Assembly: GCA_047601445.1 (NCBI GenBank)
Contig: JASGJH010000001.1
Location: 224,001-288,000, forward strand
Direction of reading: 5' to 3'
Origin: Myxococcales bacterium
GTDB taxonomy: Bacteria > Myxococcota_A > Polyangia > Polyangiales > DASUME01
Length of the DNA: 64,000 nt
Within the stretch, counting starts at the first letter, position 1; each line of letters starts with the position of its first letter. Under the pieces are notes generated by a model. The model was not told the DNA's origin, made no database searches, and saw nothing but the letters and a program-made list of their open reading frames with translations. The position numbers and the translations under genes are program-made. Shown here piece by piece: positions 1 through 64,000 of the stretch.

Positions 1-479
1 TTGCTGAAGCCCGGAACCGCGGGGGGAAACGCGCGGTCCCAGCCGGCTTTGCCGGTGGCGCAAGTCATGGCCAGGCTGCGTCCGTGGAAGCTGTCGACGG
101 TAGTGATCACCTCGAAGGCCCCCTGCTTGTGCTTCTGCCCCCACTTGCGTGCGAGTTTCACCGCGGCCTCGTTGGCCTCCAGGCCCGAGCTGGCGAGGAA
201 CACGCGCTCGAGCCCGCTGGCGTGCGCGAGCCGCTCCGCGAGCGCCACGGCGTTGGCGTTGAAGTAGGCCGGGCCCACGTTGACGAGCTGGTCCATCTGC
301 TGGCTCAGGGCGCGCTTGAGCACCTCAGGGGCGTGCCCGAGGCAGTTCACGGCCCAGCCCTGGATGAAGTCGAGGTAGCGCCGTCCCTGGTCGTCCCAGA
401 GCTCGGAGCCCGCGCCGCGCAGCATGGCGGTGGCGGGCCGCTTTCCGAGTTCCATCAAGTGTTGCGACAGATTGCCCAT
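1..479 (-). CDS. argD: Acetylornithine aminotransferase (class III PLP aminotransferase), 5' part; runs off the window
   Basis: Not in the ORF track. Manual translation from ATG 479: MGNLSQHLMELGKRP..GAGSELWDDQGRRYLDFIQGWAVNCLGHAP..VFLASSGLEANEAAVKLARKWG..FHGRSLA, which matches ArgD/AstC class III motifs. SD-like AAGGAGAG upstream. Confidence 0.85.
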   Translation of the reverse strand, partial: MGNLSQHLMELGKRPATAMLRGAGSELWDDQGRRYLDFIQGWAVNCLGHAPEVLKRALSQQMDQLVNVGPAYFNANAVALAERLAHASGLERVFLASSGLEANEAAVKLARKWGQKHKQGAFEVITTVDSFHGRSLAMTCATGKAGWDRAFPPAVPGFS

Positions 480-538
480 GACGTTCGTCTCTCCTTCGGG
501 GGAGACCGCCGAACGGAGAGGCCGTGCGCACCAATGCG

Positions 539-564
539 AAAGGCCGCCCCGGGAGGCGGCCTTT
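539..564 (-). terminator. Putative attenuator terminator hairpin in the argD leader
   Basis: Perfect 10-bp inverted repeat AAAGGCCGCC (539-548) / GGCGGCCTTT (555-564), 6-nt loop. On the minus strand it ends in UUUCGCAUU (short U-tract). Confidence 0.7.
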
Positions 565-597
565 GCTTAGCGTGGTCTGTGATGAACCGGGGCCGCC

Positions 598-684
598 TCA
601 GGTAGCACGACGAGCGCGTGCAGCTGCACTACGAGCAGCGCGGGCACGGCGGGCGAGCTTGGAGGCGGTGGAACGAGTCAACAC
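598..684 (-). CDS. Putative Arg-rich leader peptide (28 aa, MLTRSTASKLARRARAARSAAARARRAT)
   Basis: GTG at 684 to TGA at 598-600. 8 Arg codons, 7 of them in codons 12-26. Lies directly upstream of the hairpin and argD. Confidence 0.7.
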   Translation of the reverse strand: MLTRSTASKLARRARAARSAAARARRAT

Positions 685-691
685 GGGTCTG

Positions 692-720
692 ACCCTAACA
701 GCTCGGGCTATCAGGGGCAA
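692..720 (-). promoter_or_regulatory. Putative sigma70 promoter of the argD leader
   Basis: Minus strand: TTGCCC (720-715), 17 nt, TAGGGT (697-692) with TGn extension, then 7 nt to the leader GTG. Confidence 0.55.
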
Positions 721-739
721 TCACGCGTGTTTGGAAAAC

Positions 740-1126
740 TCAGCCGAAGTCTCGCTCCACGCGTTCCTGATCCTCTTTGCAGCGGATGCAGAGCGTGGTC
801 TCGGGGCGGGCCTCGAGACGCTTGATGGAGATGGGCTCCTCGCAGGACTCGCAGTTACCGAATGTGTTGTCTTCGATGCGCTTGAGAGCTTGCTCGATCT
901 TGTCGAGGAAGAACCGCTCACGACCGCGCAGGCGGAAGGTGAAGGACTGCAGATACTCGCTCGACGCCATATCCATCTCGTCCGGCAGATCGTTGGTATC
1001 CAACGTCATGTCTTCCTGGAGGCTGTCCTTGGCGGCCTTGATCAAGGCATCGCGCTTCTCTTCGAGAATCGTCTTGAAACGCTTGAGATCCGTCTTCTTG
1101 AGCGCTTCGGACTTCTTGGTGGTCAT
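740..1126 (-). CDS. dksA: DksA/TraR family RNA polymerase-binding factor
   Basis: Coiled-coil tip DEMDMA (DxxDxA). C4 zinc finger CESC..RLEARP..CIRC. Start taken at MTTKK (1126). Confidence 0.9.
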   Translation of the reverse strand: MTTKKSEALKKTDLKRFKTILEEKRDALIKAAKDSLQEDMTLDTNDLPDEMDMASSEYLQSFTFRLRGRERFFLDKIEQALKRIEDNTFGNCESCEEPISIKRLEARPETTLCIRCKEDQERVERDFG

Positions 1127-1164
1127 ATGTGGCCCCCTGGTCCCTTCGTTAAAAGGAGCCGCAG

Positions 1165-1192
1165 AGGATAAGGCGCGTTCGCCCCACGTCAA
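1165..1192 (-). promoter_or_regulatory. Putative sigma70 promoter of dksA
   Basis: Minus strand TTGACG-16 nt-TATCCT, about 40 nt upstream of the ATG. Confidence 0.4.
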
Positions 1193-1338
1193 GCCCCTAC
1201 CGGCCCCCTTCACCGCCTGGGAGCATACCAAGGATTTCCCGTCCAGGATGTTGGTTCAGACGCAGGCGTTCCGAAAAGCCCCGGAATTCACCCCGTTGCT
1301 ACGATTATGTCTCGAAGATCACGATCTTTTTGCCGCCC

Positions 1339-3918
1339 TTAGCCGGGCCGGTGAGGCCTTCGACCAGGGAGCCGGCGGGCGGCGATGTCGGCCAGGAACA
1401 GGCCCAAGCCGAGCCACACGAACCAGCTCCAGCGTTCGCGCCAGGTAACGGTGTTTCGACCCCGGGCTCGGAACGCCGCGCCCGGCTCGGCAAGCTCGAG
1501 GACGCCACCACCGGTGACCTCGGCGAGGGTCGCCAAACGCTCCCATCCCGGGGGTCGCATGGCGTACTCGAGAGGGAAGGGGAAGGCGACGCTGGTCTCC
1601 CCGGAGAGGCGCTTCTGGTCCCCCGGGGAGGCGAGCTCGGCGCGGACCACGTAGCTGCCCGGGGCCAACAAGGGCACGCGGGCTTCATAGTGGCCGGGGC
1701 TCACCTGACTCAACGGCGCCTGCTGATCGGCAACGGTGCTCGCGGGGTCGCTGGTGGAGACGCGCAGGCTCCCCACCAGGCCGTTCACGAAGCGCTCGTC
1801 GGCGTCGAGCACGTCCAGGCTGGCGCGCAGCTGGTCGCCCTCGACACGGGCTTCCACGCGCAGCGCCTCGTCGCGCGTGGCGCGCATGTGCTCGCGGATC
1901 AGCTGGGCCCAGAACGCGCTGTGGGAGGGCCAGCCGAACCAGCTCGCGCTCCAGCGCGGCTTGAGATCAGGGGTCCACGCCAGCGACCAGCCGAGACCCA
2001 CCCGCATGCGCGCCAGCACCGGCTCTCCGAGCTCGCTCGCGAGCACCACCTGGGCGGGGTAGGGCCGCGCGCGCGTTGCCACATACCCGCGCAGTAATGG
2101 TGCGTTCTGCATGGGCAGTCCGCGCAGGAAGTCTGCCGGCGCCTGGACCCGCACGCCCACGTAGTCTTCCACGGCCGAGGAGCGCGCCACGGCGTGGGTC
2201 TCCTTCACGAACAGGCGCGGCACGCTCGAGGGGTCGGTGGTGAAGTAGGCGCGCCCGTGGCCCAGGCGGGCGAGCTCCTCGATCAGCGAGCGATTCACGT
2301 CGTCACCCAGGCCGATGGTGGAGACCGTGATGCCGTCGACCTGCATGTTCTGCACGAGCAGCGGTAGGCCCTTCTCCTGGGTCTGGCCGTCGGTCAGCAG
2401 GATCACGTGCTTCACCTTGGCGCGCACGCTCAAGAGGTCGCTGTAGGCCGCGTCGAGCGCGGGAAAAATCTGGGTGCCGCCGCCCGCGGCGAGCTTGCCG
2501 ATGCCGCGGGAGATGCCGACTCGATTGCTGGCGGACGAGAGCCTCACCACGCGGTCCGGTTGGGCGTCGAAGCCGATGACTCCGAGGAAGTCTTCGCTGC
2601 CGAGCAGCTCGCTGGTGGCGCGCGCGGCCTCCTTGGCGAGCTCGATCTTCTCGCCGCTCATGGAGCCGCTCTTGTCGATCACCAACACCAGGGCGAGGCT
2701 CGGTTGGTCGCGCCGGCGCTCCGTCTCGAGGCGCACCGGCAGGAGCGCTTCCATGCTCGAGTTGCGATAGCCGCCGAGTCCGAATGACTGCGGGCCGCCC
2801 GCCATCAAGAAGCCGCCGCCGTCCTCCACGTAGGCCTGTAGGGCTTGCACGCTGGCCTGCGCCAGCTGTTCACGCGGCACGTCCGAGAGGATCACGAAGT
2901 CGAAGGGGCGCAGTTCGCGCAAACTGGTGGGGAATCCCCGGCTTCCGCGCACGTCCACCTCAAAACCGGCGGCCTGGAGCAAGGTTTGAAAGGGCGCCGA
3001 CTCACCACTCTCTCCCTCCACGTAGAGCACGCGGGGAGCACCGTGGGCGGCGGCGCTCCGCGCGAAGGTATTGTTCTGCGGAAAGCGGTCGGGGCCCTGG
3101 GGAGCGAGCTCGACGCGATAGGTCACGGGGCCCGATACGTGGACCACGCTGCGGAAGCTGAGCTCGGTGTCGCCGGCCGAGAGCGCTACGTCGCGCACGC
3201 CTTCGAGACCGTTGAGCAGATCATTTTGATACAGGCGCAGGCGAGCCTGTTGGGGCTGCGTGGACGAGATTCGGACCTTCACCATGAAGGGCTCGCCCAC
3301 CTTGAGCGGCTCGGGTAGCTCGAGGGCGCTCACGGCGACCTCGGCGGGCAGGTTTCCCGAAGTGCGCACGACGAACAGGGGGATCTGCAGCGTGGCCAGC
3401 TGGGCGGTGGCTTGCTCGAGCTGGCCCTGGGTCTCCTGGCCGTCGCTTAGCAGCACGATCTGCCCGAGGCGCTCGGGCGCGAGCAAGCCGAGCGCCAGCG
3501 AGAGCGCGCCCTGGATATCCGTGCCTGCGACTTCGTGGGCCCGTGCGAGTGGGGAGTCAGCGCGGGGATCGAGCGTGAGTTTGCCCGCGTCGCGCGCGAA
3601 GGAGATGAAGTCCACGTGATGGGCCGCGCGCTGGGCCTCGGCCGCGCGCAAATAGTTCGCCATGTGCGCGAGGTCCTCGCTGGGCATGGAGTCCGAGACG
3701 TCGGCGACGAACACGGTGGAGGTCAGGGCAGTGGTCTCGCGCTCCGCGGGGCGCGCCAAGGCCAGCGCCAGGCACGCGACGAGCAGGCTGCGAGCCAGGA
3801 GCGCGAGGGCGCGGCGCGGACCGGACAAGCCGGACAAAGAGCGCACGGCCCCAGGCACGAGCAGCGGGACGAGCAAGAGGACGTAGAGCCACTCGGGTTG
3901 GCGAAGCGTGAGCGTCAC
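1339..3918 (-). CDS. Membrane-anchored double-VWA protein with BatA-like N-terminus and glutamine amidotransferase-like (DUF1355-type) segment
   Basis: Two MIDAS motifs (DVSDSM, DKSGSM) with LSDG/LTDG. FLMAGGPQSFGLGGY segment. N- and C-terminal TM helices. Confidence 0.85.
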   Translation of the reverse strand: MTLTLRQPEWLYVLLLVPLLVPGAVRSLSGLSGPRRALALLARSLLVACLALALARPAERETTALTSTVFVADVSDSMPSEDLAHMANYLRAAEAQRAAHHVDFISFARDAGKLTLDPRADSPLARAHEVAGTDIQGALSLALGLLAPERLGQIVLLSDGQETQGQLEQATAQLATLQIPLFVVRTSGNLPAEVAVSALELPEPLKVGEPFMVKVRISSTQPQQARLRLYQNDLLNGLEGVRDVALSAGDTELSFRSVVHVSGPVTYRVELAPQGPDRFPQNNTFARSAAAHGAPRVLYVEGESGESAPFQTLLQAAGFEVDVRGSRGFPTSLRELRPFDFVILSDVPREQLAQASVQALQAYVEDGGGFLMAGGPQSFGLGGYRNSSMEALLPVRLETERRRDQPSLALVLVIDKSGSMSGEKIELAKEAARATSELLGSEDFLGVIGFDAQPDRVVRLSSASNRVGISRGIGKLAAGGGTQIFPALDAAYSDLLSVRAKVKHVILLTDGQTQEKGLPLLVQNMQVDGITVSTIGLGDDVNRSLIEELARLGHGRAYFTTDPSSVPRLFVKETHAVARSSAVEDYVGVRVQAPADFLRGLPMQNAPLLRGYVATRARPYPAQVVLASELGEPVLARMRVGLGWSLAWTPDLKPRWSASWFGWPSHSAFWAQLIREHMRATRDEALRVEARVEGDQLRASLDVLDADERFVNGLVGSLRVSTSDPASTVADQQAPLSQVSPGHYEARVPLLAPGSYVVRAELASPGDQKRLSGETSVAFPFPLEYAMRPPGWERLATLAEVTGGGVLELAEPGAAFRARGRNTVTWRERWSWFVWLGLGLFLADIAARRLPGRRPHRPG

Positions 3919-3925
3919 GACGGCC

Positions 3926-5794
3926 TCACACCGTCCACCGGCGGTGAAAGCTCAGCCACTCGAGGCAAAGCAGGGCGAGCGCCAGGCCCACGAACCACGG
4001 CCAGCTGCGCTCGGGAAGGGCAGGCGTGGGAAGCGCACGCGTGTGGGCCTCGGTTTGGCCCAGCAGCTCGGAACGTGGTGCGATGGCCCCCTCGCGGAAC
4101 GCGTCGACATTGGCCACCAGGGTGCCGGTGAGGGCGCCCTGGCGCACGCGGTAGACACCCGTGCGCTCGGCCATGAACGCCACTTCTCCTCCATGGGGCT
4201 GCAACATGCGCGCGCCCGTGAACGGCGACTCCAGCGAGACCGGGGCCTGCTCGGGCACCGAGACTCGCAACACTTCGCCTGCGAGGCGACCCGTGCTGGC
4301 CGGGTTGCCGCGGGCCGAGAGTCGCTCGAGGCTGCGCAGCACGAGCAGCGGCCAGGCCGCGCGCAGCGGGAGGTCGCTCTCGCGTACGTCGAAGGTGAGC
4401 GCCAGGAAGGGAGCCCCGCGCTGTCCTTCGACGATCAAGGGCACATGCGCCGAGGTCTCGGCGAGCACGCGATCGCCTGCTTGCGGCGTGGTCGACAGAG
4501 CCCGCGCCAAATTCACGTCGCGCAGCGAGAGGTGCTTGAGCACCGGGTGGCGGGTGTCCACCTGATCGAAGAAGGGACGATTGATCTCACCCTGAACGGC
4601 CAGTGGGAAAAAGCCCGCGGTCTCGCGCGTGCCCAGGTACAGCGCCGGCACCTCGGGATCGTGGGCGGGGCGCGTGCGGTCGAAGATCACCGCGTCGAAG
4701 CCGGCGGCGCTCTGATACTGGTCCGGGGTGCGTTCCGCCACCTCGAGGTACTCCTCGAGGAGGAGCGCTGCTTCGAGGTAGCGATTGCCCTCCGACACCA
4801 CGAGCACGCGAATGCGGTGTTGCTCGGGCAAGCTGGCGTAGGCGCGGTCGTCGCTCGGTAGCGCGTCGGGCCCGCTTGCGAGCACCAGCTTGGCCTCGAG
4901 TGGAGCTTCGCTGGTGGGAAGATCCTTCAGCGTGCGAAAGGCGCGCTCGCCCGCGGCCAACACGAAGCGCTCCTCGTAGAGTGGGGTCCCCGCGCTCGAG
5001 ACGCCAAGCGTGACCTCTTCGGGGCGAGGCCCGAAGTTCTGCAGCGAGAGCATGCCCTCGAGATGTCCCTGGTCGAGCGCGTAGCCGCGCGCCGCGAAGG
5101 CCGTGATGCCCACGTTACGGGGGGACTTGCCGACGCGGTGATAGTGAAGCTGGAGCTGTGGGCGCGTCGCGAGCAGCTGCTTGGCCTGGGTTTCGCCGCC
5201 CAAATTGCCATCCGAAGCGAGGTGCAGCTCGGGGGAGCTCCGGCCGCTCAAGGCATCGAGCGCCAGGCGCACGCCCGTCACGAGGTCGCCAGGGATGTCG
5301 CTCGGGGGAATGGCGTCGAGGGCCTCCCGCAGCGTCTGGCGGTCGTTGCTCCAGGTGCAGCGCGGCGTGGCTTGCTGGTCGAGGGAGGCGATCAGGGCGT
5401 GGTCGTTCGGTCCCAATTCGGCGAGCAGGGCGCGCACCCTTTCCTTGGCCGCAGCGAGGCGAGTGCCGGGCTCGTCGGTGGCCCCCATGGAGGCGCTGCG
5501 GTCCACGAGGATGAGCAGATTGCGGCCGGTGCGGGGCGCGCTGCGGCGGATGTCTGCCAGCGCGAGCAGCATGCACAGCAGGATGGTCAGGGCGAGCAAC
5601 AACGAGAACACACGCCGCAAGCGCGTGGAGAGCGCGGCCTGCGCGCGGCTCTTGAGCAAGCTCTCCCACAGCGCGAGCGCGGGCACTACGATGCGTCGCC
5701 GCTGCTCCTTGAGGAGATAGAGCGCGACCACCGCGGCGCCCAGGCCGATCAACGCGGTCGCAAAGCCGCTGCCGCTGAGACCGAGCCATTCCAT
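3926..5794 (-). CDS. BatA/VWA domain membrane protein
   Basis: Start MEWLGL at 5794 overlaps the DUF58 stop (TAATG). LYLLK..VPALALW BatA motif, MIDAS DRSASM, C-terminal TM LEW. Confidence 0.85.
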   Translation of the reverse strand: MEWLGLSGSGFATALIGLGAAVVALYLLKEQRRRIVVPALALWESLLKSRAQAALSTRLRRVFSLLLALTILLCMLLALADIRRSAPRTGRNLLILVDRSASMGATDEPGTRLAAAKERVRALLAELGPNDHALIASLDQQATPRCTWSNDRQTLREALDAIPPSDIPGDLVTGVRLALDALSGRSSPELHLASDGNLGGETQAKQLLATRPQLQLHYHRVGKSPRNVGITAFAARGYALDQGHLEGMLSLQNFGPRPEEVTLGVSSAGTPLYEERFVLAAGERAFRTLKDLPTSEAPLEAKLVLASGPDALPSDDRAYASLPEQHRIRVLVVSEGNRYLEAALLLEEYLEVAERTPDQYQSAAGFDAVIFDRTRPAHDPEVPALYLGTRETAGFFPLAVQGEINRPFFDQVDTRHPVLKHLSLRDVNLARALSTTPQAGDRVLAETSAHVPLIVEGQRGAPFLALTFDVRESDLPLRAAWPLLVLRSLERLSARGNPASTGRLAGEVLRVSVPEQAPVSLESPFTGARMLQPHGGEVAFMAERTGVYRVRQGALTGTLVANVDAFREGAIAPRSELLGQTEAHTRALPTPALPERSWPWFVGLALALLCLEWLSFHRRWTV

Positions 5795-6732
5795 TAGCCG
5801 AGCAGGCCTCCCTGCTTGAGCAACAGCAGCACCGCCTGGTCGAACTCCGTTTGCACCGAGAGCTCGAAGCAACGTACGCGCTTGTCCCGACAATGGGCGC
5901 GCAGGGTGTCGAAGTGCTGCCGGTGCGCCTCGCGGTAGCGCTCGAGCAACCCACCCGTGATGGTCACGCTGCGTTCTTCGGAGGTTTCGCTGTCCACCAA
6001 CACCCACTCACCGTGCAGCGGCGGGTTCAGCTCGGCGGGGTCCAACATCAAGAGGAGCACCGGCTCGAGGCGCGCATAGCGGAGCGCGTCCAGCCCATGG
6101 GTGAGGCCCTGGAAGTCGTAGCCGTCCGTGATCACCAGGCACAGCCCGCGCGACGACTCGCGGGCCGCGAAGCTCTTGGCTGCCCGCGCGAAGTCCGTGC
6201 GACCCGCGGCGTCTTGGCTCTCCAAAAAGCGCAGCATGCGCAGCGCGCGGCTCTTGCCACGCAGGGGCGGCAGGCGCGCGGTGAGTCCGTCGGCGAAGCC
6301 CTGGATGCTCACGCGGTCGAGGTTGGCCAGGGCCACGTAGCCGAGTGCGGCGGCGATGCGCTTGGCCTGGGCGAATTTGGGGCTGACGCTGCCTGCGGGG
6401 CCTGCCTGGGTCATCGAGCTCGAGCAATCGAGGAGCACGTGCACCGTGAGATCGGCCTGCTCCTCGAACTGCTTGAGCAGCAAGCGATCCGAGCGCGCGA
6501 ACACCTTCCAGTCGAGGAAGCGAAAATCGTCGCCCGCCACATAGGGGCGATGGTCCGCGAACTCGACGCCGCTCGCCGAGCGATTGGCCTTGCGTTCAGC
6601 CTTGTCGCGTCCGCTCGCAAGGCGCCGCGAGACCAGGGCCAGGCCTTCCAGCTTCCGTTGGAACGCCTCGTCGAACAGGAGCTCACCTTGGGATGCGATC
6701 ACGGCAGCAGGCTGTTTGCGGAACAGGGCCAT
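5794..6732 (-). CDS. DUF58 domain protein (MoxR-associated)
   Basis: GVEFADHRPYVAGDDFRFLDWKVFAR and LDCSSSM motifs. Confidence 0.92.
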   Translation of the reverse strand: MALFRKQPAAVIASQGELLFDEAFQRKLEGLALVSRRLASGRDKAERKANRSASGVEFADHRPYVAGDDFRFLDWKVFARSDRLLLKQFEEQADLTVHVLLDCSSSMTQAGPAGSVSPKFAQAKRIAAALGYVALANLDRVSIQGFADGLTARLPPLRGKSRALRMLRFLESQDAAGRTDFARAAKSFAARESSRGLCLVITDGYDFQGLTHGLDALRYARLEPVLLLMLDPAELNPPLHGEWVLVDSETSEERSVTITGGLLERYREAHRQHFDTLRAHCRDKRVRCFELSVQTEFDQAVLLLLKQGGLLG

Positions 6733-6740
6733 GCGCGCCT

Positions 6741-7730
<990 letters not shown>

Positions 7731-7741
7731 GTGAGGGTCCT

Positions 7742-9694
7742 TTACTCGTCCCGCGGACGGATGAGCTGAAAATAGCGGCGCACATAGAAGCGCTGCCCGG
7801 GTGGCACCTGGTCGCGCTCGATCACGCTCTCGGCGTGGGCGCGATAGTCTGCATAGACTTTTTGATAGGGAGCGGTCTGAAAGCCGCGGTCGGCCGCGTC
7901 GAGAATAATTTGGCTGCGCGTGGGGCCCTTACCCTGGGCGCCGCTGATGGCGCTGTCGGTATGGTTCGCCTGGAGGCTCGTGGGCTGCGCGAGCGGCGGT
8001 GCGCCACGCTCGTCGCCCGCCTGGGAGGAGACCATGCTGGCACGCGAAGTCCCGGGCAAGAGAAGCTCGATGCTCTGTTGGGCCCCGCCACCCTGTTGGC
8101 CTGCGGGAGTCAGCACGTGCGTGGTCTGGCCCTGCCCGCCCCGTTCTCCGCGCTGCCCTTTCTGGGAGCCATCGCCCGTGGGGTCGCCCGGCTGGCCCTG
8201 GGAGCCCTGGCCGGCGCCTGGATTCGGCTGGAGCGCGAGCGTGTGTTCGTCGCCCTGTCCGCGCGCCTTGAGGACGAAGCGCTGTTCGCGCTGTTGCCGC
8301 TCCTCACTCGACTCGCCGGGGCGAGTGTCCTGCCCCTGTTGCTGTTGCTGTTGCTGTCCTGCACCCGGGCGCTCTTGTTGCGTCTGGGCTTTCCGCTGCA
8401 AGAGCTCGCGCAGTTGGGCCGCCTCGCGCGCCAGTTGCTGCGCCGCCTCGCTCCCGCGTTGCTGGTCGGCGAAGCGCTCCAGCTCGCGCGCGGCGTCTTC
8501 CAGGGCGCGCTCGGCTTCCGCGGAGGCGTCACGGTCGAGGGCTTCGCCCGCGCCGGCCAGATCGCGTGACAGGCGTTCGAGCCTGCGTGAACCGTCCCGG
8601 CGCTCGGCGTGTTCGCGTCGCAGGCGCTCGAGCTCGCGTCGCTTGCGCTCGAACAGGCTGCGCTCGCCCGGGTCCTGTGCGTTCGGAGCCTGGGGCTTTC
8701 GCAGCAAGCTTTCGAGCTCCTGCTCGCGTGCCGCGCTGTTCTCCTCGGCCTGCTGCCGCGCTCGCTCCTTGGCCAGCGCCTGCTTGAGTTGTTCGCGCTC
8801 CGCCGGAGTCCCGCCGCCCGCACGCGTGGCGAGCTCCCGCAGCTCCTGAGCCGCGCTGCGCGCATCCGTGGCGCGCAGGGCCTTGGCGAGGGGGGCGCTG
8901 GCCCGGGCCAGCTCGTCGGCTAGGTCCTGGAAGCGCGTACGCTCGGCGTCGCTCAGCCCGAGCGAACGCTCGAGCAACTTGCGCTCGAGGCCGATCAGCG
9001 CGTGCACTCCCTCGGCCCGGCTGAGCTCACCGGTGGCGAGCCCCTCGAGGATGGTGTTGAGCGCGCGCAGCTCGGCCTGTGCCTGCGGCGCGCCAGCTTG
9101 CTCGAGCTGGAGCTGCGTCAGCTCGCGCCGGAACGCGGTGAGGTCATCGCGGCCGAGGCTCGGCTGCTTTTGGACGCGCAGGGTGGGGACCGTGATCGCC
9201 GCTGGCGCCTTCGGCTGAGCGAGCCACGCGAAGGCGAGCGCGACCATTGGCAAGCCCAACAGGGCGAGCTCTGCGGGCCAGCGCCAAGGGACCGCGCGGC
9301 GTGCCGACCAGCCGGCTGCACGGCGGGTCACGTCGCGCAGATGGGCCTCCATAAACGTGCTGCGCTCGGCACGCGTAAGGCCCATGTACTCCACGCCGGC
9401 GCGCGCTCGCTGGTGTGGGTCTTCGGCGCGGTCCAGCAGCACCGCGGCCTGCGCGGACGACACCGGCCACAGCAGGCCGACGCACGCGGGTAGCCCGAGA
9501 AACGCCAGCAGCGCTAACCCGTGCGCCAGCCCGAGCTCGCTCGCCTGGGGCTGCGCCTGTACGCGCCAGACCACCAGCGTGCTGAGGGCGAACGAAGTGC
9601 CCACCACCAGACCTCGCAGACCTCTCCCGCCGCGCACGCGGACACGGGTCTGCGCGAGGACGCGCTCGAAGGCGACGAGATCGAGGTCAGACAT
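7742..9694 (-). CDS. Hypothetical membrane protein with long coiled coil and Gln/Gly-rich C-terminus
   Basis: Three N-terminal TM segments, E/R/L-rich helical region, poly-Q tract, C-terminal VP....YVRRYF. First gene before moxR. Confidence 0.75.
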   Translation of the reverse strand: MSDLDLVAFERVLAQTRVRVRGGRGLRGLVVGTSFALSTLVVWRVQAQPQASELGLAHGLALLAFLGLPACVGLLWPVSSAQAAVLLDRAEDPHQRARAGVEYMGLTRAERSTFMEAHLRDVTRRAAGWSARRAVPWRWPAELALLGLPMVALAFAWLAQPKAPAAITVPTLRVQKQPSLGRDDLTAFRRELTQLQLEQAGAPQAQAELRALNTILEGLATGELSRAEGVHALIGLERKLLERSLGLSDAERTRFQDLADELARASAPLAKALRATDARSAAQELRELATRAGGGTPAEREQLKQALAKERARQQAEENSAAREQELESLLRKPQAPNAQDPGERSLFERKRRELERLRREHAERRDGSRRLERLSRDLAGAGEALDRDASAEAERALEDAARELERFADQQRGSEAAQQLAREAAQLRELLQRKAQTQQERPGAGQQQQQQQGQDTRPGESSEERQQREQRFVLKARGQGDEHTLALQPNPGAGQGSQGQPGDPTGDGSQKGQRGERGGQGQTTHVLTPAGQQGGGAQQSIELLLPGTSRASMVSSQAGDERGAPPLAQPTSLQANHTDSAISGAQGKGPTRSQIILDAADRGFQTAPYQKVYADYRAHAESVIERDQVPPGQRFYVRRYFQLIRPRDE

Positions 9695-9744
9695 CGCTCC
9701 AACCCCAGTGTACCAGCTCTCAGAGCGGCGTATTCGCCGAAGAT

Positions 9745-10965
9745 TTAGCCTTCGCGTGGGGTTCGGAGCAGGAGCGCCTGCACGGCTTCGCCAGCACCGA
9801 TTTCGGCCTGTTCGGCGGGTACCACCACTAGCGCGTCCACGCCCGACAGCGAGGAAAGGTCACCCGAGCCCTGGCGCCCCAGGGGAGTCGCCACCAGCCC
9901 CTCCGAGCCACGCGTGAGTCCCGCCCGCAGGTACTCCTCGCGACCCGGCTTGCGCTTGATCGGGGCGCTCAACGTGACCTGCACCCGCGCGCGCTCGGGC
10001 GTGGGATCCCCCAGCATGCGCCGCAGTCCAGGGCGCACAAAGAGCTCGAAGGTCACCCACGAGCTCACCGGATTGCCTGGCAACCCGATGACTGGCACCG
10101 AGCCGCCCCGTCCGTAGCTCACCGGCTTGCCCGGCTTCATGCGCACCTTCCAGAACTCGAGCCGGACTCCGGCCGCGGCGAGCGCCTCGCGGACCACGTC
10201 GTAGTCCCCCACCGAGACCCCACCGCTGAGCACCAGCACGTCCGCCTTGAGGCCCTCCGCGATGGCCGCGCACACGGCGTCACGCTCGTCTCCCACCGAG
10301 GGCATCACCCACGGCTCTCCGCCCGCTTCGAGCACCTGGGCTGCCAAACCATAGGCATTGGAGTTCACGATGCTGCCGGGCCGAGCGCGTTCGCCAATCT
10401 CGCGCAGCTCGTCGCCCGTACACAGGATCGCCACGCGTGGCCGGCGAAACACGCGCACGCTGGCGATGTCCTGGCTGGCGAGCAGCCCGATTTCCCCTGA
10501 GCCCACCTGTCCGTGGCGCGGCAGCAAGAGCGTCCCCACTTGCAGATCCGAGCCACGCGCTCGCACGTGGTGCCCGTGCGGCGACGCGAACTTCAGCAGC
10601 ACTTCCTCGCCCTGACGCTCCGTGTCTTCCTGGATCACTACGGCATCCGCGCCGTCCGGTAGCGCAGCACCCGTGAAGATGCGCATGGCCGTGCCGGCTG
10701 CGAGCGGCTCCGGTGATGGGCCTCCCGCGCGACTCTCGCCGCGCACCGCAAGGCGCACGGGCTGCTCTGGGCTCGCCGAGGCCACATCTCGAGCGCGCAC
10801 CGCGTAGCCATCCATGGCGCTGTTGTCGAAGCTCGGGGCTTCGAACTGGGCGTGAACCTCAGCACTCGCGAAGCGGCCCACCGCCGACAGCAACGCGATG
10901 CGCTCTTCCGACAGCGGAGCGAAGCCGTCCAGGATCTCCCGACTGGCCTCGGCCACACTTTTCAT
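9745..10965 (-). CDS. moeA: Molybdopterin molybdenumtransferase MoeA
   Basis: SAMDGYA, RIFTGA, TGDEL, SGGVSVGDYD, KPGKP, LPGNPVS. Confidence 0.95.
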   Translation of the reverse strand: MKSVAEASREILDGFAPLSEERIALLSAVGRFASAEVHAQFEAPSFDNSAMDGYAVRARDVASASPEQPVRLAVRGESRAGGPSPEPLAAGTAMRIFTGAALPDGADAVVIQEDTERQGEEVLLKFASPHGHHVRARGSDLQVGTLLLPRHGQVGSGEIGLLASQDIASVRVFRRPRVAILCTGDELREIGERARPGSIVNSNAYGLAAQVLEAGGEPWVMPSVGDERDAVCAAIAEGLKADVLVLSGGVSVGDYDVVREALAAAGVRLEFWKVRMKPGKPVSYGRGGSVPVIGLPGNPVSSWVTFELFVRPGLRRMLGDPTPERARVQVTLSAPIKRKPGREEYLRAGLTRGSEGLVATPLGRQGSGDLSSLSGVDALVVVPAEQAEIGAGEAVQALLLRTPREG

Positions 10966-13208
10966 GGCGCCGAGGGCGTGGGCTTGGTGGGCGCGCTCCC
11001 GCTGGCGCGTGCGCTCGATTCGGGCTTGGCAGCCGTGCTGGCGCCGGGGCGCGTGCTCGGTTCGGCCTTGCTGGTGACGCTGGCCGCCGGACGCGCACTT
11101 GCTTCGGGCTTGGCGGGCGTGCTGGCGCTCGGTCGCGCGCTCGATTCAACCTTGGCGGGCACACTAGCGGCCGGGCGCGTGCTCACCTCGGGCTTGGCAG
11201 GCGTGTTGGCGCGCGCGCTCGGCTCGGGCTTGGGCACGCTGGTTTCAGGGGTAGGGTGGGTGGCAGCGCCGACCTCATCGGTGGCCTCGGCATCAGGTGG
11301 CAGCGCGTCTTCTTCGAGCAGGTTGGGGTCGCCCTCCTCGGAGGACGCTGGCGCCGCCGTGCCCGTGGTGGACTTGCCGGCGTTCCCCAGGCGAGCGATC
11401 AGGCCCTTCTTCTCCAGCTCGGGGATCTGCTTCTCGGGGACGTAGATGATCACCCAGTCGTCCACCTTGAGCTCTTTGTTGCTCCCGAACTGATTGATGC
11501 GCCCGATGGAGCCCACGGAGAGCTCGAACTTCTCGGCCAGCTTGGCCATCGTGTCGTTGGGCTGCACGCGATAGCGCACGCGCACGCGACCACGCTGGCC
11601 CTCGTGAAAGTCGAAGAACTCGTCGGACCCCACGGTGAGCACCTGCACCTGGTCCGGCGTCAGCACCACGGCGCGCCCGAGATCGAGATCCGTGCGTACG
11701 AACAGCTGCAGCAGCATGTCCTTTTGCAGCACGCCGCCCTCGGTGAGATTGTTCCACGCGGTCAGCTCGTCGACGCTCACGTCGAAGAAGCGAGCCAGGG
11801 CGCCCGGCGTGTCTTGGCCCGCGACGCGATAGAAGACCTGCCGACGATCCGGGTACGAGAAGGTCTTGGCGGGTACGCTGGCCACCGGCCTGTCGCTGCC
11901 CATGGTGCGGACCTCGGTGACCGCCGGGACCAGCAACGGAAAGCCTGCGCGCACCTCGGCGTCGGCCTTGAGGTCGTTGATGTCCCGCAGCCGCGCGGGG
12001 TTGATCGAGAAGCGACGCGCCACGTCCTCGAGCGTCTCGCCGAAGCGCACCGTGTAGCCCACCTGCTGCCGCGGCTCGTGATTCTTGGACCAGCGTTTGG
12101 CGAACTGGTCGTAGCTCGCGCGCGGCACGTAGACCTGCACGCGCGGCTCCCCGGGCGGGACCTTGCCCTTCTTGAGGTGCGGATTGAGCGTCTTCAGCAG
12201 CTCCACGTCCACGCCGGCCGCGCTGGCAATGGGCCGCAACGGAGTCCCCTCGGGTACGTCGATCTTGGCGAGCTCGATGCTCGGCTCCAGCGAGAGCCCG
12301 CCGAACCCGAAGCGCTCCGGGTTGTTGGCCACGATGGCCATCGCCGTGATCTTCGAGACGTAGAGGGCGGTCTCGAAGGGCAGGCCCGCCTCGAGATGCG
12401 AGAGCACCCAGTAGTCGTTGGTGTTGTACTTGCGAACGGCGCGCAGGAGGGCGCCGTAGCCCATGTTGTAGGCCGCGAAGGCCAGCTCCCAGGTGCCGAA
12501 ACGGTCGTACAGATCGCGCAAAAAGAGCGCTGCGGCCTCGGTCGAGCGCTCCGGGTCCATACGCTCGTCGGTCCAGTGGTCCACGCGCAGGCCGTAGTGT
12601 TGACCCGCTTGTTTCACGAACTGCCACACACCGAGGGCGTCCTGGGCCGAGTGAGCGAGCGGGTCGTAGCCGCTCTCGATCATCGCCACGAACTGCAGGT
12701 CCTGGGGTAGCGAGTGCTCCGCCAGCACGCGACGGATCATCGGTCCGTAGCGCTCCACGCGCTTGAGCCAGGCGGCGGCCATGTCGCGCCCGCGCCGGTC
12801 GTTCTTGAAGAACAGCAGGTACTCGATGACTCTGCTGTCCCAGCGGATGGGCAAGTTGGGCAGCTTGAGATCGCTCAAGAACGAAACGTCCACCGGAGTA
12901 CCGGCGGCCCCCGTGAAGCGCCTGGGTGGCGTCTCCGTGCTCAACGCGTCGGCTACGCCGTACGCGCAGTCGGGGTCATAGGGGGCATCGAGCTCGCGGG
13001 CGCCTGCCCCGAACAGCTCCTCCTCGGCCAGGCGCATGGCCCGCAGCTCGGGGGACTCGAGGGCCTCGCTGATACCCTCGAGAGCCTCCTGGCTCCAGGT
13101 GCTGGCATAGAGTCGGCCATCCGCCCGCACCGGTGCCGCGCTCGCCAGAAGGAGCGGGCCGAGGGCAAGACAGCTGCCGAGCATGCGCGAGGAACGACCA
13201 GAGAACAT
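10962..13208 (-). CDS. MltD-like lytic transglycosylase with LysM domains and repetitive Ala/Pro/Ser tail
   Basis: SLT motifs AMIESGY, GVWQF, AAYNMG, ETALYV. LysM-like YTVRFGETL and YRVQPNDT. Start uncertain (13184/13208/13229). Confidence 0.85.
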   Translation of the reverse strand: MFSGRSSRMLGSCLALGPLLLASAAPVRADGRLYASTWSQEALEGISEALESPELRAMRLAEEELFGAGARELDAPYDPDCAYGVADALSTETPPRRFTGAAGTPVDVSFLSDLKLPNLPIRWDSRVIEYLLFFKNDRRGRDMAAAWLKRVERYGPMIRRVLAEHSLPQDLQFVAMIESGYDPLAHSAQDALGVWQFVKQAGQHYGLRVDHWTDERMDPERSTEAAALFLRDLYDRFGTWELAFAAYNMGYGALLRAVRKYNTNDYWVLSHLEAGLPFETALYVSKITAMAIVANNPERFGFGGLSLEPSIELAKIDVPEGTPLRPIASAAGVDVELLKTLNPHLKKGKVPPGEPRVQVYVPRASYDQFAKRWSKNHEPRQQVGYTVRFGETLEDVARRFSINPARLRDINDLKADAEVRAGFPLLVPAVTEVRTMGSDRPVASVPAKTFSYPDRRQVFYRVAGQDTPGALARFFDVSVDELTAWNNLTEGGVLQKDMLLQLFVRTDLDLGRAVVLTPDQVQVLTVGSDEFFDFHEGQRGRVRVRYRVQPNDTMAKLAEKFELSVGSIGRINQFGSNKELKVDDWVIIYVPEKQIPELEKKGLIARLGNAGKSTTGTAAPASSEEGDPNLLEEDALPPDAEATDEVGAATHPTPETSVPKPEPSARANTPAKPEVSTRPAASVPAKVESSARPSASTPAKPEASARPAASVTSKAEPSTRPGASTAAKPESSARASGSAPTKPTPSAP

Positions 13209-13327
13209 AGATGCCAACGGACCGCGCAAGCACGGCCTCGCACAGGCTAGCGTCGGGGGTCCGCCAGGGCCAGAAAGTGGATTCTATTGAATGGAGGGGA
13301 GGGCGGAGCCGGTCGCCCGGTCGAAGC

Positions 13328-13430
13328 GCGCCCTCGGGGGCGCGAGCGGAGAGAAATGCGCCCTCGGGGGCGCGAGCGGAGAGAAATGCGCCCTCGGGGC
13401 GCGAGCGGAGAGAAATGCGCCCTCGGGCGC
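13328..13430. repeat. Intergenic tandem repeat, 30-nt unit x about 3.5
   Basis: Unit GCGCCCTCGGGGGCGCGAGCGGAGAGAAAT at 13328, 13358, 13388 and partial 13417. Each unit carries a GCGCCC/GGGCGC palindrome. Confidence 0.95.
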
Positions 13431-13435
13431 GGAGA

Positions 13436-14320
13436 TCAGACGCAGACGCGGTTGCGACCCGAGCGCTTGGCTTCGTAGAGCTTCACGTCAGCGGCCTTGG
13501 TGAGCTTGATGGGGTCGTCGTCCGCCTTGAGCATGGTGCAGCCGATGGAGATGGTGACCGCGATGCGCTCGCCTTCGAACTCGAAGGAGTGATCCGCGAT
13601 GAGCTTGCGCAGCTCCTCGGCGATGACCGCTGCGCCGTTGAGGTCGGTCTCGGGCAGCAGCACCGCGAACTCCTCACCGCCGTAGCGCGCGATTACGTCG
13701 TCCGGACGCAGCCGCGAGCGCACCACGCCAGCGGCCTCCTTGAGCACGTAGTCACCGGCGATGTGGCCGTAGGTGTCGTTCACGCTCTTGAAGTGGTCCA
13801 GGTCGAACATGCACAGCGCCAGCGGACGCTGATGGCGAATGGCGCGCGGCAGCTCGCGCTCGAGGGTCTCGAGCAAGAAGCGCTTGTTGTGCACGTTGGT
13901 GAGCCCATCCATGATCGTCATGCGATAGATGGTCTCGTGGTACTGGGCCTCGACGTCCTGGCCGCTCAAGTACTTGAAGATGGTGTCGCCGACCTTGATC
14001 TGGTCGCCCCGACGAAGCTGGTATTCCTCGACCAGGTCGTCGTTCACGTAGGTGCCGTTGGTGGAGCCCAGATCCTTCACGAACCAGGCCGTCTTGCGCT
14101 TGTCGATGCGACAGTGCCGGCGCGACACGCTGTCGGACGGCAGCACGATTTGGTTGCCGCGCTCGCGGCCGATCCGCAGTGTCTCGTTGCCGAGCACCTG
14201 GCGCTTGCCGAAGTTGCGGGCGTCAGGCGAATAAATCACGACCAAACAGTCGTCGCCACTGCCCTCGGGCTGGGCGACTTCGCTCAGTGGCGTGATGCGG
14301 GTTTTGACCTCGGAATCCAA
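13436..14320 (-). CDS. FHA-GGDEF diguanylate cyclase
   Basis: FHA motifs IGR..SVSRRH..DLGSTNGT. GGDEF motifs DLDHFKSVNDTYGHIAGD, I-site RPDD, RYGGEEF. Confidence 0.92.
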   Translation of the reverse strand: MDSEVKTRITPLSEVAQPEGSGDDCLVVIYSPDARNFGKRQVLGNETLRIGRERGNQIVLPSDSVSRRHCRIDKRKTAWFVKDLGSTNGTYVNDDLVEEYQLRRGDQIKVGDTIFKYLSGQDVEAQYHETIYRMTIMDGLTNVHNKRFLLETLERELPRAIRHQRPLALCMFDLDHFKSVNDTYGHIAGDYVLKEAAGVVRSRLRPDDVIARYGGEEFAVLLPETDLNGAAVIAEELRKLIADHSFEFEGERIAVTISIGCTMLKADDDPIKLTKAADVKLYEAKRSGRNRVCV

Positions 14321-14733
14321 GAGACTGAAGGATCGCTTTCCAGCGGAGAGAACCGGCTACCAACCAGCCTAAAAACCCTCGTGATGCCCGTCAAGACTTG
14401 CGCGCGTCCGCCCGTGCTTTGGGGCTCACACAGTTGCGCGGCGCGGCCCCTGTGGGGGAAGGCGGACAGTGTCGAGCAGCGTAGGCCCGCGGTGGTCGAT
14501 GTGAGGAGTTCGAACACGCTGTCTCGGGCGATTCGGTCCATGTTGGAACGCCGCCGGGCACTGGTGGGGAGGGCCGCGCCCTGATCGGCTTGGTGCGCCC
14601 GAGTCACCCCGAGGGCGCCCACGCTCGGACAATCGCTCCCTTTGGCCGCTCGGAGTGCTGCGGAATTCAAAGGATGCGTTGACACAGGACCCGCTGCAGC
14701 ATACGAAAAAGGGAAGGGGTTGCGGCAGCTTCC

Positions 14734-16233
<1,500 letters not shown>

Positions 16234-16327
16234 CGGGCTCGGGCTCGGCCGCGACCACGAGAGGGTGGGACGGGCTCTTTGCCGATTCGAGGTCGGGGTC
16301 GAGCCGTAGTTGCTCTCCCCGCAGCCC

Positions 16328-18097
16328 CTACTGCACGGCCGTCGGCGTGGGCCCAGCCTCAGTCCCGGTCTGCTGAGCGGCTTCCGTGGACTGCCGTCCG
16401 GACTCTTCGCTCTTCTTCTCGAGCGCTTCCTCGACCGCCTTCTTCACTTCTTCGTCGCTCGCGTCGCCCTCTGGAATGGGGAGCGGTGCCTCACCGCGTT
16501 CGCTGGCTTCCTGCCACGGATAGCGAATGCGGTGGTGGTGCATCTTCACCAGCGTGTCCACCAGCTTCTTGGAGATCACGCGCAGGTCCTCGATGGTGAG
16601 GCCCGACTCGTCGAGCTGACCCTGGCGCAGCTTCACGAACATGATGCGGTTCACCATCTCCTCGAACTTCTCGCGTTCGGGGGGATCGATGGTACGCGAC
16701 GCGGCCTCGATGGCATCCACCAACATCAAGATGGCGGTCTCCTTGGTGCGGGGCCGCATCCCGGGGTAACGGAAGAAATTCTCGCTCAGGTTCTTGGGAT
16801 TTCCCTGGCCGAGGCACTTGTGCCAGAAGTACTCGATGACGCTGGTGCCGTGGTGCGTGTAGGCGAACTCCACGACCGGCTCTGGAATGCGCCCATCGCG
16901 CAGGATGCGCGCGCCCTCCACCACGTGCGCCATGATCGCGTCGGCGCTGACATCGGGCTCGAGTCCCTCGTGTGGTGAGATCTCACCGGGCTCGAGGTTC
17001 TCGATGAAGTACTTGCACTGACAGGTCTTGCCGAGGTCGTGGTAGTACGCGCCCACGCGCGTGAGCAGGGCGTCGGCTCCGATAGAGGACGCCGCGGCTT
17101 CGGCCAGGTTCGCCATGGCGCGCGCGTGCTCCCAGGACCCCGGGGCTTCACGCGCCATCTTTTGCAACAGGGGCTGGGTGAGGTCGGCCAGATCGAGCAG
17201 GCGTGCGCGCGGCACGGCGCCGAGCAAGCGCCCCACGGGAGCCTGCAGGAAGGCGCCGATCACGCCTGGAAGCAGGCCGCCGATGGCGCCGCTGATGACG
17301 TCGGAGTGCTGCCACGTAGACAGGTCACCGCGCAGCGAGATGCCACCGCGGAACAACATGGTGTTGGCGATGACCATGGTGGCGTTGGCAGCCGCCGCGG
17401 CCAGGCCGGCCAGCAAGATGTCGCTGCTGCGTCGGCGGGCGCGCAGGGCGAGGGTGACCGTGAAGCTGCTGGCCAGGAACGCGAGTAGGTACTCGAGCCG
17501 GAAGTCGGTGAGTGACGCGCAGAGGAAGCTGGCGGCCATGCCGACCATGAAGGCCGTGCGGCGATCCAGGAACAACGAGACCCAGAGAGGCAACGCCGCC
17601 ACCGGCAACACGTAGGCACTGGCGTCGGTTAAAAGCAGCACGAGCTTGGACAGCGCCATCGCGGTGACCGTCAGCGCGAGCAATCCGACCTGGGTCCTGA
17701 GCAGGGTGCCGTAGCTCAAGCTGAAGCGCCTGAGGTACGTCGTCATCATGACGCTGATCAGGAAGTACACGAACCATACCCCGAGCAGCGTGCCCAGGCG
17801 CACGGGGCGCCGCGCGCTCTCGTAGAGCGTGATGTACTCGGCGATGCTGGCGTCGCTCGTACTGGTGCCGCGCGAGATGATGGGCGCCACGCGCACCAGC
17901 TGCGAGACCCCTTGAGAATTGGCCGCGCGCATCGCGACGGGCGGCAAGCGCAGCGTGACGGGCGCGGATTGATCGGGGCGCACTCGCAACGGCTCGAAAA
18001 AGGTCTCGCCAACGCTAATGATGGTCAGCAGCGTGGCGGTGACCGCGCTCATGATGAGGCCGGCACGGGGGCCAGCGATCAGACGAGTACGCAGCAT
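16328..18097 (-). CDS. 7TM-HD (HDIG) phosphohydrolase, PgpH-like
   Basis: Multiple TM helices, then EAPGSWEH, GAYYHDLGK..YFIEN, HHGTS, FRYPG.RP.TKE, DAIEAASR. Confidence 0.88.
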   Translation of the reverse strand: MLRTRLIAGPRAGLIMSAVTATLLTIISVGETFFEPLRVRPDQSAPVTLRLPPVAMRAANSQGVSQLVRVAPIISRGTSTSDASIAEYITLYESARRPVRLGTLLGVWFVYFLISVMMTTYLRRFSLSYGTLLRTQVGLLALTVTAMALSKLVLLLTDASAYVLPVAALPLWVSLFLDRRTAFMVGMAASFLCASLTDFRLEYLLAFLASSFTVTLALRARRRSSDILLAGLAAAAANATMVIANTMLFRGGISLRGDLSTWQHSDVISGAIGGLLPGVIGAFLQAPVGRLLGAVPRARLLDLADLTQPLLQKMAREAPGSWEHARAMANLAEAAASSIGADALLTRVGAYYHDLGKTCQCKYFIENLEPGEISPHEGLEPDVSADAIMAHVVEGARILRDGRIPEPVVEFAYTHHGTSVIEYFWHKCLGQGNPKNLSENFFRYPGMRPRTKETAILMLVDAIEAASRTIDPPEREKFEEMVNRIMFVKLRQGQLDESGLTIEDLRVISKKLVDTLVKMHHHRIRYPWQEASERGEAPLPIPEGDASDEEVKKAVEEALEKKSEESGRQSTEAAQQTGTEAGPTPTAVQ

Positions 18098-18217
18098 TCG
18101 CCAGTCGATCTCGAAGCCGAGTGGGGACGGGACGGTTCGGTTGCGAGGGGCGCGCGGCGCGACCCTTTCGACGAGCCATCAACCGGCCGGTGCAGAACAC
18201 CCAGCTTTTCGGTCACC

Positions 18218-19771
18218 ATGGCCTGGAGGCTAGTGCTCTCTTTGGAACCTTTCAAGAACCGCGGCTCCCGCGCGCCGGACCCGGTTCGGCCTACAGGTGC
18301 CATCCCGGCGTACAGCGCCAGCGCCCGCTTACGCCGTTGGGTCCCGTGGTGGAGCCTGGTTTCCGCGTGCGTTCTCCTGGGCTTGTTCACGCTCGCCTGG
18401 CCCTTTTCGGTGGACGACGCGTTCATTTTAGCTCGCTACGCACGGCGTCTTTCGGCTGGGCAGGGGTACACGTTTTCGGACGGGCCCCCCACAGACGGTG
18501 TGACGGGGCCGCTGTGGCTCTTGCCGTTGTGGCTGGGGGCTCGATTGGGTCTTCACCCGCTGTCGGTCGGCAAGGTGTTGGGCGGCGCCGCCGCGCTGGT
18601 CGCGGTGGGCCGGGTCGTCGCGCGCGCGCAGGTGCGGGCGCTGGGTCGCGTCCACGCGCCGCTCACGGCGGCATTCTGCCTCACGTCGGTGCCCCTGGTG
18701 ATCTGGCCGGTAGCAGGACTCGAGACGGGACTCGCGACCTGGCTCGTCACCGAGATCGCCCTGGGCATCACGCGCTCACCGGCGCCGCGCATCCGCTGGG
18801 TCGGCATCTGCGTGGGCCTCTTGGCCTGGCTACGTCCCGAGCTCGCGTTCTTTGCTCTGGTGGCGCTGGGCTCGCTCGCAGTGCGGGCGCCCAAGCTGGC
18901 CTGGCGTGCCTGGGTCATCGCGGGAGCATTCGCGATCGCGGTGCTTGCGTTTCGCAAGCTGACGTTCGGTCATTTTCTTCCGATGAGCGGCGCAGCCAAG
19001 CCACCCGAGCTGCGACATGGCATCGAATACATGCGCGGCCCTCTTCTGCGCCCCGAGACGGGGCTCGCCATCGCGGTGTTCGTGGTCGCGCTGCGGGTCA
19101 CGCGCGGTCAGCGCTGGTTCGAGTTCCCGCTGCTGCTCGCGCTCTCGTTCCATGTGCTGTGCGTCGTGTTGGCGGGTGGCGACTGGATGCCAGGTTTTCG
19201 TCTGCTGTGCCCGCTCGTGCCGGTCTTCGCTTGGTGTCTGGCGCGTGCGTTCGTCGCGATTTGGTTGAAACATCGCAGCCTCTTCTGGTGCTTGCTGGTG
19301 CCGCTCTTGACGCTGCGTGGACTCGTGGTCGCCAGCGAGCTGACCACGGCTCGCGCCGCAGGCATCACCCGTGAGCGAGCCTTGCCGCAGCTACGCGAGT
19401 TGCTGCATGCGCAGAGTGGGCTGATCGCGGCGGTGGATGTGGGCTGGCTGGGAGAGGCCTATCCAGGCCCCATTCTCGATCTGGGCGGCCTGACCGATCC
19501 GAGGATTGCCTACTTGCGGGGAGGGCACGTCGACAAGCGCATCGCGAGTCCTTGGCTCAGGGCTCAAGGGGTGACGCTCTTCATGCTGCACAGCGCGCAG
19601 CCGCCGCGCCTCGACGAACAGGGACGCGTGCGGTGGTTTCAAGGATTTCCGGTGGAACGTCGCGTACTCAGCATGCCCTGGGTGGCAGCGAATTATCGCG
19701 TGAGCGAACGCTTTGCCTATCAGCCTGCGTATCACTATGTGCTGCTCACGCCGCGCGCTTCGGCCCCCTAG
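18218..19771 (+). CDS. Polytopic GT-C-type glycosyltransferase-like membrane protein
   Basis: DDAFI..RYA luminal motif, GLET, RPE, GGDWMP.FR, ILDLGGLTD, many TM helices. Start uncertain. Confidence 0.65.
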   Translation: MAWRLVLSLEPFKNRGSRAPDPVRPTGAIPAYSASARLRRWVPWWSLVSACVLLGLFTLAWPFSVDDAFILARYARRLSAGQGYTFSDGPPTDGVTGPLWLLPLWLGARLGLHPLSVGKVLGGAAALVAVGRVVARAQVRALGRVHAPLTAAFCLTSVPLVIWPVAGLETGLATWLVTEIALGITRSPAPRIRWVGICVGLLAWLRPELAFFALVALGSLAVRAPKLAWRAWVIAGAFAIAVLAFRKLTFGHFLPMSGAAKPPELRHGIEYMRGPLLRPETGLAIAVFVVALRVTRGQRWFEFPLLLALSFHVLCVVLAGGDWMPGFRLLCPLVPVFAWCLARAFVAIWLKHRSLFWCLLVPLLTLRGLVVASELTTARAAGITRERALPQLRELLHAQSGLIAAVDVGWLGEAYPGPILDLGGLTDPRIAYLRGGHVDKRIASPWLRAQGVTLFMLHSAQPPRLDEQGRVRWFQGFPVERRVLSMPWVAANYRVSERFAYQPAYHYVLLTPRASAP

Positions 19772-19879
19772 CGCCCCCTAAACGAGCGCGCTGTCAAGCT
19801 CGAACAGGTTGGTTGGCGATCCTGCGTACGCACGTGAATTCGCGCTTGGTAGTTCGCACAGATTTGGCACCATAGACCC

Positions 19880-20446
19880 ATGTCGTCCCTGGCTCCTGGA
19901 TTTCTCGTGGCAGCGCCCATCCTGCGCGATCCCAACTTCGCGGGCAGTGTCGTGTTGATGGTGGAGCACTCGGAGCAGGGTGCGCTCGGCTTCGTCGTGA
20001 ATCGCGTCGCGAACGCGAGTTTGCAGAAGGTGCTCGGACAGCTCGGCGTGGCCGACATTCCGATTCGGCACGAGGTTTCGGTGATGCTGGGCGGACCTGT
20101 TTCGCCGCAGACCGGATGGATCGTGTTCGACGCGCCTGCGCAGGCCGCACAGGATCGCGAGGACGTGCTGATGGTGACGGACTCGCTCGGCGTGAGTGCG
20201 TCCAAGCAGTTTCTGGTCGACGCCGTGAAGGGCGAGGGGCCCGGGCGCGCCATGTTGGTGCAAGGCTACGCGGGTTGGGGCCCCGGACAGCTCGAGCTCG
20301 AGCTGCGCCAGGGCGTATGGATCCCGGTGGACCTCGACGCACGGGTGATCTTCGACGAGCCAGCGGAACGCCGCTGGAGCGCCGCGCTCGGCGTGCTCGG
20401 AATTCACCCCGCTGCGCTGCCCAGGACGCAAATCGCGCAAGCGTGA
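19880..20446 (+). CDS. YqgE/AlgH family protein (UPF0301)
   Basis: DPNFAGSVV..EH..GALGFVVNR, GGPV, GYAGWGPGQLE.E. Confidence 0.92.
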   Translation: MSSLAPGFLVAAPILRDPNFAGSVVLMVEHSEQGALGFVVNRVANASLQKVLGQLGVADIPIRHEVSVMLGGPVSPQTGWIVFDAPAQAAQDREDVLMVTDSLGVSASKQFLVDAVKGEGPGRAMLVQGYAGWGPGQLELELRQGVWIPVDLDARVIFDEPAERRWSAALGVLGIHPAALPRTQIAQA

Positions 20447-20502
20447 CGCGGGCTTAGCAGGGCCGTTGACCTGCACTCCTGAAGGCGGCGACACTTCGTC
20501 GT

Positions 20503-23223
20503 GTGGTGGCCGTCCGTCTTCCCCTACACAGTGCGCTTGCTCTCACTTTTGCCTGGCTCGTGATCGCGAGCCCGGGATGCAGTACCGACGCTGCTGGCAC
20601 GCAGCACGGTGCGGAGGGGCAGGTCGATGAGGACGATCCGGACGGCGGCGATGCGGGCAACCCGCCTGGCGACGGATCCGTAGGCGCGCTGGCGACCCTC
20701 GAGATCATGGGCCCAGCGACGCTGCGGGCGGGCGACGAGCTCGACGTGACCTGCGTGGGGCGAGATGCGCGGGGGCACGTCTTGCGGCTGGCGGACGGCC
20801 AGCAGGAGGTCGCCATCAAGCCTGCGAGCGCCGTGCAGGCCCAGGGCGACCGCCTGACCGTGGTCGAAGCGGGAGAGCTGAGCGTCACCTGCAGCGTTCC
20901 GGCAGCCGCGCTGACGTCTGCGCCGGCCATCATCGCGGTCAGTGCGGGCGCGCCGGCCACGGTCGGCACGAGCGTTGGCGCCACGGACGTGGCGGCGGGT
21001 GACACGGTCACCGCGAGCTGCGACGTCCGCGATGCATTTGGGAACCAGAACGTCGACGCCGTGCCCACCTTGTCCGTGCAGCCTTCGGACGGTGCCAGCG
21101 TGAGCGGCCTTGGGGTAACGCTCACCAAGCCAGGCTCGGTGTTGGTCGCATGCCACGTGCCAGGTGCGCAGGGCACGGGAGTCATGGTCAGTGTGGCGCC
21201 CGGTCTGCCAGCCCAGTTGAAGCTCACGGTGGATCCGAGCGCCGCGACCTACGCGCGCGACTCGCTCCTTACCTTCTTCACGCTCGTCCAGGACGCCTAT
21301 GGCAACGAAGTTCCCGATGCGATGGTAACCCTCAGCTCTTCGCCGGCGGCAAGCGTCGTGGTGAGCCCGACCAAGTTTCGCTTTGGCGGCGAGGGAAGCT
21401 ACGTGATCACGGGGGTGGTGGCGGCGCCCACGGATGGCGGCCGCGAGGTTTCGGCCAGCACCTCGATCACGGTTTCGGCGACCAATCAGGGGCCAGACAT
21501 CAGCTGCGACGAACCCCTCCAGGGCAGCATGCTCGATGTTCCCATGAACAGTGTGGTGGCCTTCAAGGGCACGGCGTTCGATGGCGATGGTGTGGCGTCG
21601 CTGACGGTCAACGGCAGCGCGGCGGTGGTCGACGCGAGCGGCAAGTTCACGGCTTCGCTGACGGCCCATTTCGGGATCAACCACGTCGACATCGTGGCCG
21701 TGGACAAGACGGGCCTCTCGAGCTCGCGCACGTGCGCCTTTTTGGCGAGCGATGTGTGGCAGTCGGAAAGCGACTTCCCTGGCGCGATCTCCTTTGCCCT
21801 CTTTCCCTCTGCCATCGACGACACCGACCGAACGGGTGCGGTGGACTCGCTCGCGGACCTGCTCGCACAGGCGGCCAACGCCAGCGCGTTCAAGACGAAG
21901 CTCGACACCAGCTTCAAGGCGCAGAATCCATGGAAGCCGAGCTCCTGTGACCAAGAAGTGTGTCCGCCCGCAGGCTGCTCGTGCATCTATCGCTCGAGCA
22001 TCTCGTATCAGTCGCTGAGTCTGCCGCAGGCCAGCGTCGTGAGCGCGAGCAGCGTCGCCGACGGCATCAGCGTGACGACGACCATCGCGACCGTCACCCT
22101 GAACATGAAGATCGAGGGCACCGTGAACGCGGCGCCGTTCTCGCAGAATTTCACCGTCACCTATCCGAACCTGAGCAGTACGGCGATCTACGATGTGAAG
22201 CTGTCGGCGGGCGTGCCCCACGTGACCTTGCGCGCGGGCTCCCAGAGCTCGAGCATCGGCAACCCGACCGTTCAGTCGAATGGCATCAGCCCGTGGGCCG
22301 TCAACAACGTGATCACGCCGTTCGTGAACGCGCAGCGCGCCAACGTGCGCACGGTGATCTCGAACCAACTCGTGGACGACCAAACGGTCATCCTCGACAC
22401 CGTGTCGAGCTCCCTCAGCGTCGCCCCGCTCAAGACCGACATCGCACGTCTGGATGGCTCGGACACGTTCGCCTTGAACTTGGGGCTCAGCTACCCGAGC
22501 GTCTCCGCGACGGCCGCTCGCGCGCGGTTTACCTTGGGCACACGCTTCAGTGCGTTCACGGCGCAAAATCGCCCCTCACTCGGCATCGTGAGCCCTCCCG
22601 GTACGACCTTGCTGGACGTGTCCGTCAGCAATCCCTCGAACGTGGCGACCTCGCTGTCCGCGCTGATGCTCGAGCAGAAAGCGAACGCGTTGTGGCGCGC
22701 AGGGCTCTACGACGTGGTGCTCACTGGGACCAGAATCGGCGGGGGGGTGGCCGCCAACGTGAGCGCGCAGGTGAGCACTTCCTTGCCGCCCGTGTTCGAC
22801 GTGGTCAGTGCCAGCAACGTCGCGTTGGCCTTCGGAGGGGTGACCGTGGATCTCAGCATACCCGGCGTGTGGAACGGGACGCGCACCATCGAAGTGGTCG
22901 CTCGCTACACCACGACCCCCGTCGTTGCCGGCCAGACAGTGAACGTCCAGACGCCGGTGCTCGCCGAGCTCCACTATGGCTTCGGACGAGTCCAGCTGAA
23001 CGCTGCCCAGAAAACACAGCTAGAGACCACCTTGAAGGCGGTGCTCTTGAAGCTTGCCCAGGCCACCCTCGCGGCCCAGCCCTCGCTGCCGTTGCCGCAC
23101 GTCAGCGTGCCCGCCAGCCTCACCGCCTACGGGCTCAGTGAAGCGTCGTTCGGGATCCTGACCCCCGCGCTCACGGTGCAGAGCGAGAACGCGGTGGTGC
23201 GCGGCACCTTCGGCGGCTTCTGA
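20503..23223 (+). CDS. Large putative lipoprotein with Ig-like domains and beta-rich C-terminal region
   Basis: Signal peptide ending in IASPGC. D/G-rich linker. Ig-like GTA.D.DGVASLTVNG..G.F. Host-like codon usage. Confidence 0.75.
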   Translation: MVAVRLPLHSALALTFAWLVIASPGCSTDAAGTQHGAEGQVDEDDPDGGDAGNPPGDGSVGALATLEIMGPATLRAGDELDVTCVGRDARGHVLRLADGQQEVAIKPASAVQAQGDRLTVVEAGELSVTCSVPAAALTSAPAIIAVSAGAPATVGTSVGATDVAAGDTVTASCDVRDAFGNQNVDAVPTLSVQPSDGASVSGLGVTLTKPGSVLVACHVPGAQGTGVMVSVAPGLPAQLKLTVDPSAATYARDSLLTFFTLVQDAYGNEVPDAMVTLSSSPAASVVVSPTKFRFGGEGSYVITGVVAAPTDGGREVSASTSITVSATNQGPDISCDEPLQGSMLDVPMNSVVAFKGTAFDGDGVASLTVNGSAAVVDASGKFTASLTAHFGINHVDIVAVDKTGLSSSRTCAFLASDVWQSESDFPGAISFALFPSAIDDTDRTGAVDSLADLLAQAANASAFKTKLDTSFKAQNPWKPSSCDQEVCPPAGCSCIYRSSISYQSLSLPQASVVSASSVADGISVTTTIATVTLNMKIEGTVNAAPFSQNFTVTYPNLSSTAIYDVKLSAGVPHVTLRAGSQSSSIGNPTVQSNGISPWAVNNVITPFVNAQRANVRTVISNQLVDDQTVILDTVSSSLSVAPLKTDIARLDGSDTFALNLGLSYPSVSATAARARFTLGTRFSAFTAQNRPSLGIVSPPGTTLLDVSVSNPSNVATSLSALMLEQKANALWRAGLYDVVLTGTRIGGGVAANVSAQVSTSLPPVFDVVSASNVALAFGGVTVDLSIPGVWNGTRTIEVVARYTTTPVVAGQTVNVQTPVLAELHYGFGRVQLNAAQKTQLETTLKAVLLKLAQATLAAQPSLPLPHVSVPASLTAYGLSEASFGILTPALTVQSENAVVRGTFGGF

Positions 23224-23224
23224 C

Positions 23225-24559
23225 TTACTCGGACTTGGCGGCCGCTTCGGGAGCCTTCTTCTTCATCGAAGGCATCATCTTCTTGGCGACGTCAGTGGCG
23301 GGGGCGGTTTCGCTCTCGGCCACTGGGGCCTCAGCGGTCTTGCCCTCGAACACGAGCTTGCCGAAGCGACTCGGCACGTGGAAGTCACCCACCAGCGGTG
23401 CCGACCAGCCGGCAGCGCGCATGCCCTTCTCGCGCGCGTCCATCACGTAGAGGTTCATGCGCCAGGTCTCGCCCGCCTTGGGAGGCTCGTGCTTGGGATC
23501 GCCGAGCGTGAACGCGGTCCACGGGATCGCCGCCTCCACGGTGTAGCCCTGGTCGGCTTCGTCGTCGTTGAGCGTTCCGCGCACGGCCACACCGTTCTTG
23601 AGGCCAGAGTTGAAGTCCATGTGGCCGAAGGGCTGGGGCACCCGGCGGCTGTCGTAGCGCGTGTCGAACACCTTGCCCGCGGGCGACACCTGGAGCTCGA
23701 AGTAGTTCTTCTCGTCTCCATCGGGGTCGATCATGAGCTCCACCGTGTCCTGTTCCCACAGGTGGTCGTCGTCCTTGGTGAAGGTGCTCTTGAGGTAGTC
23801 GTCCGCGACGTCGAAGGCCACGTAGAGGTTCTGGGCGTCCCAGGCGGCCTTGGCGGTGACCGGGAAGTCCGCGGCGTCGCCCGTCATGGTGTTCACGAAC
23901 AGCGCCGTGGGCTTGGCTTCGGACCAGATGGACTCGTCGAGCTTGCCGTCGAGCTTGACGGGCGCGCTGGCTGGCACCTCCACCGCGTGTAGCTCGGGCA
24001 GCGGGCTCTCGGCGCCCTTGACCGGGAGCTCGAGCGCGCGCGCACGGTTTTCCTTGTCCTGTGGGCCCTTCACGGAGAGCCGCATGTCGTCCTTCCAGAA
24101 GCCCAGGTACACGACGGCCTTGGGCGAGTTCCAGTTGTTCGGCACGGAGATCACTTGCTCGTCGCGCACGTAGGTGCCGGGTTCCCACAGCGAGGGCTCG
24201 TAGAAGGAGCGCAGCGGGCCGTTGTGGTCGAGGTTGATGCGGCTGCGGTTGCGGGCGTCCGCCAGGTGCGTGAACTGCTTGTAGCCCGAGGGCGCGGCGT
24301 GCTCGACCTTGTAGTGCCAGGTGACCGTCACGGGCTGACCAGGCGTGAGCTCTTCGCTCGACACGTCGTAGCCGATGAGCGTGACCTTGTCGTCGAACTT
24401 GATGTCGAGTGGGTGCTGGGGCTTGGTCGGGGTCTTGCTGACGTACTTCTGGACCTGGGTTTGTTGCTCGGGGCTCAATGCGCCCTTCTTCGAGCAGCCT
24501 GCGGCGCCGACGGTCAGCGCCAAGCACAAACCCATCACGGAAATCGCAACACGCGTCAT
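23225..24559 (-). CDS. Lipoprotein with carbohydrate-binding family 9-like (DOMON-like) domain
   Basis: Lipobox AAGC. KLDGKLDE..W, WD..NLYVAF.V.D, D.VE.MIDP, YFELQVSP, YTVEAAIPW, W.MN.Y. Confidence 0.8.
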   Translation of the reverse strand: MTRVAISVMGLCLALTVGAAGCSKKGALSPEQQTQVQKYVSKTPTKPQHPLDIKFDDKVTLIGYDVSSEELTPGQPVTVTWHYKVEHAAPSGYKQFTHLADARNRSRINLDHNGPLRSFYEPSLWEPGTYVRDEQVISVPNNWNSPKAVVYLGFWKDDMRLSVKGPQDKENRARALELPVKGAESPLPELHAVEVPASAPVKLDGKLDESIWSEAKPTALFVNTMTGDAADFPVTAKAAWDAQNLYVAFDVADDYLKSTFTKDDDHLWEQDTVELMIDPDGDEKNYFELQVSPAGKVFDTRYDSRRVPQPFGHMDFNSGLKNGVAVRGTLNDDEADQGYTVEAAIPWTAFTLGDPKHEPPKAGETWRMNLYVMDAREKGMRAAGWSAPLVGDFHVPSRFGKLVFEGKTAEAPVAESETAPATDVAKKMMPSMKKKAPEAAAKSE

Positions 24560-24561
24560 GG

Positions 24562-26214
24562 TTAGCGGCCCTTCTTGCGAGACTTCTTCTGCATCTTGCG
24601 CAGGTTCTTCTTCTTCTCTTTGTCGACCTTCTTGCGCGGACCGGGAGTCGGTTGGCCGAACATCCCAGCAGGCCCACCGCGCCCCAGTCCGGCCATCAGC
24701 TGATCCGCGAGGCCTTCCATGCCCTCGAGCCCCGGCGGCAAACCGCCGAGCCCCTGAGGCATACCGGGAAAGCCGCCCATGCCTCCCATCCCGGGCATTC
24801 CCGGGAAGCCGCCGCCCTTCATGGCGTTCCTCATGTTACGCGCCATGTTGAGCTGCTTCATGCCCGGTAGCTTGGAGAGCATGCCGGCGCTCTGACCGAT
24901 GTTGCCCATCAGGTCGCGCATCATGCCAAAGCGCTCGAGCAACTCGGCCACCTCGCGCTCCTGGCGCCCCGAGCCGCGCGCGACGCGCACGATACGGGTG
25001 GGCTGCTTCTGGAACAGCTCGGTGTGCACGCGTTCCTCGCGCGTCATGGAGCTCACGATGGCCTCGGCCTTCACCAGCTCCTTGTCGTCGAGGTTGGCGC
25101 CCTCGGGCATGCCGTCGGGGAAGAAGGGCAGCTTCTCGAAGATGTCCTTGAGCGGCCCCATCTGCTTGATCATGCGGATCTGCTCGAGGAAGTCGTTCAG
25201 GGAGAAGCGCCCCTGGAGCATCTTGGCGGCCTCTTCGGCGGCCTTCTTCTCGTCGATGACGCCCTCGAAGTCCTTCATTAGGCCGACGACGTCGCCAAAA
25301 CCGAGGATGCGGCTGGCCATGCCCTCCGCGCGGAAGGGCTCGAGCTTGTCGAGGCCTTCGCCCATACCGGCGAAGACAATCGGCGCGCCCGTGACTTCCT
25401 TGATGGAGAGCGCGGCGCCACCGCGGGCGTCACCGTCGAGCTTGGTGAGCACCACGCCGTTGAGGGTGAGGTACTGGTTGAACGAGGCCGCGGTCTTGAC
25501 CGAGTCCTGGCCGATCATCGCGTCGACCACGAGGAAGATGTTCTCCGGCTTCGTGCGGTCGCGGATGGTGGAGAGCTCCGACATCAACGCTTCGTCGATC
25601 GCCAGACGACCCGCGGTGTCGTAGAGCACCACGTCGCACTTTTGGCGCCGTGCCTCTTCTCTACCGCGCTCGCAGATCTCGATGGGGTCGCCACCCGGGA
25701 TGGCGAACACCGGCACGCCGAGGCGTTCACCCAGCACCTGCAGCTGCTCGATGGCGCCCGGGCGCTGCACGTCGGCGGCCACCAGGAGGGGCTTTCTGCC
25801 CTGCTCGTCGCGCAGGTACTTGGCGAGCTTGCCGGTGGTGGTGGTCTTACCGGAGCCCTGCAGACCCACCATCATGATGCCGGTGAGCGCGGGCTTGGGT
25901 ACGAGCTGCACCGGATCGCCCGTGAACTCCATCATGCTCAGGAGCTCGTCGTGACAGATCTTGATGAAGCGCTCGGCTGGGCCGACCTTCACCTTCTGGC
26001 CGGAGACCGTGGCCGAGGTCTCCATGACCTCGCCGATGGCCTTCTCCTTCACGTGTTGGAGGAAGCGCTTGACGACGTTGAATTCGACGTCGGCTTCGAG
26101 CAAGGAAAGGCGCACATCGCGCAGTGCCTGCTCGATGTTGTCCTCGTTGAGCTCCGCGAGCCCAGACAGTCGCTGGCGTGCTGCGCGGAAGCCCTTGGTG
26201 AGCGTCTCGAACAT
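24562..26214 (-). CDS. ffh: Signal recognition particle protein Ffh
   Basis: LLEADV, GLQGSGKTTT, DTAGR, TKLDGDARGGAALS, Met-rich M domain. Confidence 0.97.
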   Translation of the reverse strand: MFETLTKGFRAARQRLSGLAELNEDNIEQALRDVRLSLLEADVEFNVVKRFLQHVKEKAIGEVMETSATVSGQKVKVGPAERFIKICHDELLSMMEFTGDPVQLVPKPALTGIMMVGLQGSGKTTTTGKLAKYLRDEQGRKPLLVAADVQRPGAIEQLQVLGERLGVPVFAIPGGDPIEICERGREEARRQKCDVVLYDTAGRLAIDEALMSELSTIRDRTKPENIFLVVDAMIGQDSVKTAASFNQYLTLNGVVLTKLDGDARGGAALSIKEVTGAPIVFAGMGEGLDKLEPFRAEGMASRILGFGDVVGLMKDFEGVIDEKKAAEEAAKMLQGRFSLNDFLEQIRMIKQMGPLKDIFEKLPFFPDGMPEGANLDDKELVKAEAIVSSMTREERVHTELFQKQPTRIVRVARGSGRQEREVAELLERFGMMRDLMGNIGQSAGMLSKLPGMKQLNMARNMRNAMKGGGFPGMPGMGGMGGFPGMPQGLGGLPPGLEGMEGLADQLMAGLGRGGPAGMFGQPTPGPRKKVDKEKKKNLRKMQKKSRKKGR

Positions 26215-26436
26215 GAGGCTCTAGCTCCAAAAAACAGGGGTCCAAGCCCCCCAAAAAACACGAAACTCCCGGGGCCGGGTTAGCATGGGGGGCATCGGCC
26301 AGCCAACCCGGGCCGTCTCGGCCGTCGAAGCGGGCGCGCCAGCCCACGAGGAGCCGCAGCGGCGCGCCCCGGGGCACTTGACCTCTGGCCCCCGGGCGAC
26401 GAAGTTGCGCCCCAGATGCCGACGCCCAAGAACCAG

Positions 26437-29280
26437 ATGGAGAGTGGTGCAGCCCTGCCAGCTCCGGGCACCCAACGAGTGCTGTACCTGGTGGACATCA
26501 GTGGCTACGTGTTTCGCGCTTTCTACGCGCTGCCGCCGCTCACGAGCGAACGCGGCGAGCCCACCGGTGCGCTCTACGGGGTCACCTCCATGCTGCTCAA
26601 GCTGGTCCGGGAAAGGCAGCCCGACCTCCTGGCGGTGGTGATGGACGGCAAGGGGCACTCGTTCCGCAAGGACCTGTTCGCCGACTACAAGGCCAACCGG
26701 CCCAGTGCCCCCGACGATCTCCAAGCAGCAGATGGGCAAGGTGCGGGAGGTGGCCGAGGCCTACGCGATTCCCTGCTACGAGCGCGACGGGGTCGAGGCC
26801 GACGATTCTGATCGCCAGCCTCACCAAACAGGCGCGGGCCAAGGGCTATCCCGTGGTGATCGTGAGCGCCGACAAGGACCTGTTGCAGCTGGTGGGCGAC
26901 GGCGTGTGGATGCTCGACACGATGAAGCAGCGCGCATTCGGGCCGGAGGAGACCGTGGAGAAGCTGGGGGTCAAGCCCGAGCAGGTGCGGGATTACCTGG
27001 CCCTGGTGGGCGATAGCTCCGACAACGTGCCGGGCGTGCCCTCGGTGGGGCCCAAGACCGCGGTCGAGCTCTTGACCCAGTTCGACACCCTGGAGGGCGT
27101 GTACACGCGCCTCGAGGAGCTCAAGAAGAAGGCGCTCAAGGCCAAGCTCGAGGAGCACCGCGACAAGGCGTATCTCTCGCGCGAGCTGGTGACGCTCAAG
27201 GACGACTACGAGCTGCCGCTCGACGAGCAGGCGCTGCGCTACGGCGGATGGGACGACGGGGTGCTGCGCAAGTTCGTGAAGCACTACGGGTTCACGCGCC
27301 TGATCGATCAGTTGGGGGCTGGACCCGCGTCCGCCGGCGGGCCCAAAGCGGCGAGCGCGCCCGCGCAGCTGTCGCTGGGCGAATCCCCTGCGGCCCCCGC
27401 TGCGGCCGCGGCGTCCGACACGTCCAGCGCGCCCGCGTCCGACGTGCCCGTGGTGGAGGCGCGGCCCGAGCTCGCACCGGCGCCGGTGGTGTTGCGCGTG
27501 GTGCAGGAGGCAAGCGAGTTGCCCGAGATCGCGCGGGCCATCGAGGCCGCCGGGGCTTGTTCTCTGTTCGCTGCTGCCGAGCACGACGAGCCCGTGGCCG
27601 GTGCGCTGATCGGGCTCGCGCTTAGCTGGAACCAGGAAGGGGTCTACATTCCGCTCGGACACGCCTACCTGGGCTGTCCGCCCCAGATTCCGATCAGCGC
27701 GCTCAAGGCCTCGCTCGGCCCGGTGCTCGAGAATGCGGCCATCAAGAAGCGCACCAGCAGCGCCAAGCGCGACACCATCGCGCTCACGCACCACGGAATC
27801 GCGCTGGCCGGTGTGGAGTTCGATCTGATGCTGGCGAGCTATCTGCTCGACGCCGATCTGCGCGGCCACGGCATGCACGAGATCTCTGATCCGCAAGTAC
27901 GACTTCGACGCGCCGAACTTCGAGCAGCTAGTGGGCAAGGGGAAGGTGCGGCGCCAGCTCGGTGAGCTCAGCGCCGAGGAAGTGCTGCCGTGGGTCAGCG
28001 TCGAGGTGAACCTCGAGCAGGTCGGGAACAGCCTGCGCGACGAGCTTGCTGCAGCCCACGTGAGCGACGTGCTCTATCAACTGGAGCTCCCCCTCACGTC
28101 CGTGTTGGCCGATATGGAGCGCCGCGGCGTGCAGGTGGACGCCGAGCGTTTGCGAGAGCTCGGGCGCACGGTGGACAAGGAGATTCAGGGCTACGAGAAG
28201 AGGTGCTTCGAGCTGGTGGGACGCGAGTTCAACGTCAACTCGCCGCGCCAGCTCGAGACCATTCTGTTCGACGAGCTCAAGCTGCCCGTGGTGGAGAAGA
28301 CCAAGACCGGACGCTCCACCAACGCCGACGTGCTCGAAGAGCTCGCCATCATGCACCCGCTGCCCGCGGCCATCCTCGAGCATCGTCAGCTCGCCAAGCT
28401 CAAGGGAACCTACCTCGACGCGCTGCCGCGCGAGATCAACCCGCGCACCGGGCGTATCCACACCAAGTTCGAGCAGGCCGTGGCGGCCACGGGCAGGCTC
28501 TCGTCCAACGAGCCCAACCTGCAGAACATCCCGATTCGTACCGAGATCGGTCGCTCCATTCGCACGGCCTTCGTGGCGGCGCCGGGCTTCAAGATCTTCG
28601 CGGCGGACTACTCGCAGATCGAGCTGCGCGTGCTCGCCCACCTGAGCCAGGACCCGGCGTTGGTGAAGGCCTTCTCGGAGAACGACGACGTGCACAACCT
28701 CACGGCCCAGGCCCTATTCGGGGTCGATCGCGAGCAGGTCACGCGCGAGCAACGCGCCGCCGCCAAGACCGTGAACTTCGCGGTCATCTACGGGCAGACC
28801 CAGTTCGCCCTGGCCCGCAACCTGCGCATCGCCCGTGGGGAGGCCCAGCGCTACATCAAGGCCTTCTTCGAGCGCTACGCGGGCGTTCGACGCTATCTGG
28901 ACACCCTGGTGCAGGAGGCCCGCCAGACGGGCTCCGTGCGCACCCTGATGGGACGCAGGCGCCTGGTGCGCGACATCACCGCCAAGAACCACGCCGTGCG
29001 CTCGGGCGCCGAACGCATCGCCCAGAACGCGCCCATCCAGGGCAGCGCCGCGGACATCATGAAGACCGCCATGATCAGGGTCCACGGCGCGCTGGCGCAG
29101 GCCCAGATGCGCTCACGCATGGTGCTCACGGTGCACGACGAACTCGTGTTCGAGGCCGCCGAGGGGGAGGGCGAGGCGCTCGAGAAACTGGTACGCGAGG
29201 CGATGGAGGGCGCGGTGACGCTGAGCGTGCCCATGGTGGTGGGCACGGGTTGGGGGGTAAGCTGGGGCGAGGCCCACTGA
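26437..29280 (+). CDS. polA: DNA polymerase I, interrupted by three apparent +1 frameshifts (probably sequencing errors)
   Basis: Consecutive ORF pieces rebuild the 5'-3' exo domain (YKANR, EADD, SADKD, GDSSDNVPG) and the polymerase domain (ADYSQIELR, AKTVNFAVIYG, VHDEL). Breaks near 26721, 26806 and 27884. Confidence 0.93.
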
Positions 29281-29394
29281 CGAGAAGCAAAGCGGCACGC
29301 GGGGGAATCGTCGCCGTCAACCGCCGCTGACCACGGCGACCATCCGTCGTTCCTCAGTCTCCGAGAATCGTCGGCCGAGATCGCTGCGCGCGAG

Positions 29395-30585
29395 CTATGC
29401 GCTCAAGAGCCTGCGAAGCACCCGCACCGGCAGCGCGCCTTCATCCGGCAAGAGCTGCGAATCGGCGCCCAGGCGCAAGCGGATGCCGCGCCATTCGACC
29501 GAGCGCGAGAAGCTCGCGTAGACCCACACACCGAACATGATCGCGTCCTTCACGGGCCCGAGTACGAGGTGCTGGAGCTTCATGGGCGCGCCGCGCACCA
29601 GCTTCACGAGCTGGCCGTCGATGGCGGTCTTGAGGGCGACCATGCCCAACAGCGCGTAGCCGAAGGAGGTCTCGCAGCCCGAGCTGAGCCAGGCCAGCAG
29701 CATGAGTGCGCTCGGGTTGGTGAAGATGTCGGTGATGAAGCTGACGGGGTGGATCACCGCGCGCATCTTGAGCCAGCGCGCGTGGCGCGTGAGCGAGCGG
29801 TCGAGGGCCATGTCCACGTTCACGTTGCGGATAGGCGTGGCGGAGAGCAGTACCTTCTTGCCGCTGTCGCCGTAGTGACGCCCGAGCAAGAAGTCCTCGG
29901 CCAGCGAGTCCTTTACGCGCTCCAGGCCGCCCAGGGACTTGAGCTCGCTGCTGCGGAAGAGCATGGACTTGCCGATCACGCAGGTGACGCCGCCCAGCTT
30001 GAGCGCTACGCAGCAGGCCGGTGCCACATAGGCCGAGAGCTGCAGGTTTTCGATGGCCGAGCCGAACGAACGCTCGCCGATGCCGGAGACCACCGAGGAC
30101 AGCAGCGAGGCCTCTTCGCTCACCAGCTCGGAGACGATGCTGCGCAGGTAGTCGCGCGGGGCCCAGACGTTGGCGTCGCTCTGCAACACCAGGTCGTGGC
30201 GCGCGGCGCGCAGGGCTCCCTGCAGGTTGGAGACCTTGGGATTGAGACCCCAGTTCTCGTCGCTCAGCACGAAGCGCACGGACACGCCGGGGTACTCGCG
30301 CGCCAGGCGGCGGGCCACCTGCATGGCGGGGTCTTCGCGCGTTGCGCTCGCGAACACGATCTCGAGCTGGCCCGGGTACTCCTGCTCGAAGAAGCTGCGC
30401 AGGCAGGCCTCGAGGTTCTCTTCCAGGCCCTTCACGGGCTTCAGCAGGCTCACCGCAGGGAACTCGGCGATGGAGCGGGTCTGGCGGCGGCGGAGGGTGT
30501 GGAGCCAGGTTGCTCCGACCATCACGAGGTAGAAGCCGAAGGAGAACGCGGCGGCGGTCAGGAGGACAGTGGTGAGGCTGAGCAT
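29395..30585 (-). CDS. GT2/GT21 glycosyltransferase, ceramide glucosyltransferase / HpnI-like
   Basis: N-terminal TM, LLKPVKG, GLNPKVSNL, SDAN, GKSMLFR, LAEDF, RHARW, C-terminal VEWRG. Confidence 0.85.
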   Translation of the reverse strand: MLSLTTVLLTAAAFSFGFYLVMVGATWLHTLRRRQTRSIAEFPAVSLLKPVKGLEENLEACLRSFFEQEYPGQLEIVFASATREDPAMQVARRLAREYPGVSVRFVLSDENWGLNPKVSNLQGALRAARHDLVLQSDANVWAPRDYLRSIVSELVSEEASLLSSVVSGIGERSFGSAIENLQLSAYVAPACCVALKLGGVTCVIGKSMLFRSSELKSLGGLERVKDSLAEDFLLGRHYGDSGKKVLLSATPIRNVNVDMALDRSLTRHARWLKMRAVIHPVSFITDIFTNPSALMLLAWLSSGCETSFGYALLGMVALKTAIDGQLVKLVRGAPMKLQHLVLGPVKDAIMFGVWVYASFSRSVEWRGIRLRLGADSQLLPDEGALPVRVLRRLLSA

Positions 30586-30818
30586 GGGTGGGTGGCTGTC
30601 TGGTCTCACGCACGCGCGCGACTCGATGTCGACCGCGTTGCTGCCGCCCGCAAACCGGGACGAACTGGGCCGCACTATGGCACGCAGCCGATCGCTCCGA
30701 ACCTTCCTGTCCAGCCCGCTGACAATGTTTTACATATCGTCGCTAGCTGTGACAGGTTTGCCGAAGCGAATACAATAATTCCAGTGGGTTAGAGTAGCAA
30801 TCCCCACGGGCCCGGCGC

Positions 30819-31343
30819 TCAGTAACACCCCTGCGAGCAGATCGCCTCTTCGCGAGCGCACAGCAATCGACAGTCCGGGGAATCGGGCGGACAGTTGGCC
30901 TGGCAGTGCTGCTGGTACTCCTTGCAGACCGTGTGACAGCCATGGGGCACGGCGGAGACCCCGGCGTCCTCGGCGTGCATCGTGGTGGCCACCTCGGCCC
31001 CGACGTGGGCGCTGCGGAGGCGCATATGGCTGCTCACGGAGGGGTCCGTGGGCGGGCTGCTGGGGCCCGTCGAAATGCCGGGCAGCTTGAGCGTCTGGTC
31101 GCCGGCCTGGATGGCCTCCACGCGTCGCATGGCGTAGTCGATGCGATGGGCAGGTTGGTGCCGGGTGTAATCCGCCAACCATGCATTCCAGCAGGCCTCA
31201 CGCTCCATGGGGGTCACTGCGGCATTGAACTCGGCCCCGTAACAGTGCTCGAAGTACACGTTGCCATCGTGCACCATGCGATGACTGGGTGCGCAGGCCC
31301 AGGCCATGGTGCAGCCTAGAAGTACAGAGATGGACCGGGCCAT
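30819..31343 (-). CDS. Hypothetical Cys-rich lipoprotein
   Basis: Signal peptide ending MAWAC. C-terminal CxxxC array (CHTVC..CQANC..CRLLC..CSQGC). Confidence 0.65.
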   Translation of the reverse strand: MARSISVLLGCTMAWACAPSHRMVHDGNVYFEHCYGAEFNAAVTPMEREACWNAWLADYTRHQPAHRIDYAMRRVEAIQAGDQTLKLPGISTGPSSPPTDPSVSSHMRLRSAHVGAEVATTMHAEDAGVSAVPHGCHTVCKEYQQHCQANCPPDSPDCRLLCAREEAICSQGCY

Positions 31344-31983
31344 GTCTCAAGACGCTAGCACTCCAGCCAGCACCGCAGCTACGCGGAACGCCGACTCGAT
31401 CTCGCCGAGTAGCGAGCGCGAGCCGGCGTTGGGGCAAGGGGCGTTGGTGCTGCCTGGTCTGGGCGAGCTCTGGTTGGCGTGGAGCGCGAAGGGCCTGTTG
31501 ATGCTCTCGCTGCCTGGCCGCATGCCCGGCGAAATCGAGGCCGCCATGGTGGATCGCGAGATCCTGCCGCCTCCTCTGGCCGATGTCCCGAGCGCGTACG
31601 CGGATCCGCTGCGCGCCTACGCCGAAGGGGCCGCGGTCGATCCCGCGAGTCTGCCCGTGGACCTGCGCGGTACGGCGTTCCAACTGAAGGTTTGGCAGGC
31701 CCTGCGCAAGATCCCGCGGGGAGGCGTCCGCAGCTACGCGGGCATCGCCGCGGACATCGGTGCCCCGCGTGCGATGCGTGCGGTGGGGGCTGCGAATGCG
31801 GCCAATCCGATCGCCATCGTGGTGCCCTGCCATCGAGTCGTAGGGACAGGGCTAGGGCTGGGCGGCTATTCGGGCGGGCTCCCCATGAAGCGCCGCCTGC
31901 TCACGCTCGAAGGCGTGCGCGTGGATGCGGGCAAGGTCATTCCTGGTCAGCTCGAGCTGTGGGACCGCCTGGCCGACGACTGA
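31342..31983 (+). CDS. ogt: Methylated-DNA--protein-cysteine methyltransferase
   Basis: GTAFQ.KVW, SY..IA, RAVGAA, active site PCHRV. Start uncertain (31342 or TTG 31429). Confidence 0.9.
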   Translation: MSQDASTPASTAATRNADSISPSSEREPALGQGALVLPGLGELWLAWSAKGLLMLSLPGRMPGEIEAAMVDREILPPPLADVPSAYADPLRAYAEGAAVDPASLPVDLRGTAFQLKVWQALRKIPRGGVRSYAGIAADIGAPRAMRAVGAANAANPIAIVVPCHRVVGTGLGLGGYSGGLPMKRRLLTLEGVRVDAGKVIPGQLELWDRLADD

Positions 31984-32007
31984 GCTGCTACATGGCATGC
32001 TTCGATC

Positions 32008-32361
32008 ATGATGGAGCGTCTAGGCACATGCTTGATGTGCGCGCTCGCGGTCGCAGCTTGCGCTCACCGTCCCTCGTCCACGCCTTCCAGCCCGGAGGCG
32101 CGTGGCGTACCCGACAGCGAATTGACCCCGCGCGGAGCCTATTCCTGCGCCAGCGGTCAGAGCTTGGCCACCCAGTTCGACAGCACCCAACAGCAGCTCG
32201 CGCTGAGCATCGACAACACGCTGGTGCGGCTCGATCAGGTGCCGTCGGGCTCGGGCTCCAAGTTCTCGAACGGGCAGATCACGTTCTGGAACCAGGGCCA
32301 GTTGGCTTCGCTCGAGGTCGATGGTGTGCGCACCGACTGTCAGCGCGAGATCAGTCGTTAG
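32008..32361 (+). CDS. MliC/PliC-family lysozyme-inhibitor lipoprotein
   Basis: Lipobox VAAC, YSC, SGSGSKF, FWNQG, C-terminal Cys. Confidence 0.8.
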   Translation: MMERLGTCLMCALAVAACAHRPSSTPSSPEARGVPDSELTPRGAYSCASGQSLATQFDSTQQQLALSIDNTLVRLDQVPSGSGSKFSNGQITFWNQGQLASLEVDGVRTDCQREISR

Positions 32362-32367
32362 TGGGTG

Positions 32368-32395
32368 GTCGGGGAGGTCGCGTGACCTCCCCGAC
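32368..32395. repeat. Dispersed palindromic repeat, copy D (terminal hairpin only)
   Basis: GTCGGGGAGGTC-GCGT-GACCTCCCCGAC, 12-bp stem, 2 nt after the valS stop. Confidence 0.85.
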
Positions 32396-32397
32396 AA

Positions 32398-35197
32398 TTA
32401 AGCCATTTGCTTGAGGGCGTCCCCGAGCTTTTGCTTGGCGGCCTCGAGTTCGGCCTTACGCGCGGTATCCTTGGCGATGACCTCGGCCGGGGCGCGGGCG
32501 ATGAAGTCCGCGTTGCCGAGCTTCTTGGCCAGGACCATCAGGTCCTTCTCCACCTTGCTCAGCTCGCGCGTGACGCGCTCCTTCTCCTTGGCCATGTCCA
32601 CCAAGCCCGTGAGCGGCACGAGCACGGTGATGCCTTCGGCCACGGCCGTGGCGGTGTGCTCGGGGATGACGTCGCTGGCGTCCTCGAGCGTGAGCGTCGC
32701 GTTGCAGAGGGTCTCGATGGCCCCCTTCTGCGAGCTGAGCAGGGCTCGCTTCTCCGCCTCACCCGTTCGCACCGTGAGTGAGAGGTGCTTCTTCGGGGCC
32801 AGGTCGTGCTCGGCGCGAATGGCACGTGCCGCGCTGATAACCGAGCTGAGCCAGGTGAGCTCCTTCTCGGCGGCCTCGTCGCGCAGGCCTTCCTTGCCGG
32901 CCTGGGGGTAGGCGGCGACGGCGCAGGCCTTGGCGTGGCCGGCCCGCTTGGGCACGTTCTGCCAGATCTCTTCGGTGATGAAGGGCATCATGGGGTGCAG
33001 CGCGCGCAGTACGCTCTCGAGCACGTGCACCAGCGTGGCGCGCGTCTCCTTGGCGAGCGCTTCGGCTTCATCACGCTCGCGCGTCGTGCCTCCCGGGTCG
33101 CCCCCGGCCAGCAGCGGCTTGGTGAGCTCCAAGTACCAGTCGCACAGCTCGTTCCACACGAAGTGATAGAGCCCGAGCGTGGCGTCATCGAGGCGGTACT
33201 CGTGCACGCCCTGGTTGGCGGCGGCGAGCGCCACGTCGAGGCGCGACAGGATCCAGCGGTTGATCAGCGCCGTCGCTTGCGGACGTTCACCCGTGGCTTC
33301 CGCGCCCTTTCCATCGAGCTGCAGCATGGCGTAGCGCGCGGCGTTCCACAGCTTGTTGCAGAAGTTGCGGTAACCCTCGATGCGCTTGACGCTCAAGGCG
33401 ATGCGGCGTGCCTGGGGCGAGTAGCTCAGCAGCGTGTAGCGCACGGCGTCCGAGCCGTAGGCCTGGAAGCCCTCGGGGTAGGTGCGCGTGATGTACTTGA
33501 TGCCGCCCTCGCTGGTGCCGCTCTTCTTGGCCTTGTCGAGCAGTTGCTCGGGCGTGGCGCCGTAGATCAGATTCCAGGGGATCGATCACGTTGCCCTTCA
33601 CCTTCGACATCTTGTCGCCGTTCTCGTCGGTGACCATGCCGGCCAAGAGCACGCGCTTGAAGGGCGGCTTCCCCATGAAATGGATGCCCATCATCATCAT
33701 GCGCGCGACCCAGAAGAAGAGGATGTCGTAGCCCGTCTCCATGTCGCTGGTGGGGTAGAACTTGGCCAGGTCGGGCGTCTCGTTGGGCCAGCCGAGCGTG
33801 GAGAAGGGCCAAAGACCCGAGCTGAACCAGGTGTCGAGCACGTCCTCGTCGGCCTTGAGCTCGCTCGAGCCGCACTTGGGACAGCTGGTGGGATCGGTGC
33901 GGCTCACGATCACGTGCTCGCACTTCTGGCAGTACCAGGCGGGGATCGAGTGACCCCACCAGAGCTGGCGTGAGATGCACCAGTCCTGGATGTTGCGCAT
34001 CCAGTGGTAGTAGGTCTTGGCCCAATCCTCCGGGATGATGACCGTCTCGCCGTTCTCCACGGCCTTGATCGCCGGCTCGGCCAGCGGCTGCGTCTTCACG
34101 TACCACTGGGTGGAGATCAGCGGCTCCACGATGGTGCCCGAGCGCTGCGACTTGGGCAGCGTCATCAGGTGCTTCTTGCTGCCGCGCTCAAGGCCCAGCT
34201 CCACCAGGCGCTTCTTCACGGCCTTACGCGCCACGAAGCGATCGAGCCCCTTGAACTCGCCGCCCTGGTCGTTGACCTTGCCGTCGAGCGTGAAGATGTT
34301 GATCTCTTCGAGGTTGTGGCGCTTGCCCGTGGCGAAGTCGTTGAAGTCGTGGGCCGGCGTGACCTTCACGGCGCCGGTGCCGAACTTGGGATCGACTAGC
34401 TCGGCGTCCGTGATGATGGGGATGCGGCGGTTCACGAAGGGGTGCTTCACGAACTTGCCGTGCAGGTGCGTGTAGCGCGGATCCTCCGGGTGCACCGCGA
34501 TCGCGGTGTCGCCAAGCATCGTCTCCGGGCGTGTCGTGGCGATCACGATCTCGCCACCGTCCTCGGTGGGATAGGCGAACTCGTAGAGCTCGCCCTCGAC
34601 GTTCTCCTCGGTCTCGACCTCGAGGTCGCTGAGCACCGTTTGCGAGACGATGTCCCAGTTCACCAGACGCGTCGCCCGGTAGATGAGCCCCTCTTCGTAG
34701 AGCCGCACGAAGGCTTCGCGCACGGCCACGCAGAGCTCGGGATCCATCGTGAACTTGGTGCGTGTCCAGTCAGCGCTGGCGCCCATCACGCGCTTCTGCT
34801 CGAGGATGCGGTCGCCCGACTCGCGGCGCCAAGCCCACACGCGCTCGATGAACTTCTCGCGCCCGAGATCGTGCCGCGTGAGCCCCTCGGCCTTGAGCTG
34901 ACGCTCGACCACCACCTGGGTCGCGATGCCCGCGTGGTCGGTGCCCGGCACCCAGAGCGCGTTGTAGCCACGCATGCGGTGGTAACGGATGAGCACGTCC
35001 TCGAAGGTGGTGCGGCAGGCGTGACCCATGTGGAGGCTGCCCGTCACGTTCGGGGGTGGCATCGAAATTACGTAGGTCGGGCGCGGGTCGCTCGGGTCAC
35101 TCTCGGCACGGAACAAGCCGTGCTCTTCCCAGAAGGCGTACCACTTCCTTTCGGTGAGAGACGGATCGTAGGCCTTGGGCATCTCGGCGGCTGTCAT
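32398..35197 (-). CDS. valS: Valine--tRNA ligase with one apparent frameshift near 33572
   Basis: PPPNVTGSLHMGH, DWCISRQLWWGH, KMSK in ORF 33287..35197. Anticodon-binding and coiled-coil domains in ORF 32398..33444. Confidence 0.95.
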
Positions 35198-35442
35198 GGG
35201 GGCCGGAAGATGAAGGTTAGAGGGCCCACCGGCAACGGGTGGCGTCGCGACTGCGAGCTAGCCCCCCATTCGACCCCCTCCGCGAGCCGTTCGCCCGCCC
35301 GTTAGTTCTGCTCACGCCCGGAGGGCTCCGGTTCGGACCCAAACCGGTCAGCGCGGGCGGTCGCAGCGGGCTGCCGTGCAAAAATTTCCCTAGGAAGAAA
35401 CGCTTGAAAACCAGGCGCCAATTAGGGTCTTCTCCCACCCCT

Positions 35443-37722
35443 ATGAGTCCCTCCCGCTTGCTCCCCCTTACCCTCTTGGCCGCGGCGTGCCTGGCAACGG
35501 CCTGCTCGGAAGACACCACCCCGCCTCGCGACGGCGAAACGCTCGATGGCGGCGACGGAGACGGGGGCGGCGGCCAGCACGACACTGGCACGGTGAACCC
35601 CGGAGACGGCGACGGCGACGGGGATGGCGACGGCGGGCAGACGGTGGTCGACAGCGGTGCGGATAGCGGCGCCGACAGCGGCCCGTGCGTGCCGAAGGGC
35701 TGTGATGAGCTCCCGAACATCGAGTGCGGCAGCACCACCGACGGCTGCGGTGGGCCGCTCGACTGCGGAGACGACAAGTGCACCGGGGTCAATACTTGCG
35801 GCGCAGTGGATGCGAACAAGTGCGGCTGCAAGCCCAAGACCTGCGAAGACCTGGGCGCGGTCTGTGGTGAGGACATCGACGACGGCTGCGGCGGCAAGAT
35901 CCCGACCTGCGGTGCGGGCGACTGCTTGGCCCAGGGCGACAACTACATCTGCAATCAGGACCGCACGGCCTGCGCCTGCGTGCCCGAGTCGGAGCTCAGC
36001 GTGTGCGCGCAGCATGCATGCGGCGACTACGGCGATGGCTGCGGGCTCGAGCTCGACATCAACTGCGGCACCTGCGGCGGCTACAAGCACTGCGTGGACA
36101 GCGGCGCTGCCTCGGACTGCCAGTGCGACACCACCAACAACACGCTCAAGACTCAGGCCTGCGCGGGCAAGACCTGCGGCACCGTCACCACCGCCGATGG
36201 CTGTCAGTTCACCTGCGGTGCGGCGTGCGGTCCCACCAGCTGCGGTTTGAACGGCGCTTGCACCGGCAACTGCACCTGCCCGAATGACGGCAATGGCGCA
36301 GGAGAAGACCAGATCTGCGTGGCGGGAAACTGCTGCACGCCGCCCGCCAACGCGGCGGCCGCTTGCGGCGCCCAGAACTGCGGCGAGGTCACGGTCTGCG
36401 GCACCAAGTTCAGCTGCGGCAACAACAACACCACGGCCTGTGCCGACGCGACCAAGGCCTGCTCTGATCCCACCTACGACAAGCAGCATGCCAAGCCCAC
36501 CTGCATCGACAAGAAGCAGGCCGACCTGCTCGGCACCTACCTGGTGCGTTCGCACGCTTTCCGAGGCTCGCGCGACGGCAACACCGACCTGGTGAACCGC
36601 TCCGAGTCGCTCTCCATCGTGACCATCGAGGTCAGCGCGGCGGGCGCACTGCGCATGCGCGACTACGGCTGCTTCACCACGGGCATCGATATCAAGGGAG
36701 CGAACCCCAGCATCGCGCCGAGCTACTACAACCTGCCCGAGCTCCTCGTCGACCTCAGCGTGGCGGCGGGCTCCGCGGGCCAGCCCAACACCTGGCTGCG
36801 TCCAGCCAAGTCCATCGCTGCGGGCTACATCGATGCCCGCCCCGGGAATTACTTCTGCGACGCTGCGGGCGCCTTCACGGGCGCGGGCAACGCGGCCACC
36901 GACTTCAACACGGCACCTGGCTTCATCGGTCCCACGGTGACTGCCGAGTCCGGTGCGCGTAAGGTCTGGTTGGGCAACTACGATCCGCCCAAGGACGAGC
37001 AAGCGAACCAGGCCTGCACTTGCCCCGCCAACCTCGCGGCCTACAGCGCGATGCCGGCTGAGAACGTGTCGAGCTCCGCGAGCGGCGTGACGGATTGCCG
37101 CATCAACGACATCGACGACGACAACAAGCCCGGCTTCAGTATCATCGCCAAGTACGGCACCACCACCCTGAACGTGGCCGCTGCCAGCCTCTCGACTACC
37201 GAGTGGTGGGGCAACATCGACCCCGCGGGCCGCCACTACGGCTTTGGCGCCATCTCGGCCAGCCACGCCCGCACGGTCCCCCTGTCGCGCAAGTTCCTCA
37301 CTTGCGGCGGCAGCCCGGCCTTCAGCGCGGGCCTCCTGTGTCTCGCCGCGCCGAGCCAATCCGACTGGGGCTGCGGCGCCCAGTACGACGTGGTCCGCTT
37401 CGAGAAGCAGCCCAAGGGTGTGCACTACGACACCTTCGACCAGCTCAAGAACGCCTGCATCGGCGCGGGCAAGTACTACGCGAACGCGCCGGCCACGGCC
37501 GTGGGGCAGGCCAAGACCAAGGTGGGCGAGTTCTCGTTCACGACGGCTTGCACCACCTCCGCCAACTGCCGTGAGGATGAGATCTGCAAGGCGGGCAAGT
37601 GCTGGCCGATGACGTCTCCCGAGGTCTGCGACACGACCACGGCTCCCTGTCGGGCGGGCTGGGTCTGCGCGGATTCGGACCACTCCTGCTGGCCCGCCAC
37701 CTGCACCGATCCCACGCCTTGA
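35443..37722 (+). CDS. Cys-rich myxobacterial-type lipoprotein
   Basis: Start MSPSRLL, lipobox LATAC, GDGDGD linker, repeated CG..xDGCG..xxCG modules, Cys-rich C-terminus. Confidence 0.8.
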   Translation: MSPSRLLPLTLLAAACLATACSEDTTPPRDGETLDGGDGDGGGGQHDTGTVNPGDGDGDGDGDGGQTVVDSGADSGADSGPCVPKGCDELPNIECGSTTDGCGGPLDCGDDKCTGVNTCGAVDANKCGCKPKTCEDLGAVCGEDIDDGCGGKIPTCGAGDCLAQGDNYICNQDRTACACVPESELSVCAQHACGDYGDGCGLELDINCGTCGGYKHCVDSGAASDCQCDTTNNTLKTQACAGKTCGTVTTADGCQFTCGAACGPTSCGLNGACTGNCTCPNDGNGAGEDQICVAGNCCTPPANAAAACGAQNCGEVTVCGTKFSCGNNNTTACADATKACSDPTYDKQHAKPTCIDKKQADLLGTYLVRSHAFRGSRDGNTDLVNRSESLSIVTIEVSAAGALRMRDYGCFTTGIDIKGANPSIAPSYYNLPELLVDLSVAAGSAGQPNTWLRPAKSIAAGYIDARPGNYFCDAAGAFTGAGNAATDFNTAPGFIGPTVTAESGARKVWLGNYDPPKDEQANQACTCPANLAAYSAMPAENVSSSASGVTDCRINDIDDDNKPGFSIIAKYGTTTLNVAAASLSTTEWWGNIDPAGRHYGFGAISASHARTVPLSRKFLTCGGSPAFSAGLLCLAAPSQSDWGCGAQYDVVRFEKQPKGVHYDTFDQLKNACIGAGKYYANAPATAVGQAKTKVGEFSFTTACTTSANCREDEICKAGKCWPMTSPEVCDTTTAPCRAGWVCADSDHSCWPATCTDPTP

Positions 37723-37726
37723 TGGA

Positions 37727-37785
37727 ACGGGGAGGTCACCCGGCCTCCCCGCCCGTCCGGACCCCGCGAGGTTCGCGTCGCTCAC
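37727..37785 (+). repeat. Dispersed structured repeat, copy C (internally deleted)
   Basis: ACGGGGAGGTCACCCGGCCTCCCCGCCCGTC..CCGCGAGGTTCGCGTCGCTCAC. Matches both ends of copy A in reverse complement. Confidence 0.8.
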
Positions 37786-37823
37786 CCAAAGCCCAAGCGC
37801 GGCGCGCGTGTTAAACCCGCGCC

Positions 37824-39506
37824 ATGCGTTACCTGTGCGTCCATTGTGATCACCGCTTCGATGTCGAGGGAACCGACGTGCCCTCGCGTTGCCCGAAGTG
37901 CATGCGTGCCACCGGCGTGAAGCCGCTCATGCAGCAGTCGTTGTCCGAGGTGAAGAAGGGCATCACGCGCCCCTTCTTGATCGCAATCGGTCTCGGCGCA
38001 GCCACGGTGATCGGGGTAGGGGGCTATCTACTGCTCGGCTCGCCCAAGGACCCCAAGCTGGCCCTGGCGAGCACGCAGCCCCTGTCCGAGAGCGATCTGA
38101 CGGCAGCCTTGGCGAGCCAGCAGGTGAACGCAGGCGGACTCGAGAAGCTGCTCCTCGAAGACGACGCCATCGAGGGCTTCGCGGAGAAAGCGGCAGGCTC
38201 GGCCAAGACCCCGAGTGAAAAAGCCAAGGCGCTCACGCAGGCCCTTCGCGAGCGCGCCAAGGCGCTGGCCTTCGTGCCGTGGTCGCTGGGGGAGCCGCGC
38301 GCCACACCAGTGATGACGGCGAGCGAGACCTTCAAGTTGGTCCAGAAAGATGGCGGGCGCGCCGAGCTCTATCCCATCGAGGTAGCGGCTCTCGAGGTGA
38401 GTGCGCTGCGCAGCCTGGACATGCCCGCGATGGTGGCCGAGTTGGTGCAGGTGCCAGGGGAGCGCGCGCCGCTCGAGGGGGCGGGCTATATCGGGTACTT
38501 CGTGGTGGCAGTGCCCGGTGCGAACGGAGCGGCTCCCGAGCTCTTCGACCCTTACGGCGGGCGCAGCCTCAAGGGCAGCGAGAAGATCAATCTGCTGAGT
38601 GACGCGACCGCGGTGGGAGCAGCGCTCTCGCTGCGGGCGATCCACGAGATGGCGTACCTGGCGGATCCGCGCAGTGCGCTCGCTACGTCGTCGCACGCGC
38701 TGAAGCTGGCGGCGAGCTTGCCGGCGGTGCGCACGGCGCGCGGTGTGATCGTGTTGAGCGGCAAGATGGTGGAGCAGGGGCTCCAGGAGTTCACCGCAGC
38801 GAGCCAGCTCCGCGCGGACGCGCCACGCCTGCACAACCTGGCCAGCGTGAAGCTGATGACAGGGGACGTGGAGGGAGCGGGCAACGACCTCACGCGCGCG
38901 CTCGAGAAGTCTCCGGACTACGCCTCGGCGCAGGCCAGCCTCGGCGCGCTCGACATGCTGCGCGGCGATGCGGATGGAGCCCGCGTGGCGTTCGAGAAGG
39001 CGGAGCAGCTCTCGCCAGATCTATCGCTCGTGCAGTGGGGGCTGGCCGAGTTCGCGCTGCGCTCCGGGGACAAAGCGACGGCGCTCGCCAAGGCCGAGCA
39101 GGCGGTGAAGCGTCGCCCATCGTTCGACGCCAAGGTGCGCTACGGCGTGCTGTTGCGTCAGGCCGGGCGCTTCGAGGAGATGCGCGTGGTGGCCCACGAG
39201 CTGGTAAAGCTCACGCCGGACTATCGCAAGGACGAGGTGCGCGAACTCTTGACCACGGTGCTCGGTCCCACCGCGCTCGATCCCATCGAGCCCGACCCCA
39301 GCGCGGATGATCTGGCAGACCTCGGCGGACCCGATCTCGATCTGAAGCTCGGAGCCGACTCCAAGCTGCTCAATCCCAGCGAGCCTCAGCTCGCACCAGC
39401 GGCACCCAGCGGCGGCAACGACCCGATGCTGATGCTCGGTGACCCCAAGAAGCTCAAGCTCGGCGGCGACCAGCCCAAGCTAAAGCTCGATCTCGACTCT
39501 CCCTGA
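37824..39506 (+). CDS. Zn-ribbon + TM + transglutaminase-like + TPR protein
   Basis: CVHC..CPKC, one TM helix, ALRSLDMPA..FVVAV..FDPYGG segment, TPR-like helices. Confidence 0.75.
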   Translation: MRYLCVHCDHRFDVEGTDVPSRCPKCMRATGVKPLMQQSLSEVKKGITRPFLIAIGLGAATVIGVGGYLLLGSPKDPKLALASTQPLSESDLTAALASQQVNAGGLEKLLLEDDAIEGFAEKAAGSAKTPSEKAKALTQALRERAKALAFVPWSLGEPRATPVMTASETFKLVQKDGGRAELYPIEVAALEVSALRSLDMPAMVAELVQVPGERAPLEGAGYIGYFVVAVPGANGAAPELFDPYGGRSLKGSEKINLLSDATAVGAALSLRAIHEMAYLADPRSALATSSHALKLAASLPAVRTARGVIVLSGKMVEQGLQEFTAASQLRADAPRLHNLASVKLMTGDVEGAGNDLTRALEKSPDYASAQASLGALDMLRGDADGARVAFEKAEQLSPDLSLVQWGLAEFALRSGDKATALAKAEQAVKRRPSFDAKVRYGVLLRQAGRFEEMRVVAHELVKLTPDYRKDEVRELLTTVLGPTALDPIEPDPSADDLADLGGPDLDLKLGADSKLLNPSEPQLAPAAPSGGNDPMLMLGDPKKLKLGGDQPKLKLDLDSP

Positions 39507-39819
39507 TCTCTCTGCCCAGTTCGTCCTCGAACTGGGGGTTGGCGTCGGGGGCGGGGGGCCGCTTGGTTGGCGCGGCAACCGCTTTGTCGAACGAGCGTCC
39601 TCACAGGCGGGCCGGCATCGAAACGTGTGCCACTCCACCCCCACAGCCACCCCTGACGCGAGAAAGCGCCACCGCGTCAACCAGCGGCCTCCCGCCCCCG
39701 AAGCGACGGCCCAGACCAAGAGCCCGCACTGGAGAATGTAATGGCGGAGAGGAGCGTGAGGCACCGATTCGGAATGCAGCTCGATTGCGCGCGCGCCGCG
39801 CCGCCGTTAGCGTGATGGT

Positions 39820-40815
39820 ATGCGCTTGATTTTCGTCTCGATCGTCGTGAGCGCATGGATGCCGCTCGCGGGGTTGGCACAAGACAATGTGCAGCCACCG
39901 CAAGCTCCGTTCAGCGCCCCCATTCCCGACCCGGCTCCTGTGACGCAGCCCACGCCGTCGCCACCGGCGAGCGCTCCTGCCACACCGTACGCGCCGCCCA
40001 GCGCGCCCTATGCGCCGCCCGCGCCCGTGGCTGCCCCAACGCCGGTCGCTCCCGCGGTCGTCTACGCACCACCCGCGCCGGTCACCCCTGCACCCATTTA
40101 TGCACCACCCGCGCCGGTCACTCCCGCGCCCATCTATTTGGTGCCCATCAGCCAAGCTCCCGCTGTGGCGCCTGCTGTTCCGGGTGCGCAGCTCTCGCCT
40201 TCCACGCCTGCGATGTCGGATCCGTCGCTGCCCGCGCCGGGCAAGGGCGACCCAGGCTTCGTCGATCGCAGCAAGTTACCAGGTGGCTACGTCATCGCCG
40301 CAGGCCAGGTCATCAAGTACACGTCCCCGGACGATGACCCATTGCAGGCCGTGCGCGAGGCTCAGCTCTCTTCCGAGCTAACGCTCGCGCTGGACCAACT
40401 CGACGCGCTGCAGAATCAGCGTGTGCGATTGGGACCGGCCATCACGCTGATGGTGTTCGGCTTCGGCGCGAGCTCCGTGTCCGCGCTCGCGGCCGTCTCC
40501 ACGTTCTCCAAGGCAGAGTCGGTGCAGCACGGACACCTTACGGGCCACGACATCACGGGCAACGGCGTGGTCAACGGACAGGACGAGCAGCGCTACCGCA
40601 ACATCGCCTACGGGTTCACGGCTGCTGCGGTCGGGGGACTCGTGATGGGGCTAACCGGCCTCGTGAAGCTTGCCCGCCGCCGCGGCGAGCGCGCAGCTAA
40701 CCAGGCGCGTTCGGAGCAGCTCACGGGGCGCATCGCTGCGATCCGCGAGCAACTCGACTACGGCGTCAGCTTCGGGCCTCAGCAGCTGCAGATGGGGATC
40801 CAGAGCAACTTCTGA
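39820..40815 (+). CDS. Hypothetical Pro/Ala-rich exported membrane protein
   Basis: Signal peptide, YAPPAPVTPAPI repeats, two C-terminal hydrophobic helices, terminal Phe. Confidence 0.7.
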   Translation: MRLIFVSIVVSAWMPLAGLAQDNVQPPQAPFSAPIPDPAPVTQPTPSPPASAPATPYAPPSAPYAPPAPVAAPTPVAPAVVYAPPAPVTPAPIYAPPAPVTPAPIYLVPISQAPAVAPAVPGAQLSPSTPAMSDPSLPAPGKGDPGFVDRSKLPGGYVIAAGQVIKYTSPDDDPLQAVREAQLSSELTLALDQLDALQNQRVRLGPAITLMVFGFGASSVSALAAVSTFSKAESVQHGHLTGHDITGNGVVNGQDEQRYRNIAYGFTAAAVGGLVMGLTGLVKLARRRGERAANQARSEQLTGRIAAIREQLDYGVSFGPQQLQMGIQSNF

Positions 40816-40958
40816 GGAGCGAGAACGTTCGCCACGCTGGATTCTTGGGACGTCGCCGTGCGCTGCGCGCACTGAGTGCGGCTCCTCGCCGGCCTTGATT
40901 CTTCTTCGAAACCCGCCGAAGCTCGGTCAGCAGACGTGGTGCTGCGCGGGAGCTGGCC

Positions 40959-41567
40959 ATGCAGGAATCTGGAGACATCGGTGGCGGTGGGGCGGACAAC
41001 GCGTTCGAGGACGCCAAGGCGTTCAACAAAGGTAAGGGTAAGACGCTGGCCGCGATGATCGGCTTCGTGCTCGCGGCCGTGGCGGCCTTTGGTTGGTACG
41101 TCCTGCAAGATCAGCCGAATCCTTACAGTGGTCTCGGCAAGCAGGTGAATGGACTCAAGAGCAAGTACTTCGACGGCTTCTTCATCTGCGCGTTGCCGGG
41201 CAAGATGCCGGGCGAGCTCAAGAGCGATCAGGATCTGCGCGCGGAGATCGATTCACGCGCGGTCGCGGGCGCGCGCTACGGCGCTCATCTGCGCAAGTGC
41301 GCGGCGCCGTTACGTGAGCTCAGCACGGGCCTGCGCGCGCTGTTGCCGCCCGAAGAAGCTGTGCCGCTCGTGAAGTCGATGGCGGACTCGGCGACCAAGC
41401 TGAACGTGGGTGCCGAAGCCTTCGCTGGACACCTGGAGAATCTCGAGGCTGCCTACGATCCCGAGAACGGAGCCCAGGAGTCCGACACGCTCGTGCGAGC
41501 TTGGTACGAGTTTAAGAAAGCTCACGCCGATCTGAATCAGCTCGTCAAAACCAAGTTGGGTCGGTGA
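40959..41567 (+). CDS. Hypothetical single-pass membrane protein
   Basis: GGGAG SD upstream, one N-terminal TM, helical C-terminal domain, host-like codon usage. Confidence 0.7.
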   Translation: MQESGDIGGGGADNAFEDAKAFNKGKGKTLAAMIGFVLAAVAAFGWYVLQDQPNPYSGLGKQVNGLKSKYFDGFFICALPGKMPGELKSDQDLRAEIDSRAVAGARYGAHLRKCAAPLRELSTGLRALLPPEEAVPLVKSMADSATKLNVGAEAFAGHLENLEAAYDPENGAQESDTLVRAWYEFKKAHADLNQLVKTKLGR

Positions 41568-41847
41568 AGCAAAGTCGACACATGGAAGAGAAATCTGAGC
41601 CGAACCGCTATCCCAAAACAGCGCTAATTGCCGTGAAATTTTGAAGTCGAATGACACAAATGCTGAAATTGGGCCTGTAAATCAGGTTAATTGATCCTCT
41701 TTCACTTGCTCCCGAGCCACGCACGTCCTAACTCGCCCGTTTCGTGAAAACTGCAGCAACCTCCTCGTTGCGATGTTGATACGGAGAGGTCTGCTGCCAA
41801 CGTCGGCTTTGCTGTTCGAAGTCGGCCGCGAATGCGGAGCGAAACCC

Positions 41848-42402
41848 ATGTGTAGACTCGTCTGTCATCTGAGTGCCCTACTCATCGCAGTGAACCTCGT
41901 GGCTGCGCCGGCATTGGCTTATCGCAAGCCGATTCCGGAGACCGCGTGGGATGAGACCACGAAGCTCACACTGGCCCGTGCCATGGTCGGTGAAGCGGAC
42001 TGGCATGAGCCTGACCACATTGCGATCGCCTTCGTGCTTGCTCGTCGTTGGCATGCACACCAGGAGAATCGCGCGCCTCTGCCGTTCCATCGTTACATCG
42101 AGCTGTACTCTGCGTCGCTGCGCGGTAAGGGCGAACGCACCAAGTGGATCCAGTCGTTGACCTGGGGTCCCTTACCCGGTCCCTTCGAGCAGCGTTGGAA
42201 CCGCGTCATGAAGTTGGTGCAAGCGTGGGGAGATGGTCGCGTGAAAGACCCGTGTCCCAACGCGCGTCACTGGGGCGGCGCGATGGATCGTCCATCACGC
42301 CTGTTGCACCCGGTGAGCTGCGGCATGACCCGCAACATTTTCTATGCGCCTCGCCTCGCGGCTGTCGGTGAACGCGAGCGCTGGGTCGCCGCCAACAAGT
42401 AA
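41848..42402 (+). CDS. Putative SleB/CwlJ-like cell wall hydrolase
   Basis: Signal peptide, LARAMVGEA (candidate catalytic Glu), IAIAFVL.RR, DPCPNARHW, C-terminal FY. Start uncertain. Confidence 0.55.
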   Translation: MCRLVCHLSALLIAVNLVAAPALAYRKPIPETAWDETTKLTLARAMVGEADWHEPDHIAIAFVLARRWHAHQENRAPLPFHRYIELYSASLRGKGERTKWIQSLTWGPLPGPFEQRWNRVMKLVQAWGDGRVKDPCPNARHWGGAMDRPSRLLHPVSCGMTRNIFYAPRLAAVGERERWVAANK

Positions 42403-42443
42403 CACGCGCAGGGCCTCTCCGGATGCGAGCAGCGACGCAAGTC

Positions 42444-42527
42444 GTGAGCGAAAGCGAACCTCGCGGAGGGGTGGGCCCCGGCGCGGCTTTGCCGCGACGG
42501 GCAGGGAGGTCGCGTGACCTCCCCGTC
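42444..42527 (-). repeat. Dispersed structured repeat, copy A (full length)
   Basis: GTGAGCGAAAGCGAACCTCGCGGAGGGGTGGGCCCCGGCGCGGCTTTGCCGCGACGGGCAGGGAGGTCGCGTGACCTCCCCGTC. Aligns with the reverse complement of 50746-50825. Confidence 0.85.
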
Positions 42528-42529
42528 AA

Positions 42530-43321
42530 CTAAGCAGCCTGTGCAATCTGTTTCCCAGCTGCCGTCTCCCTCGACTCTTCGCGGTGCTTCTTGAGCCGCT
42601 TGTAGCGCGCCCGGACGTCCGGCCTTCGCTTCAAGTAGGCGAGCAAGCAACCCACGTCGAAGCCGAAGTAGAACACACTGATGCCGCTCGGCGGGTTCCC
42701 GCTGGGCATCCAGTCGAAGCGGTCGAGCAGCGTCGGGTGCCAGTACCAGCACTCGAAGCGCGTGCCGAGCTGTTCGAGGTAGGCCACCAAAAGGAACATG
42801 GCCAAGAAGAACATGCGCGAGCTCGCTTCGCGCGAGACCCAGAACAAGAAGACGCCGGTGCACACCGCGCCGTAGACGTCGTTGCGTGCGATGAGCCAGA
42901 AGCCCGCGTAGCCCACGCCGAGCGCGAGCATGAACGGCGAGAGCCAGCGTCGGTTGCGCAGCACGGCGGGCTCGCGCACGAAGTAGTAGATGGCGCCGTA
43001 GAGGATGGAGTGGCCCGGTGGCACGTAGACGGGCACGTTCGCCAAGCGGTACTCGTACATGCCCACCAGCAGCGAGAACACCACCTCGCCGATGGTCGCC
43101 ACCACCACGCCGTACTTCATCAGGCCGCGCAGGCGAGGTGGCGCCGAGCGGTACATGAAGACGAAGTAGACGATCATGATCGCGTTGGCGATCCACTGGC
43201 TGTGCTGGAAGCGCGCGGAGACGTAGGTGCTGTCGAGGAAGGTGATCAGCACCATCAGCGCGGCGACGCTGAGCCAGATCGGGGCGCGCCTGAATGCGCG
43301 CGCGCCGGTCGTGTTCGACAT
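42530..43321 (-). CDS. Hypothetical polytopic membrane protein
   Basis: About 7-8 TM helices, VPVYVPPGH and GNPPSG segments. GGAGG SD before ATG 43321. Confidence 0.75.
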   Translation of the reverse strand: MSNTTGARAFRRAPIWLSVAALMVLITFLDSTYVSARFQHSQWIANAIMIVYFVFMYRSAPPRLRGLMKYGVVVATIGEVVFSLLVGMYEYRLANVPVYVPPGHSILYGAIYYFVREPAVLRNRRWLSPFMLALGVGYAGFWLIARNDVYGAVCTGVFLFWVSREASSRMFFLAMFLLVAYLEQLGTRFECWYWHPTLLDRFDWMPSGNPPSGISVFYFGFDVGCLLAYLKRRPDVRARYKRLKKHREESRETAAGKQIAQAA

Positions 43322-43437
43322 GTCGAGATCCTCCAACGAAAACTAAGCGGCCGGGGTCACCGGCTTTAAGTGAGTGCCCTTATACGTTGGATTCACCCCG
43401 GCTTAGAAGAGCAGCCTGGGGGCGCGCGGGGACGAAC

Positions 43438-44514
43438 TCAGTTTTCGGTGGTCGGACACACAGGTGCTTGTGCAGGCGCACTGTGCGGTCGCAGTACCAG
43501 TGGAAGTTCCGCGTCGACCACACCGGCCGGCTGCGGGGCAGGGAACACCAGGCCACGCGTGAGCTCGAGTACACATGCCGCAATTGCCGGATCCCCGAGT
43601 TCATCGGCTTGCACGCAGGATTCGCTCACCTTGCCCTGCGCGTCGATGCGGAGCGCGAGCGTGAGCTTGCCGCCGGCGGCGCCCTGGGCGCCTCCACGTG
43701 TGAGGCAGTCGGGCGCGCGGTCCTTGAGCGGCGAGACCGCGGCGAGCAGCGCGTTGAGCTCGAGGTTGCCCTCGGGTTGTTCCGTGGCGCTCAGGCCGTC
43801 GGGGCAACGCTGCACGCTGGTGGGCGCCACGTTCGCGCTCGGGAGAGCAGTGCCGGGCGCAAGGTTCACGGCGAAGGCCGTGCGTGCGCCGAGCCGCCCG
43901 AGTTCCTCGAGGAGTGTGTAGACCTGAGTCATCGGCACGGCTGCCTCGGCCGCCACGAACGCCACCACTCCGTCCAGGGACCCCAGGGCCGAGATGCTCT
44001 TGGCTTGCGGAGCAAGCTCGGCGCCCAGCGTGCCGCTCGCCGCAGTGCTGCGCAGGCTGATGCCGCGCTCCGTGATCACCAAGACGATGGCATCGCGCAG
44101 CGGTGGGAAGTCGCTGAAGGACGCGAAGGCCAGCGGGCTCGGGGTGCTCCCGTAGGTGCCCCACGGCGTCAGCACCTGCACGTTGTTCACAGCCTGCAGC
44201 GGTTCGTCGAGCTCGAGTGCGGGCTGGGGAAGCGGACGCAGACCCGCGCGGATCTCTCCGGCCAATGCGAAGGCACCGTCGGCGCCGCGCGCCAGCAGGC
44301 AGCTCTGGGAGGGGGAGTCGGTGGCGTCAAGCAAGCTGGCCATGCGCACCAGGTCCGCGAACGTGGACCCGGGCGCCAGCGCGCGATTGGGCGCGATGGA
44401 GAGCTCGCTCCCGGTGCTCGGCTGGGCCTTGGCCTGGTCGGCGGTCGGAGCGGGCGGCTGGTGGCTACAGCTGGCGGCGAGCAAGCACAGGGGCAGGAGG
44501 CGGACGGGCGACAT
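43438..44514 (-). CDS. Lipoprotein with C-terminal AgmX/PglI (TonB-C-like) domain
   Basis: Lipobox LAASC. C..G.LTL.LRID..GKV..LGD..IAACV..L.FPAP..G.V...LP. Confidence 0.7.
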   Translation of the reverse strand: MSPVRLLPLCLLAASCSHQPPAPTADQAKAQPSTGSELSIAPNRALAPGSTFADLVRMASLLDATDSPSQSCLLARGADGAFALAGEIRAGLRPLPQPALELDEPLQAVNNVQVLTPWGTYGSTPSPLAFASFSDFPPLRDAIVLVITERGISLRSTAASGTLGAELAPQAKSISALGSLDGVVAFVAAEAAVPMTQVYTLLEELGRLGARTAFAVNLAPGTALPSANVAPTSVQRCPDGLSATEQPEGNLELNALLAAVSPLKDRAPDCLTRGGAQGAAGGKLTLALRIDAQGKVSESCVQADELGDPAIAACVLELTRGLVFPAPQPAGVVDAELPLVLRPHSAPAQAPVCPTTEN

Positions 44515-44598
44515 GGGCAAGGATGATGGCACAAGCGGGAGCCCGTGAAATTGTCGAAAACTTGAGCGTGCGCGGAGCCTTTGCCTAGAGCACTAGGC

Positions 44599-45429
44599 AT
44601 GAGTCGGCGTTTGGGCTTCGAGATCGCGATGGTGATGCTGGTCCTGGTGGGGGGAGCGTGGGGAGGGGTGCCCATGACGGCTTCTGCCAAGCGTGCGCCC
44701 GCCCAGGCCGAGGCGCCGTCCCTGCCCAAGCCCCTGCGCAAGAGCCGATCGCTCGGGTTCGCCTGGCGCGGAAAGCTCGAACGCGGGGTGCTGCTCAAGC
44801 CGGGCGCGCATCTGCGCTACGTGTCCGAGTACGCAAAGACGGACCACTTCTACGGCACCTGGCAGCTGGTGCAGCTGCTCGAGCGGGCGGCGTTCCAGGT
44901 CTCGCAGCGCGTGCCTGGCAGCAAGCTGTCGGTGGGCGAGTTGTCGGCGGCGAGCGGGGGCAACCTACCGGGCCATGCGTCGCACGAGAGCGGTCGCGAC
45001 GTGGACGTCGGTTTCTTCATGCTCGACGGCGGGGCGCGCCCGGTGGAGGCCTTCGCCTTCGCGCAGTTCGACTCGCGCGGTCGTGGGCTCTCTCCGAACG
45101 TCGGGATGCGCTTCGACGTGCGGCGCAACTGGGAACTCGTGGCGCGCCTGGTCAGCGACGGCGAGGCGCGCGTGCAGTACGTGTTCGTGGCGCCCGCGAT
45201 TCGGCAGCTCCTGCTCGACGAGGGGCGGCGCGTGCGTGCGCCCGCCGCCGTGCTCGAGCGTGCGGCGCGCGTGATGGTGCGTCCGAGCGAGAAGCACCTG
45301 CACGGCAATCACTTCCACGTGCGGATCTACTGTGCTCCGGGGGAGCGCCCGAAATGTCAGGACGCCCCACCTTATTGGCCCTGGTATCCAGGAGAAGTGA
45401 CCGCGCAAACCCAAAACAAGTCTGGTTAG
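44599..45429 (+). CDS. mepA: Penicillin-insensitive murein endopeptidase (MepA family)
   Basis: VGELS..GG..GHASHESGRDVD and HGNHFHVR LAS-type Zn motifs, signal peptide. Confidence 0.85.
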   Translation: MSRRLGFEIAMVMLVLVGGAWGGVPMTASAKRAPAQAEAPSLPKPLRKSRSLGFAWRGKLERGVLLKPGAHLRYVSEYAKTDHFYGTWQLVQLLERAAFQVSQRVPGSKLSVGELSAASGGNLPGHASHESGRDVDVGFFMLDGGARPVEAFAFAQFDSRGRGLSPNVGMRFDVRRNWELVARLVSDGEARVQYVFVAPAIRQLLLDEGRRVRAPAAVLERAARVMVRPSEKHLHGNHFHVRIYCAPGERPKCQDAPPYWPWYPGEVTAQTQNKSG

Positions 45430-45476
45430 ACGTTGGGACTTGGGCGAGTGGCCCGGGCGCGGTATACGTCTGGGAC

Positions 45477-46160
45477 ATGAGCGTACGCCCCCGCGTACAG
45501 CGAGTGAGCGGTAGTCGCGCATGGGTGCCGTTCAGTTTGCTGATCGGTATTGCGATTTGGCTGGCCGCGAGCCTGGGTCTAGGAGACTCGGGTGCGACCG
45601 GAGCGCAGAAGGGCTTTAGCCCGCAAGAAGAGCAGCTCCTGCGAGCCGGCAAGCTGGTGGCGCGCGCCAAGACCGAAGATCGCGGCAGCCTCCGGCTCAT
45701 CGGCGGCACGAGTTGGCAGCTCATCGACGCACCTCCGGACGCAGTGTTCCGCGCTCTGCTCGATACCAGCCGCTATTACCGAATGATGCCCGCGGTAACG
45801 GGCTCCACTTTGGTCGCCGAACAGCCTGGCTACCGCAAGGTTCGGCTCGAGCACAAGAAGGGGCCGGTGGCGCTCTCGTACAACCTGGGCACGCACGTGT
45901 ACCCGGAGCGCAGGGACATCACTTTTAGCCTCGAAGAGGCGCCTGCGGGCCTGCCGCGCGCGGCCTGGGGCTTCTTCTCGGTGCGTCCCTTCGGGGCGAA
46001 GCAGACGCTGCTCGCGTACGGTGCGATGGCGGACCCGGGCGACGGACTCGTGCTGACCTTGGTTCGCAGCACGGTGCAGGAGTGGATGCTCCAGGTGCCC
46101 CGCCAGGTGAAGTGGTACGTCGAGAGCCGCGAGGGCAGAGCGCGTTACGGCGCGAAATGA
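45477..46160 (+). CDS. SRPBCC/START-like (polyketide cyclase) domain protein
   Basis: N-terminal hydrophobic helix, then IDAPPDAVF..L.D..Y..MMP.V SRPBCC pattern. The real start is MSVRP; the upstream part of the ORF is a shadow of mepA. Confidence 0.65.
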   Translation: MSVRPRVQRVSGSRAWVPFSLLIGIAIWLAASLGLGDSGATGAQKGFSPQEEQLLRAGKLVARAKTEDRGSLRLIGGTSWQLIDAPPDAVFRALLDTSRYYRMMPAVTGSTLVAEQPGYRKVRLEHKKGPVALSYNLGTHVYPERRDITFSLEEAPAGLPRAAWGFFSVRPFGAKQTLLAYGAMADPGDGLVLTLVRSTVQEWMLQVPRQVKWYVESREGRARYGAK

Positions 46161-46208
46161 GCATCAACGCAGGCCAGGCGCGCTCGATCGCGGACGAATC
46201 GCGCGGGC

Positions 46209-46838
46209 TCAGGGCTCGCTTTTCGGGGCCGGCGGGGACAGCGGCTCGGTGCTGACGGACACCATGGCCGTGATGGCTTTCCAGAGCGCCTCGCGACCTT
46301 CGCCCGTATGCGAGCTGAAGGGCAGGGCCTTCACACCCGACTCCCGCGCGAGCTTGAGCGCGGCGGGCTTGCGCTGACTGGCGCTCAGGCGGTCGACCTT
46401 GGTGGCCACCAGCAGAGCTTTTTGCTTGATGTGCGCCAGATACTCGAGCAATTCGCGCTCTTCGCTCTCCACACCGCGTCGCACGTCGACCAGCAAGATC
46501 ACGCCGCGCAGCCCGACCCGGCGCTCGAGGAAGGTCTCGATCATGGGCCCCCAGCTGAGCCGCTCGGTCTTGCTGCGCTGGGCGAAGCCGTAGCCAGGTA
46601 AGTCGACGAAATCGACTCGGGCATCTCCCCGCAGGGTGAGCCGAAACAAGTTGAGGCCGCGGGTGCAGCCCGGCGTGCTGCTCGTGCGGGCGAGCTTCTT
46701 GCGCTGGGCGAGACAGTTGATGAGGCTCGACTTGCCCACGTTCGAACGCCCCGCGAACGCGACTTCTGCGTAGAGGGGAGGCGGGAGCTGCGCCACGTTC
46801 ATGGCGGTGGTGAGGAACTCTGCGTCGAGGACATCCAT
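46209..46838 (-). CDS. engB: Ribosome biogenesis GTPase YihA/EngB
   Basis: GRSNVGKSS, STPG.T, DLPGYG, TKVD, FSS. Confidence 0.95.
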   Translation of the reverse strand: MDVLDAEFLTTAMNVAQLPPPLYAEVAFAGRSNVGKSSLINCLAQRKKLARTSSTPGCTRGLNLFRLTLRGDARVDFVDLPGYGFAQRSKTERLSWGPMIETFLERRVGLRGVILLVDVRRGVESEERELLEYLAHIKQKALLVATKVDRLSASQRKPAALKLARESGVKALPFSSHTGEGREALWKAITAMVSVSTEPLSPPAPKSEP

Positions 46839-46853
46839 GGCGAATCTGCGGTT

Positions 46854-48437
46854 CTATAGCGCGGCGCGGCGACGCCGGCGCATGAGCACTGCCTTGAGCT
46901 CGCTCAGCTCGGGGGCACGCAGCAGCCAGGCGACCACGAGGAAGATCACCGCCCCCGCCGCGAGCAGCGCTCCGTAGGCACCGAGGCGCACGATCTCGCC
47001 TTCACCTGGCCCGAACGAGAGCCGGCTCGCCGCGAGCCACAGGGCCACGCCAGCCGTCGTGGAGGCCAGGGCGACGCGCAGGCCGCTCGCGATCACGGGG
47101 GCGAGGCCCATGGGGCCCGTATGCCGGCGCAACAGCCACAGCAAGACCACCAGCTGCACCAGGGCCGCTGCGCTGTTGGCGAGCGCGAGCGCCACGTGAC
47201 TCAAGCGCCCCATCAAGAGCGCGCTCAAGCTCAAGAACACCACCAGGTTGACGGCGCTTGCCTTGACCGGGGTGCGGGTGTCGCCGTGGGCGGCGAACAT
47301 CGGCACGGTGGCACGCACGGCGGCCACGGCCCATACGCCGGCGGCCTGCCAGGCCAGCGAGTGAGCGGTCTCGGCGACCTGCTCGGGGCCGAACAGGCCG
47401 CGTTCGAACAACACCGAGGTGGTGGGCGCCGCGAGCGCAATCAGGAAGGCGCTGGCGGGGATGGCCACGAACATGGTGAGGCGGATGGAGTCGCGAAACA
47501 GCGCGAGCAGCTCGGCGCGCTTGCCCTCGCTGTGCAGGCGCGCGAGCGTGGGCAGCGCGGCCGACGCCACGGCCAATGCGAACATGCCCTGCGGGATCTC
47601 GATCACGCGCTGCCCGTAGTTCAGGAAGCTCTGGGCTCCGGCCGGCAAGAACGAGGCAAATAGGCGCGAGAGCAGCATGTTGAGCTGGTACACGCCGAGC
47701 CCGAGCACCAGCGGCCCCATCAGCCCCAGTGCACGCCTCACGTCGGGCGCGCGAAAGTCGAGCACTGGGCGCGGCAACAGGTCCACCCCGCGCAAAGGGA
47801 CGAGCTGGACCACGAGCTGAAGCACGCCTCCCAGCAAGGCGCCCAGCGCGAGGCTGGTGATGGGCTCGAGATCCCAGGCCGAGGTCAGCGAGAGCAGCGT
47901 GAAGGGGGCCGCGATCATGGCCACGTTGAGCAGCGCCGGAGCGAAGGCCGCCACGGCGAAGTGGCCAACGGCATTGAGGGCGCCCGTCGCCAGGGCTGCC
48001 AGACCGGCTAGGCCGAGGAAGGGGAAAAGCCAACGGGTCAGCCACACCACGAGCTCGAAGCGCTCGGGATCAGAGATGAAGCCGCCGGCATAGGCGACCG
48101 CGATGGGGCGAGCCAACAGCATCCCGGCCGCCGATGTGAGCGCCAGCAGGACGCCCAGGGCGGCACTGAAACGGGCGAGGAAGTCCCGGGCGGCCTGCTG
48201 CCCCCGCTGGGTGCGCACGTCGGTGAACACCGGGATGAAGGCGTTCGAGACGGCGCCCTCTCCGAGCAGCATGCGCAGGGTGTTCGGGATGGTGAAGGCG
48301 ATGAAGAAGGCGTCCGTGGCTCCCACGCTGAAGCAGGCCGCCACCACGGCCTCGCGGAGCATGCCGAGCACCCGGGAGGCCAGGGTGCCCAGGGCCACGA
48401 TACCCGCCCGGCGCGCCACGATACGCGTGTCTGCCAT
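46854..48437 (-). CDS. murJ: Lipid II flippase MurJ
   Basis: SRVLG.LRE, DAF..AF.IPN..R.L.GEGA...AFIPV, ERG.F, DTRTP. Start MADTR. Confidence 0.93.
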   Translation of the reverse strand: MADTRIVARRAGIVALGTLASRVLGMLREAVVAACFSVGATDAFFIAFTIPNTLRMLLGEGAVSNAFIPVFTDVRTQRGQQAARDFLARFSAALGVLLALTSAAGMLLARPIAVAYAGGFISDPERFELVVWLTRWLFPFLGLAGLAALATGALNAVGHFAVAAFAPALLNVAMIAAPFTLLSLTSAWDLEPITSLALGALLGGVLQLVVQLVPLRGVDLLPRPVLDFRAPDVRRALGLMGPLVLGLGVYQLNMLLSRLFASFLPAGAQSFLNYGQRVIEIPQGMFALAVASAALPTLARLHSEGKRAELLALFRDSIRLTMFVAIPASAFLIALAAPTTSVLFERGLFGPEQVAETAHSLAWQAAGVWAVAAVRATVPMFAAHGDTRTPVKASAVNLVVFLSLSALLMGRLSHVALALANSAAALVQLVVLLWLLRRHTGPMGLAPVIASGLRVALASTTAGVALWLAASRLSFGPGEGEIVRLGAYGALLAAGAVIFLVVAWLLRAPELSELKAVLMRRRRRAAL

Positions 48438-48602
48438 CTGAGGAGGGGGATTATCGGGTCTGGGGGAGGGTGGGCAAGGAACCGGGATAGGAAAGTCGGG
48501 GCGAGGAAGCGTCGCTTGGGACCACCAGACTCGGGAGAGCTTGACCTGAGCAGATGAGGAGGCTAGATAGCCGGTCCCCAACGCAAGTTTTGGAGAGCAC
48601 TA

Positions 48603-48875
48603 GTGGCAAGCCACGCATCAGCCAAAAAGAGGATTCGTCAGACCGAGCGCCGCACGGCGCGCAACCGCCACGTCCGCACCACGGTGCGTTCGTCCATCAA
48701 GGCTGCGCGTCAGGCGATTGCAGGCGGCGACGCCAAGGCGGCCGAGACGGCGGTTCGCGAGGCCGAATCGAAGATTCGGGCAGCGATCTCCAAGGGCGTC
48801 TACCACGACAAGACGGGGTCGCGTTACGTGTCCCGCCTGACGCTCGCGGCCAACGCCCTCACCCCCAAGGCCTGA
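48603..48875 (+). CDS. rpsT: 30S ribosomal protein S20
   Basis: MASHASAKKRIRQ..RN..KGVYH..SRL. Confidence 0.95.
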   Translation: MASHASAKKRIRQTERRTARNRHVRTTVRSSIKAARQAIAGGDAKAAETAVREAESKIRAAISKGVYHDKTGSRYVSRLTLAANALTPKA

Positions 48876-49142
48876 TTCGGCCCTGTTCCGTTTCGCCCTG
48901 TGCGCCGCTCCCTCTGGGACCGGCGCCTTTGGCTTTTAAGGGCTCGAGGAGGTCCCCTTTCTGCCTGGGGCCATCCGCGCGAGCCTCGCGAGCCCTCCGG
49001 AGTATCCAGGGAGCGCGCTTGAGAGCCGCCTTACGGGATTGTTTTGCTGCCGCCTTAGAAAATGACAATCGCCCCGAAATCTTTGTGAAAATTGTCGAGC
49101 AAGCCGGCCTGAATCTCCCTTAGAGTCCGTCGTCGGAGCCCC

Positions 49143-49679
49143 ATGCGCATGTTCTCTGCCCTTCGTAAGCCCATCGCCGCAGCCGCCCTGGTTTGCGGTA
49201 CTGCCCTCTTTGCGAGCGCCCTGTCCCCCGTGCGGGTCGAGGCGGGGGCCCTCAAGGCCAACGTCTTCCTCACGCAGAACAAGATCCCCGCCAAGCTCAC
49301 CGAGAAGGGCTTGATCGGGTTCGTGAAAGGTCACAAGACCGCGCGCTTGCGCGAGAGCAGCGAAGAGAAGCTCGAAGAGCGCAAGTTCATGGCCGAGATG
49401 GTCACGCAGTTCACCGGAGCCCCCGGCGATCTCGAGTTCCACGTGCTGTTTTACGATGTGCACGATGGGGCCCGTCAGTTCGTGGAGGACATGAGCACCT
49501 TCATCGACGATCGCACGCAGAAGGTGTTTTTGCAGCGCATCAAGCTGCCCCGCCCGCGCTTCAAGCCCAACCGGCGCATGGAGCTCGTGGTCACGGTGAA
49601 GCGCGCCGAAGTGGGCTCGCTCAAGTTCATCACCGAGGGCGAGGAAGTTCGCCACAGCGGTACCGTCAACTTCGACTGA
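49143..49679 (+). CDS. Hypothetical exported protein
   Basis: Signal peptide (VEA), host-like codon usage, beta-rich mature part. Confidence 0.7.
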   Translation: MRMFSALRKPIAAAALVCGTALFASALSPVRVEAGALKANVFLTQNKIPAKLTEKGLIGFVKGHKTARLRESSEEKLEERKFMAEMVTQFTGAPGDLEFHVLFYDVHDGARQFVEDMSTFIDDRTQKVFLQRIKLPRPRFKPNRRMELVVTVKRAEVGSLKFITEGEEVRHSGTVNFD

Positions 49680-49721
49680 TCGCGTACGCCGCCGGCGAGG
49701 CCCCCTGCTATCGTAGGCCCC

Positions 49722-50738
49722 GTGACGCTGCATGAGCTGATCGCGCGGGCCAGCCGCGCCGCACAGGGCGACGCCGCGGAGGCCAAGCAGATCCCGCCGG
49801 TCTGCGTGATCGTGGGCAGCGAGCGGGTGATGTTGGAGCGCGCGGTGAGCGCGCTGCGCGCGTTCGTGATCGGGGACGGCCCTTCAGGGTTCAACGACGA
49901 TCTCTTCCAGGGCCAGGGCTTGAGCGCCCAGAGCGTGATCGGAGCGGCGCGCACCTTGCCCATGATGGCGGCCCGGCGCCTGGTGCTGGTGCGCAACCTC
50001 GACGCCATGCCGGCCGCGGAGCTGGAGGCGCTGGGGAGCTACGTGCAGAAGCCTTGCCCAGAGACCGTGCTGGTCATGGTGGGCGAGAAGCTCGACGGGC
50101 GCGGCAAGTTCGCCAAGATCGCGCGCGAGGCGGGCGCCTGGTTCGAAGCCGAGCCGCCCAAGCAGCACGAGATGGCCGAGATCGCCGAACGCGAGGCCCG
50201 TGCGCGTGGACATCGCCTGAGCGCGCAGGCGGCCGAAGGGCTGGCGGACGCGCTGGGACCCGATCTGGCGGCGCTCGACGACGCCCTGGAACGCCTCTCG
50301 CTGTTCGTCGGGGCCGGGCAAGCTATCGAGCTCGATCACGTGGATCGTTGTGTGGCCCACGCCCGCATCGAGTCGATCTGGTCGCTGGTGGACGCCGTGA
50401 GCGCGCGCGACGAAAAGAAGGCCCTCACTGCCGCGGCCTCGCTGCTAGGCGATCGCGAGCCGCCGCTCAAGATCCTGGCGCTGGTGGCGCGCCAGCTGCG
50501 CTCCGTGGCGAAGATGCGGGACGCCCTCAAGAGCGGCCTCGGTCCACAGGAGGCGGCCCAGAAGGCCGGGGTTCCCCCGTTCAAGGCGCGCGACATGGCG
50601 AACTCCGCCAAGCGCTTCGACGACGCCAAGCTGAACCGAGCCTTCGCATTGGTGGCCGAGGCGGACCTGGCGCTCAAGGGCAGCAAGGTACCCGGCCCCC
50701 GCGTGCTCGAGCGCACCTTGCTCGCGCTCTGCCACTGA
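49722..50738 (+). CDS. holA: DNA polymerase III delta subunit
   Basis: TLPMMAARRLVLV, L...LERL.LF, SIW.LVDA, EADLALKG. Near rpsT. Confidence 0.88.
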   Translation: MTLHELIARASRAAQGDAAEAKQIPPVCVIVGSERVMLERAVSALRAFVIGDGPSGFNDDLFQGQGLSAQSVIGAARTLPMMAARRLVLVRNLDAMPAAELEALGSYVQKPCPETVLVMVGEKLDGRGKFAKIAREAGAWFEAEPPKQHEMAEIAEREARARGHRLSAQAAEGLADALGPDLAALDDALERLSLFVGAGQAIELDHVDRCVAHARIESIWSLVDAVSARDEKKALTAAASLLGDREPPLKILALVARQLRSVAKMRDALKSGLGPQEAAQKAGVPPFKARDMANSAKRFDDAKLNRAFALVAEADLALKGSKVPGPRVLERTLLALCH

Positions 50739-50745
50739 CGTTTTA

Positions 50746-50825
50746 GACGGCAGGTCGCGCGACCTCCCCGCCCGTCGCAGCAACGCTGCACCGGGACCCA
50801 CCCCACCGCGGGGTTCGCTACGCTA
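50746..50825 (+). repeat. Dispersed structured repeat, copy B
   Basis: GACGGCAGGTCGCGCGACCTCCCCGCCCGTCGCAGCAACGCTGCACCGGGACCCACCCCACCGCGGGGTTCGCTACGCT, 7 nt after the holA stop. Confidence 0.85.
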
Positions 50826-50912
50826 CGGCGCCGGGAGTCCGCGAGGGCGCCGCAACGAGCGCCGAAAACTGGACCCGCTAGCGACGCCACGGCTATCCGG
50901 ATAGCTAGGAGT

Positions 50913-53366
50913 GTGCGGATGGTGGATCTCGGCGCGGACGTCCGAGCCCTGTTGGCCCAAGCGCAGCGCGCGGCCCAGCGGCTCAATCAGCAGGCGACAA
51001 CCACGGGACACATCGTGCTCGCCATGCTCGAGTCCCGGGAAGACACGGGTCGCTTGTTGGAGGCGCACGGCGCGCGGGCGGTGACGCTGTACGAGAGCCT
51101 GAAGGACGTGGAGCCCGAGGCGAGCAACATGGTGGAGCTCGCTCTGGAGCGCGCCCGACGCATCGCCGCCCAGTCGGGATCACGCAAGGCACGTCCACTT
51201 CACTTGTTGTTGGCCACCTTGCAGAACGCTCGCAGCGAAGGCTTGCGGGGCCTGGCGGTGGTCGGCGTCCCCGTGGACAACCTGCGCGGCATGCTCGAGG
51301 ACTCCCTGGGCGTGCCGGACAAGACGCGCCCCGAGCGCGGTCAGATCCGCATGGTGGCCGAGAACGCCAAGCCCGCTCTGCCCCGCACGCTGATCGATTG
51401 GGAGGCGCAGAAGCGCAGCCAGAGCGGCCCCGTTTCCAAGGCCTCAGCACCGAGCGCCAAGCCGCGCGCTCCAGTGGCGCCCGAAGCACCGGCTCCGACG
51501 GCTCCCCCGCTGCAGGCGAACGCCGCAGAAGCTGGCCCCGCGCGCGGCGTGGGCTTCGTAGTGCCGGCAGCCAAGCGTGTGCAGCCGACGACCAAGGCAT
51601 TCGTGCTCGACGGCGCGCAATTTCCGCTGCTCCAGAGCATGGGCCGCAACCTGACCCAGGAAGTCGCGGAGGGCCGCATCGACCCCGTGGTGGGCCGCGA
51701 TCGTGAGATCGAGCAGGTGCTCGACGTGTTGGCGCGCCGCAAGGCCAACAACCCCGTGCTGGTGGGGCCCTCGGGCGTGGGCAAGACGGCCATCGTGGAA
51801 GGCCTCGCGCGCCAGCTTTTGGAAGACGAAGACGGGCGCATCGTGGTCGAGGTGTCGGCCGGGGCGCTCGTCAGCGGCACCGGGGTACGCGGGGCGCTGG
51901 CCGAGAAGCTCGCGCGCCTGCGCAAGGAGGTCAAAGCGAGCGAAGGCCGCGTGCTCCTTTTCATCGACGAGATCCACGCGCTGATCGGCGCAGGCGAGGG
52001 GCCGGACGACCTGGCCAGCGAGCTGAAGGCGGCGTTGGCGCGCGGCGAGCTGCCGTGCGTGGGTGCGACCACCGAGGCCGAGTACCGCAAGGTCTTCGAG
52101 CGCGACGTGGCACTCTCGCGACGCTTTACGCGCATCGAGGTCGGTGAGCCGACCCGCGAGGCATCGCTCGCGATTTTGCAGAGCGCCGCGCTTCACTACG
52201 AGCGCTTTCACGGGGTGGCCTACGCGCGCGATGCGCTCGAGGCTGCGGTAGATCTGAGCGTGCGTTACTTGCCCGAGCAGCACCTGCCCGACAAGGCCAT
52301 CGGCCTGCTCGACCGGGCCGCCGCGCGCGCCAAGCGCCGCGGGGCCGAAGCCGTCGATCGCACGGCCGTAGCGCAGGTGGTGAGCGAGCAGGCACGGGTG
52401 CCGCTCGAGCGACTCTTGATGCGCGACAAGGAGCGCCTGCTGGCGCTGGAGGACACGCTCGGCTCCCGAGTCATCGGGCAGCGTGGAGCCATCGATCGCG
52501 TCGCCGAGTCGATCCGCAAGGGCGCGGTGGGGTTGCGCGGCGCGCGGCCACTGGGCGTGTTTTTGTTCCTGGGCTCCACCGGGGTGGGCAAGACCGAGCT
52601 CGCCAAGGCCCTCAGCGAGGAGCTGTTCGCCACGAGTGGCATGACGCGGCTCGATATGAGCGAGTACAGCGAGAGCCACGCGGTGGCGCGCCTATTCGGG
52701 GCACCTCCGGGCTATGTGGGCCACGAGGAGGGCGGACAGCTCACGGAAGCGGTGCGCAAGAAGCCCTATCAGTTGATCTTGCTGGATGAGATCGAGAAGG
52801 CGCATCCGGATGTGCTGCTCGCGATGTTGCCGTTGTTCGACGAGGGGCGCCTGACCGATGGGCGCGGTCGCACCGTGGACTTCACCAACACGGTGATCGT
52901 GCTGACCTCGAACCTGGGGGTCGCGCAGGTCAGCCGTGCCAAGTCGATCGGCTTCGGGAGCGAGGCTGCACAGGCCATGGACAACATGGCTCAACGGACC
53001 TTGGACGCGGTGCGCGCGGCGTTGGCGCCCGAGGTCTACAACCGTCTCGACGAGGTGATCTACTTCCCTCGCTTGAGCCGAGGCGCCGTGGGCCAGATCG
53101 CACACCGCATGCTGGCGGGGGTGAAGTCGGCCCTGCTGAGAGAGCAGGGGATCGAGCTGCTCATCGAGGACAGCACGGTGGATGCGCTCATCGAGGCGGG
53201 CGGCTACGACCCGGAGCTGGGCGCGCGGCCCCTGCGCCGGACCGTCGGGAGGGAGCTCGAATCCCCCCTCGCCAGCGCCGTCCTGCGGGGGGAGTTCGAG
53301 CGTGGCGCAAAGGTGCGCGTGTGGGGCGAAGGGGCGCGGATTCAGCTGGCGGCGATGGGCGGTTAG
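50913..53366 (+). CDS. ClpA/ClpC-type ATP-dependent Clp protease ATPase
   Basis: Clp N domain. Two AAA modules (GPSGVGKT/FIDEIH; GSTGVGKT/LLDEIEKAH), PPGYVG, ClpP-docking IGF. No long middle domain. Confidence 0.9.
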   Translation: MRMVDLGADVRALLAQAQRAAQRLNQQATTTGHIVLAMLESREDTGRLLEAHGARAVTLYESLKDVEPEASNMVELALERARRIAAQSGSRKARPLHLLLATLQNARSEGLRGLAVVGVPVDNLRGMLEDSLGVPDKTRPERGQIRMVAENAKPALPRTLIDWEAQKRSQSGPVSKASAPSAKPRAPVAPEAPAPTAPPLQANAAEAGPARGVGFVVPAAKRVQPTTKAFVLDGAQFPLLQSMGRNLTQEVAEGRIDPVVGRDREIEQVLDVLARRKANNPVLVGPSGVGKTAIVEGLARQLLEDEDGRIVVEVSAGALVSGTGVRGALAEKLARLRKEVKASEGRVLLFIDEIHALIGAGEGPDDLASELKAALARGELPCVGATTEAEYRKVFERDVALSRRFTRIEVGEPTREASLAILQSAALHYERFHGVAYARDALEAAVDLSVRYLPEQHLPDKAIGLLDRAAARAKRRGAEAVDRTAVAQVVSEQARVPLERLLMRDKERLLALEDTLGSRVIGQRGAIDRVAESIRKGAVGLRGARPLGVFLFLGSTGVGKTELAKALSEELFATSGMTRLDMSEYSESHAVARLFGAPPGYVGHEEGGQLTEAVRKKPYQLILLDEIEKAHPDVLLAMLPLFDEGRLTDGRGRTVDFTNTVIVLTSNLGVAQVSRAKSIGFGSEAAQAMDNMAQRTLDAVRAALAPEVYNRLDEVIYFPRLSRGAVGQIAHRMLAGVKSALLREQGIELLIEDSTVDALIEAGGYDPELGARPLRRTVGRELESPLASAVLRGEFERGAKVRVWGEGARIQLAAMGG

Positions 53367-53393
53367 TCGGGGGTTGCAGAAGGCGCAAACCCC

Positions 53394-54809
53394 GTGGCAG
53401 AACCCACGGCTGTGACGTTTTCCGCCCCTCCGCGCCCTGGCCCTTCGGAACATCCTGGTCCGATGCCACGTGTGTTCGGTCGCTACGTGTTGTTCGACCG
53501 GATCGGCCGCGGGGGCATGGCCAACATCTTCCTGGCACGGGCGGACACCTCGCTCGGCGGCTCGCGCTTGTGTGTCGTCAAACAGATCCTGACCGAGCTG
53601 GGCAAAGACTCGAATTTCGAGCGCGCTTTGATCGCCGAGGCCAAGCTGGCGGCGCGTTTGACCCACGCCAACGTGGTTCAGGTGTTCGACCTGGGGCGAG
53701 AAGGCGACCGCTTGTTCATCGCCATGGAGTACGTGGAGGGGTTCGACCTCAACCAGCTCCTACGCGCACTCTCCAAGGCCCAGCTCGCGTTGCCCGCCGA
53801 GTTTGCGCTGTTCGTGATCCGCGAGGTGCTGCGAGCCCTGGATTATGCGCACCGCGTGAAGGACAACGAGGGGCGCCCGCTGGGGCTCGTGCATCGCGAC
53901 GTGTCGCCCTCGAACGTGCTGATTTCGTTCGAGGGCGAGGTCAAGTTGTGCGACTTCGGCATCGCCCGTGCCATGAGTGCGCACGACGAGGAGTCCGAGA
54001 TCTCGGTGCCTCGCGTGGTCGGCAAGAGCGCCTATATGGCGCCGGAGCATGCGCGGGGGGAGCCCATCGATGCGCGGGCGGACGTGTTCGCCGCGGGCAT
54101 CCTGCTGTGGGAGCTCGCCGCGGGACGCCGCCTGTACCGGGGCAGCGAAGAGGAGATGCTGAATCAGGCCAAGCAGGCCGAGGTGCCGCCGCTGCCGGAG
54201 CGCGGACTGCCCGAGCAGGCCAAGCTGCAAGCGGTGCTCAATCGCGCCCTGGCGCGCTATCGGGACGATCGATTCCAGAGCGCAGCGGAATTCCTGCGAG
54301 CCCTCGAGGACTACGCAGTGCAGGCGCGCTTGATGGCTTCCCAGCTGCGCTTCGGTAGCTTCCTGACCGGTCACTTTGCGCAGGAAATCGTGGAGCTGCG
54401 GCGCGGGCGCGAGGTGGCGGCGCGGGCCTATCAATCCGAGATCCCACCGCACAGCGCGGACTCGGGGGAGGAAGCGACAGGGGCGCACCACGAAGGGGCG
54501 CGCGACAAGGCGCGCATGTGGAGCGAGCCCGGGGCCCTCGACGGTTCGGCTCCCACGCTCGATGCGAGCGCCACCTTGCGCGATGCGCCGCCCGCGGAGG
54601 CAGCTCGCGAGCGTGCGTTGGGGGCGAGCAGTGTGTCGGAGGCCGAGCTCGATCGCTCGCTGCTCGGGCTCGACGCGGCGGCTCAGCAGGGGGCGCCCGC
54701 CAAGACTCCCTCGGTGCCTGCCCGGGCCGCTAGCCGCTCCGAGTGGGTCTGGTACGCGGCGGCCGCCGCCATCCTCTTGCTCGGTCTACTGGGTTACGTC
54801 TTCCGCTGA
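53394..54809 (+). CDS. Hanks-type Ser/Thr protein kinase with C-terminal TM anchor
   Basis: GRGGMA, VVK, HRDVSPSN, DFGIA, YMAPE, DVFAAG. Confidence 0.93.
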   Translation: MAEPTAVTFSAPPRPGPSEHPGPMPRVFGRYVLFDRIGRGGMANIFLARADTSLGGSRLCVVKQILTELGKDSNFERALIAEAKLAARLTHANVVQVFDLGREGDRLFIAMEYVEGFDLNQLLRALSKAQLALPAEFALFVIREVLRALDYAHRVKDNEGRPLGLVHRDVSPSNVLISFEGEVKLCDFGIARAMSAHDEESEISVPRVVGKSAYMAPEHARGEPIDARADVFAAGILLWELAAGRRLYRGSEEEMLNQAKQAEVPPLPERGLPEQAKLQAVLNRALARYRDDRFQSAAEFLRALEDYAVQARLMASQLRFGSFLTGHFAQEIVELRRGREVAARAYQSEIPPHSADSGEEATGAHHEGARDKARMWSEPGALDGSAPTLDASATLRDAPPAEAARERALGASSVSEAELDRSLLGLDAAAQQGAPAKTPSVPARAASRSEWVWYAAAAAILLLGLLGYVFR

Positions 54810-55630
54810 GGCGTACGGCGGCTGGGCTTCGCGTACTCGGCGAGCACTGCGCGCATGCGTCGGGCATCGCGCGCGGACAGGCCTGCTTCTTCAGCGCACG
54901 CGATGACCAGCGGCTGCAGGCTCGCGTAGGCGCGTGCGCGGGCGGGGCCAAGCGCGCGTAGGGCTCGGAGATGGGCGCCCACGGTACTCGCATCGCCGCG
55001 TACCACGGGGCCGGTGAGCGCTCCCGGAATGCCTACGCGGCCGACGTTCTCGGCCACGCTCCGCAGCAAGCCGGCGAGTGCCTGCTCGGCTGCTGGGCGG
55101 GCAAAGCCCAGGGCGAGCAGGATTCGCAGGCCTTCCCCGACCAGCGCAGCGCCTCCGTTGGCCACCAGGGCCGCTGCGGCATGGTAGCTGGGCCCGAGGC
55201 GTGCGGCCTCGAGGGTACGGGCCCCGAGGATCCTCGCGAGACGTTGGGCCGAGCGTTTGGCGCGTGCATCGCCCGTGGTGACGAAAGTGGTGCCCCCGAG
55301 GGTGGGCGGACGAGCTCGGTCGGCGAACGAGACCAAGGGATGCATGGTACCGATGGCGAGCCCCTTACCCCGCAGCGCGGCGAGCTCCTCGTGGGCGCGC
55401 GCGCCCGCGCAGTGAAGCGCGCAGGCACCGGCGGGCAGCTCGAGCGTCGCGAGGGCCTCCGCGGTTAGGGCGAGGGCGGCGTCCGGGACGGCCAGCAGGT
55501 ACACATCGGCTTGCGGGACGCTGCGCCAGGGCGGACGACCTCGCAGCTGAACCACCGGGCACTTCGCGCGGCGCAGGGCTCGGGTCAGTGAGGTGCCCAC
55601 CTTGCCTCGGCCCAGCACGCAAACCCTCAC
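54794..55630 (-). CDS. Rossmann-like + DUF2520 oxidoreductase (PanG-like)
   Basis: GRGKVG, LAVPD, HCAGA, MHPLVSF, YHAAA, ALTGPVVRGD. GTG start overlaps the nadD stop. Confidence 0.85.
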   Translation of the reverse strand: MRVCVLGRGKVGTSLTRALRRAKCPVVQLRGRPPWRSVPQADVYLLAVPDAALALTAEALATLELPAGACALHCAGARAHEELAALRGKGLAIGTMHPLVSFADRARPPTLGGTTFVTTGDARAKRSAQRLARILGARTLEAARLGPSYHAAAALVANGGAALVGEGLRILLALGFARPAAEQALAGLLRSVAENVGRVGIPGALTGPVVRGDASTVGAHLRALRALGPARARAYASLQPLVIACAEEAGLSARDARRMRAVLAEYAKPSRRTPQRKT

Positions 55631-56229
55631 GGGGGCGCTCCTCCGCCGCCGTACAGGCCGTGCTCGCGCGCGTAGTGCACCACGGCGCTCGGCACGCGAT
55701 CGATGGGCTCCTCGCCGCGGGCCAGCGCGAGGCGCACGTCGGTGGAGCTGATCTCCGGCAGCACGGGACCTTGATAGGGTGCGGCCTTGGCGAGATGCCC
55801 ACCGCGCTGGGCCACCAGCAGCGGGGCACGCTTGGTGATTTCTTCGAAGCCCTGCCAGTGGGCGCTCTCGGCGAGGATGTCGGTGCCCACCAAGAGGCGC
55901 AGCGCGTGGTGCGGATGGCTGGCAGCGAGGGTCTCGACCAAACGCAACGTGCGGCTGACCCCGCCGAGCTCGCGTTCGAGCTCCGACACCTCGACGCGCC
56001 GCAGGTCGCGGAAGGCGAGGCGGCACATTTCGACGCGCTCCGCGAACGGGCTCAACGGCTTGCCGAAGGCGTGTTGGAAGACGGGTAGCACCAGCACGCG
56101 CTCCACGTGTTCCACGCTCAAGGCATAGGCGGCGAGATACACGTGGCCCAGGTGAGGTGGATCGAAACTGCCACCGAACACGGCGATTTGGGGCCGGCTC
56201 CCGGCCGCTACGGCGGCCCCGTCGCTCAT
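55627..56229 (-). CDS. nadD: Nicotinate-nucleotide adenylyltransferase
   Basis: FGGSFDPPHLGH, VG.D...W, ISSTDVR. Start MSDG overlaps the upstream stop (ATGA). Confidence 0.9.
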   Translation of the reverse strand: MSDGAAVAAGSRPQIAVFGGSFDPPHLGHVYLAAYALSVEHVERVLVLPVFQHAFGKPLSPFAERVEMCRLAFRDLRRVEVSELERELGGVSRTLRLVETLAASHPHHALRLLVGTDILAESAHWQGFEEITKRAPLLVAQRGGHLAKAAPYQGPVLPEISSTDVRLALARGEEPIDRVPSAVVHYAREHGLYGGGGAPP

Positions 56230-56840
56230 GACTGAACCACCAGGCGGGCCTGGCGTGAGAGCAGCACGTCGCGCCCTGCAGGCTCCCCCGTCTGCGGGTT
56301 GAACTGCGCGATCGCCAGGCTGCCTTCGGCCTCGGGCTCGATCACGGCGATACGGCCAGCTTTGAGCGGGCCGGGCGTGAAAAACGTGCGTGGTCCGAAG
56401 CGGTTGAGCGCGCAGGCCTTGCTGCGGCCGTACACCACGAGGAACGCGTTGGCGATGTCCTCTTCGTCGAGCAGCGACTTCTCGTGCACGAACAGTACGA
56501 CCTTGTCGTCGAACACTTCGACGGCGCGCGCGGGCGGTGGTGGCAAGCAACGCAGCGCACTCAGGCGTCGAACGTCGTCGTCGCGCGCGAGCAACGCTCG
56601 AATGCTGCCCGCGTCCCCTGTCAGGGCGAGCTTGGCTGCCTGGTCCAGGAACGCTTCCTCACCCGCGCCCTCCTGTCCCATGACTTGCTGCGCCCACAGC
56701 TCGACCACCTGCTCCACGGCGCCGTCGTTGGGGCCCAGGTAGACGGCCTGATCCACGCCGTAGTCACGCAACAAGAACTCGGCGGCTTCGCGAAGCAGCG
56801 TGAGATTCCCGTCCGCGGGACCGAGCAGGCCAATGCGCAT
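56226..56840 (-). CDS. Hypothetical protein, degenerate metallophosphoesterase-like fold
   Basis: Motif order MRIGLLG..GN, D..VYLG, VLFVH, VVYG, FFTPG parallels YfcE-type enzymes, but most metal ligands are absent. Confidence 0.6.
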   Translation of the reverse strand: MRIGLLGPADGNLTLLREAAEFLLRDYGVDQAVYLGPNDGAVEQVVELWAQQVMGQEGAGEEAFLDQAAKLALTGDAGSIRALLARDDDVRRLSALRCLPPPPARAVEVFDDKVVLFVHEKSLLDEEDIANAFLVVYGRSKACALNRFGPRTFFTPGPLKAGRIAVIEPEAEGSLAIAQFNPQTGEPAGRDVLLSRQARLVVQS

Positions 56841-56845
56841 CGCGG

Positions 56846-59800
56846 CTAGCGGCGCTCTGCGCCGGCACGCTGGCGCGCTTCGAAGTGGGTTTCGGCGATG
56901 GCGAAGCTCAAGAGGTCCTTGGCCTCTTCGATTTCACTGAGCACCGAGGCCTGCGGGCGCGCCAGGTTGACGATGCCACCGAGCTTGATCAAGGCACCGA
57001 GGGCAGCCGGCATCGAGCCGGTCGCGAGCAGTGCCGCGCGGTTGGCGGCGGCGCTGGCGAGCGAGTAGGCGCGGGTGAGATCGAGCTCGGGTTGTCCAGC
57101 GAGCTCCACGGCATGCGGCAACATGTCTTCGCGGGCGCGCTTCGAGAGGTGTTTGCCGATGCGGCGGGCCATTTCGTCAAGCATGGCGGTTTCGACTCCA
57201 GGGACCCGATAGTCTGGCACTTGCGCCGCGATCAGGCCGCCCAGGAGCGGGCTCATTTCTTCCGGACGCAGTCGACAGGTGATGCTCATCTGGGAACGCG
57301 CGATCTTGCAGGCGCGCGCCACCAAGAAGCGCTGCTCCTGGGGCGAAAGCGCGCCCAGGATGGTGCGACCGACGAGGATCTGGAAGGGAGCCTCGCTGAC
57401 CGGGACGAACGCGTAGGGCAGCTGGGAAGTCACGAAGACCTCGGCGTCTCCCAGGCCTGACGTCTTGGCGAATTCGCTCGCCACGGCCCGCAGCGGGTGC
57501 TTGCGCTCGAGCTTCTCGCCCGCGAGCAGCTTGATGTCGAGCGGCTGCGCGCGATTCATGGCTTCGGCGCCGTGGCGGAACAGGATGCGTACGGATCCCG
57601 GCAGCAGATCCGTGAACACGAGGTCATCGAGCAGTTCGCTGAAGGCTGCCGTGCCCAGGCCGTTGGTGCCGCCGTCTGCGTCGAGCAGGCGCGACAGCTT
57701 GGCATCGGCGAGACCCAGGGCAGAGGCTGCCGACGCGACTGCGCTGGCGGCGTCCTTGCGGCCCCTCTGTTCGAGGACCTCGACCAGCGTGGACCACAGC
57801 TCGGCGACGTCGGGCTGGGTCTGGAGCGCGTGGCGCAGGTCGTTCGCCGCGCGGTTGAGATGCATCGCCAGCGCGCTCTGAGCCTGCCGGCGTCGGTAGA
57901 ACTCGGCCTGGGCACGCAACACCGTGAGGTCGGTGGGAGTGCCCTTGCGCAGGCGCTCCAGCACCTCCTCGGCACCCCTGAAGTCTGCGGCGTCTTCCTT
58001 GAGCTTCGAGAGCTCGAAGGCAACATCGCGGCGTTGATCCGCGCGCTCGGCGACCTGCATCAGGCGCTCGAGCGATTCTGCAGCGAGATCGATCTGGCCG
58101 CCGCGCTTGAGCAGCGCCGAGAGCTTCTCGAGCGCGCGCTGGTGCTTGGGAGCGAGCTTGATCACGCGGCGGTAGGCCGCCTCGGCACGGCGCGGATCCG
58201 GCAGGTGCTCGTCGTAGATCTCGCCGAGCTTGTAGAACACGTCGCAGAGCTCGTCCGGGTCGCGTGAGAGGCGCGCCATGCGCACCAGGATTTCCGCGCG
58301 CTCGCGCTGGTTGTTGGCGCGGTCGAGTAGGCCTTCGAACTGTGAGAGCGCGGGCAAGTCCTCGGGCAGGAGCTCGAGCGCCGAGCGCAGCACGTTGACG
58401 GCCTTGTCGAGCCCGTCCTGCTTCTCGTAGAGCTGGGCGAGCTTGCGCGCGAGCTCGACCCGTAGTTGGGGCGCCTGAGCCGCGTTCAAGCGTGCCTCGG
58501 CGAGCGCCACCAGACCCGAGAGGTCGTTGTGACCGGACAGCAGCAGCTCGAGCCGCGCCTGCACGTCCTTGTAGGCGATGTCCGCTTCGGCGGCGCGCTG
58601 GTAGGCCTCGCGTGCGCGGTCGGGGGCGTTCAGCTGCTCCTGCAGCAAGATGCCAGCGCGATAGTTGAGGCGCGCCACGCGGCGCTTGGTGTGCGAACTA
58701 CGAGCCGCTTCGGCGAACAGGTCCGCTGCTTCGGCGAGCTGTCCGTTCGCCTCATGGGCCTCTGCCAGCGTCTCCACCAACGTCGGGTGGGTCGGGACGA
58801 GCTCACGCATGGCCCCCAGGGCCTCGGTGGCACCACTGCCGGGCGTGCGCGCGAGCAGGGCCACCGCTTGCACGGCGAGCGTGCTGAGCTCGGCCTGGTC
58901 GCTGACCGACGCCGACGTGAGTTCCGCCGCCTTCCGAATCGCCGATACGTCGCCGCGCGCTGCGCCCGTCGCCATCAACTGACGACCGAGCCAGAGGCCG
59001 CGACCAGCCTTCATGCCGCTCTCGAGGATCAGCTCGTCGAGGCGCTCGGTGGGCTTCTCGGGGCCGCGCAGCGCTAGCAGGCTCATCAACCGCAAGCGCG
59101 CGAGCCGGTCCTTGGCTCCGGCGCTCGTGGCCGCGAGCCGCTCCTCGACCTCCCAAAGAGCGTCGAGGTCGTTGGCGCCCATGGCATGGCGCTCGAGCAC
59201 ACGCAGGGCCGCCGGGTGCTGGGGCACCAGCGCGAGGAGGCTGCGCGCGAAGCTCAGCTGTTCACCTGGGTCGCCGCCACCGGTGGCCTCGAGCAGAGCT
59301 TCGAGCGCTTTCCGCTGGGCCCGCGGCTCAACCGCCGCGGCCAGACCACGGCGCTTCTGCTCGGCGAGCTGACCCGCCTTGCCAGCTGCGCGCGCCACTC
59401 GCTCGACACCCATTTCGGCGATTGGATCGTTGGGCTGCTCCTGCAATACGGCTTCGAACAGGGCCAGCGCACGAGCCGGCTGACTCGCGTCTTCGAAGGC
59501 TGCGGCCGCCGCCAGCGTGGCGGGACGCTTGAGCGCCAGGGGGGCACGTTCGGCGCTGCTCTGCAGGGCCTCCGCCCGCAGGGTGGCGGGCACCGCGTCG
59601 CCGAGCCGGATCACGAGCTCGCGCAGCACCGGGTCGCTCGGCATCAAATCGAGCGCTCGTGTGAGCTGAGCAGCCGCGGCATCGGCGTCATCGCCCGCGC
59701 GCACCAGGGCTGCGCGCACCAGGTGCGCGATGGCTTCGTGGGGATCCTTGGCGCGACCCGCTTCGCGAGCGTGCAGGTTCGATAGCCGCTCCACGTCGCC

Positions 59801-62728
59801 TTGCTTGCGTGACTCCTGGTGCACCGCCCACATCGCGGGCGCGTAGGCCGGAGCCGCTTCATGGGCCGCGGCGGTGACCTCGAGGCGCTCGCTCGGCGCA
59901 TCGACGAGCGCCTTGGCGGCGCGCAACAGGAGGAACGCGGCGCGCGCGCCGCTCGAGGCCTCGGCTTCGCGCCGGAGGACTCGGACCTTGTGTTCGTTGG
60001 GCGCCTCGGAGCGCAACAGCGCACGGGCCACGAGCACGTTGCGGGCATCGAGCTCGGAGGCCGCCACCAGGGCATCGCGGACCTGATCGGCGCTGCCGAA
60101 GCGACGTTCGTAGTCGGCCAACGTGAGCAGGCTGCTGACACGCTCTTCGCCCGCACCGCGCTCCGATTCGGCGCGCAGCGTGGCGCGCGCGCGTTCCAGG
60201 TCGGCCGCTTCCACGGCGGCGTCGAGCAGCAGCGTCTCGGTGCATTCGGGGCTCAAATGGTCACCGCGTGCACGCATCAGCGCGTCGATCTCGCGCTGGC
60301 TGTGGGCAGGGTCGCGGGCCCACTGCGCTGCGCTCGAGAGCGCATCCTCGGTGCCGGTCTGCGCCACGCTGAGCGAGCCGCCGTACTTGCGCGCCAACAG
60401 CTCGCGCACCACGGGGATGAGAGCAAAGGTGGGGTCGCTCGCGAGCGCCGCCGTGAGGGCCTCCTCGCTCTCGCCCAGCTCGCCTGCTGCCGCACGCACT
60501 TCGGCGAGCACGAGCTGCGCCAGGGCGCGCTCCGTGCCCACCGCAGTTTCGACCCATCGGCGCACTGCGCGCTCGCGCATCCCCGCGTCGGCATGCTGCA
60601 GCGAAAGCTCGGCCGCCGTACGGACCGCCACGGCGTCGGTGCTCTCGGCCAGCTTGGACACGTCGTTGTCCGGGCCGTTCGCCCGCAGCATTGCCGCCCG
60701 TCGCTCCACGGCGTCGCGCAGCGCGCCCGTCGGCAGACCGGGTACCAGGTTGTCGAGCGCGCGCGCCGCAATTTCGCGCTGTGAATTGGCGAGGCTGGTG
60801 CGCGCCATCGCGAGCTGAGCCTCGAGCGAGCTCGGAGAGCGGGCGGCTGCGCGCACGTAGCAGGTGAGCGCGCTGGCCAGCTCGCGGCGCGCTTCGAGGG
60901 CGCGTCCCGCATTCAACCACCACAGGCACGCCATTTCGGGATCACTCGCCGATTCCGCGAGCCGGCTCAGGGTGCCATCCGCCGCGCCGGGGTTGGCGGC
61001 CGACTCGATGCGCGCCAGCAAGTGTGCGTAGCTCGGGTCGTCCTTCGCCAGGCGCTCGGCTTCCGTCGCCGCCCTCAGGGCAGCCGGAAAATCACGCTGC
61101 ACGAGCCAGCGCACCCGGGCCACCGCCGCCAGCGCGCGCGCACGTTCGCCCGTGCTGGACGCCTGACCCGCTCGGCGCTCGAGCAGCTCGACCAAGACCG
61201 CCATATCGCCGCTCGCGAGCGCGATGCGGGCCAGGCCCTGGTGACCCGCCGTCAGATCGGGCGCGAGCGCCACCGCTCCCTCGTAGAGGGAACGCGCAAG
61301 CTCCACGTCGTTGAGGCTCTCGGCGATCTCTGCCGCACTCACCAGGAGGTTGGCGGCCTCGGAGCCGCTGTTATGAGCGCTCAGCGACTGCAGTAGCTCG
61401 ATGCGCGCGCGCTTACCCGCTTCGTCCGTCGCCACCAGCGGCAAGACGTCAGCGCGGCGCTTCTGCGCGCGGATCTTGCGCAGCGCTGCAAGGACTTGCT
61501 GATCCTCCAGGGCGATGGCGGGCGCAGACGCGGCGGCTTGCGGACTGGCCAGGACGGGAGCCTCGGGGGCTGCTGCCGCGGCGGGTGGCGGCTCGCTCGG
61601 CGGAGCGAGCTCCTCCAGGTTGCGCAGCACGCTCGGCTCTTCGCGCGTTGCCGGGGCCTTCTTGGCAGCCCCGAGCGCTGCCGGCGGCCGCGGCGGGACG
61701 AATAGCGGCTTGGCAGGCACCGAGTTGAGATCGGCGGGGCTCAGGCTGGTCGGAGCCAGGCTGTGCATGCCGGTCGGCACGTCGTCGATATCGTCGTCGC
61801 CGCCGAAGTTGCCGTTGTCGTCATCCGGGATGTCCCCGAAATCGTCGTCATCGTCGAAGGGATCGGTGGTTCCGATCTCGATTTGTGGCGCCTCCGAGAC
61901 CACCGGCGCGGGGGCTGGCAAGGAGCTGCGCAGGGAGAAGGCCTCGTCCGTGTCGAGGCTCAAGCTGCTGCTGACTTCGGACTCGAAGGTCTCGCTCGCG
62001 AAGGAAGCCAGGGACTCGAGTCCGCGCTCCTCCTTGTCGGAGAGCCCCATGTCGACGTCGAAGCTTTCCTCGTCCTTGTGTCTACGCGCCAGATCGCGGT
62101 CGGCCGCGTCTGCTCGCGCGATCGCCTCGATGAGCTCCCGCGGGATCGCCGCGATACGCGTGTTGTCTCCGTCGTCGTCGTCGTCGTCTCTCCAGCTCAG
62201 GGCCGGACCGTTGGCCGGGGGCGGCAAGGTGCGGCTGCCCATCGCCTCGAGTTCCTTGCGCTCGTCCTCGCTGGGGGGACGGTACATGCGCGGCCGACCC
62301 GAGTCCGTGCGGGCGTAGTCGGGCAGCTCGCTGCGCCCATCACGGGCGTAGTTGAAGGCTGGCGGCGCCGACGTCGTGCGCGCGTCTGGCGGCAACGAAG
62401 GCAAGCCGTCGGAGGAGGGCTTGGGCAGCGCCGTGACCGGCAGATTCGGGGCGACCGGTGGCAGCGGGTTAAGCAGCGCTTTGGAGGGCGCCTTGAGGGG
62501 CGGCAGCGGCACCTTGCCGAACGTGAGCGGCGGCAGCGGTGGCAACGTCGCGCGCTCGTTCTGTTCGGGCGCGGGCGGCGTGGTCTTCGGTTCGACGCGG
62601 GTGGGGAAGGGCGCTGCCTCCGCCATGGCCGACTTGTCGAGCTCCTGCTCCCAGGAATCCACTGCGTCGTCGTCCCAGTCGAGGACGAGTTCGTTCGTGT
62701 CGTGCTTTGTCTTGAGCTCGTCTGTCAC
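56846..62728 (-). CDS. Giant TPR-repeat protein (about 1960 aa) with acidic/Pro-rich disordered N-terminus
   Basis: GTG start overlaps the upstream TGA (62725-62728). About 430 aa low-complexity region, long Ala/Leu/Arg/Glu TPR-like array, globular C-terminal domain. Confidence 0.85.
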   Translation of the reverse strand: MTDELKTKHDTNELVLDWDDDAVDSWEQELDKSAMAEAAPFPTRVEPKTTPPAPEQNERATLPPLPPLTFGKVPLPPLKAPSKALLNPLPPVAPNLPVTALPKPSSDGLPSLPPDARTTSAPPAFNYARDGRSELPDYARTDSGRPRMYRPPSEDERKELEAMGSRTLPPPANGPALSWRDDDDDDGDNTRIAAIPRELIEAIARADAADRDLARRHKDEESFDVDMGLSDKEERGLESLASFASETFESEVSSSLSLDTDEAFSLRSSLPAPAPVVSEAPQIEIGTTDPFDDDDDFGDIPDDDNGNFGGDDDIDDVPTGMHSLAPTSLSPADLNSVPAKPLFVPPRPPAALGAAKKAPATREEPSVLRNLEELAPPSEPPPAAAAAPEAPVLASPQAAASAPAIALEDQQVLAALRKIRAQKRRADVLPLVATDEAGKRARIELLQSLSAHNSGSEAANLLVSAAEIAESLNDVELARSLYEGAVALAPDLTAGHQGLARIALASGDMAVLVELLERRAGQASSTGERARALAAVARVRWLVQRDFPAALRAATEAERLAKDDPSYAHLLARIESAANPGAADGTLSRLAESASDPEMACLWWLNAGRALEARRELASALTCYVRAAARSPSSLEAQLAMARTSLANSQREIAARALDNLVPGLPTGALRDAVERRAAMLRANGPDNDVSKLAESTDAVAVRTAAELSLQHADAGMRERAVRRWVETAVGTERALAQLVLAEVRAAAGELGESEEALTAALASDPTFALIPVVRELLARKYGGSLSVAQTGTEDALSSAAQWARDPAHSQREIDALMRARGDHLSPECTETLLLDAAVEAADLERARATLRAESERGAGEERVSSLLTLADYERRFGSADQVRDALVAASELDARNVLVARALLRSEAPNEHKVRVLRREAEASSGARAAFLLLRAAKALVDAPSERLEVTAAAHEAAPAYAPAMWAVHQESRKQGDVERLSNLHAREAGRAKDPHEAIAHLVRAALVRAGDDADAAAAQLTRALDLMPSDPVLRELVIRLGDAVPATLRAEALQSSAERAPLALKRPATLAAAAAFEDASQPARALALFEAVLQEQPNDPIAEMGVERVARAAGKAGQLAEQKRRGLAAAVEPRAQRKALEALLEATGGGDPGEQLSFARSLLALVPQHPAALRVLERHAMGANDLDALWEVEERLAATSAGAKDRLARLRLMSLLALRGPEKPTERLDELILESGMKAGRGLWLGRQLMATGAARGDVSAIRKAAELTSASVSDQAELSTLAVQAVALLARTPGSGATEALGAMRELVPTHPTLVETLAEAHEANGQLAEAADLFAEAARSSHTKRRVARLNYRAGILLQEQLNAPDRAREAYQRAAEADIAYKDVQARLELLLSGHNDLSGLVALAEARLNAAQAPQLRVELARKLAQLYEKQDGLDKAVNVLRSALELLPEDLPALSQFEGLLDRANNQRERAEILVRMARLSRDPDELCDVFYKLGEIYDEHLPDPRRAEAAYRRVIKLAPKHQRALEKLSALLKRGGQIDLAAESLERLMQVAERADQRRDVAFELSKLKEDAADFRGAEEVLERLRKGTPTDLTVLRAQAEFYRRRQAQSALAMHLNRAANDLRHALQTQPDVAELWSTLVEVLEQRGRKDAASAVASAASALGLADAKLSRLLDADGGTNGLGTAAFSELLDDLVFTDLLPGSVRILFRHGAEAMNRAQPLDIKLLAGEKLERKHPLRAVASEFAKTSGLGDAEVFVTSQLPYAFVPVSEAPFQILVGRTILGALSPQEQRFLVARACKIARSQMSITCRLRPEEMSPLLGGLIAAQVPDYRVPGVETAMLDEMARRIGKHLSKRAREDMLPHAVELAGQPELDLTRAYSLASAAANRAALLATGSMPAALGALIKLGGIVNLARPQASVLSEIEEAKDLLSFAIAETHFEARQRAGAERR

Positions 62729-64000
62729 CGTGCAAACCCCAACCTGCTTCTGAGCGCGTCCATGGAGCTCGATGTCCAAGTCGTGATCAGATCCAGCGCA
62801 TCTTCCGACCCGATGACGACCTCCTTGGACGGAAGCGCACCGAGGACTTGTTCGAGTGCAGGGGCCAGGTGCCCTGCGAGCAAGAGAGCGAGCCGACGCG
62901 TCTGCCGCAGCGCGACTCGGACGTGGTGTTCCATGGCGACTCCCTGATCCGGCAGCGTGCGCACGAGATCCGGGAGCGCCTTCTTGGTCTTGCGCGGTAA
63001 GGCACGGCCCACCGAGCGCGGCAGGTCGCCGAGCTCCGCCTTCATGATGCCGCCCGGCAACGCGCACTCGGCAGCGACCAGGGCGGCGAACATCAAGCGC
63101 GCGCCTTGCCCAGGGGTGCGCGACAGAATCGGCAGGGTCTGCAGGTAGGCACCGGCGAGCTGCAGCGCGACTTGGGCGCGCTGCGCCGGGGGCAGCGGCG
63201 ACGCGACGTCACTGCCCACCAGGAACATCAGCTCCTCGTCCTTGGGCATGGCCACGATGCGCATGGGATCGTCGCCGCCCACGTAGAACTCAGTGAACTT
63301 GAGCCCGAGCACGTTGGCCATCGCGGTGATCTCGTCGCGCACCGCATTCACGTCGCGTACCGACAGACGTTGACTGCGGCCTGCGTTGAAGCGCCCCGGC
63401 TCGAGCTGGTCGATTTCGCCCGCGTTGGCGAGCACGGCGCGCAGCACACTCTGATAGGCCGCGGACGACTCGGTCGGCATCAAGGCGTTGAGTTCGCTCG
63501 CGGGGAGCGTGACGGAGACACGGGGTGCGCTCGCATACTTACGTGCCAAGCGGTCCCCAGCTTCACGCTCCGCCAGGGTCTCGGCCTCGATGACTCGCAG
63601 CGTGGACAGCGCCACATAGCCGTATCCGGCATCCCCGCGCAGGTCTCCCAGCGCCAGCAGCTTGCGCAGCGGCTCCGGATTCGCGGGTGCCTCACGCAGC
63701 TCGCGCCGCACCTCGGCCTCGAAGCGTTTGAGCAGCTCGCGTCGTCGGTTCTCGTCGTCGCTGACGGCGTACAGCGACTGCATGGCCGAAAGGTGGCTCG
63801 GATAGTCGTTCACCACACTCTCGAACAGCGGCCGCGCGTCGTCTCGGGCGCCCGACTTCTCGGCCAGGATGCGCCCACAGCGCAGCCTGAGCTCCGCCTG
63901 GGCCATGCCGGTGGTGCGCTCGATGGCCGACTGCAGCGCCCCGATGGTGCGAGGCAAGTCGCCAACGCGCTCGGCCACATCGGCGATGCGTGTGAACAGA
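62725..64000 (-). CDS. TPR-repeat protein, C-terminal part (5' end beyond the window)
   Basis: Open frame to the window edge, TPR-like helices, C-terminal domain similar in pattern to that of the downstream giant protein. Confidence 0.8.
   Translation of the reverse strand, partial: LFTRIADVAERVGDLPRTIGALQSAIERTTGMAQAELRLRCGRILAEKSGARDDARPLFESVVNDYPSHLSAMQSLYAVSDDENRRRELLKRFEAEVRRELREAPANPEPLRKLLALGDLRGDAGYGYVALSTLRVIEAETLAEREAGDRLARKYASAPRVSVTLPASELNALMPTESSAAYQSVLRAVLANAGEIDQLEPGRFNAGRSQRLSVRDVNAVRDEITAMANVLGLKFTEFYVGGDDPMRIVAMPKDEELMFLVGSDVASPLPPAQRAQVALQLAGAYLQTLPILSRTPGQGARLMFAALVAAECALPGGIMKAELGDLPRSVGRALPRKTKKALPDLVRTLPDQGVAMEHHVRVALRQTRRLALLLAGHLAPALEQVLGALPSKEVVIGSEDALDLITTWTSSSMDALRSRLGFAR

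Follow-up and report, generated by a model that had tools for sequence, protein, structure and literature searches.

The locus considered here raises the question of how bacteria without ArgR regulate arginine synthesis. This pathway is the usual example of one controlled by a repressor (ArgR) or by T-boxes, not by a leader peptide. ArgR was found in none of 32 genomes, namely the genome under study (G000) and 31 genomes of the same order, and the control search gave matches in 9 of 14. T-boxes were not found in G000, and no Rfam covariance model matched at the gathering score in positions 1-2000 of the window (the whole stretch of 64,000 nucleotides that was analysed). The element described below, a candidate arginine attenuator upstream of argD, offers a directly testable answer.

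The argD locus

The features of the locus, in the order of transcription, are:

740..1126, minus strand: dksA-like gene, the upstream neighbour (TIGR02420, 103 bits, cut-off 115.5)
692..720, minus strand: promoter-like site (-35 box TTGCCC at 720-715, TG at 700-699, -10 box TAGGGT at 697-692)
598..684, minus strand: candidate leaderless uORF of 28 codons with a GTG start and 8 Arg codons (5 CGT, 3 CGC)
662..668, minus strand: segment 1, which may pair with segment 2 if the uORF is untranslated (duplex of -14.7 kcal/mol)
607..618, minus strand: Arg cluster R23-A-R25-R26 in the 3' part of the uORF, the position at which the sensor is conserved; the GGCGG core of segment 2 follows 9 nt later
591..599, minus strand: segment 2, overlapping the uORF stop codon, the partner of segment 3 in the ON state
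539..564, minus strand: 3:4 hairpin of the OFF state (segment 3 at 561-553, segment 4 at 550-542, UUU at 541-539)
514..523, minus strand: segment 5, a partner either of segment 4 once that is freed (9 of 10 positions pair) or, via CTCTCC at 520-515, of the Shine-Dalgarno box
489..494, minus strand: Shine-Dalgarno box GGAGAG of argD, base-paired in the OFF fold (unpaired probability 0.01)
1..479, minus strand: 5' part of argD, encoding a 385-aa acetylornithine aminotransferase, PRK03715-like ArgD (gene end at G000:C1:223322)

The argD product is a class III aminotransferase scoring under the ArgD equivalog cut-offs: the best family is the PRK03715 ArgD equivalog, with 450.7 bits against a curated cut-off of 568. 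The best solved relatives are acetylornithine aminotransferases. The gene stands alone, the next long ORF after it being on the opposite strand. A paralogue with 41% identity belongs to the canonical argB-argD-argF cluster that immediately follows an hslU-like gene (G000:C1:383900-387000, locus L122) and has no Arg uORF. Thus argD of the window is a second copy. No Arg leader was seen by eye upstream of argC or argH in G000, argB adjoins its upstream gene directly, and a search of this genome for another copy of the leader found none.

The dksA-like gene is context only and lies outside the leader element, as it is found upstream of just 5 of the 21 myxobacterial leaders. It is preceded by a consensus-like promoter, TTGACG-16-TATCCT (window 1165-1192, minus strand). 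A generic consensus scanner found no terminator-like site between the dksA stop codon (740) and the leader, and thus read-through from dksA into the attenuator is possible. Further upstream (1339-9694, minus strand) lies an operon of ORFs resembling a MoxR AAA+ ATPase, a DUF58 protein and two von Willebrand A proteins. Downstream of argD (G000:C1:213200-219600, minus strand), ketosynthase-like, FAD halogenase-like and dehydratase-like ORFs form what we take to resemble an aryl-polyene or fatty-acid locus.

Promoter and leader peptide

The promoter-like site has a spacer of 17 nt ending in TGT, and its -10 box is of the extended TGn type, followed by 7 nt and then by the GTG codon at 684. Both this promoter and the 28-codon uORF (684-598) with eight Arg codons, all of them CGT or CGC, belonged to the original prediction and were confirmed on the minus strand. 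The generic scanner called neither the promoter-like site at 692..720 nor any terminator at the leader. However, 6 of the 7 same-genus leaders with available upstream DNA, including the leader of the window, have TGnTAnnnT at a distance of 6-9 nt from the start codon. In a set consisting mostly of Burkholderiales, the distance from the -10 box to the start codon is 7 nt at 27 of 39 loci. Transcription is likely to start at or beside the GTG codon, with leaderless loading of the ribosome; such a start is predicted for the window from the 7-nt spacing and is mapped only for the Burkholderia cenocepacia orthologue.

The Arg codons of the uORF are codons 4, 12, 13, 15, 18, 23, 25 and 26. The uORF is also rich in alanine (10 of 28 codons). 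Of 17 short ORFs in the 9.5-Mb genome that look leaderless and have an extended -10 box, this uORF alone reaches 8 Arg in 28 codons. CGT accounts for 46 of the 121 Arg codons of the 21 myxobacterial leaders, compared to 12.5% in the genes of G000. An argument from tRNA isoacceptors was dropped, as G000 has both ACG and TCG tRNA-Arg.

Conservation of the leader

This type of argD was found in 40 of 401 genomes of the same order (E <= 1e-105), and loci were obtained for 30. At 22 of these 30 loci, by hand assignment, argD is preceded by an Arg-codon uORF with alternating segments; the leader of L113 is truncated, and that of L143 is weak, having 2 Arg only. No leader was found by hand at the other eight same-order loci (L125, L129, L133, L135, L137, L138, L139, L140). 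Tree labels place relatives in Polyangiaceae, Myxococcota. Within the genus, all eight copies of this argD type have the leader (one is cut by the contig end); dksA precedes five of them, and the rest have other upstream contexts. These counts include related genomes, which do not represent independent samples.

The Arg-rich uORF is conserved upstream of argD beyond the order as well. Among the best 80 of 585 GTDB loci, the Burkholderiales orthologues have a short uORF with LRRRR, and the Bradyrhizobium orthologues have a uORF with two Arg runs. At L080, L086 and other Bradyrhizobium-type loci, the two runs flank a DDD stretch and form a strong hairpin with it. The Bradyrhizobium-type leaders seem to combine another fold with the same sensor. 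In the protein tree, the leader is found in the myxobacterial, burkholderial, rhodocyclal and bradyrhizobial branches of one supported clade, whose inner forks are open.

In the strict test, leaderless Arg uORFs were defined as ATG or GTG ORFs of 10-45 codons with RR, three Arg within six codons and TAnnnT 5-12 nt upstream. Such uORFs precede 10 of 29 order loci, 26 of 77 GTDB loci and none of 5 canonical argD paralogues, compared to 16 of 3448 own genes; the latter background consists of those G000 genes that have an SD-like start, out of 5526 called, and represents one genome. The lenient test, without the promoter condition, yields 646 of 3448 own genes (19%), 20 of 29, 61 of 77 and 2 of 5, respectively.

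The leaders of the window and of G007 are identical in 6 of 7 Arg columns, compared to 4 of 19 other columns (p = 0.005), and all gaps are whole codons. A DNA search of 101 relatives produced true leader homologues only in G007 and G005; other short matches look like GC-rich noise. The leader element is real and conserved.

The transcript of the Burkholderia orthologue

The Rfam family RF02884 (BcKCsr7), filed as an sRNA of unknown function, matches the leaders at L099:2262-2429 and L061:2230-2388, that is, 2 of the 14 loci scanned; the model gives no match in the window. According to a review (PMC10987360), Bc_KC_sr7, nc5U30 and RIT34 are names of one RNA of B. cenocepacia J2315, located at position 2,967,641. 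Table S3 of PMC5688073 lists there a short 5'UTR of 156 nt (2967641..2967796) with a terminator, and 194 nt from the start of this 5' RNA to BCAL2701, an aminotransferase class III gene. The 156-nt RNA from this record begins with AUG and, read by eye, encodes the same 27-residue peptide as L099. Thus the uORF of the Burkholderia orthologue is leaderless, with a transcript that stops short of the gene. The main text of PMC5688073 contains neither "leader peptide" nor "arginine". In our reading, RF02884 is likely to be the attenuated leader transcript of the orthologous argD, and the element would then explain this sRNA.

Folding of the leader RNA

The leader of 207 nt (684-478) has a folding z-score of -3.2, and 2 of 200 shuffles folded equally well. 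Segments 1 (668-662, inside the uORF) and 2 (599-591) were found as predicted originally, and segment 3 (561-553) is the exact complement of segment 2. The 2:3 duplex is better than those of dinucleotide shuffles (p = 0.013). The 3:4 hairpin (564-539), predicted to have 10 base pairs and to end in UUU, has 10 Watson-Crick pairs and in addition one G-U pair. However, its U-tail, UUUCGCAU, is weak, and the three U's are able to pair with A's at the base of the stem. A second hairpin (about 520-486), absent from the original prediction, covers the Shine-Dalgarno box of argD, and a second anti-SD-like tract, similar to segment 5, occupies 507-499.

At full-length equilibrium, folding with and without a ribosome footprint does not reproduce the expected switch: the probability of 3:4 is at least 0.68 wherever the ribosome is placed, and the Shine-Dalgarno box stays closed. 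Since 3:4 wins at every ribosome position, the switch must be kinetic. The trpL switch is likewise kinetic. In RNA ending at 551, with the upstream RNA behind the ribosome removed, the 2:3 helix has probability 1.0 when the ribosome occupies an Arg codon, whichever of the 8 it is, and 0 when it is at the stop codon; both values hold for three footprint sizes. Without a ribosome, the same RNA is divided between 1:2 (0.48) and 2:3 (0.52); in longer RNA the probability of 1:2 is 0.99-1.0, compared to 0.48 before segment 4 is made. On the kinetic assumption, the computation yields mutually exclusive 2:3 and 3:4 helices, as a ribosome at the stop codon covers segment 2 and a ribosome at the sensor codons does not.

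The sensor had originally been placed at codons 12-18. In the model a stall at any Arg codon frees segment 2, but it is the RR pair immediately 5' of that segment whose position is conserved. In most relatives the last RR pair is 12-15 nt before the GGCGG core, which there lies inside the uORF; in the window RR is 9 nt before the core, and the stop codon overlaps segment 2. This placement makes R23-R26 the homologous sensor. The position of segment 1 differs among the relatives.

Leaders were poorly aligned by MAFFT. In the helix tables, the core pairs hardly vary, and those flanking them swap between G-C, A-U and C-G; these tables, from which the near-duplicates L118 and L132 were left out, maximize pairing (the anchors are the best pairing) and do not constitute a formal covariation test.

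Termination or translation

Opening the argD ribosome-binding site of the window costs 13.2 kcal/mol in the OFF state and 8.3 kcal/mol in the ON state with 2:3 forced, that is, 4.9 kcal/mol less. In 16 of 21 leaders forcing 2:3 reduces this cost by more than 1 kcal/mol, whereas in 3 of 21 the shift is opposite. The residual ON-state cost in the window, 8-10 kcal/mol, is due to the second anti-SD tract. The real segment 4 opens the ribosome-binding site better than the mean of shuffled segments in 16 of 19 leaders and ranks in the top 10% relative to the shuffles in 11 of 19, the window having rank 0.07; this control omits L126 and L136, where the argD start is uncertain. A cruder test of the plain 4:5 duplex is passed by 4 of 19 correctly anchored leaders (p = 0.67 for the window), and the 2:3 duplex is superior to those of dinucleotide shuffles (p < 0.05) in 9 of 19; L131 and L143, in which automatic picking took the wrong hairpin, were dropped from these duplex counts. 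Near-perfect 4:5 helices including or adjoining the anti-SD tract were found in several leaders without a U-rich tail (L127, L130, L131, L142 and L143). Such modelling gives the translational relay good support in several relatives and moderate support in the window.

A Rho-dependent output was ruled out, as Rho was found in 0 of 32 genomes. The best G000 match to TIGR00767 scores 82 bits at a cut-off of 509, none of the 31 relatives has a match at E <= 1e-30, and the control search gave matches in 8 of 14. Possibly, Rho is lacking across the order.

One could assume that the same Arg-codon sensor has intrinsic termination at 564-539 as its sole output, the hairpin at the Shine-Dalgarno box being constitutive. 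This is possible but unlikely. In its favour, the Burkholderia orthologue terminates before the gene, Burkholderiales leaders carry long U-tails, and the tails of the myxobacterial leaders L063, L114 and L128 are U-rich. Moreover, hairpins between convergent genes of G000 are mostly U-poor (9 of 89 have 5 or more T in 8 nt), and thus a tail of three U's may suffice in a Rho-less lineage. However, these three leaders are the only ones with a U-rich tail among 19 myxobacterial leaders (no tail was parsed for two), and most of the leaders have a further segment able to hide or free the argD ribosome-binding site, which makes pure intrinsic termination doubtful in this lineage; the near-perfect 4:5 helices and the shuffles of segment 4 also speak against it. 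Termination ahead of the gene is documented for the Burkholderia orthologue, and the output here is probably in part translational. In the preferred model, the 3:4 hairpin would serve as a weak-tailed terminator and as a holder of segment 4.

What the leader senses

A sensor of charged Arg-tRNA differs from peptides such as SpeFL and the fungal arginine attenuator peptide, for which a free metabolite is sensed in the ribosome tunnel. It is quite improbable that the nascent argD leader peptide senses free arginine, ornithine or acetylornithine in this manner. An RRAAR-like motif does recur in leader peptides of Polyangiales, and Arg codons combined with metabolite control are known for speF (PMC6386406). 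However, the peptides vary in length and sequence outside the Arg run, which is all that those of Burkholderiales and Bradyrhizobium have in common. By the fold logic, moreover, a stall at Arg is the ON state, which fits shortage rather than excess.

Sensing of alanine or of general ribosome slowing (a stringent-response reading based on the dksA context), with the Arg codons as a by-product of GC-rich pairing, is very improbable. Alanine is the commonest residue of the 21 myxobacterial leaders (139, compared to 121 Arg), and the Arg codons of Burkholderiales leaders hardly vary (CGA in 24 of 24), which can be explained by RNA structure too. However, alanine is sparse in the proteobacterial leaders, where RRRR is kept; the myxobacterial RR pair uses CGT, CGC, CGA and CGG in different genomes; and argD makes an arginine precursor, with dksA upstream of only the five leaders mentioned above.

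Finally, the suggestion that all this is chance, with a hairpin that merely terminates dksA and an Arg-rich frame arising as noise in DNA of 66% GC, is barely credible. For it speak the absence of another terminator-like site between dksA and the leader and the abundance of lenient Arg-uORFs. However, the element tracks argD and not dksA, is enriched in the strict test and has a Burkholderia transcript starting at AUG. Cross-phylum conservation has already largely refuted this reading.

Proposed mechanism

The preferred reading is that of a ribosome-mediated attenuator sensing charged Arg-tRNA. Transcription would begin at or next to the GTG codon at 684, and the ribosome would load leaderlessly. 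When arginine is plentiful, the ribosome would reach the stop codon (600-598) and cover segment 2, allowing the 3:4 hairpin to form. Some polymerases would then dissociate at the short U-tail of this hairpin, and in those transcripts that continue, segment 5 would pair over the Shine-Dalgarno box of argD. When Arg-tRNA is low, the ribosome would wait at the CGT and CGC codons, above all at R23-R26. Segment 2 would capture segment 3 before segment 4 is synthesized, and the freed segment 4 would pair with segment 5, loosening the ribosome-binding site, so that argD is made. In this way a bacterium without ArgR would gain an inducible second ArgD beside the hslU-argB-argD-argF cluster. The sequence features, their conservation, the potential for pairing and the ends of the Burkholderia transcript are what we observe; translation of the uORF, the dependence on arginine, the order of folding and the share of the two outputs are what we infer.

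The Arg-codon sensor by itself is highly probable, and the whole statement, including the translational component, is somewhat favoured. Conservation, the lack of ArgR and T-boxes and the ends of the Burkholderia transcript support the leaderless arginine leader with a 1:2/2:3/3:4 switch of the original prediction; the place of the sensor and the nature of the output had to be revised.

A wider scenario, to which we give an even chance, is that one arginine-attenuator cassette, consisting of the leaderless Arg uORF and one argD clade, travelled across Myxococcota, Beta- and Alphaproteobacteria, providing arginine control without ArgR. Its read-out would have been rewired: Burkholderiales would use an intrinsic terminator, and the Polyangiales-type order, which apparently lacks Rho, would use a relay of six segments (1:2, 2:3, 3:4, 4:5, 5:SD) that controls the initiation of translation at a distance of about 100 nt. 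RF02884 would be the attenuator transcript. One sensor could thus be wired to termination or to translation. The hosts Paraburkholderia and Bradyrhizobium are cultivable, and one published transcript already fits.

Relation to known systems

Classical attenuators form alternative helices 1:2, 2:3 and 3:4, and stalling switches them ON. The argD leader would share these alternatives and the ON state upon stalling, and its sensor is mostly 12-15 nt before segment 2. It differs in that it would sense arginine, is probably leaderless, has a weak U-tail in this lineage, includes two further segments that reach the downstream ribosome-binding site, and controls a single second-copy argD. Codon-sensing control is familiar for tryptophan and histidine, and we did not find a case described that resembles the candidate system for arginine synthesis. 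An E. coli uORF before argF is reportedly named argL. In the titles and abstract starts of the literature searched, with subscription journals outside the coverage, no leader peptide for arginine biosynthesis was found. The main texts of PMC2965389, PMC8079986 and PMC4833913 do not contain the word "arginine", nor do the four supplements of PMC4833913.

The uORFs of trpL, hisL, leuL, thrL, pheL and ilvL are likewise rich in codons of the product (10.1101/834739). The mycobacterial polycysteine sORF Ms5788A, described in the same paper, is leaderless, as predicted for the argD uORF, with a run of cognate codons and a hidden downstream Shine-Dalgarno box. However, it concerns another amino acid and another phylum, and its codon tract itself pairs with the SD region, whereas the argD leader would use a relay of segments: in the folds of the window the Shine-Dalgarno box pairs with segment 5, and the sensor codons themselves do not pair with the SD region.

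The actinobacterial leuL upstream of leuA and trpL of S. meliloti are leaderless too, with Leu or Trp instead of Arg (PMC8079986 and PMC10117765). LeuL1 has no typical intrinsic terminator, and an arginine leader is not among the eight listed for S. lividans. The Salmonella orf34/speF system (PMC6386406) has two consecutive Arg codons in the uORF, pausing upon lack of arginine that refolds the mRNA, and a structure hiding the ribosome-binding site. However, it controls ornithine decarboxylase and needs Rho and RNase G, whereas the argD leader occurs in genomes with no Rho found (0 of 32) and precedes a gene for an ArgD-like aminotransferase. Overall, the argD leader would combine the logic of trpL and hisL with the leaderless start and SD output of the polycysteine sORFs. 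It is a full member of neither class, as its tail of three U's is not called by the scanner and its sensor codons do not pair with the Shine-Dalgarno box.

Two other observations concern G000. The argC gene (G000:C1:726550-727585), which follows rplM-rpsI, is matched in two different frames; the break, near 726870, could reflect an assembly error or a pseudogene. Among the leaderless-like short ORFs are those at G000:C1:98840 (minus strand) and C1:8589754 (plus strand), which towards their ends carry two Trp codons in one case and three Cys codons in the other.
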